From an uncultured Chloroflexia bacterium (GTDB taxonomy: Bacteria > Chloroflexota > Limnocylindria > Limnocylindrales > CSP1-4), in contig CAWHXM010000005.1 in assembly GCA_963833285.1 (NCBI GenBank), forward strand, positions 579,093 through 643,092: 64,000 nt of DNA, read 5' to 3'. Shown piece by piece: positions 1-64,000 of this stretch (the stretch's first letter is position 1; every line of letters starts with the position of its first letter). Both the position numbers and the translations under genes were made by a program. Under the pieces are notes generated by a model. That model saw only the letters and a list, made by a program, of their open reading frames with translations, searched no databases and was not told the DNA's origin.

Positions 1-1612
<1,612 letters not shown>

Positions 1613-1719
1613 TCAGGTCCTCCGGGGGTTTTTCGAATGCTACCGGAAAGCCCCGGTCCGGGCAAGACGATGCCGGCGGCCGCCTGGTGGCAGCCGCCGG
1701 CGACGTGACCGGCGCTCGG

Positions 1720-2751
1720 TCAACGGATGGAGCGCAACGTCCCCCACTCAGGCTGGTGGTCTTCCGTGTGCTCGTCGGAGACCCACGCCTGGTCGGATCC
1801 GTCGGGGCGCATCGTCATGAGGCCCATCACGAAGCCGTCGGCTGGTGTGTATGTGGCACGGACGAAGAGGATCTTCTTCCCATCCGGCGACCACACGGGG
1901 TTGAATGACTCCTGGTAGCGAAAGTCGTCACCGTCGCCCGTGACGCCATCGCCATGGGTCAGCGCGCGCAGGTGCTTGCCGTCGGCGTCAACGACCATCA
2001 CGCTCTGGATGTAGTTGTTGTCAGCAGGTCCCGGCGCGAACACCAGCCGTCGGCCGTCGGGCGACCAGTCGGCGTCTGCGGCGTGCAGAGCCCAGGGTGT
2101 GACACGCCGCCGATCAGATCCGTCGGCTCGACTCGTAAACAGCGCGCTCTCCTCGATCGATGGGTCGCCCGGATTCTGGCGGTACTCGGTGTACTCGATC
2201 CGCTTTCCGTCGGGCGAGAACCGGGCCAACTCCTGCCACCAAGACCCGGCCGGAATCGTGGTCAGCCGTCGAGGCGGCGCCGAGCCATCACTCCGGACGA
2301 CATAGATGCCCGCGCTGCGTGGGTAGTCCGCTCGATCGGCAGCGAAGAGCAGCCAGCGTCCGTCCGGCGACCATCCCGGCTTCTCGCTGTCGCCGAGCGA
2401 GTCCGTGATCTTGCGGACATCGGTCCCGTCGGGGCGCATCGTGAAGATGTCCTGGATATCGACACCGTCGTTGGGGTCGGGGTCGAAGCGGTTGCTCTGG
2501 AACGCGATACGGGAGGAATCCCGCGACCAGGCAGGGAATGAGTTGTCGGACAGTCCCGTCGTGATCTGCCGCTGGTGGGTGAGATCGGGGTTGGCGACCC
2601 AGATCTGAAAGTGTCCGTCGGCATCGAAGCGCTGGAAGGTGATCTGGCCATTCCGGCCCGGGAAGTTGGCGGCGACGGAACCCGCGGCCGACGTTGTGAG
2701 GACCAGGGCGAGTATCAAGGCCGCGACGATGCGGTGGGCATGGCGAGGCAT
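1720..2751 (-). CDS. Secreted TolB-like (PD40 repeat) beta-propeller protein
   Basis: AAGGAG RBS before ATG 2751, a signal peptide, and repeated P.WSPDG motifs. Confidence 0.85.
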   Translation of the reverse strand: MPRHAHRIVAALILALVLTTSAAGSVAANFPGRNGQITFQRFDADGHFQIWVANPDLTHQRQITTGLSDNSFPAWSRDSSRIAFQSNRFDPDPNDGVDIQDIFTMRPDGTDVRKITDSLGDSEKPGWSPDGRWLLFAADRADYPRSAGIYVVRSDGSAPPRRLTTIPAGSWWQELARFSPDGKRIEYTEYRQNPGDPSIEESALFTSRADGSDRRRVTPWALHAADADWSPDGRRLVFAPGPADNNYIQSVMVVDADGKHLRALTHGDGVTGDGDDFRYQESFNPVWSPDGKKILFVRATYTPADGFVMGLMTMRPDGSDQAWVSDEHTEDHQPEWGTLRSIR

Positions 2752-2810
2752 GGTGAACTCCTTTCGAGTGGGACGATCGCTGGATGGGGCAGCGCAGAGC
2801 CGCCCTCCGA

Positions 2811-4007
2811 CTACTGAGCCGGTAGCTGCGCCGGGATCCGGATGGAGTCGACGACCTGGCGCTCGGTCTCGCTGCCGAACGGCGAGATGCTGAAAAGGAG
2901 GGTGTCGGCATCGACGTCCACGAGGTAGATGGTCTCGGCGTCTCCCTGCCCCAGGACGAAGTGGCATTGGCAGGCCTTCGGCGTGTACTCGTACAGCTCC
3001 TGACCGGGGCAGCGGGCGTAGTTGGCCTTGGCGCGAACCGTGACCTGGATCGCGTCATGACCGCCGACCGTCATATCCGTGGCTTTGCCGACCTCGAACG
3101 CGTCGTTCTTCCGGAATGCCGTGACGAATGCGGCTGCGCCGGGCTGGTAGGGAACGCGCTCCTCGGCATGGCTGCAGGCGTCGACGAACAGTTGGGGATT
3201 CTTGGACACATAGAGCGAGCCATCGACCCCGGCGATCTCGATGAAATCCGTGAGAGTCGTCCGGGACTCGTAGTTGTCATCCGGAAGCGCGATCGCGAAG
3301 TTCGGTTCGATCGTGGTGACGATGCCCGCCCCCACGCTGCCTGGCGTCGCGAGGGAGCGGATCCATCGCCGGGCGAATATGAGTCCTCGGGTGGAGCAGT
3401 CCTCGGAGACGACGGTTAGCGTGAGCTCCGACCGGTCGTTGGAAAGCACCGACCGATAGACGCCGCGAGCGCCGCCCGCGCAGTCCCCGCCTGCGCGGTC
3501 CAGGGCGACCTCGATCAGGTCGGGGCCGACCTTGGAGGCCGAGCTCGCGTAGCCATGACCTGGACCGAAGTTCGCCGCATCGATGCCGGTGCCGAGCGGG
3601 CTCACCGAGAGTGAGACCACGTAGGGGCCCGTCCGAAGCACGGGATCCTCGTTGGCGAACGCGAGCCACGTGGCGCGCAGGGAGTCGTCGAGCGGTCCGC
3701 CGCTCGGCCCGATCGAAGACGATGACGGCGTCGACGTCGGCGAGACCGCGAACGGCGACGGCCTGACGACAACGAGCGAATCCTCGGTCGGCAGATGCGC
3801 CCCGACCGCGAGCCAGACTGCCGGCAGGGCGATCGCCGCCGCGAGTCCGAGCACGACGCTGATGCGGCGACGCCGCCGGGCTCGTTCGCGGATCGAGCGA
3901 CGCCTCTCGAGCCGCTCCACCGTCAGGTCGAGCGGGAGCGAGCGGAGGTGCATGGCCAGGACGTCGCGGAGCCGGCCTTCCAGGGCGGCGTCGTCAAGCT
4001 CACGCAC
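2811..4007 (-). CDS. Single-TM membrane protein, putative anti-sigma factor with an extracytoplasmic domain
   Basis: GTG start overlaps the end of the ECF sigma gene, with a GGAGG RBS. Short cytoplasmic N-terminus, RRRRR, then one TM, a S/P linker and a Cys-containing outer domain. The anti-sigma role is inferred from position. Confidence 0.65.
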   Translation of the reverse strand: MRELDDAALEGRLRDVLAMHLRSLPLDLTVERLERRRSIRERARRRRRISVVLGLAAAIALPAVWLAVGAHLPTEDSLVVVRPSPFAVSPTSTPSSSSIGPSGGPLDDSLRATWLAFANEDPVLRTGPYVVSLSVSPLGTGIDAANFGPGHGYASSASKVGPDLIEVALDRAGGDCAGGARGVYRSVLSNDRSELTLTVVSEDCSTRGLIFARRWIRSLATPGSVGAGIVTTIEPNFAIALPDDNYESRTTLTDFIEIAGVDGSLYVSKNPQLFVDACSHAEERVPYQPGAAAFVTAFRKNDAFEVGKATDMTVGGHDAIQVTVRAKANYARCPGQELYEYTPKACQCHFVLGQGDAETIYLVDVDADTLLFSISPFGSETERQVVDSIRIPAQLPAQ

Positions 4008-4530
4008 GTCGCACCTCCGCCAGGGACGGCGCCTCATCGGCGAGCGCCGTGCGCAGATGCACGAGCGCCGACTTCAGCTGGGTCTTGATCGTGTTGGGGC
4101 TGACCTCGAGGATCTCGGCGACCGCCTCGACCGGCAGGTCCAGGTAGTAGCGAAGGCCGACCGCGGCCCGCATCCGGGGTGGCAGGTTATCGACCGCCTG
4201 CCACAGGGCCATCGAGTCGTCGCTGCCGGGTCCACGGCGTTCGGCGGCGACGTCATCGACGACCTCGAGCTCCACGATGCGAGCCGCGCGTTGTCGGTGG
4301 CGGAGCGCCTTGTTGGTGGCGATCCGGAGCAGCCACGGTCGCAGAGCCGCCCCGTCGCGAAGGGCGCTGCCGTGATCGAGCGCCGCGAGGAGGCTGTCGG
4401 CTACGACGTCCTCCGCGGCCGATCGGTCGCGGACGATCAGGTAGGCGACGGCCTGCATGTCGCGGCCGTATCGGGCGAGCAGATCGGCCAGCACCTCCGG
4501 GCGTCCCCGACGGAGTGCCTCCACGGTCAT
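4000..4530 (-). CDS. ECF-family RNA polymerase sigma factor
   Basis: Region 2 (AEDVVADS...LRPWLLRIATN) and region 4 (LPPRMRAAVGLRYYLDL...TIKTQL); GGAGG RBS. Confidence 0.92.
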   Translation of the reverse strand: MTVEALRRGRPEVLADLLARYGRDMQAVAYLIVRDRSAAEDVVADSLLAALDHGSALRDGAALRPWLLRIATNKALRHRQRAARIVELEVVDDVAAERRGPGSDDSMALWQAVDNLPPRMRAAVGLRYYLDLPVEAVAEILEVSPNTIKTQLKSALVHLRTALADEAPSLAEVRRA

Positions 4531-4636
4531 CCGATCCTCCCAGCCGTTTCCACCGCTATGGTGGCCCGCCGGTGTCTCCGGCGCTACTGGGTAGATACGG
4601 GGCGCCAGCGTTTCGGGTGAGTCGGACGCGTTCTCC

Positions 4637-4670
4637 TTGACGAGGTGATACCAGTTGGTATCATCTGGTC
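4637..4670 (+). promoter_or_regulatory. sigma70-type leaderless promoter with a palindromic operator for TA module 1
   Basis: TTGACG-N16-TATCAT-N6-ATG; the palindrome TGATACCA-gt-TGGTATCA (4646-4663) overlaps the spacer and -10. Confidence 0.75.
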
Positions 4671-4871
4671 ATGCCGATGACCCTTCGACTCACACCCGCC
4701 GAGACCGAGGCGCTGCGCGAGACGGCCCGGCGCGAGCATCGATCGATGCAGGAGGTCGCGCGCGCCGCGATCGGCGAATACGTGTCACGCCGGACCTTGC
4801 GGCGCGACGCGCACCTCCAGGTGATCGTCGCCGAGGATGCCGAACTCCTCCGGCGCCTCGGGAGCATGTGA
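4671..4871 (+). CDS. Ribbon-helix-helix antitoxin
   Basis: MPMTLRLTPAETEALRETARREHRSMQEVARAAI fits an RHH pattern; GTGA overlap with the downstream Fic/Doc gene. Confidence 0.85.
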   Translation: MPMTLRLTPAETEALRETARREHRSMQEVARAAIGEYVSRRTLRRDAHLQVIVAEDAELLRRLGSM

Positions 4872-5260
4872 CCGAGCACCTCGATCTCGACGACCTGCTC
4901 GCGGCTGCCGAGGCGATCCTCGGACGACCCGCAGAGATCCGCGATATCGGAATCCTTGAGGCCGCCGTCGCCCGCACGCGCGCCTCCGTCTACGGCGAGG
5001 ACGCCTATCCGGACCTTGATACGAAGGCCGCCGCGCTGCTGCATTCGATCGTCACCGGTCATGCCCTCGTCGACGGCAACAAGCGACTCGGGTGGGTCAG
5101 TGTCCGCCTGTTCTACCGGCTCAACGACCGGGACCTGCGGGCACCGATCGACGACGCGTTCGAACTCGTGGAGTCGATCGCCGACGGCACGCTCCGTGAC
5201 GTCCCGGACATCTCCGTTCGGCTCCAGGCATGGGTCGTCATCGTCGCACCTCAGGACTGA
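4868..5260 (+). CDS. Fic/Doc family toxin
   Basis: Doc-type motif HALVDGNKR and KAAALLHSI; GTG start coupled to the antitoxin stop. Confidence 0.9.
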   Translation: MTEHLDLDDLLAAAEAILGRPAEIRDIGILEAAVARTRASVYGEDAYPDLDTKAAALLHSIVTGHALVDGNKRLGWVSVRLFYRLNDRDLRAPIDDAFELVESIADGTLRDVPDISVRLQAWVVIVAPQD

Positions 5261-5300
5261 TCGGCGCGCCTGATTCACCACCGCCGGCGTCCGGGCCATG

Positions 5301-5335
5301 TTGACTAACATGGACTAACCACGTACCGTGCCGTC
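5301..5335 (+). promoter_or_regulatory. sigma70-type leaderless promoter with a direct-repeat operator for TA module 2
   Basis: TTGACT-N17-TACCGT-N6-ATG; GACTAAC is repeated with a 10-bp period at 5301-5320. Confidence 0.7.
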
Positions 5336-5572
5336 ATGGGCGAACCAACCGTCAACATCCACGAGGCGAAGACGCACCTGTCGCGGCTCATCGAACGCGT
5401 CGAGACGGGTGAGGAGGTCGTCATTGCCCGCGCGGGGCGGCCGGTCGCGCGGCTCGTCCCCTACCAGTCTCGGACGAGCCCGCGCGTGCCGGGGCTGTGG
5501 CATGGGCTCGTCCGGGTCGCGCCTGACTTCGACCGGCCCGACGACGCCATCCTCGACGCCTTCGAGTCGTGA
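5336..5572 (+). CDS. Phd/YefM family antitoxin
   Basis: VNIHEAKTHLSRLIERVETGEEVVIARAGRPVARLVP signature. Confidence 0.93.
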   Translation: MGEPTVNIHEAKTHLSRLIERVETGEEVVIARAGRPVARLVPYQSRTSPRVPGLWHGLVRVAPDFDRPDDAILDAFES

Positions 5573-5946
5573 TCCTACTGCTCGACGCGCACGCGGTCCT
5601 GTGGTGGCTCGCCGACGACCCGGCGCTCGATCCGGTGGCGCGCTCGGCGATCGCGGATCCCACGAATGACGTCCTCGTGTCCGCCGCGAGCATCTGGGAG
5701 ATCGAGATCAAGCGAGCCCTGGGCAAGCTGGAGGCCCCGGTCGGCCTGGTCGCCACGCTCGATCAGGCCGGCTTCGATGTGCTGCCGATCACCGGCCACG
5801 ACGCGGAGCATGCGGGTTCGCTGCCGGCGCATCACCGCGACCCGTTCGACCGGATCCTCGTCGCGCAGGCGGAGCGGGTCGGGGCGCTCGTCGTCAGTCG
5901 GGATCAGGTCTTCCTGGCCTACGGGACCGACGTGTTGGGCGCCTGA
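5569..5946 (+). CDS. vapC: PIN-domain (VapC) toxin
   Basis: LLLDAHAVLWW...SAASIWEI...HRDPFDRILVAQA; GTGA overlap with the antitoxin. Confidence 0.93.
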   Translation: MILLLDAHAVLWWLADDPALDPVARSAIADPTNDVLVSAASIWEIEIKRALGKLEAPVGLVATLDQAGFDVLPITGHDAEHAGSLPAHHRDPFDRILVAQAERVGALVVSRDQVFLAYGTDVLGA

Positions 5947-6772
5947 AGCCGCGGCAGGTCGGACCCGCAGAGATGGGTGGCCAGGCGTTCGATGGCGGAT
6001 CGATCAGGCCGGCTCCCCAGACCTCCGGACCGCAGAAGAATGGCCGGGCCTGCGGGCCGGCGAGGCTCGCGGGGTTCGCCTCCCATGTAGCAAGCACCGC
6101 CTCGAGCCACGACTCTATCTCGCGGAACTCCGTCCAGCGGCGGAACTCCCAGCCGGCCTCGATGCAGATCCGCACGAGCGATCGCTTGGCCCACACCATG
6201 TCGCTGTAGCCGGCCGCGTAACGGTCGCTCTCGCCGTCGCCGATGAACACGACCGCGCGGCCCGCCGCCTGGTGGGCAAGGACACGGTTGCGCTTGCACG
6301 TCCCGCAGACGAGGCAGGTCGGATGGCCGTTGGGGAACGCGATCGAGGCGCGGCGGCCCTGGAACGTCGTCCTGGCAGTGATCACCGGCAGCTCCCCGAC
6401 CCCGAGCGCCTCGAGCGCCGGTTCGATGAAGAAGCCGAAGCCGTCCGACACGATCTCGACCGGGATGCCGGCCGCCTGGGCGCGCCTGACGAACGGCACG
6501 AACCCGGCATCGTGCGGCTGCGCCGCTGCCGTCTCGAGCAGTGCGGCAGGCGACGTGTCGATGAGCCCGATCTCCAGCTCCATCAGGCGTCGCGAGCCCA
6601 TCCGGCCGGCGTCATAGGCGGCGACCTCGGACTCCCAGATCCCCGGCACGTGCTCGGCCATGACCGTGTCGGAGACGTCGGTCAGCGCGACCGTCCCGTC
6701 GTAGTCGACGAGGATCGCGAGCGGCAACTCGCCGGGGTCCAGTGGCGGGACGGGCGGCGCGGCGCCGGTCAT
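5894..6772 (-). CDS. HAD-superfamily phosphatase, MtnX-like
   Basis: Motif I DYDGT, motif II VSDG, CGTCK and motif IV GDGESD; ATGA overlap with the DMT gene. Confidence 0.85.
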   Translation of the reverse strand: MTGAAPPVPPLDPGELPLAILVDYDGTVALTDVSDTVMAEHVPGIWESEVAAYDAGRMGSRRLMELEIGLIDTSPAALLETAAAQPHDAGFVPFVRRAQAAGIPVEIVSDGFGFFIEPALEALGVGELPVITARTTFQGRRASIAFPNGHPTCLVCGTCKRNRVLAHQAAGRAVVFIGDGESDRYAAGYSDMVWAKRSLVRICIEAGWEFRRWTEFREIESWLEAVLATWEANPASLAGPQARPFFCGPEVWGAGLIDPPSNAWPPISAGPTCRGFRRPTRRSRRPGRPDPD

Positions 6773-7764
6773 CGCGACACGCGGGCCGCGGCACGCACAC
6801 CCGCGCGCCCCGGCCACGACCCGCGCCGGAGCAGGGCCACGCCCGCCAGGATGATCGCGCCACCGACCACCTGGATCTGCCGGATCGGCTCCGCCAGGAA
6901 GATCGCGGCCATCACGACGGCAAGCGCCGGGATGAGGAACTGGAACGCCGTGACGCGGGTCGGGCCGAGCAGCTTCACGCCGTGGAGGACGACGACGTTC
7001 GAGACGCCGGCGGCCAGCGTCCCGGAGTAGAGGATCGCGAGCACGACCGGGAGGCCGAACCCCGACAGGTCCGCGCTCGCCAGCTGGGCGATCCCGATCG
7101 GCGCCATGAACAGCGTGCCCGCGAGGATCGCCCAGGTGGTCGTGACCAGCGGCGAGTGGCGGCGCAGGATCGTCGCCCCGAAGACCGTGTACACCGCCCA
7201 GCACGCCGCGGCCAGCAAGGTGAGGACATCCCCGCCGAGCGAGGCGCCCAGGACCAGGCCCTGTCCCGCGGCGATGACCAGCGCGACCCCCGCGAACGAC
7301 ACGAAGACGCCGATGAGCTTCACTCCGTTCGGAGTGTCGGCACCGATCGCCATCGCGAGGAGCGCGGTGATCACCGGGGTCGCGGCGATGAGCAGGGCCG
7401 AATCGCCGGCCGGGATCGACTGGAGCGCGACCGGCCACAGGACCTGGTAGCAGCCGAACCCGATCACGCCGAGCGCCATGATCTTCAGGACGTCGCCGCG
7501 CGGCACGCGGATCGGGCCCTCACGCCAGCGGAGCAGGACCAGCAACGTGATCGCGGCCACGCAGTAGCGCAGGAATGTGAAGCCGACGGGCGGCAGGATC
7601 TCGATGGCGCCCTTGACCACGATGAAGTTGCCGGCCCAGAACACCATCACGACGAGGACGCCGAGCTCGGCCAGCCGCCGCTCGGCGGCGGTCGATCCGG
7701 TCGTCGGGGCCTGGATGGTGCCGACGATCGACGCCCCGGCCTCGGGCCCGCCGAGGCCGGACAC
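6769..7764 (-). CDS. EamA/DMT family transporter (start uncertain)
   Basis: About 10 hydrophobic segments; WAGNFIVVK and FLRY motifs of EamA repeats. Confidence 0.85.
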   Translation of the reverse strand: MSGLGGPEAGASIVGTIQAPTTGSTAAERRLAELGVLVVMVFWAGNFIVVKGAIEILPPVGFTFLRYCVAAITLLVLLRWREGPIRVPRGDVLKIMALGVIGFGCYQVLWPVALQSIPAGDSALLIAATPVITALLAMAIGADTPNGVKLIGVFVSFAGVALVIAAGQGLVLGASLGGDVLTLLAAACWAVYTVFGATILRRHSPLVTTTWAILAGTLFMAPIGIAQLASADLSGFGLPVVLAILYSGTLAAGVSNVVVLHGVKLLGPTRVTAFQFLIPALAVVMAAIFLAEPIRQIQVVGGAIILAGVALLRRGSWPGRAGVRAAARVSR

Positions 7765-7823
7765 TTCGACGCCCGCCGGTCCGGCGGGCGTCTCGTTCGC
7801 TGGGATCGAGCGATCGCGGTCGA

Positions 7824-7979
7824 TCAGGCCTGTTCCTGGTCGAGCTCGAGGAGCTCCTCGTCGTCTTCCTCGGTGACCTTGAGCCAGACGAACAGTCCGG
7901 CGAGGACCGCGAGCGGGATGATGATGAGCGCCGCGAGGGTGATCCCCAGGGCGACGGCGACGGTCTTGAGCGCCTTCAT
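7824..7979 (-). CDS. 51-aa single-TM small protein with an acidic tail
   Basis: CAGGAGG RBS; MKALKTVAVALGITLAALIIIPLAVLAGLFVWLKVTEEDDEELLELDQEQA; below the ORF-track size cut-off. Confidence 0.75.
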   Translation of the reverse strand: MKALKTVAVALGITLAALIIIPLAVLAGLFVWLKVTEEDDEELLELDQEQA

Positions 7980-8020
7980 GGTCTACCTCCTGATGCGATG
8001 GCCTGGATGGATGGGTCCGT

Positions 8021-8548
8021 TCAGAGTTGGGGTTCGGGCTTGGCCTCTGGCTTGGCCTCGGCGTGTCGCAGGGCAGGACCACGCGCCACCAGATCCGCGA
8101 TGTCCTCGCGGGTGAATTCGGCCAGCTCGTGCCGGCTGCCCGCCTGGCCGCCCATGAGCAGGCGCAGGACGAACGCCCCGTCCTGCTCGAAGAAGAAGAC
8201 GTCGCGCGGCTTCTGGTCATCCATGTACCGACCGATGACGCGGAACGCGGATTCGTAATGTCCGCCCGAGGCGGCCGCGCTCGCCCCGGTCCCGCGCCTG
8301 GATCCCGCCTCCTCCATGAACCTCGCGATGTCGTCGTCGAGGAACGTCAGCGTCTCCTTGTTGACGGTCCCGATCGTGTCCGACCACGTCCCTGAGGAGG
8401 CGCCGGACGACACGAGACCCTGCACGATGAACCCGTCGGGCGCCTCGAGGAGCAGGACGTCCTTCATCCCACGCTGATCGAGGAACGCCCCGATGGAGCG
8501 GAAGACCTCTTCGAAGTCCTGGCGGGCGCTGCCCTCGTAGATCCGCAT
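8021..8548 (-). CDS. Hypothetical protein with an internal tandem domain duplication
   Basis: GGAGGGAG RBS and GC-rich third codon positions; two copies of a (F/Y)E..FR.IG..(L/M)D.....DV...E...(G/A)F pattern. Confidence 0.8.
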   Translation of the reverse strand: MRIYEGSARQDFEEVFRSIGAFLDQRGMKDVLLLEAPDGFIVQGLVSSGASSGTWSDTIGTVNKETLTFLDDDIARFMEEAGSRRGTGASAAASGGHYESAFRVIGRYMDDQKPRDVFFFEQDGAFVLRLLMGGQAGSRHELAEFTREDIADLVARGPALRHAEAKPEAKPEPQL

Positions 8549-8682
8549 CGCGGACGCTCCCTCCCCGGGTCAGGACCCGCGGTCGGGTCGGCCCCGAGTG
8601 TAGCGAGCGCCCGAACGAGCGGCAAGGCGGCCCAGCGCGTCCGATGCGGCGCGAACGGCACGACCGCGCGCCCGCCCTCGCA

Positions 8683-9630
8683 CTACGCGGAGGCCAGGAG
8701 CCCTGCCAGCTCACCCGCCATGCGCGCGTCGTTGATGATCAGCGCGGTGTTGGCACGCAGCGACGCGCCGTCGGTCAGGACGGCGATCCGCGCCAGCAGC
8801 CATGGGGTCAGCGCCGGTCCGCCGATCCCGCCGGCCGCGGCATCCGCGATGGCCTGTTCGACTGCCTGTCGGGCGAGATCGCCCGGCAGTGCCTCGGCGT
8901 CCGGAACTGGCACGCACACGAGGATCCCGCTCCCCAGGCCGAGGCCGAGATGGGTCCCGACGAGGGAGGCCGCACTTGCGATGTCCGCCACCGAGATGGG
9001 GGCGCGCAGGCCCGCCGATCGCGCGAAGAAGCCGGGCACGTCGACCTGTCCGACTGCGACCACCGGGACGCCGCGCGTCTCGAGGTACTCCACCGTTGCC
9101 GGGACATCGAGGATGGCTTTCGGCCCAGCACAGACGACGGCCATGGGCGTGCGACCGAGCTCATCTAGATCGGACGAGATGTCGAACGACGCCCCCAGGG
9201 AGCCCGCCGTCCCGCCGCCGAGCGCGCCGCGGTGGACGCCGCCGATCCCGCCGGTGGCGAAGACCCGGATCCCGGCGGCGCTCGCGGCGATCATCGTCGC
9301 CGAGACCGTGGTGGCGGCCCACCCGCCGTCGGAGATCGCCGCCGCGAGACTCGGCCGGGCGGCCTTGCGCACCGATCCGGTCGTCGCGGTCGCGAGCGCC
9401 TCTAAACCAGCCTCGCCGAGCCCGACGAGCAGCCGGCCCGCACGGATCGCGACCGTCGCCGGCACCGCACCGGTCGCGCGGACCGCGGCCTCCGAAGCCC
9501 TGGCGACCTCGAGGTTCTCGGGGTACGGCAGGCCGTGGCTGATGAGCGTCGACTCGAGCGCGACGACGGGCGAGCCCGCGGCGAGCGCGGCGGAGACCTC
9601 GGGGCTGAGGTCGAGTCGGTCGGTGATCAT
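8683..9630 (-). CDS. psuG: Pseudouridine-5'-phosphate glycosidase
   Basis: PVVALESTLISHGLPYPEN, ATTVSATM, FATGGIGGVHRG, LTPWLL. Confidence 0.95.
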   Translation of the reverse strand: MITDRLDLSPEVSAALAAGSPVVALESTLISHGLPYPENLEVARASEAAVRATGAVPATVAIRAGRLLVGLGEAGLEALATATTGSVRKAARPSLAAAISDGGWAATTVSATMIAASAAGIRVFATGGIGGVHRGALGGGTAGSLGASFDISSDLDELGRTPMAVVCAGPKAILDVPATVEYLETRGVPVVAVGQVDVPGFFARSAGLRAPISVADIASAASLVGTHLGLGLGSGILVCVPVPDAEALPGDLARQAVEQAIADAAAGGIGGPALTPWLLARIAVLTDGASLRANTALIINDARMAGELAGLLASA

Positions 9631-9719
9631 CGTTCCGCCAAGCGTAGCGGGCGGTGCCTCGAACGGTCGCGGCGCCGCGAACCGGCAATGCGGCGCCGCC
9701 GCCGACACCGACGGACGCG

Positions 9720-10733
9720 TCAGGACAGAGTCAGGTCCGCCCTCGGCGACGACAGCTGACGGGCTGCCGCGCGGTGGCCGGCGACGGCCGCTCGCTGGAG
9801 CGATGAGGGCACGGATCGGCCCGCCCGCCGAGCCGCGAACCAGCCGACGAGGAACCCCGCATCGAACGCGTCGCCCGCGCCGGTCGTGTCGATGGCGGTC
9901 AGGTGCTCGGTCGCGACCTCGAGGCGCACCCGCTCGCCATCGATCCGGGCGAGCACCGTGGCGCCCTTGGCCCCGCGCTTGACGACGACCGTCGCGGCGA
10001 CGTCGAGCAGTCCCTCGAAGGCGCGTCCACCAAGGAACGCCTCGGCCTCGGTAGCGGTCGCGAACAGCAGGTCCGGCGCGGCCGCCTCGACGAGCGCGCG
10101 AGCCGCGCGGCGCCCGTCGACGAACAGCGGCCCGATCGAGGCGAGGTCCACGCTCACCGATGCGTTCGCGGCGCGCGCCAGCTCGATCGCCCGCCGGCCG
10201 GCGGCCCCGAGCGGCTCGCCGAGCAGGGAATACGCGGGCAGATGGAGCGCTACGACGCCCGCGAACCACGTCGCGCGGAGATCGCCGGGCTCGAGCAGGT
10301 CGGCTGCGCCGCGATCGGCCACGAAGCTGCGTTCACCGCCGGGGGCAACGAGGACTCCGATCCGGCCGGTCCGGGCGCCGGCCACGCGCGAGATCCGCGG
10401 CGTGACGCCGTCACTGCGGATGGCCTCGACGAGGGCTCGGCCCGACGAATCTCGCCCGACCGCGGAGATCAGGCTCGTGCGCGCTCCCAGACGGGCGAGC
10501 CAACGGGCCGTGTTGGCGGCCGAACCGCCCTGTACGAGTGCCACCCGACCGGGGACGTCCGTCCCGGACTCGAGGGGGCGCGCAGGGATCAGGACGACGT
10601 CGAGCATGAGATCCCCGAGCACGACGAACCGCGCCAGTCCGCCGGGACGGCCGGCACCGGCCCGGCGCGGGCGCCCGGGGCGCGTCGGTCGGGCCGGACG
10701 GTGGGGTCGCCCGGGTCGCGGCACGGAGGGCAT
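9720..10733 (-). CDS. PfkB-family carbohydrate kinase (probable pseudouridine kinase by context)
   Basis: GGSAANTA and [13 protein letters not shown] PfkB signatures; directly upstream of psuG. Confidence 0.88.
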
Positions 10734-10813
10734 GGATGGAGGATAGCCGGGCCGCCACTACAATGGCCGGACCCGCGAGGCCGCGCCCAACCAGCAGCGA
10801 CGGAGCCCGCCCG

Positions 10814-12889
10814 ATGACCCTCGCCACCGATCTCGACCAGCTCGCCATCGATACCATCCGGACGCTCTCCATCGATGGCGTCCAGAAGGCGAACTCGGGC
10901 CACCCGGGCGCACCGATGGGCGCGGCGCCGATGGCGTACGTCCTGTGGACTCGCTTCCTCCGCCACTCGCCCAGCCATCCGGACTGGCCCGATCGCGACC
11001 GCTTCGTGCTCAGTGCCGGTCACGCGAGCATGCTCCTGTACTCGCTGCTGCACCTGACCGGCTACGGCGTCTCGCTGGCGGACCTCGAGTCGTTCCGGCA
11101 GTGGGGCAGCATCACCCCCGGGCACCCCGAGCATGGCCTCACGCCGGGCGTCGAGGCGACGACCGGGCCACTCGGTCAGGGGTTCGCGAACGCCGTCGGG
11201 ATGGCCATCGCCGAGCGCCGACTGGCGGCTGAGTTCAACCGCGCCGGCCACACCCTGATCGACCACCGGACGTTCGTCATCGCATCCGATGGCGACCTGC
11301 AGGAAGGGATCGCATCGGAAGCGGCGAGCCTGGCCGGCCACCTGCGACTGGGCAAGCTCGTCGTCCTCTACGACGACAACCACATCCAGCTCGACGGCCC
11401 GACCGCGATGGCCTGGTCCGAAGATGTCCCGATGCGGTTCGATGCCTATGGGTGGCAGACCCAGCGGATCGCCGACGGGAACGACCTCGCGGCGATCGAG
11501 ACTGCGATCGTCGACGCCATCGCCGACGACCGTCCGAGCCTCATCGCGGTCCGGACGCACATCGGCTTCGGCAGCCCGAACAGGCACGACAGCCAGAAGG
11601 CACACGGCGCGCCGCTCGGTCCGGAGGAGGTCCGCCTGACCAAGGAGGCCTACGGTTGGGATCCGGATCGCATGTTCTACGTCCCGGACGAAGCCGCGGC
11701 GCTGTTCCGAGCGGCGATCCCGGCCGGTGATGCGCTCGTCGCCGATTGGGACGCCCGGTTCTACGCCTTTCGCGACACCGACGCGGGGGCGGCGGCCGAG
11801 CTCCGCCGGCGCGTCGTCGGGACGGGCCTGCCCGAGGACTGGGATCGCGACCTCAAGCAGTACGAGACCGGCACGGAGGTCGCCACCCGCAACGCCAGCC
11901 AGGACGCGATCGCGGCCCTCGCGCCGCGCCTCCCCGAGCTGTTCGGCGGGGCCGCCGACCTGTCCGAATCCAACCTCACCGATGTCAAGGGCGAGCCGAA
12001 CTTCAGCGCCACCGAGGCCGGGCGGAACCTGCGGTTCGGTGTCCGCGAGCACGCCATGGGCGGCGCCTCGAACGGGATCGCGCTGCACGGCGGGTTCATC
12101 CCGTACTGCGCCACGTTCCTGACCTTCAGCGACTACATGCGCGGTTCCGTCCGGTTGGCGGCCCTGACCGGTCTCCATGTCGTCTATGTCTGGACCCACG
12201 ATTCGGTCGGCCTCGGCGAGGACGGCCCCACCCACCAGCCGGTCGAGCACTACGCCGCCCTGCGCGCCATCCCGAACCTGTGGTTCGTGCGACCGGGCGA
12301 TGCCAACGAGACCGGCGCCGCCTGGGCTTGCGCGATCGAGCGAACCGACGGGCCGGTCGCGCTGGCGCTGACCCGACAGAAGCTGCCGACGCTGCCGGGC
12401 ACCGACCGTCTCGCCCGCGAGGGCGTCGCACGCGGCGGCTACATCCTGCGCGAGGCGTCCGGCGGGAGTCCGGGACTGATCATGATCGGGACCGGCTCGG
12501 AGCTCCAGCTCGCGTTCGCCGCGGCCGAGACGCTCGAGGCCGAGGGCATCCCGACGCGTGTCGTGTCGCTCCCCTGCTGGGAGCTGTTCGACGCCCAGGC
12601 CCAGGCCTATCGGGACGAGGTCCTGCCCCCCGGCGTGAGGGCGCGCGTGAGCGTCGAAGTCGGGGTGTCGCTCGGCTGGGAGCGCTGGGTCGGCGACGAC
12701 GGGGCGATCGTCGGGCTCGACCATTTCGGCGCGTCGGCGCCGGCCGGCATCATCTTCGGGCACTTCGGCTTCACCGCGGAGCGCGTGACAGACGTCGCGC
12801 GGCGCGTCGTGCGCGAGGGCCTGCGCGGCCGCATCCCGACGCTCGACGGCGGCCATTTCGGCCATCATCCGACGCCCGCGAGCGGGTAG
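10814..12889 (+). CDS. tkt: Transketolase
   Basis: [44 protein letters not shown]. Confidence 0.98.
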
Positions 12890-13022
12890 CCGGGCGTGTC
12901 ACGGACCAGAGGAGCCGACGCCCGCTACTCATGATCGCGCGCGTTCTCATGTTCTTCGAATGTTGACGGCGCAGGAATCGGCCTGGGCGTCCGATCCCTG
13001 CAGGCCAACGAGTGAGAGAACG

Positions 13023-14183
13023 ATGAGCCGTCGAGACCGGTACCGCTCGCAACGCGCCGCCTCCATCCGGGACCACGCCGGCCGGCCGCGTGGCGGACGA
13101 GCGAGCCAGGAGACGAGCGAGCCCGAGGGCCCCGACCCCGCCACGCTCCTCCATCGCATGACCCTGGCGATGCTGCCCCTGCGGATCTTCCTCGGGGTGA
13201 CCTTCATCTACGCGGGCGTCGACAAGCTCATCGACCCATCGTTCCTCCGTGCCGCCGGGCCGGGCTCCATCGGCTCGCAGCTCGCGGAATTCGTCAAGGT
13301 TTCGCCGATCGCACCGCTCGTCGTCGTCGTCGGGCAGACCTTCCCGGTCGAGATCGGCTTCCTCATCGCGATCGCCGAGATCGCGGTCGGCCTCGGCGCG
13401 TTGACCGGCCTGCTCTTCCGGCCGGCCGCGGTCGGCGGGTTCGCCCTCTCGATGCTCTTCTGGTTGACCGCATCGTGGGCCACGACGCCCTATTACTACG
13501 GCCCGGATCTGCCGTATGCATTCGGCTGGCTGACGCTCGCCCTGGCCGGGACCGGCGGCCTGTTCACGGTGGAGCGGTGGTTCCGCCGCCTCATCGACGC
13601 CACCCTCACGGACGAACCCGTCTCGACAGAGCGACGCGCCGTTCTCGAGGCAGGCGTCCTCGGACTCGCGGCGGTGGCGCTCGCTGCGCTGGCCGGGACG
13701 GTCGGGGCATCGACCTTCGGGCGCTCGAAGACGGCGACCACCGCGTCGTCGCCCGGCACGGCGACCGCGGCCGGCGCGGGACGCGGCTCGCCAACCACAA
13801 CCGTGACGCCGGCCGCGCCAGGCGGGACGGCCGCGGCGGTGGGTACGGCGACGCCAGCCGGGTCGTCCGGCACGCTCATCGGTCGTGTGAGCCAGCTCGC
13901 ATCCGGCCGTGCGGTCACGTTCGACGACCCGGGGACCGGGGATCCCGGTGTGCTGCTCAAGCTCGCCGACGGGTCCTTCGTCGCGTTCGACGCCGTCTGC
14001 ACCCACGCCGGGTGCACGGTGGAGTACGACCGTGGCTCGGCGTTCCTCCTGTGCCCATGCCACGGAGCAGCCTTCGACCCGGCGCACGAGGCGGAGGTGG
14101 TCGCCGGACCCGCGCGTCGACCGTTGGCGAGCATCCCGATCCACGTCGACAGCGCGAGCGGACGCATCACCCTCACCGGCTGA
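13023..14183 (+). CDS. DoxD/DoxX (TQO small subunit-like) membrane domain fused to a Rieske [2Fe-2S] domain
   Basis: [19 protein letters not shown] (DoxX-type), internal ERRAVL, Rieske ligand motifs CTHAGC and CPCHGA. Confidence 0.85.
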
Positions 14184-14205
14184 CCACGGGCCGTATCCTT
14201 GGGCC

Positions 14206-14670
14206 ATGCGCATCGCCTTCTCCGCCGATCACGCCGGGGCAGCCCTCAAGGACGAGCTGATACGGCGCCTCGCGATGGCGGACCTCCGCCACGACCTGAT
14301 CGACCTCGGCGGCGACGGCTCGGATCCAAACGACGACTACCCGGACTTCGCGCGTCGCCTTGGCGAGGCCATCGCCGGCGGACAGGCCGAGCGCGGGATC
14401 CTCATCTGCGGGTCGGGCGTCGGGGCGTCCGTGGCGGCGAACAAGATGCGCGGCATCCGCTCGGCCGTGTGCCATGACACCTATTCGGCCCACCAGGGCG
14501 TCGAGCACGACGACATGAACGTCCTAACCCTCGGCGCGCGGGTCATCGGACCCGAACCGGCCTACGAGTGCGCGCTGGCATTCCTCGCCGCGGAGTTCAG
14601 CGGCGAGCCGCGCCACCAGCGACGGCTCGACAAGGTCCTCGCCTTGGAAGCCGCGCTGGAGCCCCGCTGA
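14206..14670 (+). CDS. rpiB: Ribose-5-phosphate isomerase B
   Basis: ADHAG, DDYPDFA, ICGSGVG, HDDMNVL. Confidence 0.95.
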
Positions 14671-14837
14671 CGGACCGTCGGGCCTGCCTGGTGCGGCGCG
14701 CTCCGCCTGCCCAGATGGAGGCTTGACAGGCCGAGCTGACCACCTCGACACTGCGTCCCTGCCGGGCCGCAGAAGGTCCTAGTACCTTCGGCTCGAGGGT
14801 CGATCCTTGACGGGGCGAGGGGAAGGAAACGCATTCG

Positions 14838-16802
14838 ATGAGGGCGCTGGATCGGTTGCCGCCCCGACGCGAACCCCACGCCGCCCGTGTGATCCTCTCG
14901 CTCATCGTGACGACCCTTCTTGGAATCGCACTCGCAACCGGGTTGCCATCCACGGTTTCGGCAGGCCCGCCGCCGGCGTCATGCCCAAGCTTCGGCGGGT
15001 GTGTGGTCGTGAACCCGACGCACGGGCGCGCAGCCGACAAGTTCACTGCCCAGTATTGGGTCGTCCCGGACGGGCCATGTTCCAACTTCAACTACAGCAC
15101 AGTCCAGATCAGCTGGGACGGGAATCTGGTCGCCACGATCAAGCTGGACCGTGTCGATTGCTACGCCTCCTACACGTTCCCGACGGCGCCGAAGCCCGTT
15201 GTGGGCATGCACACGGCCTCAGGCGTAGCCTGCTCTGTCGATGCGACTGGCGGGAACTTCTGCGACACGGCCTCTACGTATGCCGAACAGCCCTACACGG
15301 TCGACCCGACGCCGACGATGAAGCTGTCGCCGACGAAGGGTTTCGCGACCGCGGCGTTCACCGCCACCTACAAGACGGGCCAGGACCCGAGCCTGTGCGC
15401 GACGCCGCAGGCGGCTCAGTTCTACTGGGGGACGACACCTATCGGCGGTCCGGTCCCGGTCGATACGACCTGCACCGCTGTCAAGCAGTTTGATTCGGCA
15501 CCGTCCAATGGTGTTGGCTCGCACGCGCTCATGGCCCAGATCTGCAGTCGCGCCGGCTGCTCCCTGTCGGCCTCGGGGGAATTCACGGTCCTGGCTCCGC
15601 CGACCCCGACCCCGACAGCCAAGCCGACAGCCACACCGACTCCGACCCCGACGGCTTCACCCTCCCCGTCGCCGTCGCAGGAAGTGCGGGAGGCAACGAG
15701 CCCGCCCCGGTCAAGCCCGACGCCGGTCGCGGCCGTGGTCGTCACCCCGAGCAGTCCTCCGGGTGGGACCAACCCGTACGTCCCGGCGATCGTGAGCTAC
15801 GTCGGCGGTCCCGATCGCGGCTCGATCGACCCGGCGGTGGTGGCGACGAACGTGTTCCTGACCCTGCTCGTCCTGTTCCTGTTCGGGCTGACGGCGGAGA
15901 TCTTCAACAGCACGATGGACGCCAATCGCGATGAGGTCCACGGCTGGTGGACGCGGGTCTTCCGCGGACCGCTCGCGCTGCTGGAGGCGCTCAACGTCAC
16001 GGGCACCTCGCTCGGGCACCTGTCCGGAACCGGGCGGATCGGCAGCGCCGCGCGCGTCCTGCTCGTGCTCAGCCTGCTCGGCATCATCTACGGCTTCCTG
16101 AGCCCCGATTTCGGTTGGAACCCGCAGAGCCTGGTCCTCATCGTGTCGCTCATCGTCGGTCTCGGGTTCCTGACCCTCTTCTCGGAGGGGTCGGCCACCC
16201 GGCTGGCGACCTCGCGCTACCGAGCGGACGCCTCGATCAAGCTGTATGGCACGGCGATCATCGTGGCGATCCTGGCGGTCATCGTCTCGCGCCTGGTCGA
16301 CTTCTCGCCGGGCCTGGTCTACGGCTTCATCGCCTCGGCTGTGATCGTGGCCCCGGTCGCGCTGGCGAAGCGGGATGACGCGACGCTCGTGCTCGTGCCC
16401 GCATTCGGCGTCCTGGTCGTGAGCCTGCTGGCCTGGCTCCTGCTCGGTCCGGTCCGCGCCGCGGCCGCCGGCGGTGCGCCGCTGCCGGCCCTCGCCGAAT
16501 CGATCCTGGCGATGATCGTGATCGGCGGTCTCGAGGGCCTGTTCATCACGATGATCCCGCTGACGTTCCTCGATGGCGCGACGGTCAAGAACTGGAGCCG
16601 GCTCGGCTGGGCGCTCGTCTTCGGCGTGGTGACGTTCCTGTGGTGGCAGCTCCTGCTCAACCAGGATGCGTCGTACGTCAGCGCCTTCGAACAGACGAAC
16701 GTTCGGGTCGTCCTGGCCACGCTCGGCGTGTTCATGCTGACGACCGGCGGCCTGTGGTCGTACTTCCGGTTCCGCCCGAGGCCGGCCGAAGCCGAGGCCT
16801 GA
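14838..16802 (+). CDS. Exported Cys-rich domains + Pro/Thr linker + multi-TM C-terminal domain (FGLLP-motif-like membrane protein)
   Basis: Signal peptide, paired cysteines, a PTPTP linker, and about 8-9 TM with PGLVYGF and MIPLTFLDG. Confidence 0.7.
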   Translation: MRALDRLPPRREPHAARVILSLIVTTLLGIALATGLPSTVSAGPPPASCPSFGGCVVVNPTHGRAADKFTAQYWVVPDGPCSNFNYSTVQISWDGNLVATIKLDRVDCYASYTFPTAPKPVVGMHTASGVACSVDATGGNFCDTASTYAEQPYTVDPTPTMKLSPTKGFATAAFTATYKTGQDPSLCATPQAAQFYWGTTPIGGPVPVDTTCTAVKQFDSAPSNGVGSHALMAQICSRAGCSLSASGEFTVLAPPTPTPTAKPTATPTPTPTASPSPSPSQEVREATSPPRSSPTPVAAVVVTPSSPPGGTNPYVPAIVSYVGGPDRGSIDPAVVATNVFLTLLVLFLFGLTAEIFNSTMDANRDEVHGWWTRVFRGPLALLEALNVTGTSLGHLSGTGRIGSAARVLLVLSLLGIIYGFLSPDFGWNPQSLVLIVSLIVGLGFLTLFSEGSATRLATSRYRADASIKLYGTAIIVAILAVIVSRLVDFSPGLVYGFIASAVIVAPVALAKRDDATLVLVPAFGVLVVSLLAWLLLGPVRAAAAGGAPLPALAESILAMIVIGGLEGLFITMIPLTFLDGATVKNWSRLGWALVFGVVTFLWWQLLLNQDASYVSAFEQTNVRVVLATLGVFMLTTGGLWSYFRFRPRPAEAEA

Positions 16803-16877
16803 ACCGGGCGCCAGCGACCTCGGGCGGCTACCATCGGGCGGCGTACCATGGACGACCCAACCTCGCCGGAGGCCACG

Positions 16878-18665
16878 ATGCCCGATCCCGCCTCGACCGC
16901 ACTGACCGCTCCCCGCTTCGCCCTCGGCGAGGGCACCGCCGACTACGAGGCGGCCGTGGAGCTGGCACGGACGGACGAGTGGGTGAACCGGTTGTTCGCA
17001 CGCGACGTGCGGCTGTGGTCGAGCGACCCGCGGGTCGGCGAGGCGATCGCCCAGCGGCTCGGCTGGCTCGACGCACCGGCCCATTTCGCCGAGCGGATCG
17101 CCGGCCTCGAGGGCTTCGGGGACGCGGTCGTCGACGAGGGGTATGAGACGGTCGTGGTCGCCGGGATGGGCGGCAGCAGCCTCGCGCCCGACGTCCTCGG
17201 GCGGACATTCGGCACGCTCGAGGGCTACCTGGCGCTGCGCATCCTGGACTCGACCGATCCGGCCTACGTGTCGGCGACGCTGGACGACCTCGATCCGCTG
17301 CGGACGCTCGTCATCATCGCCTCGAAGTCGGGCACGACGACCGAGCCCAACGCGTTCCTCGCCTACGCCTGGGCCCGCGCCGAGACGGCGCTCGAACGGG
17401 TCCCACATCACCGCTACGAGGGGCCCGGCGCCTACTTCGCGGCGATCACCGACCCGGGCCGCAGCGCCGAGGCCATCGCCCACCACGACGACTTCCGCGA
17501 GGTGTTCATCAACCCGCCCGACATCGGCGGGCGGTATTCCGCGCTGACGTACGTCGGCCTCGTCCCCGCCTCGCTGATCGGCATCGACCTCGACGCCCTG
17601 CTCGCGTCGGCGTCGTCGATGCTGGGCGCCTGCCGGGAACCCGATCCCGGGCTCAACCCGGGGGTCTCGCTCGGCCTCGCGATAGGGACCCTGGCGAAGG
17701 CCGGCCGCGACAAGCTGACGTTCCTCGCCGACGACGACATCGCTGCCTTCGGGGCGTGGGTCGAGCAGCTCATCGCCGAGAGCACGGGCAAGCACGGCGT
17801 CGGCATCGTGCCGGTGGACCTCGAGCCGATCGGGGCGGTGGAGTCGTACGGCGCGGACCGCGCGTTCGTCCGGATCTCGCTGGCCGGGACGCCCGGCGGG
17901 GCGCGGGCGACGCTCGCGACGGCGCTCGAGGAGGCCGGCCACCCGGTCATCCGGATCGAGATCGCCGACCCGATCGACCTCGGCGCCGAATTCATCCGCT
18001 GGGAGATCGCCACCGCGATCGCCGGCGCGGTCCTCGGCATCGACCCGTTCGACCAGCCGAATGTCGAGGAGGCCAAGCAGCTGACTCGCGACGTCCTCGA
18101 ATCGGTCGGCAAGGGCCGCCATGGGTCGGACGCGGGCATGCCGGTCGCCGAGCCCATCGCGAGCGGCGACGGCCTCACGCTCCACGGCGACGCCGCACTC
18201 CGCCTGACCACCGGCGACGGAGACGTGGTCGGCGAGCTGGCGCGCCACCTCGCCCGGCGCCGCCCCAACTCCTATCTCTGCCTCCAGGGGTTCATCGCCC
18301 CGACACCGCCGCGCGACGAGGCCTTCGCCCGGATCCGGACGCTGCTGCGCGACCGGACGCGGCGCGCGACCACGGCCGGCTACGGACCTCGCTTCCTCCA
18401 TTCGACCGGCCAGCTCCACAAGGGCGGCGCGCCGATCGGCTGGTTCCTCCAGCTCACGTCCGACCACCCGACCGCCAGCACGATCCCGGACTGGCCGTAC
18501 ACCTTCGGACAGCTCATCGACGCCCAGGCGGCCGGCGACTTCGCCGCCATCGAGTCGCACGACCTGCCGATCCTGCGAGTCCACCTCGGAGCGGATCCGG
18601 ACGCCGGACTGGCCGCCCTCGAGCGGGCCCTGACGGCCGCCCTCGACAGCACCACGGAGGCCTGA
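16878..18665 (+). CDS. pgi: Glucose-6-phosphate isomerase-like SIS protein (homologous to the PGI half of Tal/Pgi fusions)
   Basis: GMGGSSL, SKSGTT, IGGRYSAL, EQLIAESTGK, PFDQPNVEEAK, GPRFLHSTGQLHKGG. Confidence 0.85.
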   Translation: MPDPASTALTAPRFALGEGTADYEAAVELARTDEWVNRLFARDVRLWSSDPRVGEAIAQRLGWLDAPAHFAERIAGLEGFGDAVVDEGYETVVVAGMGGSSLAPDVLGRTFGTLEGYLALRILDSTDPAYVSATLDDLDPLRTLVIIASKSGTTTEPNAFLAYAWARAETALERVPHHRYEGPGAYFAAITDPGRSAEAIAHHDDFREVFINPPDIGGRYSALTYVGLVPASLIGIDLDALLASASSMLGACREPDPGLNPGVSLGLAIGTLAKAGRDKLTFLADDDIAAFGAWVEQLIAESTGKHGVGIVPVDLEPIGAVESYGADRAFVRISLAGTPGGARATLATALEEAGHPVIRIEIADPIDLGAEFIRWEIATAIAGAVLGIDPFDQPNVEEAKQLTRDVLESVGKGRHGSDAGMPVAEPIASGDGLTLHGDAALRLTTGDGDVVGELARHLARRRPNSYLCLQGFIAPTPPRDEAFARIRTLLRDRTRRATTAGYGPRFLHSTGQLHKGGAPIGWFLQLTSDHPTASTIPDWPYTFGQLIDAQAAGDFAAIESHDLPILRVHLGADPDAGLAALERALTAALDSTTEA

Positions 18666-18670
18666 CCGCC

Positions 18671-19570
18671 ATGCGCATCGGGTTCATCGGGCTCGGCCGG
18701 ATGGGGGCCAACATGGTCCGGCGGCTCGTTCGCGACGGCCACGACATCGTCATCTACAACCGGACGCCGGAGAAGACGAAGGAGATCGCGGCCGAGGGCG
18801 CCACCGCGTCGTTCTCGATCGCGGACCTGGTATCGGCGCTCGAGAAGCCGCGTGCCGTGTGGGTCATGGTCCCGGCCGGCGACGCCACCGAGGTGCAGAT
18901 CGACGAGCTCCTCGAGCATCTCGAGCCGGGCGACACGATCATCGACGGCGGCAACACGAACTTCCACGACGACGTCCGCCGCCATGCGGCGCTCAAGGCG
19001 AAGGGCATCGGCTACGTCGACGCCGGGACCTCGGGCGGGATCTGGGGTCTCCAGGTCGGCTACTGCCTGATGGTCGGCGGCGAGCCGGAGGTCGTCGGAC
19101 CGCTGGTGCCGATCTTCACCTCGCTCGCCCCCGAGGGCGGTTACCTCCACGTCGGCGGGCCAGGCGCGGGGCACTACGTGAAGATGGTCCACAACGGGAT
19201 CGAATACGGCCTCATGCAGGCGTACGCCGAAGGCTTCGAGATCATGCACGCGAGCGACTACGAGCTCGACCTCGCGGCGATCTCCGAGCTGTGGATGCAG
19301 GGCTCCGTCGTCCGTTCCTGGCTGCTGGAGCTTGCCGGGCGCGCGTTCCGTTCCAACGGCCAGGACCTCGACCACCTCAAGGGCTTCGTGGAGGACTCGG
19401 GCGAGGGTCGCTGGACGGTCCAGGAGGCGATCGATCACAACGTCCCGGTGCCCGTCATCACGCTCTCCCTGCTCACCCGGTTCCGCTCGAGACAGGACGA
19501 TTCGTACGGTGCCAGGGTGCTCGCGGCGCTGCGCAACGAGTTCGGCGGTCACGCCGTCATGACCGAGTAA
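18671..19570 (+). CDS. gnd: 6-phosphogluconate dehydrogenase (short, decarboxylating type)
   Basis: GLGRMGANM, IDGGN, GHYVKMVHNGIEYG, RNEFGGH. Confidence 0.96.
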   Translation: MRIGFIGLGRMGANMVRRLVRDGHDIVIYNRTPEKTKEIAAEGATASFSIADLVSALEKPRAVWVMVPAGDATEVQIDELLEHLEPGDTIIDGGNTNFHDDVRRHAALKAKGIGYVDAGTSGGIWGLQVGYCLMVGGEPEVVGPLVPIFTSLAPEGGYLHVGGPGAGHYVKMVHNGIEYGLMQAYAEGFEIMHASDYELDLAAISELWMQGSVVRSWLLELAGRAFRSNGQDLDHLKGFVEDSGEGRWTVQEAIDHNVPVPVITLSLLTRFRSRQDDSYGARVLAALRNEFGGHAVMTE

Positions 19571-19576
19571 CGACCG

Positions 19577-21283
<1,707 letters not shown>

Positions 21284-21292
21284 GGGGGCGCG

Positions 21293-22531
21293 ATGACGGC
21301 CGAGGCACCGCCCCGGATCGGCGAGCCGATCCTTCGCTGGTCGGGCCGGGCGCACAGCATCGCCGAGATCGAGAGCGAGCTCGCCCGGATCTGGTCCGGC
21401 CACGACCTGACGGCAACGATCGACGGCGAGCCCGGTCGCTACGTGCCGGCGCGGACGAGCGTGATGAATCTCGTCGTCGTCGCCCGGCGACCCGAGTTCG
21501 CCGAGCGGTGCGCTGCCACGATGCAGGCCCTCACCGGGCGGCATCCGTCGCGGACCATCGTCATCCATTCGGCCGATCCCGACGGGCCGTCCTGGTTCGA
21601 TGCGCGGGTCGAGGCGCACTGCATCGTCCCGCGCGAGGACGCCCCGGAGACCTGCGCCGAGACGATCCACGTGACCTGTGGCGGCGAGTCGGGCCTCCAT
21701 CTCTCGGCGATCGCCACGCCGCTCATCGTCCACGACCTGCCGGTCACGGTCTGGTGGCCCGGTGAACCGCCGCTCAAGAGCCGCTCCGCGCGCGATCTCC
21801 TCGAGGGGGCGGATCGCCTCATCGTCGATGGCTCGTCGTGGAGCGGTGACGGCCTCGGCCGCCTCCGCGAGATGGCCCAGCTGGTGGAGACGACGGACCT
21901 CGCGGTGAGCGATTTCGCGCTGGTCCGCCAATCGCGCTGGCGGGAGGCCATCGCCTCGATCTTCGACGACCCGGATTTCCTGCCGTACCTCCGATCGCTG
22001 CGCCGGATCGCGGTGACGTACTCGACCCACGACGAGACCGGCGCGCGCGGGTCGACGAACCTGGTCAAGCCGGTCTATCACGTCGGCTGGCTCGCGTCGC
22101 GGCTGCGGCTGTCCGTCCACAAGCCGCTGGGGCCGGTCAGCGGACCGGCCCGCTGGCACGCGCCGGCGGGAGCCAAGCAGGCGATGAGCCGCGGCATGGC
22201 GGCGACCCTGTCGGACGGCCGCGCCGAGGTCGGGGTCATCGTGCGCCCGGTCGCTTCGTCGACCCCGGCGGGGACGACCCTGAGAGTGGAGCTCCTCGCC
22301 GAGCGTCGCGGTTCGGAGCTGCGCGCCGACGTCACCGCGGAGGCGGAGACCGTCCACGTCCGCGTCTGGCAGGACGGCGTGGAGGCGATGGAGCGACATT
22401 TCCGGGCCCCGCGGAAGACCGAGGTGGAGCTGCTCTCCGAGGCGATCGAGACCGGTCGCCGCGATCCGGTCGCGGTCGGTGCCCTCCGATCGGCCGCCGC
22501 GATCGTCGGCTCGACGGGAAACGGATCGTGA
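21293..22531 (+). CDS. opcA: G6PD assembly/activator protein OpcA
   Basis: Lies between zwf and pgl; HPSRTI, DLPVTVWWPG, DRLIVD. Confidence 0.88.
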   Translation: MTAEAPPRIGEPILRWSGRAHSIAEIESELARIWSGHDLTATIDGEPGRYVPARTSVMNLVVVARRPEFAERCAATMQALTGRHPSRTIVIHSADPDGPSWFDARVEAHCIVPREDAPETCAETIHVTCGGESGLHLSAIATPLIVHDLPVTVWWPGEPPLKSRSARDLLEGADRLIVDGSSWSGDGLGRLREMAQLVETTDLAVSDFALVRQSRWREAIASIFDDPDFLPYLRSLRRIAVTYSTHDETGARGSTNLVKPVYHVGWLASRLRLSVHKPLGPVSGPARWHAPAGAKQAMSRGMAATLSDGRAEVGVIVRPVASSTPAGTTLRVELLAERRGSELRADVTAEAETVHVRVWQDGVEAMERHFRAPRKTEVELLSEAIETGRRDPVAVGALRSAAAIVGSTGNGS

Positions 22532-22567
22532 CCGAGCCGCGGATCGTGACCGAGCCGCGGATCGTGA
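22522..22567 (+). repeat. 18-bp tandem repeat (about 2.5 copies) at the pgl start
   Basis: CGGATCGTGACCGAGCCG x2 plus CGGATCGTGA; encodes VTEPRI-VTEPRI-V. Confidence 0.85.
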
Positions 22568-23349
22568 TCGTCGCCGATCCGGCCGCCGGCGCGGCCATCG
22601 CCGCGGACCGGATCGCGCTCACGCTGGCCGACGCCGTGGCCGCACGCGGCCGCGCGGACTGGGCCACGACCGGCGGCTCCACGCCGGTCGGGGTCTATCG
22701 ACGGCTGGCCGCGCCGCCCCTGAGCGACGCGGTCCCGTGGGCCGATGTCCACGTCTGGTGGGGCGACGATCGTTACGTCCCGCGCGACCACCCGGCGTCG
22801 AACGTCAAGGCCTTCGACGACGTCCTGCTCGGGATCGGTGGCGGCGAGGAGGGCACTGCGGGTGGCGGCTGGCCGGGTGTCCCGCTCCATGTCGATCACG
22901 TCCACCCGTTTCCCACCGGCGAGGCGATCGGCCGGGCGCTCGGGGCCGCCTGGTGTGCGGCCACGCTCGCCGGGACGCTGCAGGCCGCCGCCCTCGACGC
23001 GGTCGATGGGTGGCCGGTCTTCGATCTCCTGTTCCTCGGCGTCGGGCCGGACGGCCACCTGCTGTCGGTGTTCCCCGGCTCGGCTGCCCTCGACTCGGCC
23101 GATCTGGCGCTCGCCGTCCCCGCGCCGACGCACATCGAGCCGCGGATCGAACGCGTGACGCTCAACCCGGCCGTCCTGTCTGTTGCACGCGACGTGCTCG
23201 TGGTGGCGTATGGCGAGGACAAGGCGGCGGCCCTCGCGCAGGTCCTCGGCCCCGAGCACGACCCTCGCCGCTGGCCGGCCCAGCTCGCCAGGCGCCCGGG
23301 CACGACCTGGATCCTCGACGAGGCGGCCGCGTCGTCGCTCTCCCGCTGA
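22528..23349 (+). CDS. pgl: 6-phosphogluconolactonase
   Basis: TGGSTP, WGDDRYVP..HPASN, LGVGPDGH. Confidence 0.93.
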   Translation: MTEPRIVTEPRIVIVADPAAGAAIAADRIALTLADAVAARGRADWATTGGSTPVGVYRRLAAPPLSDAVPWADVHVWWGDDRYVPRDHPASNVKAFDDVLLGIGGGEEGTAGGGWPGVPLHVDHVHPFPTGEAIGRALGAAWCAATLAGTLQAAALDAVDGWPVFDLLFLGVGPDGHLLSVFPGSAALDSADLALAVPAPTHIEPRIERVTLNPAVLSVARDVLVVAYGEDKAAALAQVLGPEHDPRRWPAQLARRPGTTWILDEAAASSLSR

Positions 23350-23369
23350 CACGACGGGACCGCCCGACC

Positions 23370-24224
23370 ATGCCCGAGCCCGACCTCGTCATCGCGTCGC
23401 GCGACGGCACGCCCATCGCCGCGTTCAGGACCGGTAGCGGGCCGCCGCTCGTCCTCGTCCACGGCACGACCGGCGACCACACGACGTTCCGCGTGGTCGG
23501 ACCGATGTTCGCGGCCGACCGGAGCGTCCACGCCGTGGATCGCCGCGGCCGGGGTGCCTCGGGCGACACGCCGCCGTACGCCATCGAGCGCGAGTTCGAG
23601 GACGTCGCCACCGTGGCCGACGCGCTGGCCGCAGAGCACGGGCACCGGATCGATGTCGTCGGGCATTCGTACGGCGGGCGGGCGGCGCTCGGGGCCGCGC
23701 TCCTGACCGATTCGATCGGGCGCGTCGTCAGCTACGAGGGGGCGCCGACACCGCCCGGGGCGAGCTATCACCCCGCGGGGATCGAGGCACGCCTGCGCGA
23801 GCGGCTCGATGCGGGCGACCGCGACGGCGCGCTCGCGGCGTTCCTGACCGAGGTCGTCGGGATGTCCGCCGCGGACCTCGCCGCCTATCGCGCCGATCCC
23901 GTGTGGCCCGCCCGCGCGGCGGCGGCCGGCACGATCCTGCGCGAGCTGGAGGCGGAGGCCGACCCGGCCGCCTCGCTCGACCGGCTCGCTGCCGTCAGAC
24001 AGCCGGTCCTGCAGATCCTCGGCGGATCGAGCCTGGCGGTGTTCCACGCCGCGACGATGGCCCTCGACGAGCGCCTGGCGGACGGCCGGATCGCCGTCAT
24101 CGACGGCGCCCGTCACGCCGCCCACCACACCCATCCCGACGCCTTCGTCGGCGCGGTGCGGTGGTTCCTGGACCGGGCGCCAACGACCGGTCGCAACTCC
24201 GGTCGCAACTCCGGTCGCAACTAG
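23370..24224 (+). CDS. Alpha/beta hydrolase
   Basis: LVHG, DRRGRG, GHSYG nucleophile elbow, C-terminal His. Confidence 0.88.
   Translation: MPEPDLVIASRDGTPIAAFRTGSGPPLVLVHGTTGDHTTFRVVGPMFAADRSVHAVDRRGRGASGDTPPYAIEREFEDVATVADALAAEHGHRIDVVGHSYGGRAALGAALLTDSIGRVVSYEGAPTPPGASYHPAGIEARLRERLDAGDRDGALAAFLTEVVGMSAADLAAYRADPVWPARAAAAGTILRELEAEADPAASLDRLAAVRQPVLQILGGSSLAVFHAATMALDERLADGRIAVIDGARHAAHHTHPDAFVGAVRWFLDRAPTTGRNSGRNSGRN
24187..24222 (+). repeat. 12-bp tandem repeat x3
   Basis: CCGGTCGCAACT x3, encoding the GRNS-GRNS-GRN tail of the hydrolase. Confidence 0.9.
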
Positions 24225-24237
24225 GGAGGATCAGCCT

Positions 24238-24495
24238 GTGCTCGAGATGAACGTCGTCGGCTGGATCGTCGTCGGGTTCCTGGCCGGCGCCATCTCCGGC
24301 GGCCTGGTCGGCGGCAAGACGGCGCGCGGCTGCCTCCCGAACATCGTGGTCGGGATCCTCGGCGGGCTCATCGGCGGCTGGCTGGCGAGCGACCTCGGCT
24401 TCACCGACGTCCAGGGGTTCATCGCCGCGGTCGTCGTCGCCGTCTTCGGATCGATCATCATCCGCCTCGTCCTGAACGCGATCAACGACCGCTGA
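24238..24495 (+). CDS. GlsB/YeaQ/YmgE family (transglycosylase-associated) membrane protein
   Basis: GWIVVGFLAG...NIVVGILGGLIGGW; GGAGG RBS. Confidence 0.88.
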   Translation: MLEMNVVGWIVVGFLAGAISGGLVGGKTARGCLPNIVVGILGGLIGGWLASDLGFTDVQGFIAAVVVAVFGSIIIRLVLNAINDR

Positions 24496-24618
24496 CACGG
24501 GTACCGACGGGTCGCGGCACTGCCAGAAGGACCTTCCTCGATGACTATTGGCACGGGGACGCCGGTCGCGCCACGCGGCAATGTGCGGACCGTGATCGAG
24601 CGGGCTACCCTTGATGCA

Positions 24619-25728
24619 ATGACCGACGCACCGATGCCCGAGCGCCGTCCGTACTCACCCGGCCTCGAGGGCGTCATCGCCGGCGAGACCTCGCTCGGTT
24701 ACGTCGATGGCGAGCGCGGGCGCCTGCTGTATCGGGGCTTCCGCATCGGCGACCTCGTCGAGCACGGCTCCTACCCGGCGGTCGCGAACCTGCTGTGGAC
24801 CGGCGATTGGGACCGGGCCCATCGGCTCCCGACGGCCCCGCTCCCAGTTGCCGTCCTGACGGTCCTGCGCGCGCTGCCGACGACGACCAAGCCGATGGAT
24901 GCCCTCCGGACTGCGGTCTCGACCTGGGGCGCGACCCAGGACCTGCCGTGGCCGCCGACGCCCGAGCAGGCCCGGGCGATCACCTCGTTCTCACCGTCGG
25001 CGCTCGCGGCGTTCGCTCGTCTGCGCGCGGGCGAGGACCCGGTCGACCCGGATCCCGCCCTCGACCTCGTCGAAGGCTTCCTCTACCAGCTCAAGGGCGT
25101 ACGGCCGGATGCGGCCACGGCCCGGGCGCTCGACGCCTATTTCATCGTCTGCTCCGAGCACGGGTTCAACGCCTCGACGTTCACGGCACGGGTCGTCACC
25201 TCGACGCGCTCGGATATCGCGTCGGCCGTCGCCGCCGCGATCGGGACGATGAAGGGCCCCCTCCACGGCGGAGCACCGTCTGAGGTGGTCGACCAGCTCG
25301 CGCGGGTCGGGTCCGCCGACCATGCCGAGGCCTGGGTCCGCGACGCGCTGGCCCGCGGCGAGCGGCTGATGGGCTTCGGCCATCGCGTGTACCGCGCGTA
25401 CGACCCGCGAGCCGCGGCCCTGCGCAAGGTCGCCGAGGGGATGCCCAACCGACCCGACTGGCTCCAGCTCGCGATCGACGTCGAGGACGTCTCGCTCCGC
25501 GTCCTCGCCGAGCAGCACCCCGAGCGCCCGCTCAAGACCAACGTCGAGTACTACGCGGCGCCCGTGCTGATGGGCGTCGGCCTGACCCCCGATCTGTTCC
25601 CGGCCACCTTCTCGCTCGCGCGCCACGCGGGTTGGACGGCGCACATCCTCGAACAGGCCGCCGACAACCGGCTCATCCGGCCCGACGTCAACTACATCGG
25701 CCCCGCGGAGCGCGACCTCCCGGCGTAG
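24619..25728 (+). CDS. Citrate synthase (CitA / type 2-like)
   Basis: GLEGVIAGET, EHGFNASTF, LHGGAP, MGFGHRVY, TNVEYY. Confidence 0.92.
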   Translation: MTDAPMPERRPYSPGLEGVIAGETSLGYVDGERGRLLYRGFRIGDLVEHGSYPAVANLLWTGDWDRAHRLPTAPLPVAVLTVLRALPTTTKPMDALRTAVSTWGATQDLPWPPTPEQARAITSFSPSALAAFARLRAGEDPVDPDPALDLVEGFLYQLKGVRPDAATARALDAYFIVCSEHGFNASTFTARVVTSTRSDIASAVAAAIGTMKGPLHGGAPSEVVDQLARVGSADHAEAWVRDALARGERLMGFGHRVYRAYDPRAAALRKVAEGMPNRPDWLQLAIDVEDVSLRVLAEQHPERPLKTNVEYYAAPVLMGVGLTPDLFPATFSLARHAGWTAHILEQAADNRLIRPDVNYIGPAERDLPA

Positions 25729-26702
25729 GCCGATTCGAGCTGCGTCGACTCGATCGCCGGCCGAGCGAGGAACCCGCTGACCAGGGCCGCCACCCGCGCC
25801 GGCTCATCGAACCAGGGCATGTGGCCCGCGCCCTCGATCAGTGCCAAAGAGCCGTTCGGCAGGGCCGTGGTGAACGCCTGCCAGATGCCGGCGTCGCCCG
25901 TCCCGTCGGTGCTCCCGTACACGAGGAGCACGGGCACCTCGATCGCCCGGAGCGCGTCGACGTCGAAGGTGATCCCTGCCCGATAGGCCGAGCCGTCGAC
26001 GACCCGGCGCGCCATCGTTCGTTCGTGCCGCATCGACATCGTCGCGGTGTCGTTCGCGACACGCCACTCGATGAACGCATCCGGGATGCGGCCGGCGTCC
26101 AAACTCGCCCCGTGCCCGCTGTCGCGGAGGATCGAGCGGACCCGATCCGGGCTGACGGGCAGGCGAACGATGATCGCTCCGATCGGCGAGGTTACGATCC
26201 GGATGAACGGCGGGACGGGGACGGCCGGGACGAGTGGGCCGCCGCCGAGCAGGGCGACGCGGCCGACCCGATCCGGATGGTGTTCGGTGAGGCTGAGCGC
26301 CCACAGATCACCGATCGACCCGCCGACCACGTCCGCCCGGTCGATGTCGAGCGAATCGAGCAACGCGGCGAGCAGGTCCGCGACGTAGGCTCGGTAACCG
26401 CCACTCGGATACTCCACCGGCGTGCTGAGACCCCATCCGGGACGGTCGAGGACGAGACACCGGAACCCCGGCAGGCCGGCGACCATCGACGGCCACGATC
26501 CCGGACCGACCGTGCCATGGAGGAACAGCACCGGCGATCCGGCTCCCGCCTCCAGCAGGCGAAGCCTCGCTCGCGGCCGGGCGATCTCGACGAACCGCTC
26601 CCGTGGCACCAATCCGTAGTGCTGCCAGAGCCGCGTCTCTGCGGCGAGATATCGCTCGATCGCCGAGGTTCGACGCTGCGTCGCGATCGCGTGGTCAGTC
26701 AT
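25692..26702 (-). CDS. Alpha/beta hydrolase
   Basis: LFLHG, DRPGWG, GGSIG, GAGHMPW; AAGGGG RBS. Confidence 0.85.
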   Translation of the reverse strand: MTDHAIATQRRTSAIERYLAAETRLWQHYGLVPRERFVEIARPRARLRLLEAGAGSPVLFLHGTVGPGSWPSMVAGLPGFRCLVLDRPGWGLSTPVEYPSGGYRAYVADLLAALLDSLDIDRADVVGGSIGDLWALSLTEHHPDRVGRVALLGGGPLVPAVPVPPFIRIVTSPIGAIIVRLPVSPDRVRSILRDSGHGASLDAGRIPDAFIEWRVANDTATMSMRHERTMARRVVDGSAYRAGITFDVDALRAIEVPVLLVYGSTDGTGDAGIWQAFTTALPNGSLALIEGAGHMPWFDEPARVAALVSGFLARPAIESTQLESAYAGRSRSAGPM

Positions 26703-26729
26703 CGGAACAACCCCTTTCGGAATCGTGGC

Positions 26730-27866
26730 TCAGCGAGCGGCAGGCGCGGGTGCCACCGCAGTGGCACCGTCGCGAGCACGTACTCCCTTCGCGATCTGCT
26801 GGACGACGTAGCTCGCGTCGCGGCCGGCGCCGGCGACGAGCATCGACGTGAAGGCGTACTGGAACGGGACGCCCAGGAAGTACAGGCCCGGCACCGTCGG
26901 GCTGATGCCACGCTCCTCGATCGGCCAGCCATCCTCGCCGACGATCGGCGCGGCGACGAACGCGTAGTCGGGCCGGTAGCCGGTGGCCCAGATCACGTTC
27001 GCCACGTCGAGCACGGTGCCGTCGGCGAGCACCGGCCGGCCGTCCCGCACGCCGACGGTCTTCGCGTCGTGACGCTCGACACCGGCCCGGTCCAGGTCTC
27101 CCAGCCGGACTCGGAGGAGTGGGCCGCCGCCCTTGCGGATCTCCGGGCGCATCCGCCGCCCCATCGGCGTACGCAACGTGAGAACGTGTGCGAACACGAA
27201 CTCGACGACCGGCCAGCCGAGCATGGCCCGCTTCGTATCGGTGACCCGGATCGGCATCTGGCCATGTGACCTGCCGGAGAGGATGGTCCGGTGGCCGGCG
27301 TTGGCGACCTCGAACGCGATGTCGGCGCCGGAGTGCGACAGGCCGACGACCAGGACGGGGCCGGCACTGAGCTGGGCCGGGTTGCGGTACTCGTGCGAAT
27401 GGAGCTGCCGGATCGACGGGTCGAGCTCAACGGCGAACGCCGGGACGTTGGGCTCCCGGAACGGCCCGGTCGCGACGATGACCTGGCGTGCGGCGAGTCG
27501 CCCGCCGTCCGCGGACGACACGACGAAGCCGCCGTCGACCGGCTCGACGCGATCGACGCGCGCCCCACTCCGGACGGGCAGGTCGAACCGTCGAGCGTAG
27601 GCCTCGAGGTAGTCGCCCATCTCGCGACCGGTCGGCCAGTGGGACGACGGCGCGGGGAAGCGCATGCCGGGGAGCGAGTCATAGCGGGCCGGGCTGTAGA
27701 GCTTGAGCGTGTCCCAACGGTCGCGCCAGTGGTCGCCGATCCGCGGGTCGGCGTCGAGGATCGCGAAGGGCAGGCCGCGCTTGGCGAGGTAGTAGCCGGC
27801 CGAGAGGCCCGCCTGTCCGGCACCGATGACGATCGTGTCGATCCACTGCGTGTTCCGTCCGTCCAT
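26730..27866 (-). CDS. Flavin-containing monooxygenase (CzcO/TrkA-like NAD(P)/FAD oxidoreductase)
   Basis: GAGQAGL, GDHWRDRW, LHSHEYRNP, WATGYRPD. Confidence 0.88.
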   Translation of the reverse strand: MDGRNTQWIDTIVIGAGQAGLSAGYYLAKRGLPFAILDADPRIGDHWRDRWDTLKLYSPARYDSLPGMRFPAPSSHWPTGREMGDYLEAYARRFDLPVRSGARVDRVEPVDGGFVVSSADGGRLAARQVIVATGPFREPNVPAFAVELDPSIRQLHSHEYRNPAQLSAGPVLVVGLSHSGADIAFEVANAGHRTILSGRSHGQMPIRVTDTKRAMLGWPVVEFVFAHVLTLRTPMGRRMRPEIRKGGGPLLRVRLGDLDRAGVERHDAKTVGVRDGRPVLADGTVLDVANVIWATGYRPDYAFVAAPIVGEDGWPIEERGISPTVPGLYFLGVPFQYAFTSMLVAGAGRDASYVVQQIAKGVRARDGATAVAPAPAAR

Positions 27867-28009
27867 CACCGGCCCCCTTGCCGCTCCGTCGTTAGAGTTC
27901 GGAGGCGACCGGGTCGCCCGATCGCCATGCCAGACGCTATCGACGGCGGGGCCGCGCGCGCATCGGCGGTACTACCCAAACCGCGGGAGCGAGCGAATGG
28001 GTACCTCGA

Positions 28010-29659
28010 TCAGACGAGGCCGTGCTCGTAGGCGAACGCCGTGGCCGCGGCGCGCGTGGATACGTCGAGCTTCGTGAAGATGTTGCTGACGTGCCGGTCG
28101 ACGGTACGTTCGCTGATGCTCAGCGCCTCGGCGATCGCCCGGTTCGTCATGCCGGCGGCAACGAGTCCCAGGACCTCGACCTCGCGCGCGCTCAGGCCCC
28201 AGGGCGCACCCGGAGCGCCCGCATCGACAGCGACGTCAAGCCGCGCCAGGTCCGGCGCAGCCCCGAGTCGCACGAACACCTCGCGCGCCGCGTCCGCTTC
28301 GAGCGTCGCGCCGTCGGCGTCGCCGAGCGTCCGACAGGCGGCCGCCGTCAGGACCCGGACACGGGCCGCGTCATACGGAGCATCGAGGGCCGCCCAGGCC
28401 TCCCACGCCCGGCGGAGGACGCTCAGCGCGCCCTCGACGTCCCCTTCCGCCAGGCGCACCGCGCCCTCGGCCCGGAGGGCCATCGCCCGGAGGAGCGGCG
28501 CGTCGGCCTGCGCGGCCATCGCGGCGAGTCGATCGGCCGACTCGCGGGCGGTCACCACGTCATCCGCCGCCAGTGCGATCTCGACCGCGGGCTCGAGCAG
28601 CTTCGAGCGCACGAGGTCGTCGACCGCCTCGGCCAGGGCGCGTCGGATCGCCGTGGTGGCCGCCCCGACGTCGCCCTGCGCCAGTCGCAGCAGTGCGTGG
28701 CCGGGCTCGGGGAGTCGCCCCCATGATCCAGCCTCGCGGTAGCCGATCTCGGCCGACTCGAACGCCCCGCGCAGTCGGTCGAGCTCCGCGAGCTCGTAGA
28801 TCGCCTCGCCGACGCCGGGCTCGGGCGGCGGTCTTGACAGCCAGTCGCGGGCACGCTCGGCCTCGATCCCGGCGTCCTGCCAGGCGCCGTGGAGACGCAT
28901 GAGCTCGGCGCGGTAAACGAGGCAGTTACCCCGGAACGGGACGAGCTCAGGTTGCGAATCGAGCCAGCGTGTGAGCGCGGAGGTCCATTCCTGCGCGCGA
29001 CGCAGGTCGTACAGCTGCTGGCAGGCCTCGATGACCGCGCAGTAGACGATGCCCGACACGATCGGCGAGATCTCGCCGGCGATCACCGCGGTCATCGCCT
29101 CGTCGAGCAGCGGGAGGCCACGACGTACCTGGTTCATCGCGATCAGGGATTGCCCGCGGCCGAGCTGGCCGAGGGTGGCCAGGTCCCGATCGCCAAACCG
29201 GTCCGCGATGGCGGCGACCTGCTCGAAGGTCGCGAACGCGGTCGCGGGATCGCCCGACATCAGCGACCTCAGGCCGTCAGGGATAAGGAGGCGCCCGCGC
29301 TCGGATCCGTCGTATCCCGTGTCCTCGACGAGCCGCGCCGCACGGGCGAGCCAACCGCCTGACTGGGCCATCTCGCCACGCTGCATGAGTGCCATCCCGA
29401 GCGAGATGGCGACCCGGATCCCGAGCTCGACGTTCCCGTCGCGGATCGCCTCGAGGTGGGCGCGAGAACCCACCGCGGCGGACACCTCGGGGCGGCCGGT
29501 GAGGTACGCCGCGATCCCCAGCCGCTCGAGGTCCTCGGCGCCGAGGTCGCCCGCCGCGTCGGCGGCGGTCAGGTTCTCGAAGGCTTCGCCCCAGGCGTGA
29601 CGCTCGTATGCCCGACGCCCTGCAGCGAGCGCGGGATCGATGGTCTTCTGGATCGGCAT
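28010..29659 (-). CDS. LuxR-family transcriptional regulator (helical N-terminal region + C-terminal HTH)
   Basis: C-terminal LSAREVEVLGLVAAGMTNRAIAEALSISERTVDRHVSNIFTKL. Confidence 0.92.
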   Translation of the reverse strand: MPIQKTIDPALAAGRRAYERHAWGEAFENLTAADAAGDLGAEDLERLGIAAYLTGRPEVSAAVGSRAHLEAIRDGNVELGIRVAISLGMALMQRGEMAQSGGWLARAARLVEDTGYDGSERGRLLIPDGLRSLMSGDPATAFATFEQVAAIADRFGDRDLATLGQLGRGQSLIAMNQVRRGLPLLDEAMTAVIAGEISPIVSGIVYCAVIEACQQLYDLRRAQEWTSALTRWLDSQPELVPFRGNCLVYRAELMRLHGAWQDAGIEAERARDWLSRPPPEPGVGEAIYELAELDRLRGAFESAEIGYREAGSWGRLPEPGHALLRLAQGDVGAATTAIRRALAEAVDDLVRSKLLEPAVEIALAADDVVTARESADRLAAMAAQADAPLLRAMALRAEGAVRLAEGDVEGALSVLRRAWEAWAALDAPYDAARVRVLTAAACRTLGDADGATLEADAAREVFVRLGAAPDLARLDVAVDAGAPGAPWGLSAREVEVLGLVAAGMTNRAIAEALSISERTVDRHVSNIFTKLDVSTRAAATAFAYEHGLV

Positions 29660-29740
29660 GCACGGCCACCGTTCGAACCCGGGCGTCGACCGCCTCGGGG
29701 TCGCTCATGCTACGCGGGCGATGTCGCGAGAGCCAGCCCG

Positions 29741-30745
29741 CTACAACCAGCCGCGCCGCCGGAAGTAGGCGACGAGGGCGATCAGCAACAGCGCCATCAG
29801 GAGCATGATCGCGAGGAAGGAGAACTCCTGGCTCTGGCCGGGGACCGGAACGTTCATGCCGAAGATGCTGGCGATGAGGGTCAGCGGCAGGAGGATGACG
29901 CTGACCGCGGTCAGGACCCGGAGGGAGTCGTTGAGGCGGTGCGACAACACCGACTCGTTCGTGGATTCGAGGCCCTCGATGACCTCCTTGTAGTTCTCGA
30001 GCGTGTCCCAGATCCGCTCGGCGGCGTCGGAGATGTCGTCGAAGTAGATCTCGAGCTCTTCCTGGAGGTAGCGCTGCTTGGTGCGCTCGAGGTCGCGCAG
30101 GACCGCCCGCTGTGGGCGCACGATCCGGCGGAAGTTGATGATCTCCTGCTTCGCCTCGGAGATATCGCGGACGATCTCCGACGAGCGGCCCTCGAAGATG
30201 TCGTCCTCGATGCGGTCCAGCTTGACCGCCATCTTGCGGAGCATCGGGAACGACGCGTCGACGCACGTGTCGACGATCTTGTAGAGCAGATAGCCGGTGC
30301 CCTTCGCGAACGTCTCCTCGCGCAGGTCGTCCTTCTCGCGGTAGCGCTCGAACATCGCCGCCAGCGGCGGGAGCGGGATGTTCGGCAGCGTGATGAGGTA
30401 ATCCGGACCCATGAACAGGTCGAGCTCGGCGGTCAGGATCCGCCCGGTCTCCTTCTCGAACATCGGGAAGTGCAGGACGATGAACACGTAGTCGTCGTAC
30501 TGGTCGAGCTTGGGCCGGTTGTTCCGCGAGTAGACGTCCTCGTAGTCGAGGGGGTGGAAGTCGAACTGGCCTTCGAGCCAGTCGCGATCGGCCGTGCGCG
30601 GCAATTCGATGTGGATCCAGCGGATCCCCGCGGCGGCGATGATGTCGGGCGTCGCGACGGGGACCGCGGAGGCCAGCTCGGCGGGCATGACCTGCCGCCG
30701 GCCGCGCGGCCGCGGGAGTGGGCGCGGGAAGGCGAGGTTCGGCAC
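29741..30745 (-). CDS. corA: CorA-family Mg2+/Co2+ transporter
   Basis: FHPLDYED, RPKLD and the GMN motif with two C-terminal TM. The GTG start was chosen from a TACGAT -10 lying 6 nt upstream. Confidence 0.92.
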   Translation of the reverse strand: MPNLAFPRPLPRPRGRRQVMPAELASAVPVATPDIIAAAGIRWIHIELPRTADRDWLEGQFDFHPLDYEDVYSRNNRPKLDQYDDYVFIVLHFPMFEKETGRILTAELDLFMGPDYLITLPNIPLPPLAAMFERYREKDDLREETFAKGTGYLLYKIVDTCVDASFPMLRKMAVKLDRIEDDIFEGRSSEIVRDISEAKQEIINFRRIVRPQRAVLRDLERTKQRYLQEELEIYFDDISDAAERIWDTLENYKEVIEGLESTNESVLSHRLNDSLRVLTAVSVILLPLTLIASIFGMNVPVPGQSQEFSFLAIMLLMALLLIALVAYFRRRGWL

Positions 30746-30945
30746 GCGACCATCGTAGCGGCAGGGTCTCGCGGCGGATGCCCAGGGTCCGGGAATGGTC
30801 CCGCGCTGCGCCCATCGGGTACCTCGACCCACCCGAACGGGGTACATTTGACCTAGCCCACCAAGCGGACGCGACGGAAGGGCGCCGTCCGTTCGAATCG
30901 CCCGAGGGAGACGATGACGACGACCCCGCTGGCATCCACGCGACG

Positions 30946-31854
30946 ATGACCGACCTGTCCGCCTACGGTGCGCTCGGCCGGCGACCGCTGAGCTGGCAGT
31001 GGTTCGACCCGTCGCGGCTGCCTCGGACACCGGTCGTCGGGATGCTCGTCGCCGCCGCGATCTGGCTCGCCATCGTCGCGCTGGCGCAGCCGGACATCGG
31101 TCCGTGGCGAACCGGCCAGGAGGCGCTGTCGTACTGGGCCCCACGGCTCGACGCCCCGTACGCCCAGGCGAACTGGACCACGACCGGCGCGTATGTCTAC
31201 TCCCCGGCATTCCTCCAGCTCGTGTCGCCGCTCCAACACTTGCCGTGGCTCGCCTTCGTCGGCGTGTGGACCGCGCTGCTCCTCCTCGCGGTCCGCTTCC
31301 TGACCGGGCCCCGGCTGTTCGTCGTCGGGGTCCTGCTGGCCTCGGCCGAGCTGGCCGGCGGGAACATCTCGCTCCTGCTCGCCGTCGCCATCGTCCTCGG
31401 GTTCCGCTGGCCGGCGGCCTGGGCGCTCATCCTGCTGACCAAGGTCTCGCCCGGGATCGGGCTCATCTGGTTCGCCGTGCGTCGGGAGTGGCGCAACCTC
31501 GGGATCGCCATCGGGGCGACCGTCCTCGTCGTCGCGACCTCGGCGGCCATCATGCCCTGGGCATGGGCCGACTGGATCGCGGTGTTGATGCATGTCGCCG
31601 GGCGCGACGGAACGTGGGCGGCGGTCCCGATCCCGTTCCCGGTTCGCGTCCCGTTCGCGATCGCGCTGGTGGTCTGGGGCGCGCGGACCGATCGACGCTG
31701 GACGGTGCCGGTCGCCTGCATGCTGGCCCTCCCGGCGCTGTGGTACGGCGGCCTGACGATGCTCCTCGCGATCATCGTCCTGCGCGACCCAGCATCGAAG
31801 CCCGACGGGTCGCCGGCAGGCGTGCAAGCCGGCGCGACGGCGATCTCGCACTGA
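30946..31854 (+). CDS. GT87/DUF2029-like polytopic glycosyltransferase
   Basis: YVYSPAF, GNISLLL, LTKVSPG; multiple TM segments. Confidence 0.75.
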   Translation: MTDLSAYGALGRRPLSWQWFDPSRLPRTPVVGMLVAAAIWLAIVALAQPDIGPWRTGQEALSYWAPRLDAPYAQANWTTTGAYVYSPAFLQLVSPLQHLPWLAFVGVWTALLLLAVRFLTGPRLFVVGVLLASAELAGGNISLLLAVAIVLGFRWPAAWALILLTKVSPGIGLIWFAVRREWRNLGIAIGATVLVVATSAAIMPWAWADWIAVLMHVAGRDGTWAAVPIPFPVRVPFAIALVVWGARTDRRWTVPVACMLALPALWYGGLTMLLAIIVLRDPASKPDGSPAGVQAGATAISH

Positions 31855-31943
31855 CCATCGCGGATCGGGTTGTCCGCAGTGCGTCGCTCGTCGCCCTGTT
31901 GCCGGCGGCCGGCGTAGTGGCGCGTCGTCGGCCGGGCTGACGC

Positions 31944-33251
31944 TCAGAGCTCGCTGGCCACTCCCGGGGCCGGGGTTCCGGCGGCCGTGTCCGCGTCGCG
32001 GCCCCCAGCAGTCTCGCCGGCCGCCCCGCCGCGTCGACGGACGATGGTCACCGCCCCGAACAGGAACACGGCCGAGCCGGCGATGAACAGCCCGTGGACG
32101 CCGCTGACCGATGCGACGACCGCGCCGACCGCCGGACCGATGATCCCGGCCGCATACAGCGGCAGGTAGACGAGGTTGAGGGCCGCCGATCGCCGTTCGG
32201 CCGGGAGCTCGGTGGCGAGCAGCCCGAAGATCATCGAGCTGACCGTCGCGGTCGCCGCACCGAGGACGACGGCCAGCAAGGCGAGGCCCCCGACCGACCC
32301 GGCGAGCGGCATGAGGAACAGCACCGCGCTCGCGCCGCCGAGCGCCGCGACAAGGACGGATCGGAAGCCGACCCGGTCGCCGAGCACGCCACCGAGCGGC
32401 GACACGAGGGCACCAACGAGCGCGGCCGTCCCCATCACGAGGGCGATCGACGACGCGAGGCCCGGTCCGACGCCGGTGATGCCCTCGACGAGGACGGGGA
32501 TGTACGGCCGGCTCATCTGGATCGCCACGAACGAGATCCCGAAGATGACGAAGATCCGCCGGGTCGGCGCGTCGGTCAGCACCCCGCGCAACGATGCCCG
32601 GGCAAGGTCGACGATCCGCCCGCTCGGCACGACCTCCGGGCGGACCTCCTTCGAACCGAATGTGACGAGGAGCGCGGTCCCCACCGACAGCAGGGCCGAG
32701 AAGGCGAAGACCGGCGGCAGTGCCCAGCCGAAGCCGTCGATGAGGATGCCCGCCAGCGCCGGCCCGATCGCGAACCCGATCGGTCCCGATGCGCCGAAGA
32801 TCGCGATGGTCGTGCCGAGCCGGGCCCGCGGCGTGACGTCGCGGATGCCGGCCAGCATGATCCCGGTGTTGCCGAGCTGGAACCCGATGAGCAGCATCGC
32901 CAGCGCCACCTGCCAGGGTTCGCGAGCAAGGGCCACCCCGGCGAAGACGACGGCCTCGACGAGCGCGCTCCGGACGATGACCACCTTGCGGCTGTACTTG
33001 TCGGCCCACGCACCCCACAACGGGACGAGGGGCATGCCGACGACGAAGATCAGCGCGCTGAAGACCCCAATGAAGGCCAGCCGGTCGGAGGTCGCGACAC
33101 CCATCTCGCGCAGGTATGTCGGGAGCAGCGCGAAGATCTGGCTGACACCAAGCCCCTCGACCATGGAGGTGGCCCAGAACACCGCCACGAGGAGCCGCCA
33201 GTCCTGGGCGGGGCGGGATCGGGCGGGGGCCAGGGCGCCGGTAGCGGACAC
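31944..33251 (-). CDS. MFS transporter (12 TM)
   Basis: Motif A twice (WGAWADKYSRK, GVLGDRVGFR). Confidence 0.9.
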   Translation of the reverse strand: MSATGALAPARSRPAQDWRLLVAVFWATSMVEGLGVSQIFALLPTYLREMGVATSDRLAFIGVFSALIFVVGMPLVPLWGAWADKYSRKVVIVRSALVEAVVFAGVALAREPWQVALAMLLIGFQLGNTGIMLAGIRDVTPRARLGTTIAIFGASGPIGFAIGPALAGILIDGFGWALPPVFAFSALLSVGTALLVTFGSKEVRPEVVPSGRIVDLARASLRGVLTDAPTRRIFVIFGISFVAIQMSRPYIPVLVEGITGVGPGLASSIALVMGTAALVGALVSPLGGVLGDRVGFRSVLVAALGGASAVLFLMPLAGSVGGLALLAVVLGAATATVSSMIFGLLATELPAERRSAALNLVYLPLYAAGIIGPAVGAVVASVSGVHGLFIAGSAVFLFGAVTIVRRRGGAAGETAGGRDADTAAGTPAPGVASEL

Positions 33252-33334
33252 ACCGCGAGCCTAGCCGATGGGCCAGTGGGCCGGTGGGCCGGCACCAGGC
33301 CACCGGAACGTCGACTCGCCGGACACGCGAAAGC

Positions 33335-33515
33335 GCCCGAAGGAACTGGTGGGGACCTCCGTTCGACGGGTCCTGAGGCTACGAACAAGTCCGCAGTCCC
33401 TGGTCGTCGCCGAGTCCCTCGCTCGCCGGCCTTGCGACCTGCGAACCCGGTTCCCGGGACCGTCTCGAGGATCACTCCTCGAACCGGTCTGGCGGTTCAA
33501 CCTGCCCCTTCGGGC
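33335..33515 (-). ncRNA. Candidate 181-nt structured non-coding RNA (6S-sized, family not recognised)
   Basis: The ends pair (GCCCGAAGG/CCUUCGGGC); internal hairpins carry GUGA, GCAA and CUUG tetraloops; G-U pairs work only on the minus strand; a promoter lies directly upstream. Confidence 0.7.
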
Positions 33516-33522
33516 AAGACGA

Positions 33523-33552
33523 AATGTACGGGCGGGGCCCCGGACACGACAA
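33523..33552 (-). promoter_or_regulatory. sigma70-type promoter for the candidate ncRNA
   Basis: TTGTCG-N18-TACATT, then 7 nt to the first paired G at 33515. Confidence 0.6.
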
Positions 33553-33557
33553 CGGGC

Positions 33558-33632
33558 TTGTCCACGAACTTGGATGGAATGCCAGGGAAGTTATCCCCGA
33601 ACTTGATGCCGATGTGGACGGTCTGTGGATAC
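33558..33632. promoter_or_regulatory. Cluster of four DnaA-box-like 9-mers
   Basis: TTGTCCACG (33558), TTATCCCCG (33591), TGTGGACGG (33613) and TGTGGATAC (33624), compared with TTATCCACA. Confidence 0.5.
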
Positions 33633-33654
33633 ACTGGGCGGGGAGGAAGTACGC

Positions 33655-34524
33655 ATGGGCCATCTGCTCGCCCGCGTCATCGCCGCCCAGGATCGCTGGG
33701 CCAGACCGCTGGGGGACTTCAACCATCGCTGGTTGAGTGCCCTGTTCCGTCCGATCCGGCCCATCAGGAACCTCCTCAACGGGGTCTGGCTCGGCCACCC
33801 TCTCCACGCGGCCGCCACGGACATCCCGATCGGGACGCTGCTCCTGGTCATCGTGCTCGACCTCATCGGCCAGCCGGCTGCCGCCGACATCGCGCTCGTC
33901 GCGACGATCCTGTTCATGCTTGCGGCGGCCGTGACCGGCGCGGCCGACTACACCGACACGGACGGCACCGCCCGGGTCCGGGCAACGACGCATTCGACGC
34001 TCATGGTCGTGGCGCTCCTCGTCCTGCTCGTCTCGCTGGGCCTCCGCGCCGGGAGCCCGACCGACCGGACGATCCCGATCGGCCTCGGGATCGTCGGCTT
34101 CCTGATCGTCGTCGGCGGCGCGTACATCGGCGGTGACGTCGTCTACCTGCTCGGCAACATGGTCAGCCGCCACGCATGGCGCGGCCCGGGATCGAAGTGG
34201 GTCCGCCTCGACACCGGCGACCTGGCCGACCTTGGTGCGCTTCCGGAGGCGACGCCGGCGAAGGCCAAGGCGGGCATCAACGACATCGTCCTCGTCCGCG
34301 TCGCCGATACCGTCTTCGCGCTGCACGCCGTCTGCGCCCACGCCGGCGGTCCGTTGGCCAATGGGACGTTCACCGACGGCTGCATCGAATGCCCGTGGCA
34401 CGGCTCGCGCTTCCGGCTGACCAACGGACGGGTCCGCCGCGGCCCGGCGCTGTACGACCAACCGACCTACGAGATCCGTGCGGCCGATGGCGGCGGGTAC
34501 GAGGTTCGTCGCGCGGGTTCGTGA
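33655..34524 (+). CDS. DUF2231-like membrane domain + Rieske [2Fe-2S] domain
   Basis: WLGHPLHAAATDIPIG; CAHAGG and CPWHGS; GGAGG RBS. Confidence 0.88.
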   Translation: MGHLLARVIAAQDRWARPLGDFNHRWLSALFRPIRPIRNLLNGVWLGHPLHAAATDIPIGTLLLVIVLDLIGQPAAADIALVATILFMLAAAVTGAADYTDTDGTARVRATTHSTLMVVALLVLLVSLGLRAGSPTDRTIPIGLGIVGFLIVVGGAYIGGDVVYLLGNMVSRHAWRGPGSKWVRLDTGDLADLGALPEATPAKAKAGINDIVLVRVADTVFALHAVCAHAGGPLANGTFTDGCIECPWHGSRFRLTNGRVRRGPALYDQPTYEIRAADGGGYEVRRAGS

Positions 34525-34572
34525 GGCGGTCCGGGCAGGGCCGGCGGGACGGCCATGGTCCATCATCGGCCG

Positions 34573-35103
34573 ATGGCCGACATCGTGATCGCCGATCCGA
34601 GCCTGGTCGTGCTCGTCGGTGCGGCGGGCGCCGGGAAATCGTCGTTCGCGGCGCGCCACTTCGCCCCCGATGAGGTCCTTTCATCGGATCGCTATCGCGC
34701 GCTCGTCTCGGGCGATGAGGCCGATCAGGGCGCCACGAGGGCCGCATTCGGGCGGCTCCACCGCGAGCTGGCTCGCCGGCTGGCGAACGGACGCCTGACC
34801 GTCGTCGACGCCACGAACGTCGAGCCGGCATCGCGACGGGCGCTCCTCACCCGGGCGTCGAGGACGAGCGTCCCGGCCGTGGCGGTCATCCTGGACCTGC
34901 CCGTGGGCGAGGTCCTTGCCCGCAACGCCGCGCGGCGACCGCGGATCGTGGCGGAGGCGGTCGTCCGCCACCATCTCGACCGACTTCGCGAGTCGCTGGA
35001 CGGCCCCGAGCCCGCGATCGGCCGTGAGGGCTTCGCCGTCATCGTCGTGCTGCGCGACGCCGCCGCGGTCGATGCGGTCAGGTTCCGGCGGCGCAAGGTC
35101 TGA
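34573..35103 (+). CDS. P-loop kinase (AAA_33, similar to the polynucleotide kinase domain of Pnkp)
   Basis: GAAGAGKS Walker A, VLSSD, VVDATN. Confidence 0.82.
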   Translation: MADIVIADPSLVVLVGAAGAGKSSFAARHFAPDEVLSSDRYRALVSGDEADQGATRAAFGRLHRELARRLANGRLTVVDATNVEPASRRALLTRASRTSVPAVAVILDLPVGEVLARNAARRPRIVAEAVVRHHLDRLRESLDGPEPAIGREGFAVIVVLRDAAAVDAVRFRRRKV

Positions 35104-35152
35104 GGGCGGTGGTAACTGGCCGGTTCGGCCCCCGGCCGCGCGGCACCCCGCC

Positions 35153-36013
35153 TCACGTCGATCCCGCGGCGATGCAGGCGATGGCAGCCACGGCCAGCGC
35201 GATCCCGGCGGCATGCGAACGGGTCACGCGTTCGCGCAGGACGACCGAGGCGAGGATCACCGTCGTGACCGGATAGAGCGACGAGAGCACGGCGGCGACC
35301 GCCAGCGCTCCCGACTGGACCGCGAGGATGAAGGCGCCGTTGCCGGTCATGTCGAGCACGCCGACGCCCGCGATCGCGGGGATGAGGCGGCGCGCCGGTC
35401 GCCACGCCGCCCGGGTCGCGATGATGACCCCGCCGATGAGCAGCGCCTGCGTGGCGCGGATGACGACCAGCGGTCCGAACGCGTGGCCGTCGCTGATCCG
35501 GGAGATGAACACGCTGAGCAGACCGATCCCGATCCCCGCGAGCAGCGCGAGCCCGATGCCGGACGGCCCGCCGCCCTCGTCGGCGACTCTCGACACGAGG
35601 ACCACCGCAGTCACCGCCAGCCCGATCCCCAGCAGCACGAGCGGCGGCGGGACGCCCTCGAGGGCGATCCCGGCACAGACCGGGATGAGCGCCGCGATGA
35701 CGCCCGTGACAGGCGCGACGATCCCCATCCGTCCGACGGCGAGACCCTTGTAGAGCGCCGAGATGCCGATCCCGCCGGCGACGCCCGCCAGGACGCTCCA
35801 GCCGAGGTCGGCCGTCGTCGGCGCCGTCTCGCCGCGTGCGACGGCCAGCACCATGGCCAGGAGCATCCCCGCGAACTGCGAGATCAGCACGACCCCGAAC
35901 AGCGCGGTCCGTCGGGTCAGCAGGCCGCCGCCGAAGTCGCCGCAACCCCAGGCGATGGCCGAGAACAGGCCCAGGACAACCGTGGCCGTCCCGGCATCGC
36001 CGAGCTGGTTCAG
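35153..36013 (-). CDS. EamA/DMT family transporter (probable CTG start)
   Basis: The frame extends upstream of the track start through LGLFSAIAWGCGDFGGG to a CTG that overlaps the stop of the upstream gene. Confidence 0.8.
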   Translation of the reverse strand: MNQLGDAGTATVVLGLFSAIAWGCGDFGGGLLTRRTALFGVVLISQFAGMLLAMVLAVARGETAPTTADLGWSVLAGVAGGIGISALYKGLAVGRMGIVAPVTGVIAALIPVCAGIALEGVPPPLVLLGIGLAVTAVVLVSRVADEGGGPSGIGLALLAGIGIGLLSVFISRISDGHAFGPLVVIRATQALLIGGVIIATRAAWRPARRLIPAIAGVGVLDMTGNGAFILAVQSGALAVAAVLSSLYPVTTVILASVVLRERVTRSHAAGIALAVAAIACIAAGST

Positions 36014-38232
36014 GCGGAGCGCCCGCTCGTGGCGGCGCCGGCGGTCGGCGAGCGGCCCCCGGCGGCGCCGTCATCGGCGCCTCCGTCGAGCGCCGTCGGT
36101 CCGTCCAGCACGACGACGGCATCGGCCGCTTCGTCGTAGCGCGGCGACGTCGTCAGGTAGATGACCTGGAAGTCCGAGGCGATCGATCGCAGCAGACCGA
36201 GCGCTCCGGTGGCGCGCGCGTCGTCGAGCGTCACGAACGGATCGTCGAACACGAGCGGTGGCCGGCGATCCCCCGTCACCAGCCGGACGAGCCCGAGTCG
36301 GGCGATGAGATAGACGAGGTCGACCGTGCCCTGGCTGAGCGACGTCACGGGCACCCAGCCGTCCTTCTCGGGAGCGTGGACCTCGATGTCGAGCGTCTTG
36401 TCGTCGACACGCACCCGGCGGTAGCGGCCACCGGTCGCCGTCGCCAGATCGCGCACCATGTGCGTCTCGAGATAGCGGGTCGCGGTCTTCATCGTGGCCT
36501 GCTCGGCCCGGTCGATCGCGGCGAGCGTCGCCGCAAAGACGCGCTGGCGTCGTTGCGTCGCGGCGAGCTGCTCGCGGCCGGCGGCCAGCCGTTCGGCCTG
36601 CCCGGCGACCTGCTCGGCGTCGACGGCGTTCGCCTCGACACGCGCCCGGGCGTTCGCCTCGTCGTCACGGGCGCGCTCGAGCGCTCCCTCCTGGTCGCGA
36701 ACCTCGACCTCGAGGCGTTCGCGGGCGCGCGGCTCCTTGGCGATCGGCCCGAGCGCCTCGAGCGCGCTGGTCTTCTGGGATATCTCGAGGGCGGCCTCAT
36801 CGCGCTGGGTCGACAGCGTGTCGCTCGGCTCCTTGCCCACGAGACCGTCGAGCTGGGCCGTCAGCCGGTCGATCTGCGCGGCGTGTGCCTCCTCGCGGGC
36901 GAGCAGGTCCTCGGCCTCGGCGAGGCTGGTCAGCCCGAGCGACCCGAGCTGCGCCTCGAGCTTGGCTTCGGAGTCCTTGAGCTCGGCCTCCATGTCCGAG
37001 CGCCCACGCAGCCGTCGGTCGATCTCGACGTCGCGCATCTGCGCCTGGAGCCGGTCGCTGCGGCGCAGCCAGAGCGCGACCGCCGCGAGCACGAGACCGA
37101 CGACCGCGATGATCGCGCCGAGTCCCTGCACGAGGGCGCCAGGATCCGCGATCCCGAGCGTCTTGATCAAGACCGGCAGGCCGGCGATGAGGATGCCGAT
37201 GACGACGAGCGCGACGGAGACCCGCGACAACGGCCGCCAGGTCGGCGCCGGCGCGACGTCGAACTGGACGTTGACCTCGTCCGAGAGCAGCGCGCGCAGC
37301 TCGCGGATGCGGCCGTCGAGCACGCGCAGCCGCTCGACGGCCTTGCGGACGACCGGCAGCGGGTTCGGCGACGGGTGGCTGGACGCGAGCGCCTGGAGCT
37401 CGACAAGGACCTCGACCGCCTGGCGGTAGCGTTCGTAGCGCTCCATGGCGAGGTCGCGTTCGGCGACGATCCGTTCGGCTTGCCTGGCCTTGTCGAGCAG
37501 GCTCCGGCGTTCCGCCAGGGCGGCCTCGACCTCGGTCCGCCGGTCACGCGCTCCGGACAGCGCGTCGCGGTCGCGCTCGAGCTGGGTGAGGGCGAGCTCA
37601 CCCTGGTCGAGCGCCGCCTGCGCCTGCGCCACGGCCTCCTCCGCCACCTTGAGGCGCCCGGGGTTGCGATCGCCCCGGGTCGTCAGCTCGTGCAGCGCGC
37701 GGTCGAGCTTCCTGCGGGCCCGGCTGGTGCCCCGGTCGGCGCCGCTGATCGACGCCTGGAGCCGATCCCGGAGGGTGCCGTCGTCGCGCGACAGGTCGCT
37801 CAACTCAAAATGGTGGACCGATGCGGTCGAGCGGAAGAAGCCCTCGGTCGGGACGCCGGTCAGCTCGGCGATGACCTGGTCCGCGAGCGTCGGGTCCGTG
37901 ATCGCCTGGCCGTCGTAGTCGAGCCGGACCGTGCCCTTCGAGCCGGCGAACGTCTTCTCGAGGGTCCCGACCTTCTGGCCGTCCTCTTCGTCCTGTTCGA
38001 ACTCGACGGTGATGATCGACCGGGCCTCCGCCGGGGCGCCCCACGGACGGAGGGCCTCGAGCTCACCGGCCGTGCTCGTGGCTCGCCGGGTGATGGCGAG
38101 CTCGAGCGCGCGCTGGACGGTGGTCTTGCCGGACTCGTTCGGACCGCGGACGACGGTGAGCCCCGGGGCGAAGTCGATGTCGAAGGTCCGGTAGCGCCGA
38201 AAATCGCGCCCGCTCAGCTTGCGGACCCTCAC
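36010..38232 (-). CDS. SMC/Rad50-like ATPase, YhaN type (coiled coil with two central TM helices)
   Basis: Walker A GPNESGKT, signature LSQGT, Walker B LVFDDPFVTLD. Confidence 0.88.
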   Translation of the reverse strand: MRVRKLSGRDFRRYRTFDIDFAPGLTVVRGPNESGKTTVQRALELAITRRATSTAGELEALRPWGAPAEARSIITVEFEQDEEDGQKVGTLEKTFAGSKGTVRLDYDGQAITDPTLADQVIAELTGVPTEGFFRSTASVHHFELSDLSRDDGTLRDRLQASISGADRGTSRARRKLDRALHELTTRGDRNPGRLKVAEEAVAQAQAALDQGELALTQLERDRDALSGARDRRTEVEAALAERRSLLDKARQAERIVAERDLAMERYERYRQAVEVLVELQALASSHPSPNPLPVVRKAVERLRVLDGRIRELRALLSDEVNVQFDVAPAPTWRPLSRVSVALVVIGILIAGLPVLIKTLGIADPGALVQGLGAIIAVVGLVLAAVALWLRRSDRLQAQMRDVEIDRRLRGRSDMEAELKDSEAKLEAQLGSLGLTSLAEAEDLLAREEAHAAQIDRLTAQLDGLVGKEPSDTLSTQRDEAALEISQKTSALEALGPIAKEPRARERLEVEVRDQEGALERARDDEANARARVEANAVDAEQVAGQAERLAAGREQLAATQRRQRVFAATLAAIDRAEQATMKTATRYLETHMVRDLATATGGRYRRVRVDDKTLDIEVHAPEKDGWVPVTSLSQGTVDLVYLIARLGLVRLVTGDRRPPLVFDDPFVTLDDARATGALGLLRSIASDFQVIYLTTSPRYDEAADAVVVLDGPTALDGGADDGAAGGRSPTAGAATSGRSA

Positions 38233-39452
38233 AGCGAGACCTCGTGGCCGGCCAGCAGCAGGCGGCCGAGCCGGAGCGCGTCGCGGGTCTCGGCGGCCTC
38301 GTCCGCGGCGCCGGACCCTTCGAGCTCGACGATCCGCGCCTCGAGGTCGCGGATGAAGGCGCCCGCGATCGTGTCCTCCGACGGCAACGGGCCCTCCGTG
38401 AGGGCCGGCACCGACGCGTCGCGGACACGCACCTTGAGGAACGACGCGGCGAGCGAGGTCTCGATCTCGGCGAGGTCCAGGTCGAGGTCGTCGCGGCGGA
38501 CACCGACCAGCCGGACATCGAGGACCAGGTCGGGGTCGGCGCGCGCGGCGAGGAGCGTGACAAGGGCCGGCTGGCTGTCGACCGAGGCAGCGTCGATCTC
38601 CGTCTTCTCGAACCGCGTCCGGCCCACCTGGCGCTCGTCGATCGTGACGACCCGGTTGCCGTCCCGCGCGTCCAGCTCCACGAGCAACACCTTGCCGGCA
38701 CGGTCCTGGTCGAGCGCCACGGCCTCAGGAGCGCCGGCGTAGGCATACGTGACGCTCCCGGCCTTGCCGGTCTGCATCGAGTGCCAGTGACCCAGCGCGA
38801 GGTAGTCGAGGCCGCTGGCGGCGATCTCGTCCGTGGTGACCACGACCTCGTCGCGATCCGTTTTGCCCGGGATCGCGATCGAGCCGTGGACCATCGCGAT
38901 CCGCCATGTCGCCGCGGGGCTCGTCGAGGCGGGCGTGGACGCGTCGGGCGGTGCGCCGGCCGCATCGGGTCGCGTCGCGGCGTCGGCGGTGAAGCCCTGG
39001 AGCGGGCTGTGCGGGGCACGCTTCGTGGCGAACACCCGGCCGTGGACGACGACGTCGAGCGCGCCGAGGTGGACCGATGGATGGTCCGGATCGAGGACCG
39101 TGACGAGGTCGTCGTCCGGCCCGCAGCCCGCCATCGCCACGAGGTCGTAGGCGCGGTAGATCGAGGCACGGTCGTAGACGTCGTGGGTCCCGGGGATGAT
39201 GACGCTGCGGATGCGCGCCTCGGCCAGGCGCTTGAGCTCGGCCGCCACGCGCTCCACGGACCGGCGCGGCTGGACGTTGGAATCGAACAGGTCGCCCGCG
39301 ACGAGGAAGAGGTCCACCTTCTCGGCGAGGGCGAGGTCGACGGCCGCCTTGAAGGCCGCAAACTGGCGCTCCCGCTGGGCGGCCGCCTGGTCGCCGAGAT
39401 CGTCATGTCTGGCGCCGAGGTGGACGTCGGCGGTATGGATGATCCTGAGCAT
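38229..39452 (-). CDS. SbcD/Mre11-family DNA repair exonuclease
   Basis: HTADVHLG, AGDLFD, PGTHD, ALGHWH. Confidence 0.92.
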   Translation of the reverse strand: MLRIIHTADVHLGARHDDLGDQAAAQRERQFAAFKAAVDLALAEKVDLFLVAGDLFDSNVQPRRSVERVAAELKRLAEARIRSVIIPGTHDVYDRASIYRAYDLVAMAGCGPDDDLVTVLDPDHPSVHLGALDVVVHGRVFATKRAPHSPLQGFTADAATRPDAAGAPPDASTPASTSPAATWRIAMVHGSIAIPGKTDRDEVVVTTDEIAASGLDYLALGHWHSMQTGKAGSVTYAYAGAPEAVALDQDRAGKVLLVELDARDGNRVVTIDERQVGRTRFEKTEIDAASVDSQPALVTLLAARADPDLVLDVRLVGVRRDDLDLDLAEIETSLAASFLKVRVRDASVPALTEGPLPSEDTIAGAFIRDLEARIVELEGSGAADEAAETRDALRLGRLLLAGHEVSL

Positions 39453-39695
39453 CGCGCTGCGGCTGGCCTCCCTGGCGGTCGCGAACGGAACGACGGGAGT
39501 CCGCCACGCCGGCCCGGCAGAGCGGGGCGGGATCACCCTGGCGATCCCCCGACGATGGTGCGAGCGAGGCGCCCCCATGACTCCCCGCTCGCCGACTCCG
39601 ATGATCGAGCGCCATTGTGACAGGTACTTTGTCACGGTCGCCAGCCCGCCGACGAGCGCGAGACCGGGTCGCCAGCCGGTTTCCGCGAGCCGTTG

Positions 39696-39857
39696 TATCC
39701 TGCCGGACACTGAACCGGTGCGCCCTAGCCGGGGACCCGAATCGGAATCCAGGAAACGCGCCCCGGCTCGTTGCGCCAGACCAGCACGTCCTGTCCGCCG
39801 ATGCGGTCGCCCCGAAGGCGCACCTCCACAGCGCCAAGGCGCCCCGGAGGAGCATTC
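39696..39857 (+). promoter_or_regulatory. -10 element and structured ~150-nt 5' leader of the zinc-ribbon gene
   Basis: TATCCT at 39696; nested stems 39717-24/39817-24 and 39727-34/39761-68. Confidence 0.5.
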
Positions 39858-40196
39858 GTGACCTACGCCGATCGATCCCTGAACTGCGTCGACTGCGGAG
39901 TGGAATTCATCCACTCGGCCGCGGATCAGGAGTATTACCAGCAGAAGGGGTTCGTCAGCGACCCCAAACGCTGCACCAGCTGTCGAGCCAGCCGGCGGGC
40001 GAGCCGCGATGGCGGCTACGACGTCCGTGACATCGGCGGCCCTCGAGGCTACGAGCGCGGCGACGACCGGCCGAACCGCGAGTACTTCGCAGTCATCTGC
40101 TCGTCGTGTGGCAACCAGGCCCAGGTCCCGTTCAAGCCGCGGATGGACCGACCCGTCTATTGCTCGGACTGCTTCCGGACGGTCCGCCCGGACTGA
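39858..40196 (+). CDS. Zinc-ribbon / CxxC-x17-CxxC domain protein
   Basis: CVDCG.EF...DQEYY...PKRCTSC and CSSCG...VPFKP...PVYCSDC; GGAGGAG RBS. Confidence 0.92.
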   Translation: MTYADRSLNCVDCGVEFIHSAADQEYYQQKGFVSDPKRCTSCRASRRASRDGGYDVRDIGGPRGYERGDDRPNREYFAVICSSCGNQAQVPFKPRMDRPVYCSDCFRTVRPD

Positions 40197-40244
40197 CCGC
40201 AGCGACGATCGGGCCGAGCGCGGGCAACCCGTCCCGGCCGACCG

Positions 40245-40952
40245 CTAGATCCGGAAGGTCTCGCCCGCGCGGTACCGGTCTCGCCGGCGGCCGCGCCAGA
40301 CGGTCACCCGTGACCGGCCGTGGACCTGCCACCCGCCGTCACGCCCGACGACCGCGGTCTCCTCGTCGATCCCGAGCACGAGCGACCCGCGCGGGGCCTG
40401 CAGCGCAATGAGCGCCGAGAAGGACTCCGGCCACGCGTCGTAGTGGGGGATGACCGAGGCCTCCTCGACGAACCCCAGGCCGTGCCGCCAGCGGAGCGGC
40501 CAGGGCGCCAGCCGGACACGGAAGTCGAAGACGTGGCCGGCCAGGACCATGGCACCCGCCGAGCAGCCGGCGATGACGGCGCCGCGCTCGTGCGCATCGC
40601 TCAGGGCCCGACCCACGGCGCTGCCGTCGAGCACTCCCATCAGGTACGCCGGCTGGCCCCCCGACAGGTAGACCAGGTCGGCCTCGCCGATCGCCTGCGC
40701 GGCGGCGGGGTCGTCGGCGCCCGTGCGGTCGCGGACGAGGACCGGTTCGACCTCGGCCCCGAGCTCCCCGTAATGGGAGACACCCATCGTCGCCCAACGT
40801 GTGAAGACCTCTTCGCCGTCGGGGAACGAGGCGGTCGGCAGGATCGCGACGCGGGGTCGCGGGCGGCCGGTCGCCGCGAGCAGGCCGGCATCGAATTCGG
40901 CCATCTCGGAGAGGAACTCGCCGGCGCCGACGAGCGCAACGGGTCCGGGCAT
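40245..40952 (-). CDS. Peptidase S51 (peptidase E / cyanophycinase-like)
   Basis: ILPTAS, YLSGG, GCSAGAM, PHYD, GIDEETA. Confidence 0.88.
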   Translation of the reverse strand: MPGPVALVGAGEFLSEMAEFDAGLLAATGRPRPRVAILPTASFPDGEEVFTRWATMGVSHYGELGAEVEPVLVRDRTGADDPAAAQAIGEADLVYLSGGQPAYLMGVLDGSAVGRALSDAHERGAVIAGCSAGAMVLAGHVFDFRVRLAPWPLRWRHGLGFVEEASVIPHYDAWPESFSALIALQAPRGSLVLGIDEETAVVGRDGGWQVHGRSRVTVWRGRRRDRYRAGETFRI

Positions 40953-41051
40953 GGCCGAGAGTCTACGCACCTTGCCCTCGTCGCCGCACCGCTGCGACAC
41001 TGCGTCGCACTGACCTCGCGACAGCCGCCATCCCCCCGCCGGAGCCCCCGC

Positions 41052-42647
41052 ATGACGACCCGCCAGCGCTGGACGCTCATCGCAACGGTCATCGGGTCCG
41101 GCGCCGTCTTCCTCGACGGGACGATCGTCAACGCCGCGCTCAAGCACATCGGCCAGGAGCTGCCCGGCACGTTCGTGGGCATCCTCGAGGGCCAGGCCTA
41201 CGTCGTCAGCGGCTACCTCGCGGTCCTCGCCGCGCTGCTCATCCTGTCCGGGGCACTGTCCGACCACTACGGCCGGCGGCGGGTCTATTCGCTCGGGCTC
41301 ATCGGGTTCGCCGCGACGTCCGCCCTGTGCGGTCTCGCCCCGTCGCTCGAGCTGCTCGTGGTGTTCCGCCTCGCCCAGGGCGCGGCGGGTGCGCTGCTCA
41401 TCCCCGGGTCGCTGGCCCTGATCACCCACGCCTTCGACGGGGAGGCGCGGGCGCGGGCGTTCGGGATCTGGGCGGCGTCCACGTCCGCCCTCGTCATCCT
41501 CGGCCCGATCGTCGGTGGCACGCTGGTCGACACGATCGGCTGGCGGTTCGCGTTCCTGATCAACGTGCCACTGCTGGCCTTCGCATTGTGGGCGACGCGC
41601 ACCCACGTCCAGGAATCGCGCGATACCGAGACGACCGGGCGCTTCGACTGGCTCGGAGCGGTCGTCGCGGCATTGGCCGTCGGTGGCCTGGCGTTCGGCG
41701 TCATCCGTGGCCAGGCCAACGCGTGGTCGGATGCGGCCGCCTGGGTCGCGCTCGTCATCGGCGTGGTCTGCCTCGTGCTCTTCCCGATCCTCATGGTGCG
41801 CCGGCCCAACCCGCTCGTGCCGCTCGAGCTGTTCCGCTCGCGGGCGTTCGCGACGGTCAACCTGGCGACGTTCTTCGTCTACGGCGCCCTGTACGTCACG
41901 TTCTTCTACCAGGCGGTCATCCTGCAGGGCGTCCTCGGCTACACGGCCCTCGGAGCGGGCATCGTGGGCATCCCGAGCGGGATCATGCTCACGCTCCTCT
42001 CGACGCGGGTCGGGGTCCTGGCCGGACGACTGGGCTCGCGGCGGTTCCTCGTCGCCGGCCCGCTGCTGATGGCAACCGGCCTGCTGTGGTATTCGCGGAT
42101 CCCCCTCGATTCGGCCCCATGGCGGGCCGCCATCGATGACCCTGCGACGCTCGTCCCGCCGATCGACGTGTTCATCGACATCCTGCCCTTCTCGCTCCTG
42201 TTCGGACTCGGTATCTCGTTCGTGGTGGCACCGCTGACGAGCACTCTCATGGGCTCGATCTCGGGGCGCTTCTCGGGCCTCGGGTCGGCCATCAACAACT
42301 CGATCTCGCGAGTCGGCCAGCCGCTCCTCGGTGCGCTCATCTTCATCGTCATCAGCGCGACCTACTACGCTTCGCTCGGCTCGACGGCGGGTCTCGACAC
42401 CGCCGATCCGAACGTGCGCCGTGCGTTCCAGCCGCTCAATCCACCGGCCGCCGGCGCAAGCCCGGCGGAGATCACCGCGTCGAACCAGGCGTCGCTCGAC
42501 GCGTTCCACCTGGCGATGCTCATCTGCGCCGGTCTGCTGGTCGTCGGGGCCGCGGTCTCGTGGTTCGGCCTTCGCGAGCGTCGGAGCGCGCCGGCCGTCG
42601 TCGCGGCGCGCGGAGCGACGGCCGATCCACCGGCTCCGACCGGATGA
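41052..42647 (+). CDS. MFS transporter, DHA2 (14 TM) type
   Basis: FLDGTIVNAAL, GALSDHYGRRR, RLAQGAAGALL, GWRFAFLINVP. Confidence 0.92.
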   Translation: MTTRQRWTLIATVIGSGAVFLDGTIVNAALKHIGQELPGTFVGILEGQAYVVSGYLAVLAALLILSGALSDHYGRRRVYSLGLIGFAATSALCGLAPSLELLVVFRLAQGAAGALLIPGSLALITHAFDGEARARAFGIWAASTSALVILGPIVGGTLVDTIGWRFAFLINVPLLAFALWATRTHVQESRDTETTGRFDWLGAVVAALAVGGLAFGVIRGQANAWSDAAAWVALVIGVVCLVLFPILMVRRPNPLVPLELFRSRAFATVNLATFFVYGALYVTFFYQAVILQGVLGYTALGAGIVGIPSGIMLTLLSTRVGVLAGRLGSRRFLVAGPLLMATGLLWYSRIPLDSAPWRAAIDDPATLVPPIDVFIDILPFSLLFGLGISFVVAPLTSTLMGSISGRFSGLGSAINNSISRVGQPLLGALIFIVISATYYASLGSTAGLDTADPNVRRAFQPLNPPAAGASPAEITASNQASLDAFHLAMLICAGLLVVGAAVSWFGLRERRSAPAVVAARGATADPPAPTG

Positions 42648-43072
42648 GCCGCCCGAGCGTGCGCGGTCTCCGGTTCCGGCGCGCCGTCGCGCCGGTCGTC
42701 CTTGCACTCCTCGTCGCCGGCTGCTCGTTCGCCGCCGTGCCGACGCCGGATCCTGCCGGCATCGCCGTACCGACGCAGGCACCGCAACCGGCGGGCACCG
42801 CACGCGCCTGCCCCGCTTCGTTCATCGAAGGCAGGCTCGTCGCTGACCCGCGCTGGGGCATCGCGCTCGTCGACAACGATGGAACCACCCGCGAGGTCAT
42901 CTGGCCGTATGGCTACTCGGCGCGCCGCGATGTCGCCCACGTCGTCCTGCTCGACGCGACGGGCTCGATCGTGGCGCAGACCGGCAACCTGGTCCATGTC
43001 GACGGCGGCGAGACCGGTGCCGACGGGGCCTGGCTCGCCTGCGGCGCGATCGTCTTGATCACGCCCGTGTGA
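42644..43072 (+). CDS. Putative lipoprotein
   Basis: ATGA overlap with the MFS gene; basic N-terminus, hydrophobic stretch and LVAGC lipobox. Confidence 0.7.
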   Translation: MSRPSVRGLRFRRAVAPVVLALLVAGCSFAAVPTPDPAGIAVPTQAPQPAGTARACPASFIEGRLVADPRWGIALVDNDGTTREVIWPYGYSARRDVAHVVLLDATGSIVAQTGNLVHVDGGETGADGAWLACGAIVLITPV

Positions 43073-43080
43073 CCCCGCGG

Positions 43081-43656
43081 TCAGGCTCCGGCCGGCCCCC
43101 CGGTGCCCTGGTCGCGGACCCGGAACGGGGCGCCGTGTCCGGGGATGACGACATCGGCGGCGGCCAGCACACGGGCGCGGCCACGCTCGAGCGCCGCCTG
43201 GTCCGAGGCGAACGGGTCGAGCTCCGGCGTACGGTCGGTGTGCCACCACAGGTGGGTCATGGCGTAGACCCCGTCGTCCGCCTCGACCAAGAGCGACGCG
43301 TCCTCCTCGCTGTGCCCCGGCGTCAGCCAGAGCTGGCTCCTGGGTGAGAGTCGGTAGCCGTCGCCATCGTGGTCGAGCCACAGGTCGTCGCGATAGCGGG
43401 CCCAGAAGTCGACGATCTCCGCATTCGGGAACAGCGCACAGTTGATCGTGTGATCGGGGTGATGGTGGCTCAGGAAGATGTGGGTCACCGCCTCCGGTGC
43501 GACATCGAGCGCGGCCAGCGGATCGAGGATCAACGAACGGTTGGCGACCATCCCGGGGTCGACGACGATCGATGCGTCGGCATCGCGGACGAGGACGACG
43601 GTGCTGCCGACGTGCTGGCCCGTGTAGCCGGCATGGAGGAGGTGGACCGACGCCAT
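43081..43656 (-). CDS. Metallo-beta-lactamase fold hydrolase
   Basis: SHHHPDH, TPGHS, IPGHG. Confidence 0.88.
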   Translation of the reverse strand: MASVHLLHAGYTGQHVGSTVVLVRDADASIVVDPGMVANRSLILDPLAALDVAPEAVTHIFLSHHHPDHTINCALFPNAEIVDFWARYRDDLWLDHDGDGYRLSPRSQLWLTPGHSEEDASLLVEADDGVYAMTHLWWHTDRTPELDPFASDQAALERGRARVLAAADVVIPGHGAPFRVRDQGTGGPAGA

Positions 43657-43690
43657 CGCCTGATGCTACGCCGCGACGCCGCACCACGAG

Positions 43691-44014
43691 ATGACGTCTC
43701 GACGGGCGCGATGGCGCAGGCCGGCGGCCGCGTCGTCGTACCGCGTCAGCGAGGAGCATCGCGGCCGGCGGCCGCCCTTCCTCCCCGGGGAGCGGATCGA
43801 CCTGGACGACGCGCTGGCGGCCTTCACCCGGGTTCCGCCTGGGCACCATCTCGAGGCCGAGGCCGGGACGATCGAGGTCGGCAAGGCGGCGGACCTCGCC
43901 GCGCTCGATCGCGACCCGTTCGATCGTAGGCCGGGCGCGATCGGCGAGGCGACGGTCATCGCGACCTTCATCGACGGCATCGCCGTCCACGAGCGGCCCG
44001 AGCTCGGCGACTGA
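43691..44014 (+). pseudogene. C-terminal remnant of an amidohydrolase-3 (YtcJ-like) gene
   Basis: PFLPGERIDLDDALAAFT...GTIEVGKAADLAALDRDP...ATFIDG with no N-terminal or catalytic part. Confidence 0.7.
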
Positions 44015-44170
44015 CGCCGGCGCACGCGACGGCGACGCGCGCCGGTGCGGCCCATGGACGCATGACGATGCCGATTCGGCTGCGGATGTCGGTGGTTGGG
44101 TGCCGTGCCCGGATCGATGATGCCCATGCACCACGGAACTGATCCGGGGCAGCGGAAAGGAGAAGACCCA

Positions 44171-44377
44171 GTGAACGCCGTCGCCATCATGTACGTCAAC
44201 CAACACCTCGAGTCGCTTCGGGCCGAGGCCCAGCAGCGTGGGGCGGTCTCGCTGGTCCGGAAGAGCAGCCTTCGCGCCAGGATCGCGTCTGCTGCCACCG
44301 AGCTCCGCCGAACCCTCGGCTTCGAGTCCAACGGACCCACGCTCCCGACCCTTCGCAACTACCCCTACGAGGGCTGA
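44171..44377 (+). CDS. 68-aa hypothetical protein
   Basis: AAAGGAG RBS, GTG start, followed by a terminator hairpin. Confidence 0.7.
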   Translation: MNAVAIMYVNQHLESLRAEAQQRGAVSLVRKSSLRARIASAATELRRTLGFESNGPTLPTLRNYPYEG

Positions 44378-44415
44378 CTCCTCCCGGCCCTCCCGTCCTC
44401 CCTCCGATACGCGAC

Positions 44416-44450
44416 GACCTCCGCTTCCTCCAGCGGAGGTCTTCGTGTGT
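44416..44450 (+). terminator. Intrinsic terminator-like hairpin
   Basis: GACCTCCGCT-tcctcc-AGCGGAGGTC followed by TTCGTGTGT, between convergent genes. Confidence 0.7.
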
Positions 44451-44465
44451 CCGGCTCCCGCCGGG

Positions 44466-45050
44466 TCAGTCGAGATCTGCCTCGGTGTCGATGTCGCGCA
44501 GCGTGCGTCCGTCTGGGTCGATGGCCCGCCAGGCGACCTCGGGCAGGACGACCGCCGACAGCGCCTCGGCCAGCGCCCGGAGACGCCGCTCGCCGGCTGC
44601 CGACATTGCCGCGGCCCTGGCCAGCCCGGGTTCGCGCCGCAGCACCATCGGCAACGGCCGGCCGCCGCCCTCGTGCTCGAGGACCACGGCGCCCGCATCG
44701 GACGTCACCAGCACCGCGACCATCGACGCGATGACCGCGGGGGAGAGCGTCGGCATGTCGCCACCGACGACGACGACGATCGGCGCGCCGGCAGCCGCAA
44801 GCCCCGCGAGCAGCCCGGCCAACGGCCCCTCGAACGAGACGGCGTCGTGGACGAGGATGACGTCGTCCGCCAGTGCCGGCATCTCGCCCGGCGCCGCGGC
44901 CACGACGATCTCGGACGTCATCGGCCGAAGTGCGTCGATCGCGTGGTGCAGCAGGGGCTTGCCATCGACCGGCTGGCTGAGCTTGTCGCGCCCGAACCGG
45001 CTCGACCGTCCCCCGGCCAGGACCAGCCCGCCGATGGTGTCGCTCGTCAT
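44466..45050 (-). CDS. mobA: Molybdenum cofactor guanylyltransferase
   Basis: LAGGRSSRFGRDK, GPLAGL, GDMP; ATGA overlap with selB. Confidence 0.92.
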   Translation of the reverse strand: MTSDTIGGLVLAGGRSSRFGRDKLSQPVDGKPLLHHAIDALRPMTSEIVVAAAPGEMPALADDVILVHDAVSFEGPLAGLLAGLAAAGAPIVVVVGGDMPTLSPAVIASMVAVLVTSDAGAVVLEHEGGGRPLPMVLRREPGLARAAAMSAAGERRLRALAEALSAVVLPEVAWRAIDPDGRTLRDIDTEADLD

Positions 45051-46945
45051 CGGGCGCCGGCGGTCGGCAGCCTGGGCCCCGGGACATGGCCGGCGTCGGT
45101 CCGGCGGAGCACCCCGCGTCGATCCATCTCGGCAAGGATGGCCATGACGTACTTGCGGCTCGTGCCGGTCGCGTCGCGGAAGGCGGCCGGCGTGAGCGGC
45201 TCGCGAGTCGCCAGGGCCAGCGCCCGGCCTTCGAGCGCCCGATAGGTCGTGGCGGCGTAGGCCATATCTGGCTCCAGCACGACGATGCGCCCGGTCCGCT
45301 CGAGCTCGAGGATGCCGTCCGGCGGGCATGCCGCGGATCGCGCCGCCTCGCTCAGCCCGGGGGGAGCGGCGACGGCCAACGCCCCCTCGAGCCGGTTCAT
45401 CGCGGCGGCCAGGGCCGCGTCCGGGTGATGCCCGGCGGGCTGCGATCCGGGCAGCACGATCTCGAGGTCGTCGCGGACGAGACGCCCGTCCCGGACGAGC
45501 TGGTCGATGAGTGCGGCCGCCGCCGTGGCTGCCGCCTCCCGACCGATGGATACCCGTCGCCGCAGGGCTCGGGCGGCGATGGATCGCGCCGCGGTCAGCG
45601 ATACCGTGCCGTCGATCGCGCCGACGACCGCGAAACCCACGTCGGCGACGACGTCGTCGGCGACCGCCGGGCCCTGGGCGCGTTCGATGGCGCCGTGGAG
45701 GTCGAGCCGGGCGGCCGCGATCGAGGGCCGATCGCCCGCCTCGGCCGCGCGCGCGAGCCGATCCAGGCGCGCGACCGACTGGCGACGGCGCGAGATCCCG
45801 CGTGGTGGCGCGACGTCGAGGACCATCGCGCCGACGATCCGCTCGCTGCCGGACGAGCGACGGAGCACCAGTCGGTCGCCCGCCGCCACCGCGATCGGGT
45901 TCGACAGCCGTAGCGTCGCGACGACAGTCCCGTCGGGCAGGTCGAGCCCGTCGCGACCGCTCCGACCGACGGTCGCCTCGGTCGCCGCCGTCCCGAGGTG
46001 GACGCGCGCCCGCGAGCGATCGGGAAGAGCCGCCCGGAGCCGGACGAGGATCCGGTCGCTCGGCTCGACCGCCGGGTCGTCCGACAGCACGATCCCGCGA
46101 TGAAGGTCGCGGGCATCCACGCCGGCCAGGTTGAGGGCTGTCCGGCCCGGTCCGGCGCGTTCGACCGTCGCGCCGTGGACCTGGACCTCGCGGACTCGGG
46201 CCGACCGGTCGCCGGGGATGAGCCGAAGGTTCGCATCGCGCGCGATGCCGCTGCCGCGGAGCGTCCCGGTCACGACCGCGCCGCGACCCTTGACCGAGAA
46301 GACGCGATCGATGGCGAGGCGCGATGGGGCCGCGCCGGGCAAGCTCATCGCGACCCCGCCCATCGCGACCCCGCCCATCGCGACCCCGCCCATCGCGACC
46401 CCGCCCATCGCGACCCCGCCGGCGGCGGCCCGCATCACCCGGTCGCGCAGGTCCACGAGCGCGGCCCGCAACGCCTCGATCCCGTCGCCGTCGACGGATG
46501 CCACCGCGTGGACCGGCGACCCGGCGAGGGTCGTGCCGCGGAGCAACCGCCCGACCTCGGCGACGACCGCTTCGGTCCGCCCGGTGCCGGCGACATCGGC
46601 CTTGGTGACGACCGCGATCCCGTGCCGGATGTCGAGCGCATCGAGCAGCGCCAGGTGCTCGACGGTCTGGGCTCGTGGCCCATCGTCCGCCGCCACGACC
46701 AGCAACGCGGCATCGATCTCGCCCGCCCCGACGAGCATGTTGCCGACCAGCCGGTCGTGCCCGGGGACGTCGACGAAGTCGAGCTCCGTGCCGTCGGGCA
46801 GGGCGAGGTTGGCGTAGCCGACGTCGATGGTCATCCCGCGCCGCCGCTCCTCAGGCAGCCGGTCGGCATCGATCCCGGTCAAGGCCCGCAGCAGCGTCGT
46901 CTTGCCGTGGTCGATGTGACCGGCGGTCCCGATGACGACGGTCAT
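45047..46945 (-). CDS. selB: Selenocysteine-specific translation elongation factor
   Basis: [30 protein letters not shown], and C-terminal winged helix [10 protein letters not shown]. Confidence 0.96.
46346..46420. repeat. 15-bp tandem repeat x5 within selB
   Basis: CATCGCGACCCCGCC x5 (perfect), encoding (GGVAM)5. Confidence 0.95.
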
Positions 46946-48327
46946 CCCGTCGCCGCCCCGAGCGCTCGCGCGATGACCGTCGCCAGCGCGGCATCCTCGG
47001 CCGGGTCGATCGTGCGCAGGTCGAGCCAGACGACGCCGGCCTCGACGCGGGCGATGACCGGCGGGTCGCCGGCTCGAAGCCGTGCGGCGAGCGCGGCCGG
47101 ACGGCTGCCCGCGATACGGAGACCCACCGACGCGAGCGTCTGACCGGGCAGCGAGCCGCCACCGACCGCCGAGGTCATCGACGCGATCTCGACGTGGTCG
47201 GGCATCGTCTCCGGCATGGCCACGAGGACGGCCGCCGCTCGCACCAGCAGCTCCTCCGGGGTCGCCGCGATCATCCGCCAGACGGGGATCCGCGTGGTCG
47301 CCAGCCCGGCGCGGTACAGCCCGAGCGTCGCGGCGAGCGCGGCCAGCGTGACCTTCTCGGGGCGAACCGCCCGGGCCAATGGATCGCGCCGGATCCGGGC
47401 GATGAGATCTGCCCGCCCGACGACCAGCCCCGCCTGCGGCCCGCCGAGCAGCTTGTCACCGCTGAACGTCACGACATCGGCGCCCGCAGCCAGGCGCTCG
47501 CCCGGCATCGGTTCGTGGGCGAGCCCGTGGCGGGCCGTGTCAAGGAGCGCACCGCTGCCCAGGTCGTCGACGACGATCGCGCCGTGCTCGTGGGCGACCC
47601 GGGCGACCTCGACGGGATCGGGCACCTCGACGAACCCCGCCTGCGCGAAGTTGGAGGGGTGGACACGGAGCACGACCGTCGCCAGGCCCTCGGCGAGCGG
47701 CGCGTCGAAGTCGGCCGCGCGGGTGCGGTTCGTGGTGCCGACCTCGACCAGTCGCGCGCCGGTCCGCCGCACGATCTCCGGGATCCGCACGCCGCCGCCG
47801 ATCTCGACCAGCTCCCCGCGCGAGACCGCGACGCCGCGACGACCGGCCAGTCCGACCGCGAGCGCCAGGGCGGCGGCGTTGTTGACCGTGACCAGCGCAT
47901 CCTCGGCACCGGTGAGCGCGATGAGGTGGGCCTCCGCGGCACGGAAGCGGGGCCCGCGCCGACCCTCGTCACGGTCGAACTCGAGCAGCGAGTAGCCGCC
48001 TGCCGCGCGCATCGCGGCTTCGATCGCCGCCGCCGGCCACGGCGCGCGACCGAGGTTGGTGTGCAGGATGACCCCGGTTGCGTTGAGGACCGGCGTCAGC
48101 CCGGTCCGGAGCGGATCGACGAACCCGGCCAGCCGGGAGCGCACGTCGTCGGCCAGCGCCTCGATGCCCGCGGGCTCGTTCCCGGCCGAGAGCCGCGCGC
48201 GCTCGTCGGCCACGACCTCACGGGCGACGGCGGCCAGGGCCTCTGGATCGGTCGCGGCCGGGGCGGCCCGCCGCACCGCGCTCAGCAGCCGCTCGACGCT
48301 CGGGGGACGCGACCGCTGCGGCGACAT
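46942..48327 (-). CDS. selA: L-seryl-tRNA(Sec) selenium transferase
   Basis: [44 protein letters not shown]. Confidence 0.96.
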   Translation of the reverse strand: MSPQRSRPPSVERLLSAVRRAAPAATDPEALAAVAREVVADERARLSAGNEPAGIEALADDVRSRLAGFVDPLRTGLTPVLNATGVILHTNLGRAPWPAAAIEAAMRAAGGYSLLEFDRDEGRRGPRFRAAEAHLIALTGAEDALVTVNNAAALALAVGLAGRRGVAVSRGELVEIGGGVRIPEIVRRTGARLVEVGTTNRTRAADFDAPLAEGLATVVLRVHPSNFAQAGFVEVPDPVEVARVAHEHGAIVVDDLGSGALLDTARHGLAHEPMPGERLAAGADVVTFSGDKLLGGPQAGLVVGRADLIARIRRDPLARAVRPEKVTLAALAATLGLYRAGLATTRIPVWRMIAATPEELLVRAAAVLVAMPETMPDHVEIASMTSAVGGGSLPGQTLASVGLRIAGSRPAALAARLRAGDPPVIARVEAGVVWLDLRTIDPAEDAALATVIARALGAATG

Positions 48328-48337
48328 GTGCCCTCCA

Positions 48338-48434
48338 TGGCGGGAACGCGTGGGAGTCGAACCCACCGCGCCGCGCCGAGCGCCGCGCCACTGGTTTTGA
48401 AGACCAGGGGACCCACCGGGACCCGACCGCTCCC
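48338..48434 (-). tRNA. selC: tRNA-Sec (anticodon UCA)
   Basis: 97 nt; 6-bp D stem with CGGU loop, CUGGU-CUUCAAA-ACCAG anticodon arm, long variable arm, GUGGG-UUCGACU-CCCAC T arm, encoded GCCA end. Confidence 0.96.
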
Positions 48435-48463
48435 TGCGCGATGGTAGCCGTATCATCGGCCGC

Positions 48464-49522
48464 ATGACCGCGCTCGAGCCGAACCCGTTCCGTCTGACCG
48501 ACCTGACCGATTGCGGCGGCTGTGCCGCGAAGCTCGGCGCCGACCTGCTCTCCGAGGCGCTCGCCGGCCTCGGTGCCGAAGCCGCAGCCGATGCGCCGGG
48601 GGCCCTGATCGCCGGCCTCAACCCGCCCGACGACGCGGCCGCTTACCGGGTGAGCGACGACCTGGCGATCATCGGCACGCTCGACTTCTTCCCGCCGCTC
48701 GTGGACGACCCGCGGACGTTCGGCGAGATCGCGGCCGCCAACGCGCTGTCGGACGTGTTCGCGATGGGCGGTCGGGTGCTGTTCGCGTTGTCGATCGCGG
48801 CGTTCCCCGAGGACCTGCCGCGCGAGGTCCTGAGCGAGATCTTCGCCGGTGCCTCGTGCAAGGTCCGCGAGGCGGGCGGCACGCTGGCCGGTGGCCACAC
48901 GATCCGCGACCCGGAGCCCAAGTACGGCCTGGCGGTCATCGGCGCCGCGCATCCGGACAAGCTCCTGCGGAAGGGCGGGGCGCGGCCGGGTGATCGACTC
49001 GTCCTGACGAAGCGGCTCGGCACCGGGATCCTGGTATCGGGGGCACGACAGGGGCGGACGAGCGCGGCAGACCTTGCGACCGCGATCGAGGGGATGCGCG
49101 CGCTGAACGGCGCGGCATCGCAGGCGCTCGTGGCCGCCGGCATCAGGAGCGCGACCGACGTGACCGGCTTCGGCCTGCTCGGTCACGGGCTCGAGATGGC
49201 GCGGGCATCGGGGACCCGGTTCGTCTTCGAGGCGGGGGGCCTCCCGGCGCTTCCGGGGGCTCGTGCCCTCGCCGCGGCCGGCGTCGAGACCGGGGGCGCC
49301 GCCCACAACCGGCGCTTCGTCGCCGGGTCGCTCCACGTCGCCACGAACGTGCCGTCCGATCTCGTCACCCTCGCCCACGATCCGCAGACCTCGGGGGGAT
49401 TGCTGGCGGCCGTGCCGCCCGAGCACGTCGCCGGCGTCGACGCCGGTTTCGAGCACGCCGGCGTCGAGCATTGGTGGGTGGGGTTCGTGGAACAAGGCGA
49501 TCCGGGGGTTGCGCTCGCCTGA
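48464..49522 (+). CDS. selD: Selenide, water dikinase (Cys-type)
   Basis: CGGCAAKL, DDAAAY, DFFPP, ANALSDVFAMGG, TDVTGFGLLGH, DPQTSGGLL. Confidence 0.96.
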   Translation: MTALEPNPFRLTDLTDCGGCAAKLGADLLSEALAGLGAEAAADAPGALIAGLNPPDDAAAYRVSDDLAIIGTLDFFPPLVDDPRTFGEIAAANALSDVFAMGGRVLFALSIAAFPEDLPREVLSEIFAGASCKVREAGGTLAGGHTIRDPEPKYGLAVIGAAHPDKLLRKGGARPGDRLVLTKRLGTGILVSGARQGRTSAADLATAIEGMRALNGAASQALVAAGIRSATDVTGFGLLGHGLEMARASGTRFVFEAGGLPALPGARALAAAGVETGGAAHNRRFVAGSLHVATNVPSDLVTLAHDPQTSGGLLAAVPPEHVAGVDAGFEHAGVEHWWVGFVEQGDPGVALA

Positions 49523-49655
49523 TCGCCGGCGCTCGATCGATCGCCGGCGCGAGCACATCGCACGGATCCGTTCCCAACGGCTCTCACGCCGGCGCCCGGT
49601 GACCGACAATACGGGCTCGGTCCCGCCCGCGGGACCCGGGAGACGGAGGATTCAC

Positions 49656-51830
49656 ATGCGCCGTTTCATCGTCGAGGCCGTCGTCGACGCCATCCTCCTG
49701 CTCGTCATCATCCTGTTCCTTGGGCTGATCAGCATCTCCCAGCCGTTCCCGTTCGGGACGGGGTCGGCACCGATCGTCGCGCTGAAGGGCGCTGGCGCCA
49801 TCGGGTTCCTGTCGTGGGCGGCGATCCTCGTCCTCGTGAACCGGTTCGCGCGCCCGGTCATCGTCGCCTTCACTGGCCGCCTCCTGTTCGCGACGATGGG
49901 CCTGTTCGTCGTGATCATCAACGCGCTCGCGATCTATATCACCGGGTTCCTCGCCCCGATCAAGATCGCCAACGTCGCCCAGCCGGAGGTCCTGTGGGTC
50001 ATCGTCGCGGCCGGCCTGTACACCGGCCTGTCGACGCTCGCGGACGCCGTCCTCGGTCTGAACCGACCGACATTCAGCCCCGAGAAACGACGGAGCCTGT
50101 GGTCGTTCCTCGAATCGCTCCCCACCCCGCGACGCAACCTCATCATCGAGAACCTGCGTCTCCAACAGGTCTACGACGCGCTGTACACCACGAGCCTGGA
50201 CATCGCGCTCGCCGGCACCCCGATCGGCGAGCTCCGTCGCTCCTTCCAGCGCCGCGTCCTCGGCGAGGAGGACACGCTGGGTGACGCAAGCGGACCTGAG
50301 CGGATCCGGATGATGCTCCAGCAGCTTGGTCCGACCTACGTGAAGATCGGGCAGATGGCCGCCAGCCGGAGCGACGTCCTGCCGCCCGAATGGGTCACGG
50401 AGCTGTCCAAGTTGCAGAGCGAGGCCGCGCCGTTCGGTTATGACGACGTCGTGGCAATCGTGACCAAAGAGCTCGGTGCGCCCCCCGAAGAGCTGTACGC
50501 GACCTTCGACCCGGTCCCGTTCGCCGCGGCGTCGACCGCGCAGGTCCACGAAGCGACGCTCAAGGACGGCACCCTCGTCGCGGTCAAGGTCCAGCGGCCG
50601 CGCATCCTGGCCAAGACCAAGGCGGACCTCGGGGTCGCCCAGGAGCTGGCGACCGTCGCAGAGAAACGGCTGGCGATGGCGCGCAAGATCGGTGCGCGCG
50701 CGATGGTCGACGAGTTCGCGGCGGGCGTCCTCAAGGAGCTCGACTACCGCAACGAGGCCTACCATGCCCGGCGCTTGGCAGACGGGATGCAGCGCTTCCC
50801 GCAGATCCACATCCCGATCGTCTACGACGAGCTCTCCGGCCAGCGCGTCAAGACCGAGGAGTTCGTCCGCGGCATCAAGATCTCGAAGGCGGACGAGCTG
50901 CGCGCCGCCGGCTTCGACACGACCGAGCTTGGGACCGTGTTCATCCGCTCGATCATCAAACAGGTCCTGATCGACGGCTTCTTCCACGGCGACCCGCATC
51001 CGGGCAACATCTTCGCCGTCCCCGAGACGAAGCAGCTCGTGTTCATCGACCTCGGCCTCGTCGGCCAGCTCGACTCCCAGCAGCGAGTCGACCTGCTCGG
51101 CCTGATCTACTCGATCAAGGAGATCGACATCCAGGGGATCGGCGACGGGTTGCTCGCGCTCGGCAAGCCGACCCGCAGCTTCGACGAGGCCAACTTCCGG
51201 AATGACATCGATCGCCTCGCCCGGCAGTACCTGATCTACGGCAAGGCCTCGTCGCTCGGCGGGGCGTTGAGCTCGTTCCTGGGTGCCGTGTTCAACAACG
51301 GGCTCATCCTCAACAGCCAGCTGACGCTGGCCATGAAGGCGGTGATCCAGGCCGAGGAGACGGCACGCGCCCTGTCGTTCGACATCGATCTCGGGGAGGC
51401 GGCGGTGATCGAGGCGCGCGCCGCGTTGCTCGAGCAGTTCACCCCGGAGCGGATCCAGCAGCAGGTCCAGGGAAGCGTCGTCCGCATCGGCAAGGAGCTC
51501 GCCCGGCGGGTGCCGTCGTTGGAGGGCGCCGCGCTCAGTTGGCTCGACCAGTTCAACAAGGGCAAGTTCGTCGTCGAGGTCGACACGAAGGGTCTCGAGA
51601 AGGCGATCGCGGGCGTCAGCGACATCGGCCGCCAGGCGACGGTCGGAGTCATCGTCGTGGGCCAGCTCATCGGGACGGCCATCGTGATGGCCATCCTGCT
51701 CCAGCCTGAGCTATCGCAGTTCCAGGGATTCGCCTACCTCGCGATGATCGCCTTCGGTGTGACGCTCATCGTCAGCTTCGTGGTCCTGTTCCGGGTCTTC
51801 CTGGCGCCGTCGTCGCGCGACGACTACTGA
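49656..51830 (+). CDS. UbiB/ABC1 family atypical kinase with an N-terminal 4-TM phage-holin-4-like (YvlD/DUF360) domain
   Basis: LGPTYVKIGQ, VAVKVQRP, HGDPHPGN, IDLG; N-terminal LVNRFARPV...TMGLFVVIINAL. Confidence 0.85.
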   Translation: MRRFIVEAVVDAILLLVIILFLGLISISQPFPFGTGSAPIVALKGAGAIGFLSWAAILVLVNRFARPVIVAFTGRLLFATMGLFVVIINALAIYITGFLAPIKIANVAQPEVLWVIVAAGLYTGLSTLADAVLGLNRPTFSPEKRRSLWSFLESLPTPRRNLIIENLRLQQVYDALYTTSLDIALAGTPIGELRRSFQRRVLGEEDTLGDASGPERIRMMLQQLGPTYVKIGQMAASRSDVLPPEWVTELSKLQSEAAPFGYDDVVAIVTKELGAPPEELYATFDPVPFAAASTAQVHEATLKDGTLVAVKVQRPRILAKTKADLGVAQELATVAEKRLAMARKIGARAMVDEFAAGVLKELDYRNEAYHARRLADGMQRFPQIHIPIVYDELSGQRVKTEEFVRGIKISKADELRAAGFDTTELGTVFIRSIIKQVLIDGFFHGDPHPGNIFAVPETKQLVFIDLGLVGQLDSQQRVDLLGLIYSIKEIDIQGIGDGLLALGKPTRSFDEANFRNDIDRLARQYLIYGKASSLGGALSSFLGAVFNNGLILNSQLTLAMKAVIQAEETARALSFDIDLGEAAVIEARAALLEQFTPERIQQQVQGSVVRIGKELARRVPSLEGAALSWLDQFNKGKFVVEVDTKGLEKAIAGVSDIGRQATVGVIVVGQLIGTAIVMAILLQPELSQFQGFAYLAMIAFGVTLIVSFVVLFRVFLAPSSRDDY

Positions 51831-51893
51831 CCCCGGCGGACGGCCGAGACGGCCGGCGCACCGTCCGTTGATACCATCCGGCGCGGAGGGCTG

Positions 51894-52757
51894 ATGATGG
51901 CGACGACGATCCCGGGCCGGAGCGGGCTCATGCCGCATGTCGCCGCGGCGCGCATCGCGTTGGGCCGCGTGCCCGGCGCCCGATGGACTCGCGCGGCCGG
52001 CGCGGCCAGCGCACTGGCGATCCTGGCGCTGGCCCTTCCCACCCTTTCGAAGATTCCGAGCCTGCACGGCTACACCGCCGTCGACTACCGGATGTATATG
52101 GACGCGACGAGCGGCTGGCTCTCCGGGGCGCCGTTCTACCCAGCCGACCAGCTCGCCGGACCGTATCCGATCACGCTCGGCGACGTCCTGTACCCGCCCG
52201 TCGCCCTCTGGCTGTTCGTCCCGTTCACCTTCCTTCCCGCCGCCTTGTGGTGGGGCGTGCCGCTCGGTCTTGGCATCTGGGCGATCTGGCGGCTGCGACC
52301 CGGACCGCTGACGTGGCCGCTCATGGCGTTGTGCGTGGCGTGGCCGGAGACGATCGTCAAGATCACGCAGGGCAACCCCGTCATGTGGGTCGTCGCCGCG
52401 GAGGCGGTGGGCATGGTCACCGCCGGGCCGGCGGCCTTCGCGCTCATGAAGCCGAGCCTGTGGCCATTCGCCTTATGGGGTGCGCGGCGCCGGCGCTGGT
52501 GGGCGTGCCTCGCGATGTTCGCGCTCATGTGCCTGCCGTTCGGAGCCATGTGGGCCGACTGGCTGGCGGCCGTCGGCAACGCGGCCGGTGGCGGGCCGCT
52601 GTACTCGGCCCTCGAAGCCCCGCTGATGACGATCCCGCTGATCGCGTGGTACGGACGATCGCGCGCGAGGCCGAGCTCCCGTTCGACGCACTCGACCGTG
52701 GCCACCCACCCGAGCGACCGCTCGATGGAGATGGCGATGCCGGAGCTCGGGAGGTAG
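51894..52757 (+). CDS. GT87/DUF2029-like polytopic glycosyltransferase
   Basis: VDYRMY, LYPPVALWLFVPF, QGNP, LMKP. Confidence 0.7.
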   Translation: MMATTIPGRSGLMPHVAAARIALGRVPGARWTRAAGAASALAILALALPTLSKIPSLHGYTAVDYRMYMDATSGWLSGAPFYPADQLAGPYPITLGDVLYPPVALWLFVPFTFLPAALWWGVPLGLGIWAIWRLRPGPLTWPLMALCVAWPETIVKITQGNPVMWVVAAEAVGMVTAGPAAFALMKPSLWPFALWGARRRRWWACLAMFALMCLPFGAMWADWLAAVGNAAGGGPLYSALEAPLMTIPLIAWYGRSRARPSSRSTHSTVATHPSDRSMEMAMPELGR

Positions 52758-52842
52758 TCGGCGCCCGAGACCCTGGGTCGGATGTCCCGTGATCGTCACA
52801 GCGCTACACTCGCCGCGACGTCGAACCGCAGGAGGCAACGCC

Positions 52843-54762
52843 TTGGCGAAACCCTACGTGCGCCTGACCCAGCCCCTCGTCCGTGACACGAAGGGCGGCG
52901 CGCTTCGGCCCGCGACCTGGGACGTGGCGCTCGACCGGACGGTCGACGGATTCCGGGCCGCGAAGGCGGCCCACGGCCCGACGACCTTCGGCACCTTCAG
53001 CTGCAGCAAGGCGACCAACGAGGTCAACTTCGCGGCGCAGAAGTTCAGCCGGACGGTCCTGGGCAGCAACAACATCGACAGCTGCAACCGGACGTGACAC
53101 GCCCCTAGCGTCGCCGGTCTGGCGACCGTGTTCGGTGCCGGTGGCGGCACAAGCTCATACCGTGAGGTCGAGGACACGGACCTGATCGTCCTGTGGGGCA
53201 GCAACGCCCGCGAGACGCACCCGATCTTCTTCCATCATGTGCTCAAGGGCGTCCGGGCGGGTGCGCGCCTGTACGCGGTGGATCCGCGCCGCACGAGCAG
53301 CGCCGAATGGGCGGACGGCTGGCTCGGCCTCGACGTCGGCAGCGACATCGCGCTCGCCAATGCGATCGCACGCGAGATCATCGCGTCCGGCCTCGAGAAC
53401 CGCGAGTTCATCGAGCGGGCCACGATCGACTTCGACGCCTACAAGGCCAAGGTCGAGTCGTACACGCTCGACTACGCCGAGCGCGAGACCGGCGTCCCCG
53501 CCGAGGCCATCCGCGAGTTGGCCCACGCCTTCGCCACGGCGCCGCGCGCGATGATCTGCTGGACCCTGGGCATCACCGAGCACCACAACGCGGTCGACAA
53601 CGTGCTCGCCCTGATCAGCCTCGTCCTGCTGACCGGCCACGTCGGGCGCTACGGCAGCGGCGTCAACCCGTTGCGTGGCCAGAACAACGTCCAGGGCGGC
53701 GGCGACATGGGCGCGCTGCCCGACCGGCTCCCGGGCTTCCAGCACGTCGAGAACGACGGGCTCCGCGCCAGGTTCGATGCCGAGTGGGGCGTGGCGGTCC
53801 CGCCCAGGCGCGGCTGGCACCTGTCCGGGATGTTCGACGCGATGGAGCGCGGCGACCTGACCGCGGTCTACTGCATCGGCGAGAACCCGGTCCAGTCGGA
53901 GGCGGACCAGACGCGCGCGATCCATCTGCTCGAGGGCCTCGACCTGCTCGTCGTCCAGGACCTGTTCCTGACGAAGACCGCGGAGCTCGCCGACGTCGTG
54001 CTGCCGGCCACCGCGGCCTGGGCCGAATCGGAAGGCACCGTCACCAACTCCGAGCGCCGCGTCCAGCGGGTCCGCAAGGCAGTGGAGCCGCCGCCGGGCG
54101 CGCGCGACGACCTCGCGATCATCTTCGAGCTGGCGAACCGGATGGGCGCCGGCTGGGGCGACGCGAACGCAGAAACCGTATGGGACGAGGTCCGGCGGCT
54201 CTCACCCGTCCATGCCGGGATGAGCTACGCCCGTCTCGACGAGCTCGGCGGGATCCAGTGGCCGTGCTACGACGAGACCCACCCGGGTGAGCTGTTCCTC
54301 CACTCGCGTCTGTGGGAGGACCCGGTGCCGGGCAATCGCGTCCCGTTCGTGCCCGTCGACCACGACCCACCGGTCGACCGGCTGACCGACGAGTATCCGA
54401 TCCGGCTGACGACCGGCCGGCGGCTCGACTCGTACAACACGGGCGTCCAGACCGCCGGCTACAGCTCCCCGCTGCGGCGCGGCGAGTCGCTCGACATCTC
54501 GCCCGAGGATGCCGCGGCCTACGGGCTGGCCGAGGGCGAGGCGGTGCGCGTCGTGTCGCGCCGCGGCCAGGTCGAGGTGCCGATCCGGATCGACTCGTCG
54601 CTCAGGCCCGGCCTGACGTTCATGACGCTGCACTTCCAGGACGACGTGGCGGTCAACCTGTTGACCATCGACGCCACCGACCCGAAATCGGGCACGGCCG
54701 AGTTCAAGGCAACGGCGATCCGGATCGAGAAGCTCGAATCCCCGGAGCGCGTGCCGGCCTAG
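52843..54762 (+). CDS. fdhF: Selenocysteine-containing formate dehydrogenase catalytic (Mo/W-bisPGD) subunit; UGA at 53095-53097 recoded as Sec
   Basis: GGAGG RBS with TTG start; NNIDSCNRT-UGA-HAPSVAGL continues in frame; LRGQNNVQG; SECIS-like hairpin; sel genes nearby. Confidence 0.93.
53095..53131 (+). promoter_or_regulatory. Bacterial SECIS element
   Basis: UGA CAC GCC CCU AGC GUCGCC-GGUCU-GGCGAC CGUGU; spacing and GGU apical loop resemble the E. coli fdhF SECIS. Confidence 0.85.
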
Positions 54763-54855
54763 GGGATCGGTCGAACTCCACGGTCGGCCTCCTGTACAGT
54801 GGGCGTCGGTCCCCGGGCGTGACGCCATCGGCGACCGAGTTGGAGGGTCGTCCGA

Positions 54856-55158
54856 ATGTGCCTGCTCCTCGCGATCTTCGTCCTGCTTGGACCGCGCGCG
54901 CTGATCTTCTTCTGGTGGCTGGTCGAACCGACCCGCTGGGCGGTGACTTTCCAGTCCGCGTTCGTGCCGATCATCGGCCTGCTGTTCCTGCCGTGGACGA
55001 CGATCATGTACGTGCTGGTCTTCCCGGGCGGGATCGACGGGCTCGACTGGTTGTGGCTGGGCATCGGCCTCGCCGTCGACATCGCCTCGTACGGCAGCAG
55101 CGCCTGGGGCAACCGCAACCAGGGCGACATGACCTACACGAACTACGACGGAGTCTAG
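54856..55158 (+). CDS. Small 3-TM membrane protein
   Basis: GGAGGG RBS; hydrophobic segments with FLPWTTIMYVL. Confidence 0.75.
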   Translation: MCLLLAIFVLLGPRALIFFWWLVEPTRWAVTFQSAFVPIIGLLFLPWTTIMYVLVFPGGIDGLDWLWLGIGLAVDIASYGSSAWGNRNQGDMTYTNYDGV

Positions 55159-55166
55159 GTCACAAC

Positions 55167-55198
55167 AGATCCGGCCGGCATCGGCGTCGACCGGATCT
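55167..55198. terminator. Hairpin between convergent genes (possible bidirectional terminator)
   Basis: AGATCCGGCCGGC...GTCGACCGGATCT. Confidence 0.55.
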
Positions 55199-55209
55199 CC
55201 TCGGTCGCC

Positions 55210-56313
55210 CTAGGCGCCAGGCGTGGCCGCGTCGGAGGGTGGCTCCGGGTCCGAAGGCGGCTCCGGCACGTCGCCACGGCCGGATGTCAGCGCCACGATC
55301 CACTTCGGGCGCCCCCACAGGTAGGCCACGACCGCGACGATGGCGGTGACGAGGAGGATGAGCGTGGTCAGGCGGCGGAGGTCCTCGATGGTCGCCTCGA
55401 CGACGGACCGGATGCCCAGCGCCAGGCCCTGGTCCTGGATCCCGTCGATGAGCGTATCCGTGAGCGCGTTGATCGCGATGCGACCGAGCAGGAATGCGAT
55501 CACCGTGCCGACGGCGAGGTAGACGACCATCCGCCGCCGCTGACGCGCGAGCCAGATCGCAAGGGCCACGAGGGCCACGCTGAGCAGGATCAGCAGCACG
55601 ACGATGATGTCGAAGGCGCGGACGGCGGTCCGCGCGGTCAGCAATCGATCCGCCGGCATCAACCGGACCGTGCCGAAATTGGGCGGCAGGGTGATCCCGA
55701 GCGCAGTGGACAGGCGCGTGGCGAGGACGCCCGGGCCCTCGGATGTCGACAGGTCGGGGATCTGGATCCCGTCCGGGAGCAGGCCCATCGATCGCATCTC
55801 GGTGAGCGCCGCCTCGACGATCGGGAACACCTCGACGGTGACGTAGCCGTCGACCACGTTTACGGCATCCGATTTGTCGCGGAGCAGGTTCATGATCCGG
55901 GCATGCGCGAAGGAGACCGTCTTGAGCAGGGCCGCCTGGATCTGCGGTCTGGCCAGCGCGACCTTGAGGCGGTTGGCGATCCCGTCCTGGATGGCGGACG
56001 TCAACGCCGGCGCGAGTGATTTCGCGACGTCGGGCAGGCGACCCTCGATGCGGGCCTGGACGCCGAGGGCGTCGACGACCTGCGCGCTGATCGCGGTGCT
56101 GAGCGGGTCGATGAAGGTCGGTTCGTCGACCACGTTCGCGACGAGTGCCGTGAATTGGTCGGTGTTGAACGCGACCTGGTGGGCCCACACTGCGACCGTC
56201 GTGAGGAGGATCGTGAGGCAGGCGAGGAGGAGCGCGATCCCCGACAGGACGCGCCGCCGCCCGACGGCTCGAGGGTTCGCGGCCTCGACCGCGGTGGTGC
56301 TGGGGGTGTCCAC
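55210..56313 (-). CDS. Hypothetical membrane protein (1 N-terminal + 3 C-terminal TM around a helical extracytoplasmic domain)
   Basis: GGAGG RBS with GTG start; hydropathy pattern; GC-rich third codon positions. Confidence 0.75.
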   Translation of the reverse strand: MDTPSTTAVEAANPRAVGRRRVLSGIALLLACLTILLTTVAVWAHQVAFNTDQFTALVANVVDEPTFIDPLSTAISAQVVDALGVQARIEGRLPDVAKSLAPALTSAIQDGIANRLKVALARPQIQAALLKTVSFAHARIMNLLRDKSDAVNVVDGYVTVEVFPIVEAALTEMRSMGLLPDGIQIPDLSTSEGPGVLATRLSTALGITLPPNFGTVRLMPADRLLTARTAVRAFDIIVVLLILLSVALVALAIWLARQRRRMVVYLAVGTVIAFLLGRIAINALTDTLIDGIQDQGLALGIRSVVEATIEDLRRLTTLILLVTAIVAVVAYLWGRPKWIVALTSGRGDVPEPPSDPEPPSDAATPGA

Positions 56314-56496
56314 GGGTGCGCCTCCGATCAGGCCGCCGACGGGCGACACCGAACACTAGCAGGCGGGAAGCCCCCCGGATCGTGCGGTCCGCCACGGTCC
56401 GTCGTTCCCGTTGGTCTTCGGGTCGCACTCGACGGTGCTAGCCTTGCGAATCCGGGCGTCGCCCGACCAGCCCGCGCGGTCAAGGAGGGATCGTCC

Positions 56497-57480
56497 ATGC
56501 CAGCAAAGACGGGGTCCAAACCGAAGCGCCCGGCCAAGGACACGACCACGGCAACGACCAAGGCACCGGTGCGCGCCGCGGCGAAGACCGGAACCAAGGC
56601 AACGACCAAGGCGACGACCAAGCCGACGGCCAGGGCGACGAAGCCGACGGCCCAGGCGACGACCAAGGCAGCCGCGAAATCAGCGTCGAAGTCGACGGCG
56701 AAGCAGACCGCCGCCCTGGCGCGCAAGGCCGCCGAGGCAGAGGCGATCGACGGCACCGAGCGTGTGGTGGCCGGGATGGAAGTCGTGGCGGCTGCCGCCG
56801 ACGCCGCCGCCGCTGGACGGGCGTCCGTCGTGCGCGGCGCGAGCGACCTGACCCGTGGCACGGACGAGCTGGTCGTGGCCGGCCGCGTCGCCGCCCTCGG
56901 CGAGGTGGTCGCAGCGGCCGGCATCAACGATGTCGAGCAGGGCGCGCAGCTCCTCGCCACGTCCGAGGACATCGCGATCCTCGGCGCGGTGGTCGGCGCC
57001 ATCAGCGAGGACGACCTCGACCGCGGGCTCCAGATCGCGCGGGTCAGCGGCGAGCTCGGCGCGGTGGCCGTCGTCGTCAGCCGGATCGGTATGCCGGTCC
57101 TCGCCGCCTTCCTGGCCGACCGCGGCGACCAGCTGCTCGGCGTCTCGGTCGACGCGATCGTGCGGGCCGGCGGTACGCGCGCGATCGCGCGGGCGCTGGC
57201 AGACACGGGTGAACGCGTCGAGCTCCTCGGTGCGGCCGAGGCGGCCGAGGGCGTCGCCCGGCTCGTGGCCGCGGAGGGCATCGCTGAACGCAGCGACGAA
57301 CTGGCCGACGAGGGCGCGGCCCTCAGCTACGAGGGGTTCGAGGAGATGGCCGTCGGCGAGACGGTCCGTCGCGCCGCCGTCGAGGTCGCTGCCGCCGGGA
57401 TGGCCGAGGCCGGCCAGGGCATGGAGGAGATCGGGTCGGCCGGCGCGCTCGCCGACATGGCCGACGAGCTCCGCAACTGA
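56497..57480 (+). CDS. Hypothetical protein with a Lys/Ala/Thr-rich N-terminal tail and an acidic Ala-rich helical domain
   Basis: AAGGAGG RBS; TTKA/TKPTA repeats. Confidence 0.78.
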   Translation: MPAKTGSKPKRPAKDTTTATTKAPVRAAAKTGTKATTKATTKPTARATKPTAQATTKAAAKSASKSTAKQTAALARKAAEAEAIDGTERVVAGMEVVAAAADAAAAGRASVVRGASDLTRGTDELVVAGRVAALGEVVAAAGINDVEQGAQLLATSEDIAILGAVVGAISEDDLDRGLQIARVSGELGAVAVVVSRIGMPVLAAFLADRGDQLLGVSVDAIVRAGGTRAIARALADTGERVELLGAAEAAEGVARLVAAEGIAERSDELADEGAALSYEGFEEMAVGETVRRAAVEVAAAGMAEAGQGMEEIGSAGALADMADELRN

Positions 57481-57492
57481 AGAGCGCCGAGC

Positions 57493-59097
57493 TCAGGCGG
57501 CGGCGGCCCGTGGTGCGGCCGCCGTGTCCTGGGCGTGGTATTCGGCGAGCAGGCGCTCCTCGTCGTCCTTCTTGGGGAAGAACCGGAAGACGATCGCGGC
57601 GCCGACGAGGACCGCGATGATCCCCGCGGCGTAGGCCCAGTCGGCGCCGTCGAGGAACGACGTCCTGGCGGCGGCCGTGATGGCGGTCGCGTATTGCGGA
57701 TACTGGGCGGCGACCGCCTCGGCGCTCGAGAACGACTTCTCGAGGGCGGCCTGGGTGCTGCTCGAGATCTGGGCCGCGTTTGGCGCGGAGGCGATGGCCG
57801 CAGCCACGGCGGCGGCGTAGCCGGCGGTCAGCAACGCGCCGAAGATCGACTGCATGAATGCGCCACCGAGATCGCGCTGGAGGTCAGCCGTGCCCGACGC
57901 CATGCCCGCGCGCGCCACCGGCACCGAGCCGGTCAGCGAGTGCGAGGCGGGCGTGCCGGCGAACCCGACGCCGATGCCGATGAACGAGTAGCCCAGCGCG
58001 ACCTGCCAGTACGGGCTGTTGTCGCTCCACAGGGCGAACATCGTGACGAAGCCGAGGACGCAGAACACATAGCCGAGCAGGAGCGTGAATCGCGCCCCGC
58101 GCGCCTCGACCAGCCTGGCCGACCTCGGGGCGACGATGACCATGCACAGGGCGGCCGGGATGATCGCCGCGCCGGCGTTCAGGGTCGAATAGCCGAGCAC
58201 GTTCTGGAGATACTGCTGGCCGATGAACATGGCGCCCATGAGCGATCCGAACACGATGATGCCGGCGCAAGCGGCCACCCAGAAGATGCGCCGGGACGCG
58301 ACGTCGAGGTCGTACAGCGGGCTCGGGGCGCGCCGCTGGCGATAGATGAAGGCGACGCCGGACGCGGCCGCGATCCCGAACAGGGCGATGGCGAGCGCAC
58401 CCTCGCCCGGGACCGGCGCGAAGTTGATCCCGAGGATGGCCGCGCCGACGAGCACCGCCGACAGGATCCCGCCAAGGTTGTCGACCGGTTCGGTCGTCTC
58501 GTTGACGTGGCTGGGCACGAAACGGATGGCCATCACGAGGGCGACGACCGCGAGCGGGAGCGTCACGAGGAAGACCGAGCCCCACTCGAAGCTCTCGAGC
58601 AGGAAGCCTGACACCAGCGGCCCGAGCGCCGCGATGGCGCCACCGAGCGCGGACCACAGGGCGATCGACCGCGTCCGGGCCGGGCCGGACCACAGGGCGG
58701 CGATCAGCGCCAGCGTGGTCGGATAGGCCATGCCCGCGGACAGGCCGCCCACGATGCGGGCGACGATGAGGACTTCGATGGTCGGGGCGAAGGCTGCGGT
58801 GATGCAGGCCGGGATCGACAGGAGGATGCCGAGGATGAGCATGAGCTTGCGGCCGTAGCGATCGCCAAGGGCTCCCAGCCAGAGCACGGACGCCGCGAGC
58901 CCCAGCGAGTACCCGACGGCGACGAGGTCGAGCGCGGTCTGCGACGCGTCGAAGGCGTTGCCGATGTCCGGCAGCGCCACGTTGGCAACCGACAGATTCA
59001 GGTTGGCGACCGCCGCCACGAGGATAAGCGAGAGCAGGACCAGCTGGCCGCGCTCCGGTGCGTTCCCCTCCGCAGGGGTGGCTCGGTCGGTCGTCAT
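57493..59097 (-). CDS. MFS transporter, DHA2 (14 TM) type
   Basis: NLNLSVANVALP, GALGDRYGRK, WGSVFLVTLP. Confidence 0.92.
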   Translation of the reverse strand: MTTDRATPAEGNAPERGQLVLLSLILVAAVANLNLSVANVALPDIGNAFDASQTALDLVAVGYSLGLAASVLWLGALGDRYGRKLMLILGILLSIPACITAAFAPTIEVLIVARIVGGLSAGMAYPTTLALIAALWSGPARTRSIALWSALGGAIAALGPLVSGFLLESFEWGSVFLVTLPLAVVALVMAIRFVPSHVNETTEPVDNLGGILSAVLVGAAILGINFAPVPGEGALAIALFGIAAASGVAFIYRQRRAPSPLYDLDVASRRIFWVAACAGIIVFGSLMGAMFIGQQYLQNVLGYSTLNAGAAIIPAALCMVIVAPRSARLVEARGARFTLLLGYVFCVLGFVTMFALWSDNSPYWQVALGYSFIGIGVGFAGTPASHSLTGSVPVARAGMASGTADLQRDLGGAFMQSIFGALLTAGYAAAVAAAIASAPNAAQISSSTQAALEKSFSSAEAVAAQYPQYATAITAAARTSFLDGADWAYAAGIIAVLVGAAIVFRFFPKKDDEERLLAEYHAQDTAAAPRAAAA

Positions 59098-59235
59098 GCA
59101 CACTCCCTCTCGCCGCGGACGATAGAGGGTCGCAGCCGATCTGGCACGCCCGGCGCGCGGCGTGCAGGGCGCGTCAGCGCGCATCCGGCGCGAAGCGCGC
59201 CTCCAGGCGTGGCGCGACGGGTACCATTCCGGCGC

Positions 59236-60243
59236 ATGCGTAACAAGTGGGTCCCGATCGCCATCCTGGCCGCGGCGCAGTTCGTGATGGTGCTCGACAG
59301 CAGCGTCATGAACGTGTCGATCTCGCAGATCGTGGCCGACCTCGACACCACGATCCGGGGCGTCCAGCTCGCGATCACCGCGTACACCCTGGTGATGGCC
59401 GCGTTCATGCTCGTCGGGGCGAAGCTCGGGGACATCGAGCACCTGCGGGCGGGCCTGTCCACGCTCGCGGTCCAGCAGCTGGTGCTGCTGGGCACGTTCT
59501 TCATCCTGCCGGTCTACCTCCAGGTCGTCCTCGGCTTCGATGCCTTCGAGACCGGCCTTCGGCTGGTCCCGATGTCGGTCGCCATGCTCATCGCCGCGAT
59601 CAGTGGACCGCGGCTCGCCGCGCGACGCTCCCCGAAGGCCGTCGCCCGGCTCGGGCTGGTGGCGATCACGGGCGGGGCGGTCGCCGTCCTTGCCACGCTC
59701 GATGTCGAGCTCAACCAGCCGGGTTTCTCGCTCGGGTTGGCCCTGTTCGGGGTCGGTGCCGGGTTGCTGGCGTCGCAGCTCGGGAACGTCATCATGTCGG
59801 CCTCGCCGCCCGAGCAGACCAACGAGGCGGGCGGGCTCCAGGGGACCGCGCAGAACCTCGGGGCCTCGCTCGGGACCGCCCTGATCGGCGCCATCCTGCT
59901 GATCGGTTTGACGAGCTCGTTCGCCAACATCGTCGAGAACGACCAGGCCCTGCCCGAGACCATGCGCGCCGAGCTCGCAGCACAGGCGCGGGCGACCGGC
60001 CTCGAGGTCGTGACCGTCGAGCAGGTCGCCGAGATCGCCACCGAGGCCGGGCTGCCCCCCGACCAGGTCGCGGCCATCACCGCGGATTACGGTCAGGCAC
60101 AGCTCCAGGGGTTGCGCCTCGCCTTCGGCGCGGTCGCGCTGTTCGCGGTGCTCGGCCTGTGGTTCACCCGCCACCTCCCGGTTCATGCCGGGCCCGCGAC
60201 GGTCGCGGCGGAGGCCGCGCCGCCCGTGCTGGCTGCCGCCTGA
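59236..60243 (+). pseudogene. DHA2-type MFS transporter with a large in-frame internal deletion
   Basis: Motif A is cut at GAKLGDI and joined directly to EHLRAGL from the second half; only 335 aa. Confidence 0.7.
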
Positions 60244-60301
60244 AGTCCGCCCGTCATCGACGCGCGGCGCCACCATCGGAACGGTCGCTACACTCGGCTC
60301 G

Positions 60302-62155
60302 ATGGATCTCCACGTCATCGGGCCACTGGCCTCGCCGGCCGAGCGGGCGGCGGTCGACGCGCTGCTCGGGCCACCCGAGTCGGGATGGGTCGGTGGCGCA
60401 CGGGACTCGCGGACGGACGGTCATGCGGCGTCCGGCGGCCACGCGACGCGCGCTCGACGCTCGCAGCTGCTGCCGGCACTCCATGCGATCCAGTCGCGGA
60501 TCGGCTGGATCAGCCAGCCCGCGCTCAACTACGTCTGCCGCCGGCTGGCCGTGGCCCCGGCCGAAGCATATGGCGTGGCCACCTTCTACGCGCTCTTCTC
60601 GACGACGCCGCGGCCGCCCGTGGCCGCCCACGTCTGTGACGACATCGCCTGCCGGCTGGCGGGTGCGGAGCGGATCTGCGACGACCTGGCACGAGCCCTC
60701 GGGCCAGCCGGGGAACCGATCCGCGACGGTCGGGCGACGTGGCTGCGCAGCCCGTGCCTGGGGCTCTGCGACCTGGCCCCGGCCGCGATGGTCACGAACG
60801 CCGGTGAGACGGCATGGACACACGCGATCGCGCCGGTCGATGCCGCCGGCGTGGCCGGCCTGCTCGAGACCGACCATCGGCCGAGCCCCCATCGCGTGAC
60901 CGACGGGGAGCCGTCGGGTGTCGGGTCCGGGCGGCTCCTGGCGCGGATCGGCGTCGTCGATCCGACCTCGCTCGACGACTTCCGGGCGTACGGCGGGTAC
61001 GACGCGCTGGTCCGCGCCCTCGAGATCGGCTCCGAGGCCGTCATCGCCGAGGTCACGGCCTCCAAGCTGATGGGCCGCGGCGGGGCGGCCTTCCCGACCG
61101 GGCGCAAGTGGGCCGCCGTGGTGTCACAAACCGCCCGCCCGCACTACCTCGTCTGCAACGCCGACGAATCCGAGCCGGGCACGTTCAAGGACCGGGTCCT
61201 CCTCGAGGGCGATCCGTTCGCCACTGTCGAGGCGATGACGATCGCGGCCTACGCCACCGGCGCGAGCCAGGGCTACCTCTACATCCGCGGCGAGTACCCC
61301 GACGCCGAGGCTCGGGTCGCCAACGCGATCGCTCGCGCCCGCGAGGCGGGTCTCCTCGGTCCGGACATCCTGGGCTCCGGCTTCGCCTTCGACATCGAGC
61401 TGCGGCGCGGTGCCGGCGCCTACATCTGCGGTGAGGAAACCGCGCTCTTCGAATCGATCGAGGGCAAGCGCGGCGAGCCACGCAACAAGCCGCCGTTCCC
61501 GGTCGAGGTCGGCCTGTTCGGGAAGCCGACCGTCGTCAACAACGTCGAGACGCTGGCCAACGTGCCGCTCATCGTGCTCGGCGGCGGCGAGGCGTTCGCC
61601 AGGATCGGCACCGAGGGCTCGACGGGACCGAAGCTGTTCTGCCTGTCCGGCCACGTCGCCCGCCCGGGCGTGTACGAGGTCGAGTTCGGCGCCACCCTCG
61701 GCGACCTCATCGAGCTCGCCGGGGGCGTACCTGGCGGCCGGGCCATCCGGACGGTCCTGCTCGGCGGCGCGGCGGGCGTCTTCGTCGGGCCGGATGCGCT
61801 CGACATGCCGCTGACGCTGGAGGCCACCCGCGCCGCCGGGGCGACGCTCGGCTCGGGCGTGATCATGGTCTTCGACGAGACCGTCGACATGGTCGACATC
61901 CTGCGCCGGATCGCCCAGTTCTTCCGCGACGAGTCGTGCGGGCAGTGCGTGCCCTGCCGCGTCGGGACCGTCCGCCAGGAGGAGCTCCTCGCCAGGCTCG
62001 CCGCCGGATCGCAGGTTCGCTCCCGCGCGGACGAGCTCGCCCTGCTGCGCGAGATCGGCCAGGTCATGCGCGACGCGTCGATCTGCGGCCTCGGCCAGAC
62101 CGCCTCGAGCGCCATCGAATCGGCGTTCCGCCAGCCGGGTATGGTGGCCCTGTGA
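60302..62155 (+). CDS. NuoE-NuoF-like fusion (NAD-dependent FDH diaphorase subunit)
   Basis: YGVATFY, CDDIAC, CLGLC; GRGGAAFPTG.KW, NADESEPG, GAGAYICGEET, ESCGQCVPCR, SICGLG. Confidence 0.92.
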   Translation: MDLHVIGPLASPAERAAVDALLGPPESGWVGGARDSRTDGHAASGGHATRARRSQLLPALHAIQSRIGWISQPALNYVCRRLAVAPAEAYGVATFYALFSTTPRPPVAAHVCDDIACRLAGAERICDDLARALGPAGEPIRDGRATWLRSPCLGLCDLAPAAMVTNAGETAWTHAIAPVDAAGVAGLLETDHRPSPHRVTDGEPSGVGSGRLLARIGVVDPTSLDDFRAYGGYDALVRALEIGSEAVIAEVTASKLMGRGGAAFPTGRKWAAVVSQTARPHYLVCNADESEPGTFKDRVLLEGDPFATVEAMTIAAYATGASQGYLYIRGEYPDAEARVANAIARAREAGLLGPDILGSGFAFDIELRRGAGAYICGEETALFESIEGKRGEPRNKPPFPVEVGLFGKPTVVNNVETLANVPLIVLGGGEAFARIGTEGSTGPKLFCLSGHVARPGVYEVEFGATLGDLIELAGGVPGGRAIRTVLLGGAAGVFVGPDALDMPLTLEATRAAGATLGSGVIMVFDETVDMVDILRRIAQFFRDESCGQCVPCRVGTVRQEELLARLAAGSQVRSRADELALLREIGQVMRDASICGLGQTASSAIESAFRQPGMVAL

Positions 62156-63198
62156 CCGATCACGCTGCGCCTCGTCCCGAGGAGGTCCCGTCGGCCCTGT
62201 CGGCCATCCTGCTGACGCCGCCCGCTCGTGCGTCGCGCCCGCCGGCTCCGCCGCCGGTCGCGGAACCCGCGGCGGTCGAGCTCACGATCGACGGCGAGCC
62301 CGTGACCGTGCCCGAGGGGACCACGATCCTGGGCGCCTGCCGCGCCCGGGGGATCGACACGCCGACGCTGTGTTACGTGGAGAACCTGACGCCGGTCAAC
62401 GTCTGCCGTGTCTGCGTCGTGGAGCTCGCCGGCTCGCGCGTCCTCGTGCCCGCCTGCTCGCGGGCGGTCGAGCCGGGGATGGTCATCCAGACCGATTCGG
62501 AGCGCGTGCGGACCTCGCGCAGGATGGTCCTCGAGTTCCTCGGCTCGTCGGTCGACCTGTCGCTCGCCGGGCCGATCGCGCCGGACGGGTCGATCGCCGC
62601 GTATGCCGAGCGGTACGGGGCGGACGCCGGGCGCTACGGACCCGCGGCGGCGCCGGCGCCGGCGGGCGAACGTGACACCCTCGCGGCCGGGCATCACCAC
62701 GCGCCCGCCGGGGACGCCGCGGCGGCGACCGTCGCCCAGCCGACGAAGATCGACAACGAGCTGTACGTCCGCGACTACTCGAAGTGCATCCTCTGCTACA
62801 AGTGCGTCGATGCGTGCGGCGTGGAGGCGCAGAACACCTTCGCGATCGCGGTCGCCGGACGGGGCTTCGACGCCCGGATCTCGACCGAACAGGCGGTGCC
62901 CCTGCCCGAATCGGCGTGCGTCTACTGCGGCAACTGCATCGGCGTCTGCCCGACCGGCGCGCTGATGTTCAAGTCCGAGTACGACATGCGCGAGGCCGGC
63001 ACCTGGGACGAGGCGGCCCAGACCCGGACCGACACGATCTGCCCGTACTGCGGCGTCGGCTGCGCGGTCACCCTCCACGCCCAGGACGACCGGATCGTCA
63101 AGGTCACCTCGCCGACCGATTCCTCGGTCACCGAGGGCCACCTGTGCATCAAGGGCCGCTTCGGCTTCGAGTTCGTGAACAACCGGCCGGAGGCCTGA
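62152..63198 (+). CDS. FDH alpha N-terminal Fe-S subunit ([2Fe-2S], 2x[4Fe-4S], Molybdop_Fe4S4)
   Basis: PTLC..CRVC..PAC; CILCYKCVDAC; CVYCGNCIGVCP; TICPYCGVGC...LCIKGRFG. Confidence 0.92.
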   Translation: MTDHAAPRPEEVPSALSAILLTPPARASRPPAPPPVAEPAAVELTIDGEPVTVPEGTTILGACRARGIDTPTLCYVENLTPVNVCRVCVVELAGSRVLVPACSRAVEPGMVIQTDSERVRTSRRMVLEFLGSSVDLSLAGPIAPDGSIAAYAERYGADAGRYGPAAAPAPAGERDTLAAGHHHAPAGDAAAATVAQPTKIDNELYVRDYSKCILCYKCVDACGVEAQNTFAIAVAGRGFDARISTEQAVPLPESACVYCGNCIGVCPTGALMFKSEYDMREAGTWDEAAQTRTDTICPYCGVGCAVTLHAQDDRIVKVTSPTDSSVTEGHLCIKGRFGFEFVNNRPEA

Positions 63199-63216
63199 TC
63201 ACGGCCGAACGGAGCG

Positions 63217-64000
63217 TCAAGCGCGGCGTCCGAGCAGGTAGTACGCCTCGGTCGATCCCTTGCCCTTGAGCTCGATCGCGCCGCGAGGCTCGAGCTCGAA
63301 GGCGTCGCCGAGCCCGGACGCGACCGCCGCGGAGACCTGGATCCGGCCGGGCGGCGCCGTCGTCTCGAGCCGGCTCGCGACATTGACCGCATCGCCCCAC
63401 AGGTCGTAGACGAACTTGCTCGTCCCGATCACGCCGGCCACGACGGGACCTCGGTGCAGCCCGATCCTGACCTGCCACGGCTCGCCCGCTGCGGCGACCG
63501 CCGCCTGCATCGCGAGCGCCAGGTCGGCGGCGGCGCGCACATGGTCACCAGTCGAGCCGGGAAGCCCGGCGGCCGCCATGTACGCGTCGCCGATGGTCTT
63601 GATCTTCTCGACACCGTGCGCCTCGCAGGACGCGTCGAATGCCGAGAACATGGCGTTCAGGGCCGACACCAGCGTCGCGACCGGCAACCGCGACGAGATC
63701 TCCGTGAACCCGACGAAGTCGCTGAAGACCACGGCCACGTCCTCGTGGCGGTCGGCGATCAGCCGCTCGCCCGCCCCGAGCCGATCGACGATGGTCTGTG
63801 GCAGGACGTTGAGCAGCAGGTCGTGCGAACGCCGCCGTTCGATGTCGAGCTCGTCCCGGATCCGCTGGAGCAGCCGCGTGTTGGTGTCGCGGATCTGTTC
63901 GACCTCGCGCAGCGTGGCCTCGACTCGGGCGACGCGGCGGGTCAGACGAGCGTTCTCCTTGCGGAGTTCGTCGGCGTGCCGCTCCGGATCGATAGCGGGC
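63217..64000 (-). CDS. Class III adenylate/guanylate cyclase (5' end beyond the window)
   Basis: LLLNVLP, FSDFVGFT, KIKTIGDAYM, YDLWGDAVNVASRLE; the frame stays open to the window edge with a coiled coil. Confidence 0.92.
   Translation of the reverse strand, partial: PAIDPERHADELRKENARLTRRVARVEATLREVEQIRDTNTRLLQRIRDELDIERRRSHDLLLNVLPQTIVDRLGAGERLIADRHEDVAVVFSDFVGFTEISSRLPVATLVSALNAMFSAFDASCEAHGVEKIKTIGDAYMAAAGLPGSTGDHVRAAADLALAMQAAVAAAGEPWQVRIGLHRGPVVAGVIGTSKFVYDLWGDAVNVASRLETTAPPGRIQVSAAVASGLGDAFELEPRGAIELKGKGSTEAYYLLGRRA

Follow-up and report, generated by a model that had tools for sequence, protein, structure and literature searches.

A predicted family of sibling small RNA genes behind DnaA-box-like arrays in uncultured soil Chloroflexota

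Sets of sibling small RNAs (sRNAs) that are controlled by one regulator are well known, RsmX/Y/Z behind a GacA site and Qrr1-5 behind LuxO being cases in point. The Y RNAs, partners of the Ro/Rsr proteins, also come as paralogues, with an invariant terminal stem that is formed from both ends of the molecule and with variable internal modules. Ribonucleotide reductase promoters, for their part, represent a classical class of DnaA targets. The DnaA regulon promoters, that of ribonucleotide reductase included, and the clusters datA and DARS are the subject of PMC4585315 and PMC12371093. The nearest concept found in print is CcnA of Caulobacter crescentus, a 182-nt cell-cycle non-coding RNA whose gene is tied to the master regulators of replication: it lies inside the origin and is driven by CtrA, and the RNA pairs with the ctrA and gcrA mRNAs (PMC8959179).

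Here we consider a locus in a window of 64,000 nucleotides (the whole stretch of DNA that was analysed) from an uncultured member of the Chloroflexota. The reading that we favor, with about even confidence, is that this locus is a stand-alone sRNA gene of ~190 nt that belongs to a superfamily of sibling genes, is controlled by DnaA and, like its siblings, encodes a regulatory RNA that probably binds protein. With RsmX/Y/Z and Qrr1-5, the superfamily would have in common the presence of several genes per genome, one upstream operator arrangement and one shared RNA segment, but the operator appears here as an array of DnaA boxes, and the shared part of the RNA is the terminal helix and not a set of repeated loop motifs. 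With CcnA (PMC8959179), the element shares a length of ~180 nt and an apparent wiring to a replication regulator; CcnA, however, is encoded at the origin and depends on CtrA, whereas the sRNA genes described here lie away from oriC, are preceded by arrays of the DnaA type and come as several siblings. No kinship of sequence or fold with CcnA is apparent. As in the DnaA regulon, datA and DARS, clusters of consensus boxes are found outside oriC, and the same type of array precedes a class II ribonucleotide reductase gene in this genome; the difference is that the arrays of the superfamily precede genes of structured RNAs, for which the literature searched offers no case.

The structured RNA itself is real. 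The minus strand of positions 33335-33520 folds with -100.5 kcal/mol, as compared to -80.05 +/- 4.34 kcal/mol for 200 shuffled sequences, none of which equals it (z -4.71); the plus strand of the element gives z -3.09. The strand assignment made in the preliminary description is borne out by 204 G-U cells versus 10 A-C cells and by paired cells amounting to 94.3% in the sense as compared to 83.7% in the antisense orientation. In the genus alignment (28 distinct rows), where 94.3% of the cells are paired, 20 pairs show changes on both sides, versus 7.9 +/- 1.6 in shuffled controls (0 of 500 reach 20) and 2-6 in slid ones. A set of 31 rows from the family yields 50 of 66 pairs changed on both sides (31.5 +/- 2.6 shuffled, 22-28 slid) and a metagenome set of 70 distinct rows yields 31 such pairs (11.8 +/- 1.9 shuffled, 7-15 slid), these two alignments being fitted to the model and hence biased towards its structure; both for covariation and for the counts of presence given below, related genomes are not independent samples. 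In all three sets of collected homologues, the closing helix and three arms are supported, so that the fold supported by covariation consists of a closing helix and a four-way junction with three local arms. These arms are capped, in the long member, by two GNRA tetraloops and one CUUG tetraloop; RNAs that combine strong covariation with two GNRA tetraloops typically adopt a well-defined tertiary structure and act with a dedicated partner. A coding reading was rejected, inasmuch as the lengths of close relatives (197-203 nt) differ by non-multiples of three and the changes are compensatory.

The predicted transcript (33324-33515, minus strand, about 192 nt) would start at G33515 or 1-2 nt earlier and end in the tail at 33324-33334. 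Its very ends form the closing helix P1, with the 5' strand GCCCGAAGGGGC (33504-33515), invariant across the superfamily, and the 3' strand GUUCCUUCGGGC (33335-33346), as seen in the fold and in the genus and family alignments. This pairing, continued by GGU/ACC, is the one that had been proposed from the sequence, and the 181 nt then given as the length of the element are indeed what its outermost paired bases, both included, span. All 12 pairs of P1 are constant in the 28 distinct rows of the genus; at the family level, helix 1 (the 12-bp P1 together with a 3-bp extension) has 7 of 15 pairs constant and 4 changed on one side only, and every other helix covaries. The GGU/ACC extension shows one compensatory change (to GAU/AUC, in locus L022) and one paired deletion (in L037). 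RNAalifold draws a local hairpin GGC.GGU/ACCGCC in place of this extension, an option that was discarded as the changes in L022 and L037 alter both sides of the long-range pairing. Directly after P1 comes the U-rich tail GCUUUCGCGUG (33324-33334, minus strand), which is kept in 30 of 30 genus loci and where conservation stops, ending abruptly after GCGCTTTCGTGTG. P1 and the tail together are likely to act as a terminator; a scan for local-hairpin terminators did not call the tail because the stem is a long-range one.

The three arms were in part correctly anticipated in the preliminary description. Arm P2 (33458-33489, minus strand), the GNRA-capped hairpin described there as GACCG..UCGAGGA-GUGA-UCCUCGA..CGGUC, appears in the minimum-free-energy fold and is upheld by covariation, with 10 of 12 pairs changed on both sides at the family level and with GUGA, GCGA, GCAA, GUAA and GAAA as loop variants. 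The same holds for the distal hairpin CUGCGGA-CUUG-UUCGUAG of arm P4 (33364-33409, minus strand), in which 10 of 10 pairs are changed on both sides in the family; in other genera, the CUUG cap is replaced by GCAA or a large GAUCACAUCAAGG loop. In the long arm P3 (33410-33457, minus strand), which has purine-rich 2x2 internal loops and a GCAA cap and whose helices (5-8 of the family alignment) all covary, only the inner section of the earlier drawing, UCGC-A-GGUC-GCAA-GGCC-G-GCGA, stands, both in the minimum-free-energy fold and in the covariation. The outer register (GUCCC/GGGAC, GG/CC, CCGGGU/ACUCGG) and a further proposed hairpin, GGAC-CCG-UCGAA-CGG-AG-GUCC, are not supported: 79.3% of their cells are paired, a value reached by 379 of 500 shuffles, there is no excess covariation, and the bases of both helices take part instead in alternative pairings that covariation supports.

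Upstream of the RNA, the -10 hexamer TACATT (33523-33528, minus strand) and the -35 hexamer TTGTCG (33547-33552, minus strand; TTGTGG in most relatives) are found where a promoter had been suggested, with the -10 ending 7 nt upstream of G33515, the first paired base. This register is kept in the 78 distinct copies of the superfamily, of which 73 have TAnnnT at -13 and 62 have TTG at -37/-36. The hexamers are weak by consensus (8/12), and a strict consensus scan calls neither promoters nor terminators at the element; hence, the case for the promoter rests on positional conservation and not on consensus strength.

The element appears to be the long member of an sRNA superfamily with 1-5 genes per genome, 80-190 nt in length. 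It is found in 33 of 36 genomes of the same genus, at 77-96% identity. In its own genome, there are three superfamily genes, the two sisters, with predicted RNAs of about 85 nt, sharing with the long member the promoter and both RNA ends. The lengths of 76 copies fall into three classes, namely 70-89 nt (n = 20), 140-149 nt (n = 5) and 170-189 nt (n = 51). The cassette common to these genes comprises 3-5 DnaA-box motifs, the -35 and -10 in fixed positions, the 12-bp closing helix that the two extremities of the RNA form, and the U-rich tail, with a variable interior in between. In the paralogues of 80-150 nt, the promoter and the closing helix are the only parts in common, which suggests the terminal helix, and not a mimic of an open promoter, as the shared functional part. 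The short members have, in addition, a conserved single-stranded loop of 13 nt, GAGAUCACAUCAAGG.

As judged by these sequence matches, the superfamily is confined to one soil family of Ca. Limnocylindrales (Ca. Limnocylindria, Chloroflexota); a streamlined sister family is devoid of these sRNAs. The 5' 16-mer that covers P1 is found, with at most one mismatch, in 121 of 137 genomes of this family, as compared to 0/16, 3/92, 12/153 and 0/2 genomes in other families; a control with the reversed pattern gives 15/245 for the second and third of these families taken together, the same rate as that of the 16-mer there. About half of the matches (57 of 118) in a plain 16-mer scan of the genome collection are chance matches in unrelated taxa.

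Four DnaA-box-like motifs precede the promoter, all read here on the minus strand. Motif D (CGTGGACAA, complement of TTGTCCACG; 33558-33566) abuts the -35 and has one mismatch to TTGTCCACA; its TTCGTGGA[CT]AAG is constant in 30 genus loci and retained in other genera. Motif C (CGGGGATAA; 33591-33599) is replaced in the same position by CGTGGACAA in other genera, whereas motif B (CGTCCACAT; 33612-33620), with an orientation opposite to that of C and D, has a TCCACA that is constant in the genus and retained across genera. Motif A (GTATCCACA; 33624-33632) has one mismatch to TTATCCACA. The four motifs are constant in the 30 genus loci and keep their positions in all 31 loci that were compared across genera, with GGGGATAA replaced by GTGGACAA in the cross-genus change. 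The sRNA promoter carries, at 33558-33632, two boxes with at most one mismatch and two weaker ones. At least three GTGGA/TCCAC cores within -150 to -25 are found in 95% of 77 copies versus 3.3% of 5000 control windows; under a strict definition, at least two boxes are present in 52% of the copies only. The genome (3.02 Mb) contains 250 boxes with at most one mismatch to TT[AG]TCCACA, and only 7 real windows of 150 bp hold two or more of them. Among these windows are the three sRNA promoters, oriC next to dnaA, and an array of five boxes that precedes the gene of the class II ribonucleotide reductase; in 13 of 21 family loci, at least three boxes lie ahead of this gene. The boxes at oriC lie in the dnaA-dnaN spacer, and dnaA and oriC are on a contig other than that of the element.

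From these data, the following mechanism can be envisaged. We infer that DnaA, bound to the box array, would set the rate of sRNA transcription, so that the DnaA regulon would include the sRNAs as an output at the RNA level, co-expressed with ribonucleotide reductase. The closing helix and the tail, judging from the anatomy, would end transcription and seal both ends of the RNA, and the invariant helix would serve as a sequence-specific handle. The folded interior would act in trans, with binding to a protein likelier than pairing with mRNA because the conservation throughout the family lies in helices and tetraloops and not in single-stranded stretches; for the short members with the conserved 13-nt loop, a base-pairing mode may apply. 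A further step, to which we attach low credence, is that the sibling RNAs, with their common protein handle, form an RNA arm of the DnaA regulon and exert feedback on dNTP supply or on initiation, for instance through binding to DnaA or one of its regulators, or through an effect on the mRNA of dnaA or of the reductase. If this were true, it would amount to an RNA-based replication checkpoint in a sizeable uncultured group of soil Chloroflexota.

Should the favored reading hold, there would be a new structured RNA family, a set of sRNA genes as main targets of DnaA, for which no earlier case was found in the literature searched, and a handle on cell-cycle control in the Limnocylindria, an abundant soil lineage with, to our knowledge, no cultured member. 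The cassette, with its fixed promoter, an invariant helix that seals the ends and an exchangeable interior, may also interest builders of stable RNAs. In the literature searched on Limnocylindria, and in a term search of PMC13212565, neither sRNA nor DnaA was mentioned, and no work on the RNA biology of the lineage was found.

Since the binding of DnaA is deduced from sequence motifs, another factor that recognises GTGGAYAA could bind there instead. The sRNAs would then still be siblings, with the boxes bound by this other regulator or representing mere promoter architecture, and would function as ordinary riboregulators, through mRNA pairing or protein binding, with no link to replication. 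We regard this as rather unlikely, although the boxes are short and two or more strict ones occur in just over half of the copies, as indicated above, and although the single-stranded loop GAGAUCACAUCAAGG of the short members could be a pairing seed. The motifs match the universal DnaA-box consensus, and similar boxes are found at oriC beside dnaA and in the ribonucleotide reductase promoter, both in this genome and in its relatives. As for the loop, a search of the own genome gave no complementary target with at most two mismatches close to the start of a gene. Its exact complement occurs only at the gene itself, and the best other site has 2 mismatches and looks coding, so that no target was retained. 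Elsewhere in the genome, TTCGTGGAYAA recurs twice and TGCCCGAAGGGG once, in sequence that looks coding and lacks the cassette; these sites are taken as chance matches.

The preliminary description placed the element, alternatively, among divergent 6S-like or Ms1-like RNAs that bind RNA polymerase, or in a new class of non-coding RNAs. The former reading we now consider improbable. Like 6S RNA (RF00013), the element is ~185-190 nt long, is present in single copy, has its own promoter, and has a closing stem formed from both ends. Moreover, RF00013 detects no 6S RNA in any of 41 family genomes; the 6S role is therefore vacant to the extent that this model, which misses 6S RNA in 9 of 14 control genomes, can tell. 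However, 6S RNA is a rod with a central bubble, whereas covariation yields, for the element, a closing helix and a four-way junction with three tetraloop-capped local arms, with neither rod nor bubble, so that the 6S-like architecture once proposed is not supported; and the paralogues of 80-150 nt share nothing but the promoter and P1. No match to RF00013 was found in the window at the gathering score, in the region 33150-33750 in E-value mode, or in the own genome at E <= 1. Ms1 is a mycobacterial RNA (Actinomycetota), whereas the host of the element belongs to Chloroflexota, and none of the 4227 models of Rfam 15, which may include Ms1, matches the element. In fact, the whole window gives, at the gathering score, only tRNA-Sec; in E-value mode, the region 33150-33750 gives only ilvB-OMG, at 14.9 bits and on the wrong strand, which was set aside as a chance match, and a short paralogue gives only noise. 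The suggestion of a new family thus agrees with the Rfam search. An interpretation as SRP RNA was also rejected, the large SRP RNA of the genome being encoded elsewhere (180 bits).

It is, further, conceivable that the functional unit is the DNA, i.e. that the box arrays are sites of DnaA titration or reactivation, similar to datA or DARS, and that transcription only modulates their occupancy by DnaA. The sRNA promoters do make up 3 of the 7 densest box clusters of the genome, and, in four single-contig relatives, the sRNA genes lie at 0.48-0.99 of the distance from dnaA to its antipode, a weak trend towards the terminus given that it comes from 9 genes with rounded genome sizes and an origin assumed at dnaA. 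Still, this reading seems quite improbable, because the transcribed part is strongly selected for pairing at the RNA level, G-U pairs that function in just one of the strands included, which would be unexpected for a by-product transcript.

The arrangement of the neighboring genes could be taken to mean that the RNA is a cis-acting leader or riboswitch of the gene downstream, with P1 and the tail forming a terminator stabilised by a ligand. This gene, on the same strand, codes for an MFS transporter (31944-33251; Pfam MFS_1, 2.2e-33), whereas the gene upstream (33655-34524, plus strand; Pfam Rieske, 1.5e-15, and DUF2231) is divergent, both being outside the RNA unit. In the genus, the MFS gene is found downstream of the RNA in 25 of 30 loci, 68-160 nt away in 18 of them, and the position of the U-rich tail directly after P1 would also suit a leader. 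The context, however, largely refutes this interpretation, which we deem very unlikely. The MFS gene is 386-477 nt away in 7 genus loci and follows the RNA in none of the 22 loci from other genera, so that the association is not constant, and the short paralogues occur in unrelated contexts. The separate -10 that had been ascribed to the MFS gene is recognisable as a -10-like TAGGCT hexamer at 33258-33263, 6 nt before the GTG start, a promoter of the leaderless type; a -10 at such a distance accompanies the gene in 25 of the 30 genus loci, i.e. in 25 of the 25 that have it. With conservation ending at the tail, these data are in accord with the earlier view of the element as an independently transcribed RNA gene and not a leader. 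The Rieske/DUF2231 gene occupies its divergent upstream position in 27 of 30 loci of the genus and in 4 of 22 from other genera. Among the latter, in keeping with the favored reading, thymidine kinase is a neighbor in 4 of 22 loci (the one scanned with NCBIfam scored above the cut-off) and a DnaB-family ATPase also in 4 of 22; the scores of these ATPases, 72-83 bits versus equivalog cut-offs of 385, are far too low to identify them as the replicative helicase.

Highly improbable, too, is that the element acts with a Ro (TROVE) protein in the manner of a Y RNA. As in Y RNAs, the superfamily combines a terminal stem, conserved in sequence and not just in pairing, with variable modules, and the architecture resembles that of Y RNAs; there is, however, no Rfam match, and TROVE (PF05731) was found neither in the own genome (83% complete) nor in more than 1 of 33 genomes of the genus (24 of them at least 90% complete). 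Neither Hfq nor CsrA turned up in this 83% complete genome.

Finally, a dispersed repeat of the MITE or REP type, or a chance fold, can be practically dismissed even though a high GC content favors folding and the plus strand, too, folds better than its shuffles, since orthology and synteny of the locus hold within the genus and it covaries above the controls. The full-length element, in keeping with this, occurs in the own genome as one copy, all other BLAST matches being 34 nt or shorter, and P1 is carried by only three genes there.

The element between the MFS and Rieske genes (window 33324-33515, minus strand) is a free-standing gene for a strongly structured sRNA and represents a new family, and it is nearly certain that both the fold and the family are real. 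On the minus strand, the stretch 33335-33520 folds at -100.5 kcal/mol, as compared to -80.05 +/- 4.34 kcal/mol in 200 dinucleotide-preserving shuffles, none of which folds as well (z -4.71), whereas the plus strand reaches a z-score of only -3.09. In the minus-strand fold, the ends of the RNA form the closing helix P1, with GCCCGAAGGGGC paired to GUUCCUUCGGGC and GGU/ACC extending it; inside, a short long-range helix is followed by three local arms, the caps being GUGA, GCAA and CUUG. The paired ends and capped arms of the preliminary description are thus recovered, as is its choice of strand, since G-U pairs occupy 204 cells and A-C pairs only 10. Two of its helices did not hold: their cells are 79.3% paired, which is not above shuffles, and the same bases are supported in other pairings. 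A local 5'-end hairpin proposed by RNAalifold was also rejected, being contradicted by a compensatory change in one locus (L022) and a paired deletion in another (L037).

The RNA has homologues in which both-side changes at paired positions exceed those in shuffles, as found in three sequence sets (28, 31 and 70 rows). In its own genome (3.02 Mb in 7 contigs, 83% complete) the element is single-copy, all remaining BLAST matches being 34 nt or shorter, so that a dispersed repeat, which the preliminary description had named among the outcomes that would refute it, is rejected. By BLAST, the element is present in 33 of the 36 same-genus genomes at 77-96% identity and absent from the sister family (0/24 genomes). 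In 30 genus loci aligned with their flanks, conservation sets in some 120 nt ahead of the RNA and ends abruptly past GCGCTTTCGTGTG. The trimmed genus alignment (28 distinct rows) has 94.3% of its cells paired by the fold and both-side changes at 20 pairs, versus 7.9 +/- 1.6 in shuffles (20 is reached in 0 of 500) and 2-6 with slid partners. Across the family, a covariance model matches 82 of 151 genomes, spread over 35 of the 49 genera, tallies that take in the unpublished genome G140; a 22-mer of the 3' end retrieves 76 metagenome contigs, all of which carry the RNA, 73 at full length. Both-side changes occur at 50 of 66 pairs in 31 sequences from many genera (31.5 +/- 2.6 shuffled, 22-28 slid), and 31 pairs covary in 70 distinct metagenome rows (11.8 +/- 1.9 in shuffles), these two alignments, unlike that of the genus, being fitted to the model and biased towards it. 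Family-wide, the helices and tetraloops of the interior are conserved and the single strands are not. Judging from the alignments, P1 is constrained in sequence, beyond mere pairing, because the pairs of helix 1 (P1 and its extension) barely vary at family level, with 7 of 15 invariant and 4 changing on one side only, while all other helices covary freely. One 1.7-kb metagenome contig (L303) carries two full-length, convergent long RNAs (98-297, plus; 940-1140, minus).

The RNA is flanked on its downstream side by an MFS transporter gene and on its upstream side by a divergent Rieske/DUF2231 gene. The Rieske gene is found there in 27 of 30 genus loci and in 4 of 22 from other genera; the MFS gene, 68-477 nt past the RNA, is present in 25 of the 30 and in none of the 22. 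Wherever it adjoins the RNA (25/25 loci), the MFS gene has its own TA(G/C)NCT hexamer 6-8 nt ahead of the start codon, which is kept even where the gene is 340-430 nt away; in the window this is a -10-like TAGGCT (33258-33263, minus) 6 nt ahead of the GTG start (33249-33251). On these two grounds the leader reading is rejected, and the earlier view of a stand-alone RNA beside an MFS gene with its own -10 is borne out. Since the hexamer-to-start spacing is typical of such messages, the MFS message looks leaderless, with its own promoter. Outside the genus, the long RNA immediately follows a thymidine kinase gene in 4 of 22 loci (L054, the one of these scanned against NCBIfam, exceeds the cut-off) and a DnaB-family ATPase gene, scoring far under equivalog cut-offs, in 4 of 22.

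The long RNA belongs to a superfamily of sibling genes with a common cassette. Two short sister genes of ~80-90 nt lie outside the window in the same genome (G000), on contigs C5 (323071-322990, minus) and C4 (76239-76330, plus); like the long RNA, each has the upstream DnaA-box motifs and the -10, begins with the same 12 transcribed bases and carries CTTCGGGCG(C/T)TT at its 3' end, but its interior is different. The C5 gene, the sole short gene scanned against Rfam, has no match there; its conserved loop GAGAUCACAUCAAGG is found again in long homologues from distant genera, in their third arm. Relatives have 1-5 superfamily genes, which fall into classes of ~80, 145 and 185 nt and are in some cases arranged in tandem. 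Two tandem clusters, L088 (G158:C35:11873-14729) and L074 (G080:C1:515295-516197), hold 2-3 genes within 0.3-2.5 kb, with ~150-nt forms bearing two CAGGUGCUUGCAUCGG-type CUUG hairpins. When up to one mismatch is allowed, the 5' 16-mer is present in 121 of 137 family genomes, and the figures for the other four families of the class are 0/16, 3/92, 12/153 and 0/2 (tallies including the unpublished G388, G440 and G488); the few outside matches are at chance level, because a reversed pattern is equally frequent in the two middle groups (15/245). When one genome per species was scanned for exact matches, at least 118 stretches came up, at least 61 with the 3' partner; among the first 80 stretches, 42 have the partner, 39 of them in MAGs titled Limnocylindria, Limnocylindrales, Chloroflexota, Chloroflexia or Anaerolineae, which assigns the host to class Ca. 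Limnocylindria of the Chloroflexota.

The promoter of the preliminary description stands as to position, TAnnnT being found at -13 from the first P1 base in 73 of 78 distinct copies and TTG at -37/-36 in 62, and not as to strength: a strict consensus scan calls nothing, the hexamers being weak by consensus. Because the -10 register is fixed across copies, transcription should start at or just ahead of the first paired G. Farther upstream lie four motifs (33558-33632, minus), GTATCCACA, CGTCCACAT, CGGGGATAA and CGTGGACAA, which fit the DnaA-box consensus TT(A/G)TCCACA or its complement and are invariant in the genus; other genera keep the positions, with CGTGGACAA in place of CGGGGATAA. At least three GTGGA/TCCAC cores occur between -150 and -25 in 95% of 77 copies; among 5000 control windows drawn from these loci the figure is 3.3% (the 78 and 77 copies each include one from G140). 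DnaA-box arrays form part of the superfamily cassette.

The mechanism can be envisaged as follows: DnaA would set transcription of the sRNA, P1 and the tail would terminate the transcript and seal both its ends, P1 would serve as a protein handle, and the RNA would act in trans through protein binding. DnaA control of the transcription seems somewhat better than an even bet; the whole package, from new family and cassette through DnaA control to P1 as terminator and handle and protein binding in trans, we hold to be evenly balanced between right and wrong. As for novelty, Rfam 15 has no gathering-score match to the element, E-value mode giving only ilvB-OMG (14.9 bits, wrong strand); the sole gathering-score match in the window is a tRNA-Sec (RF01852, 48342-48434, minus, 65.5 bits). 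The divergent 6S-like or Ms1-like RNA proposed earlier is improbable, the shape of the RNA and its paralogues arguing otherwise; it keeps a small share because RF00013 matches none of 41 family genomes, of which 39 have a completeness of 90% or more, and a 6S RNA of this family, if any, goes unrecognised by that model. The locus might instead be a titration site at the DNA level, against which stands the selection on RNA pairing. A Y-RNA-like partner of a TROVE protein is countered by the rarity of the TROVE domain in the genus (1 of 33 genomes); neither CsrA nor Hfq was found in the 83% complete own genome. SRP RNA is rejected, the large-type one (RF01854, 180 bits) being located elsewhere (G000:C5:30843-31107, minus). 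A coding reading is likewise rejected.

A literature search gave nothing linking Limnocylindria with noncoding RNA and, among the papers listed, judging by the openings of abstracts, no sRNA genes behind DnaA boxes; the relevant paper on sRNAs and DnaA boxes is that on CcnA (PMC8959179). The main text of a paper on these Chloroflexota lineages (PMC13212565) nowhere mentions sRNA, DnaA or riboswitch.

The own genome holds 250 DnaA boxes with at most one mismatch, and just seven real 150-bp windows have two or more: three at sRNA promoters, one in the dnaA-dnaN spacer, one pair in C1, an inverted pair (one perfect, one 1-mismatch; G000:C6:182119-182161, L220) upstream of an ORF that looks, from its translation, like a carboxyltransferase, and a five-box array of direct GTGGAYRA (G000:C5:232111-232230; L219:1612-1731) upstream of a class II ribonucleotide reductase gene. 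After the latter array come palindromes resembling NrdR boxes and a TTGACT/TATCGT promoter. Within a fixed span of 480 nt, 13 of 21 family loci show a similar array ahead of the reductase gene; in several of the remaining loci the leader is longer than this span can cover. In four single-contig genomes (G198, G081, G087, G411), the sRNA genes stand at 0.48-0.99 of the distance between dnaA and the opposite contig point; this covers 9 genes at 7 loci, genome sizes being rounded and dnaA taken as the origin. In G087 three tandem copies, and in G081 the long RNA, are nearly exactly opposite dnaA.
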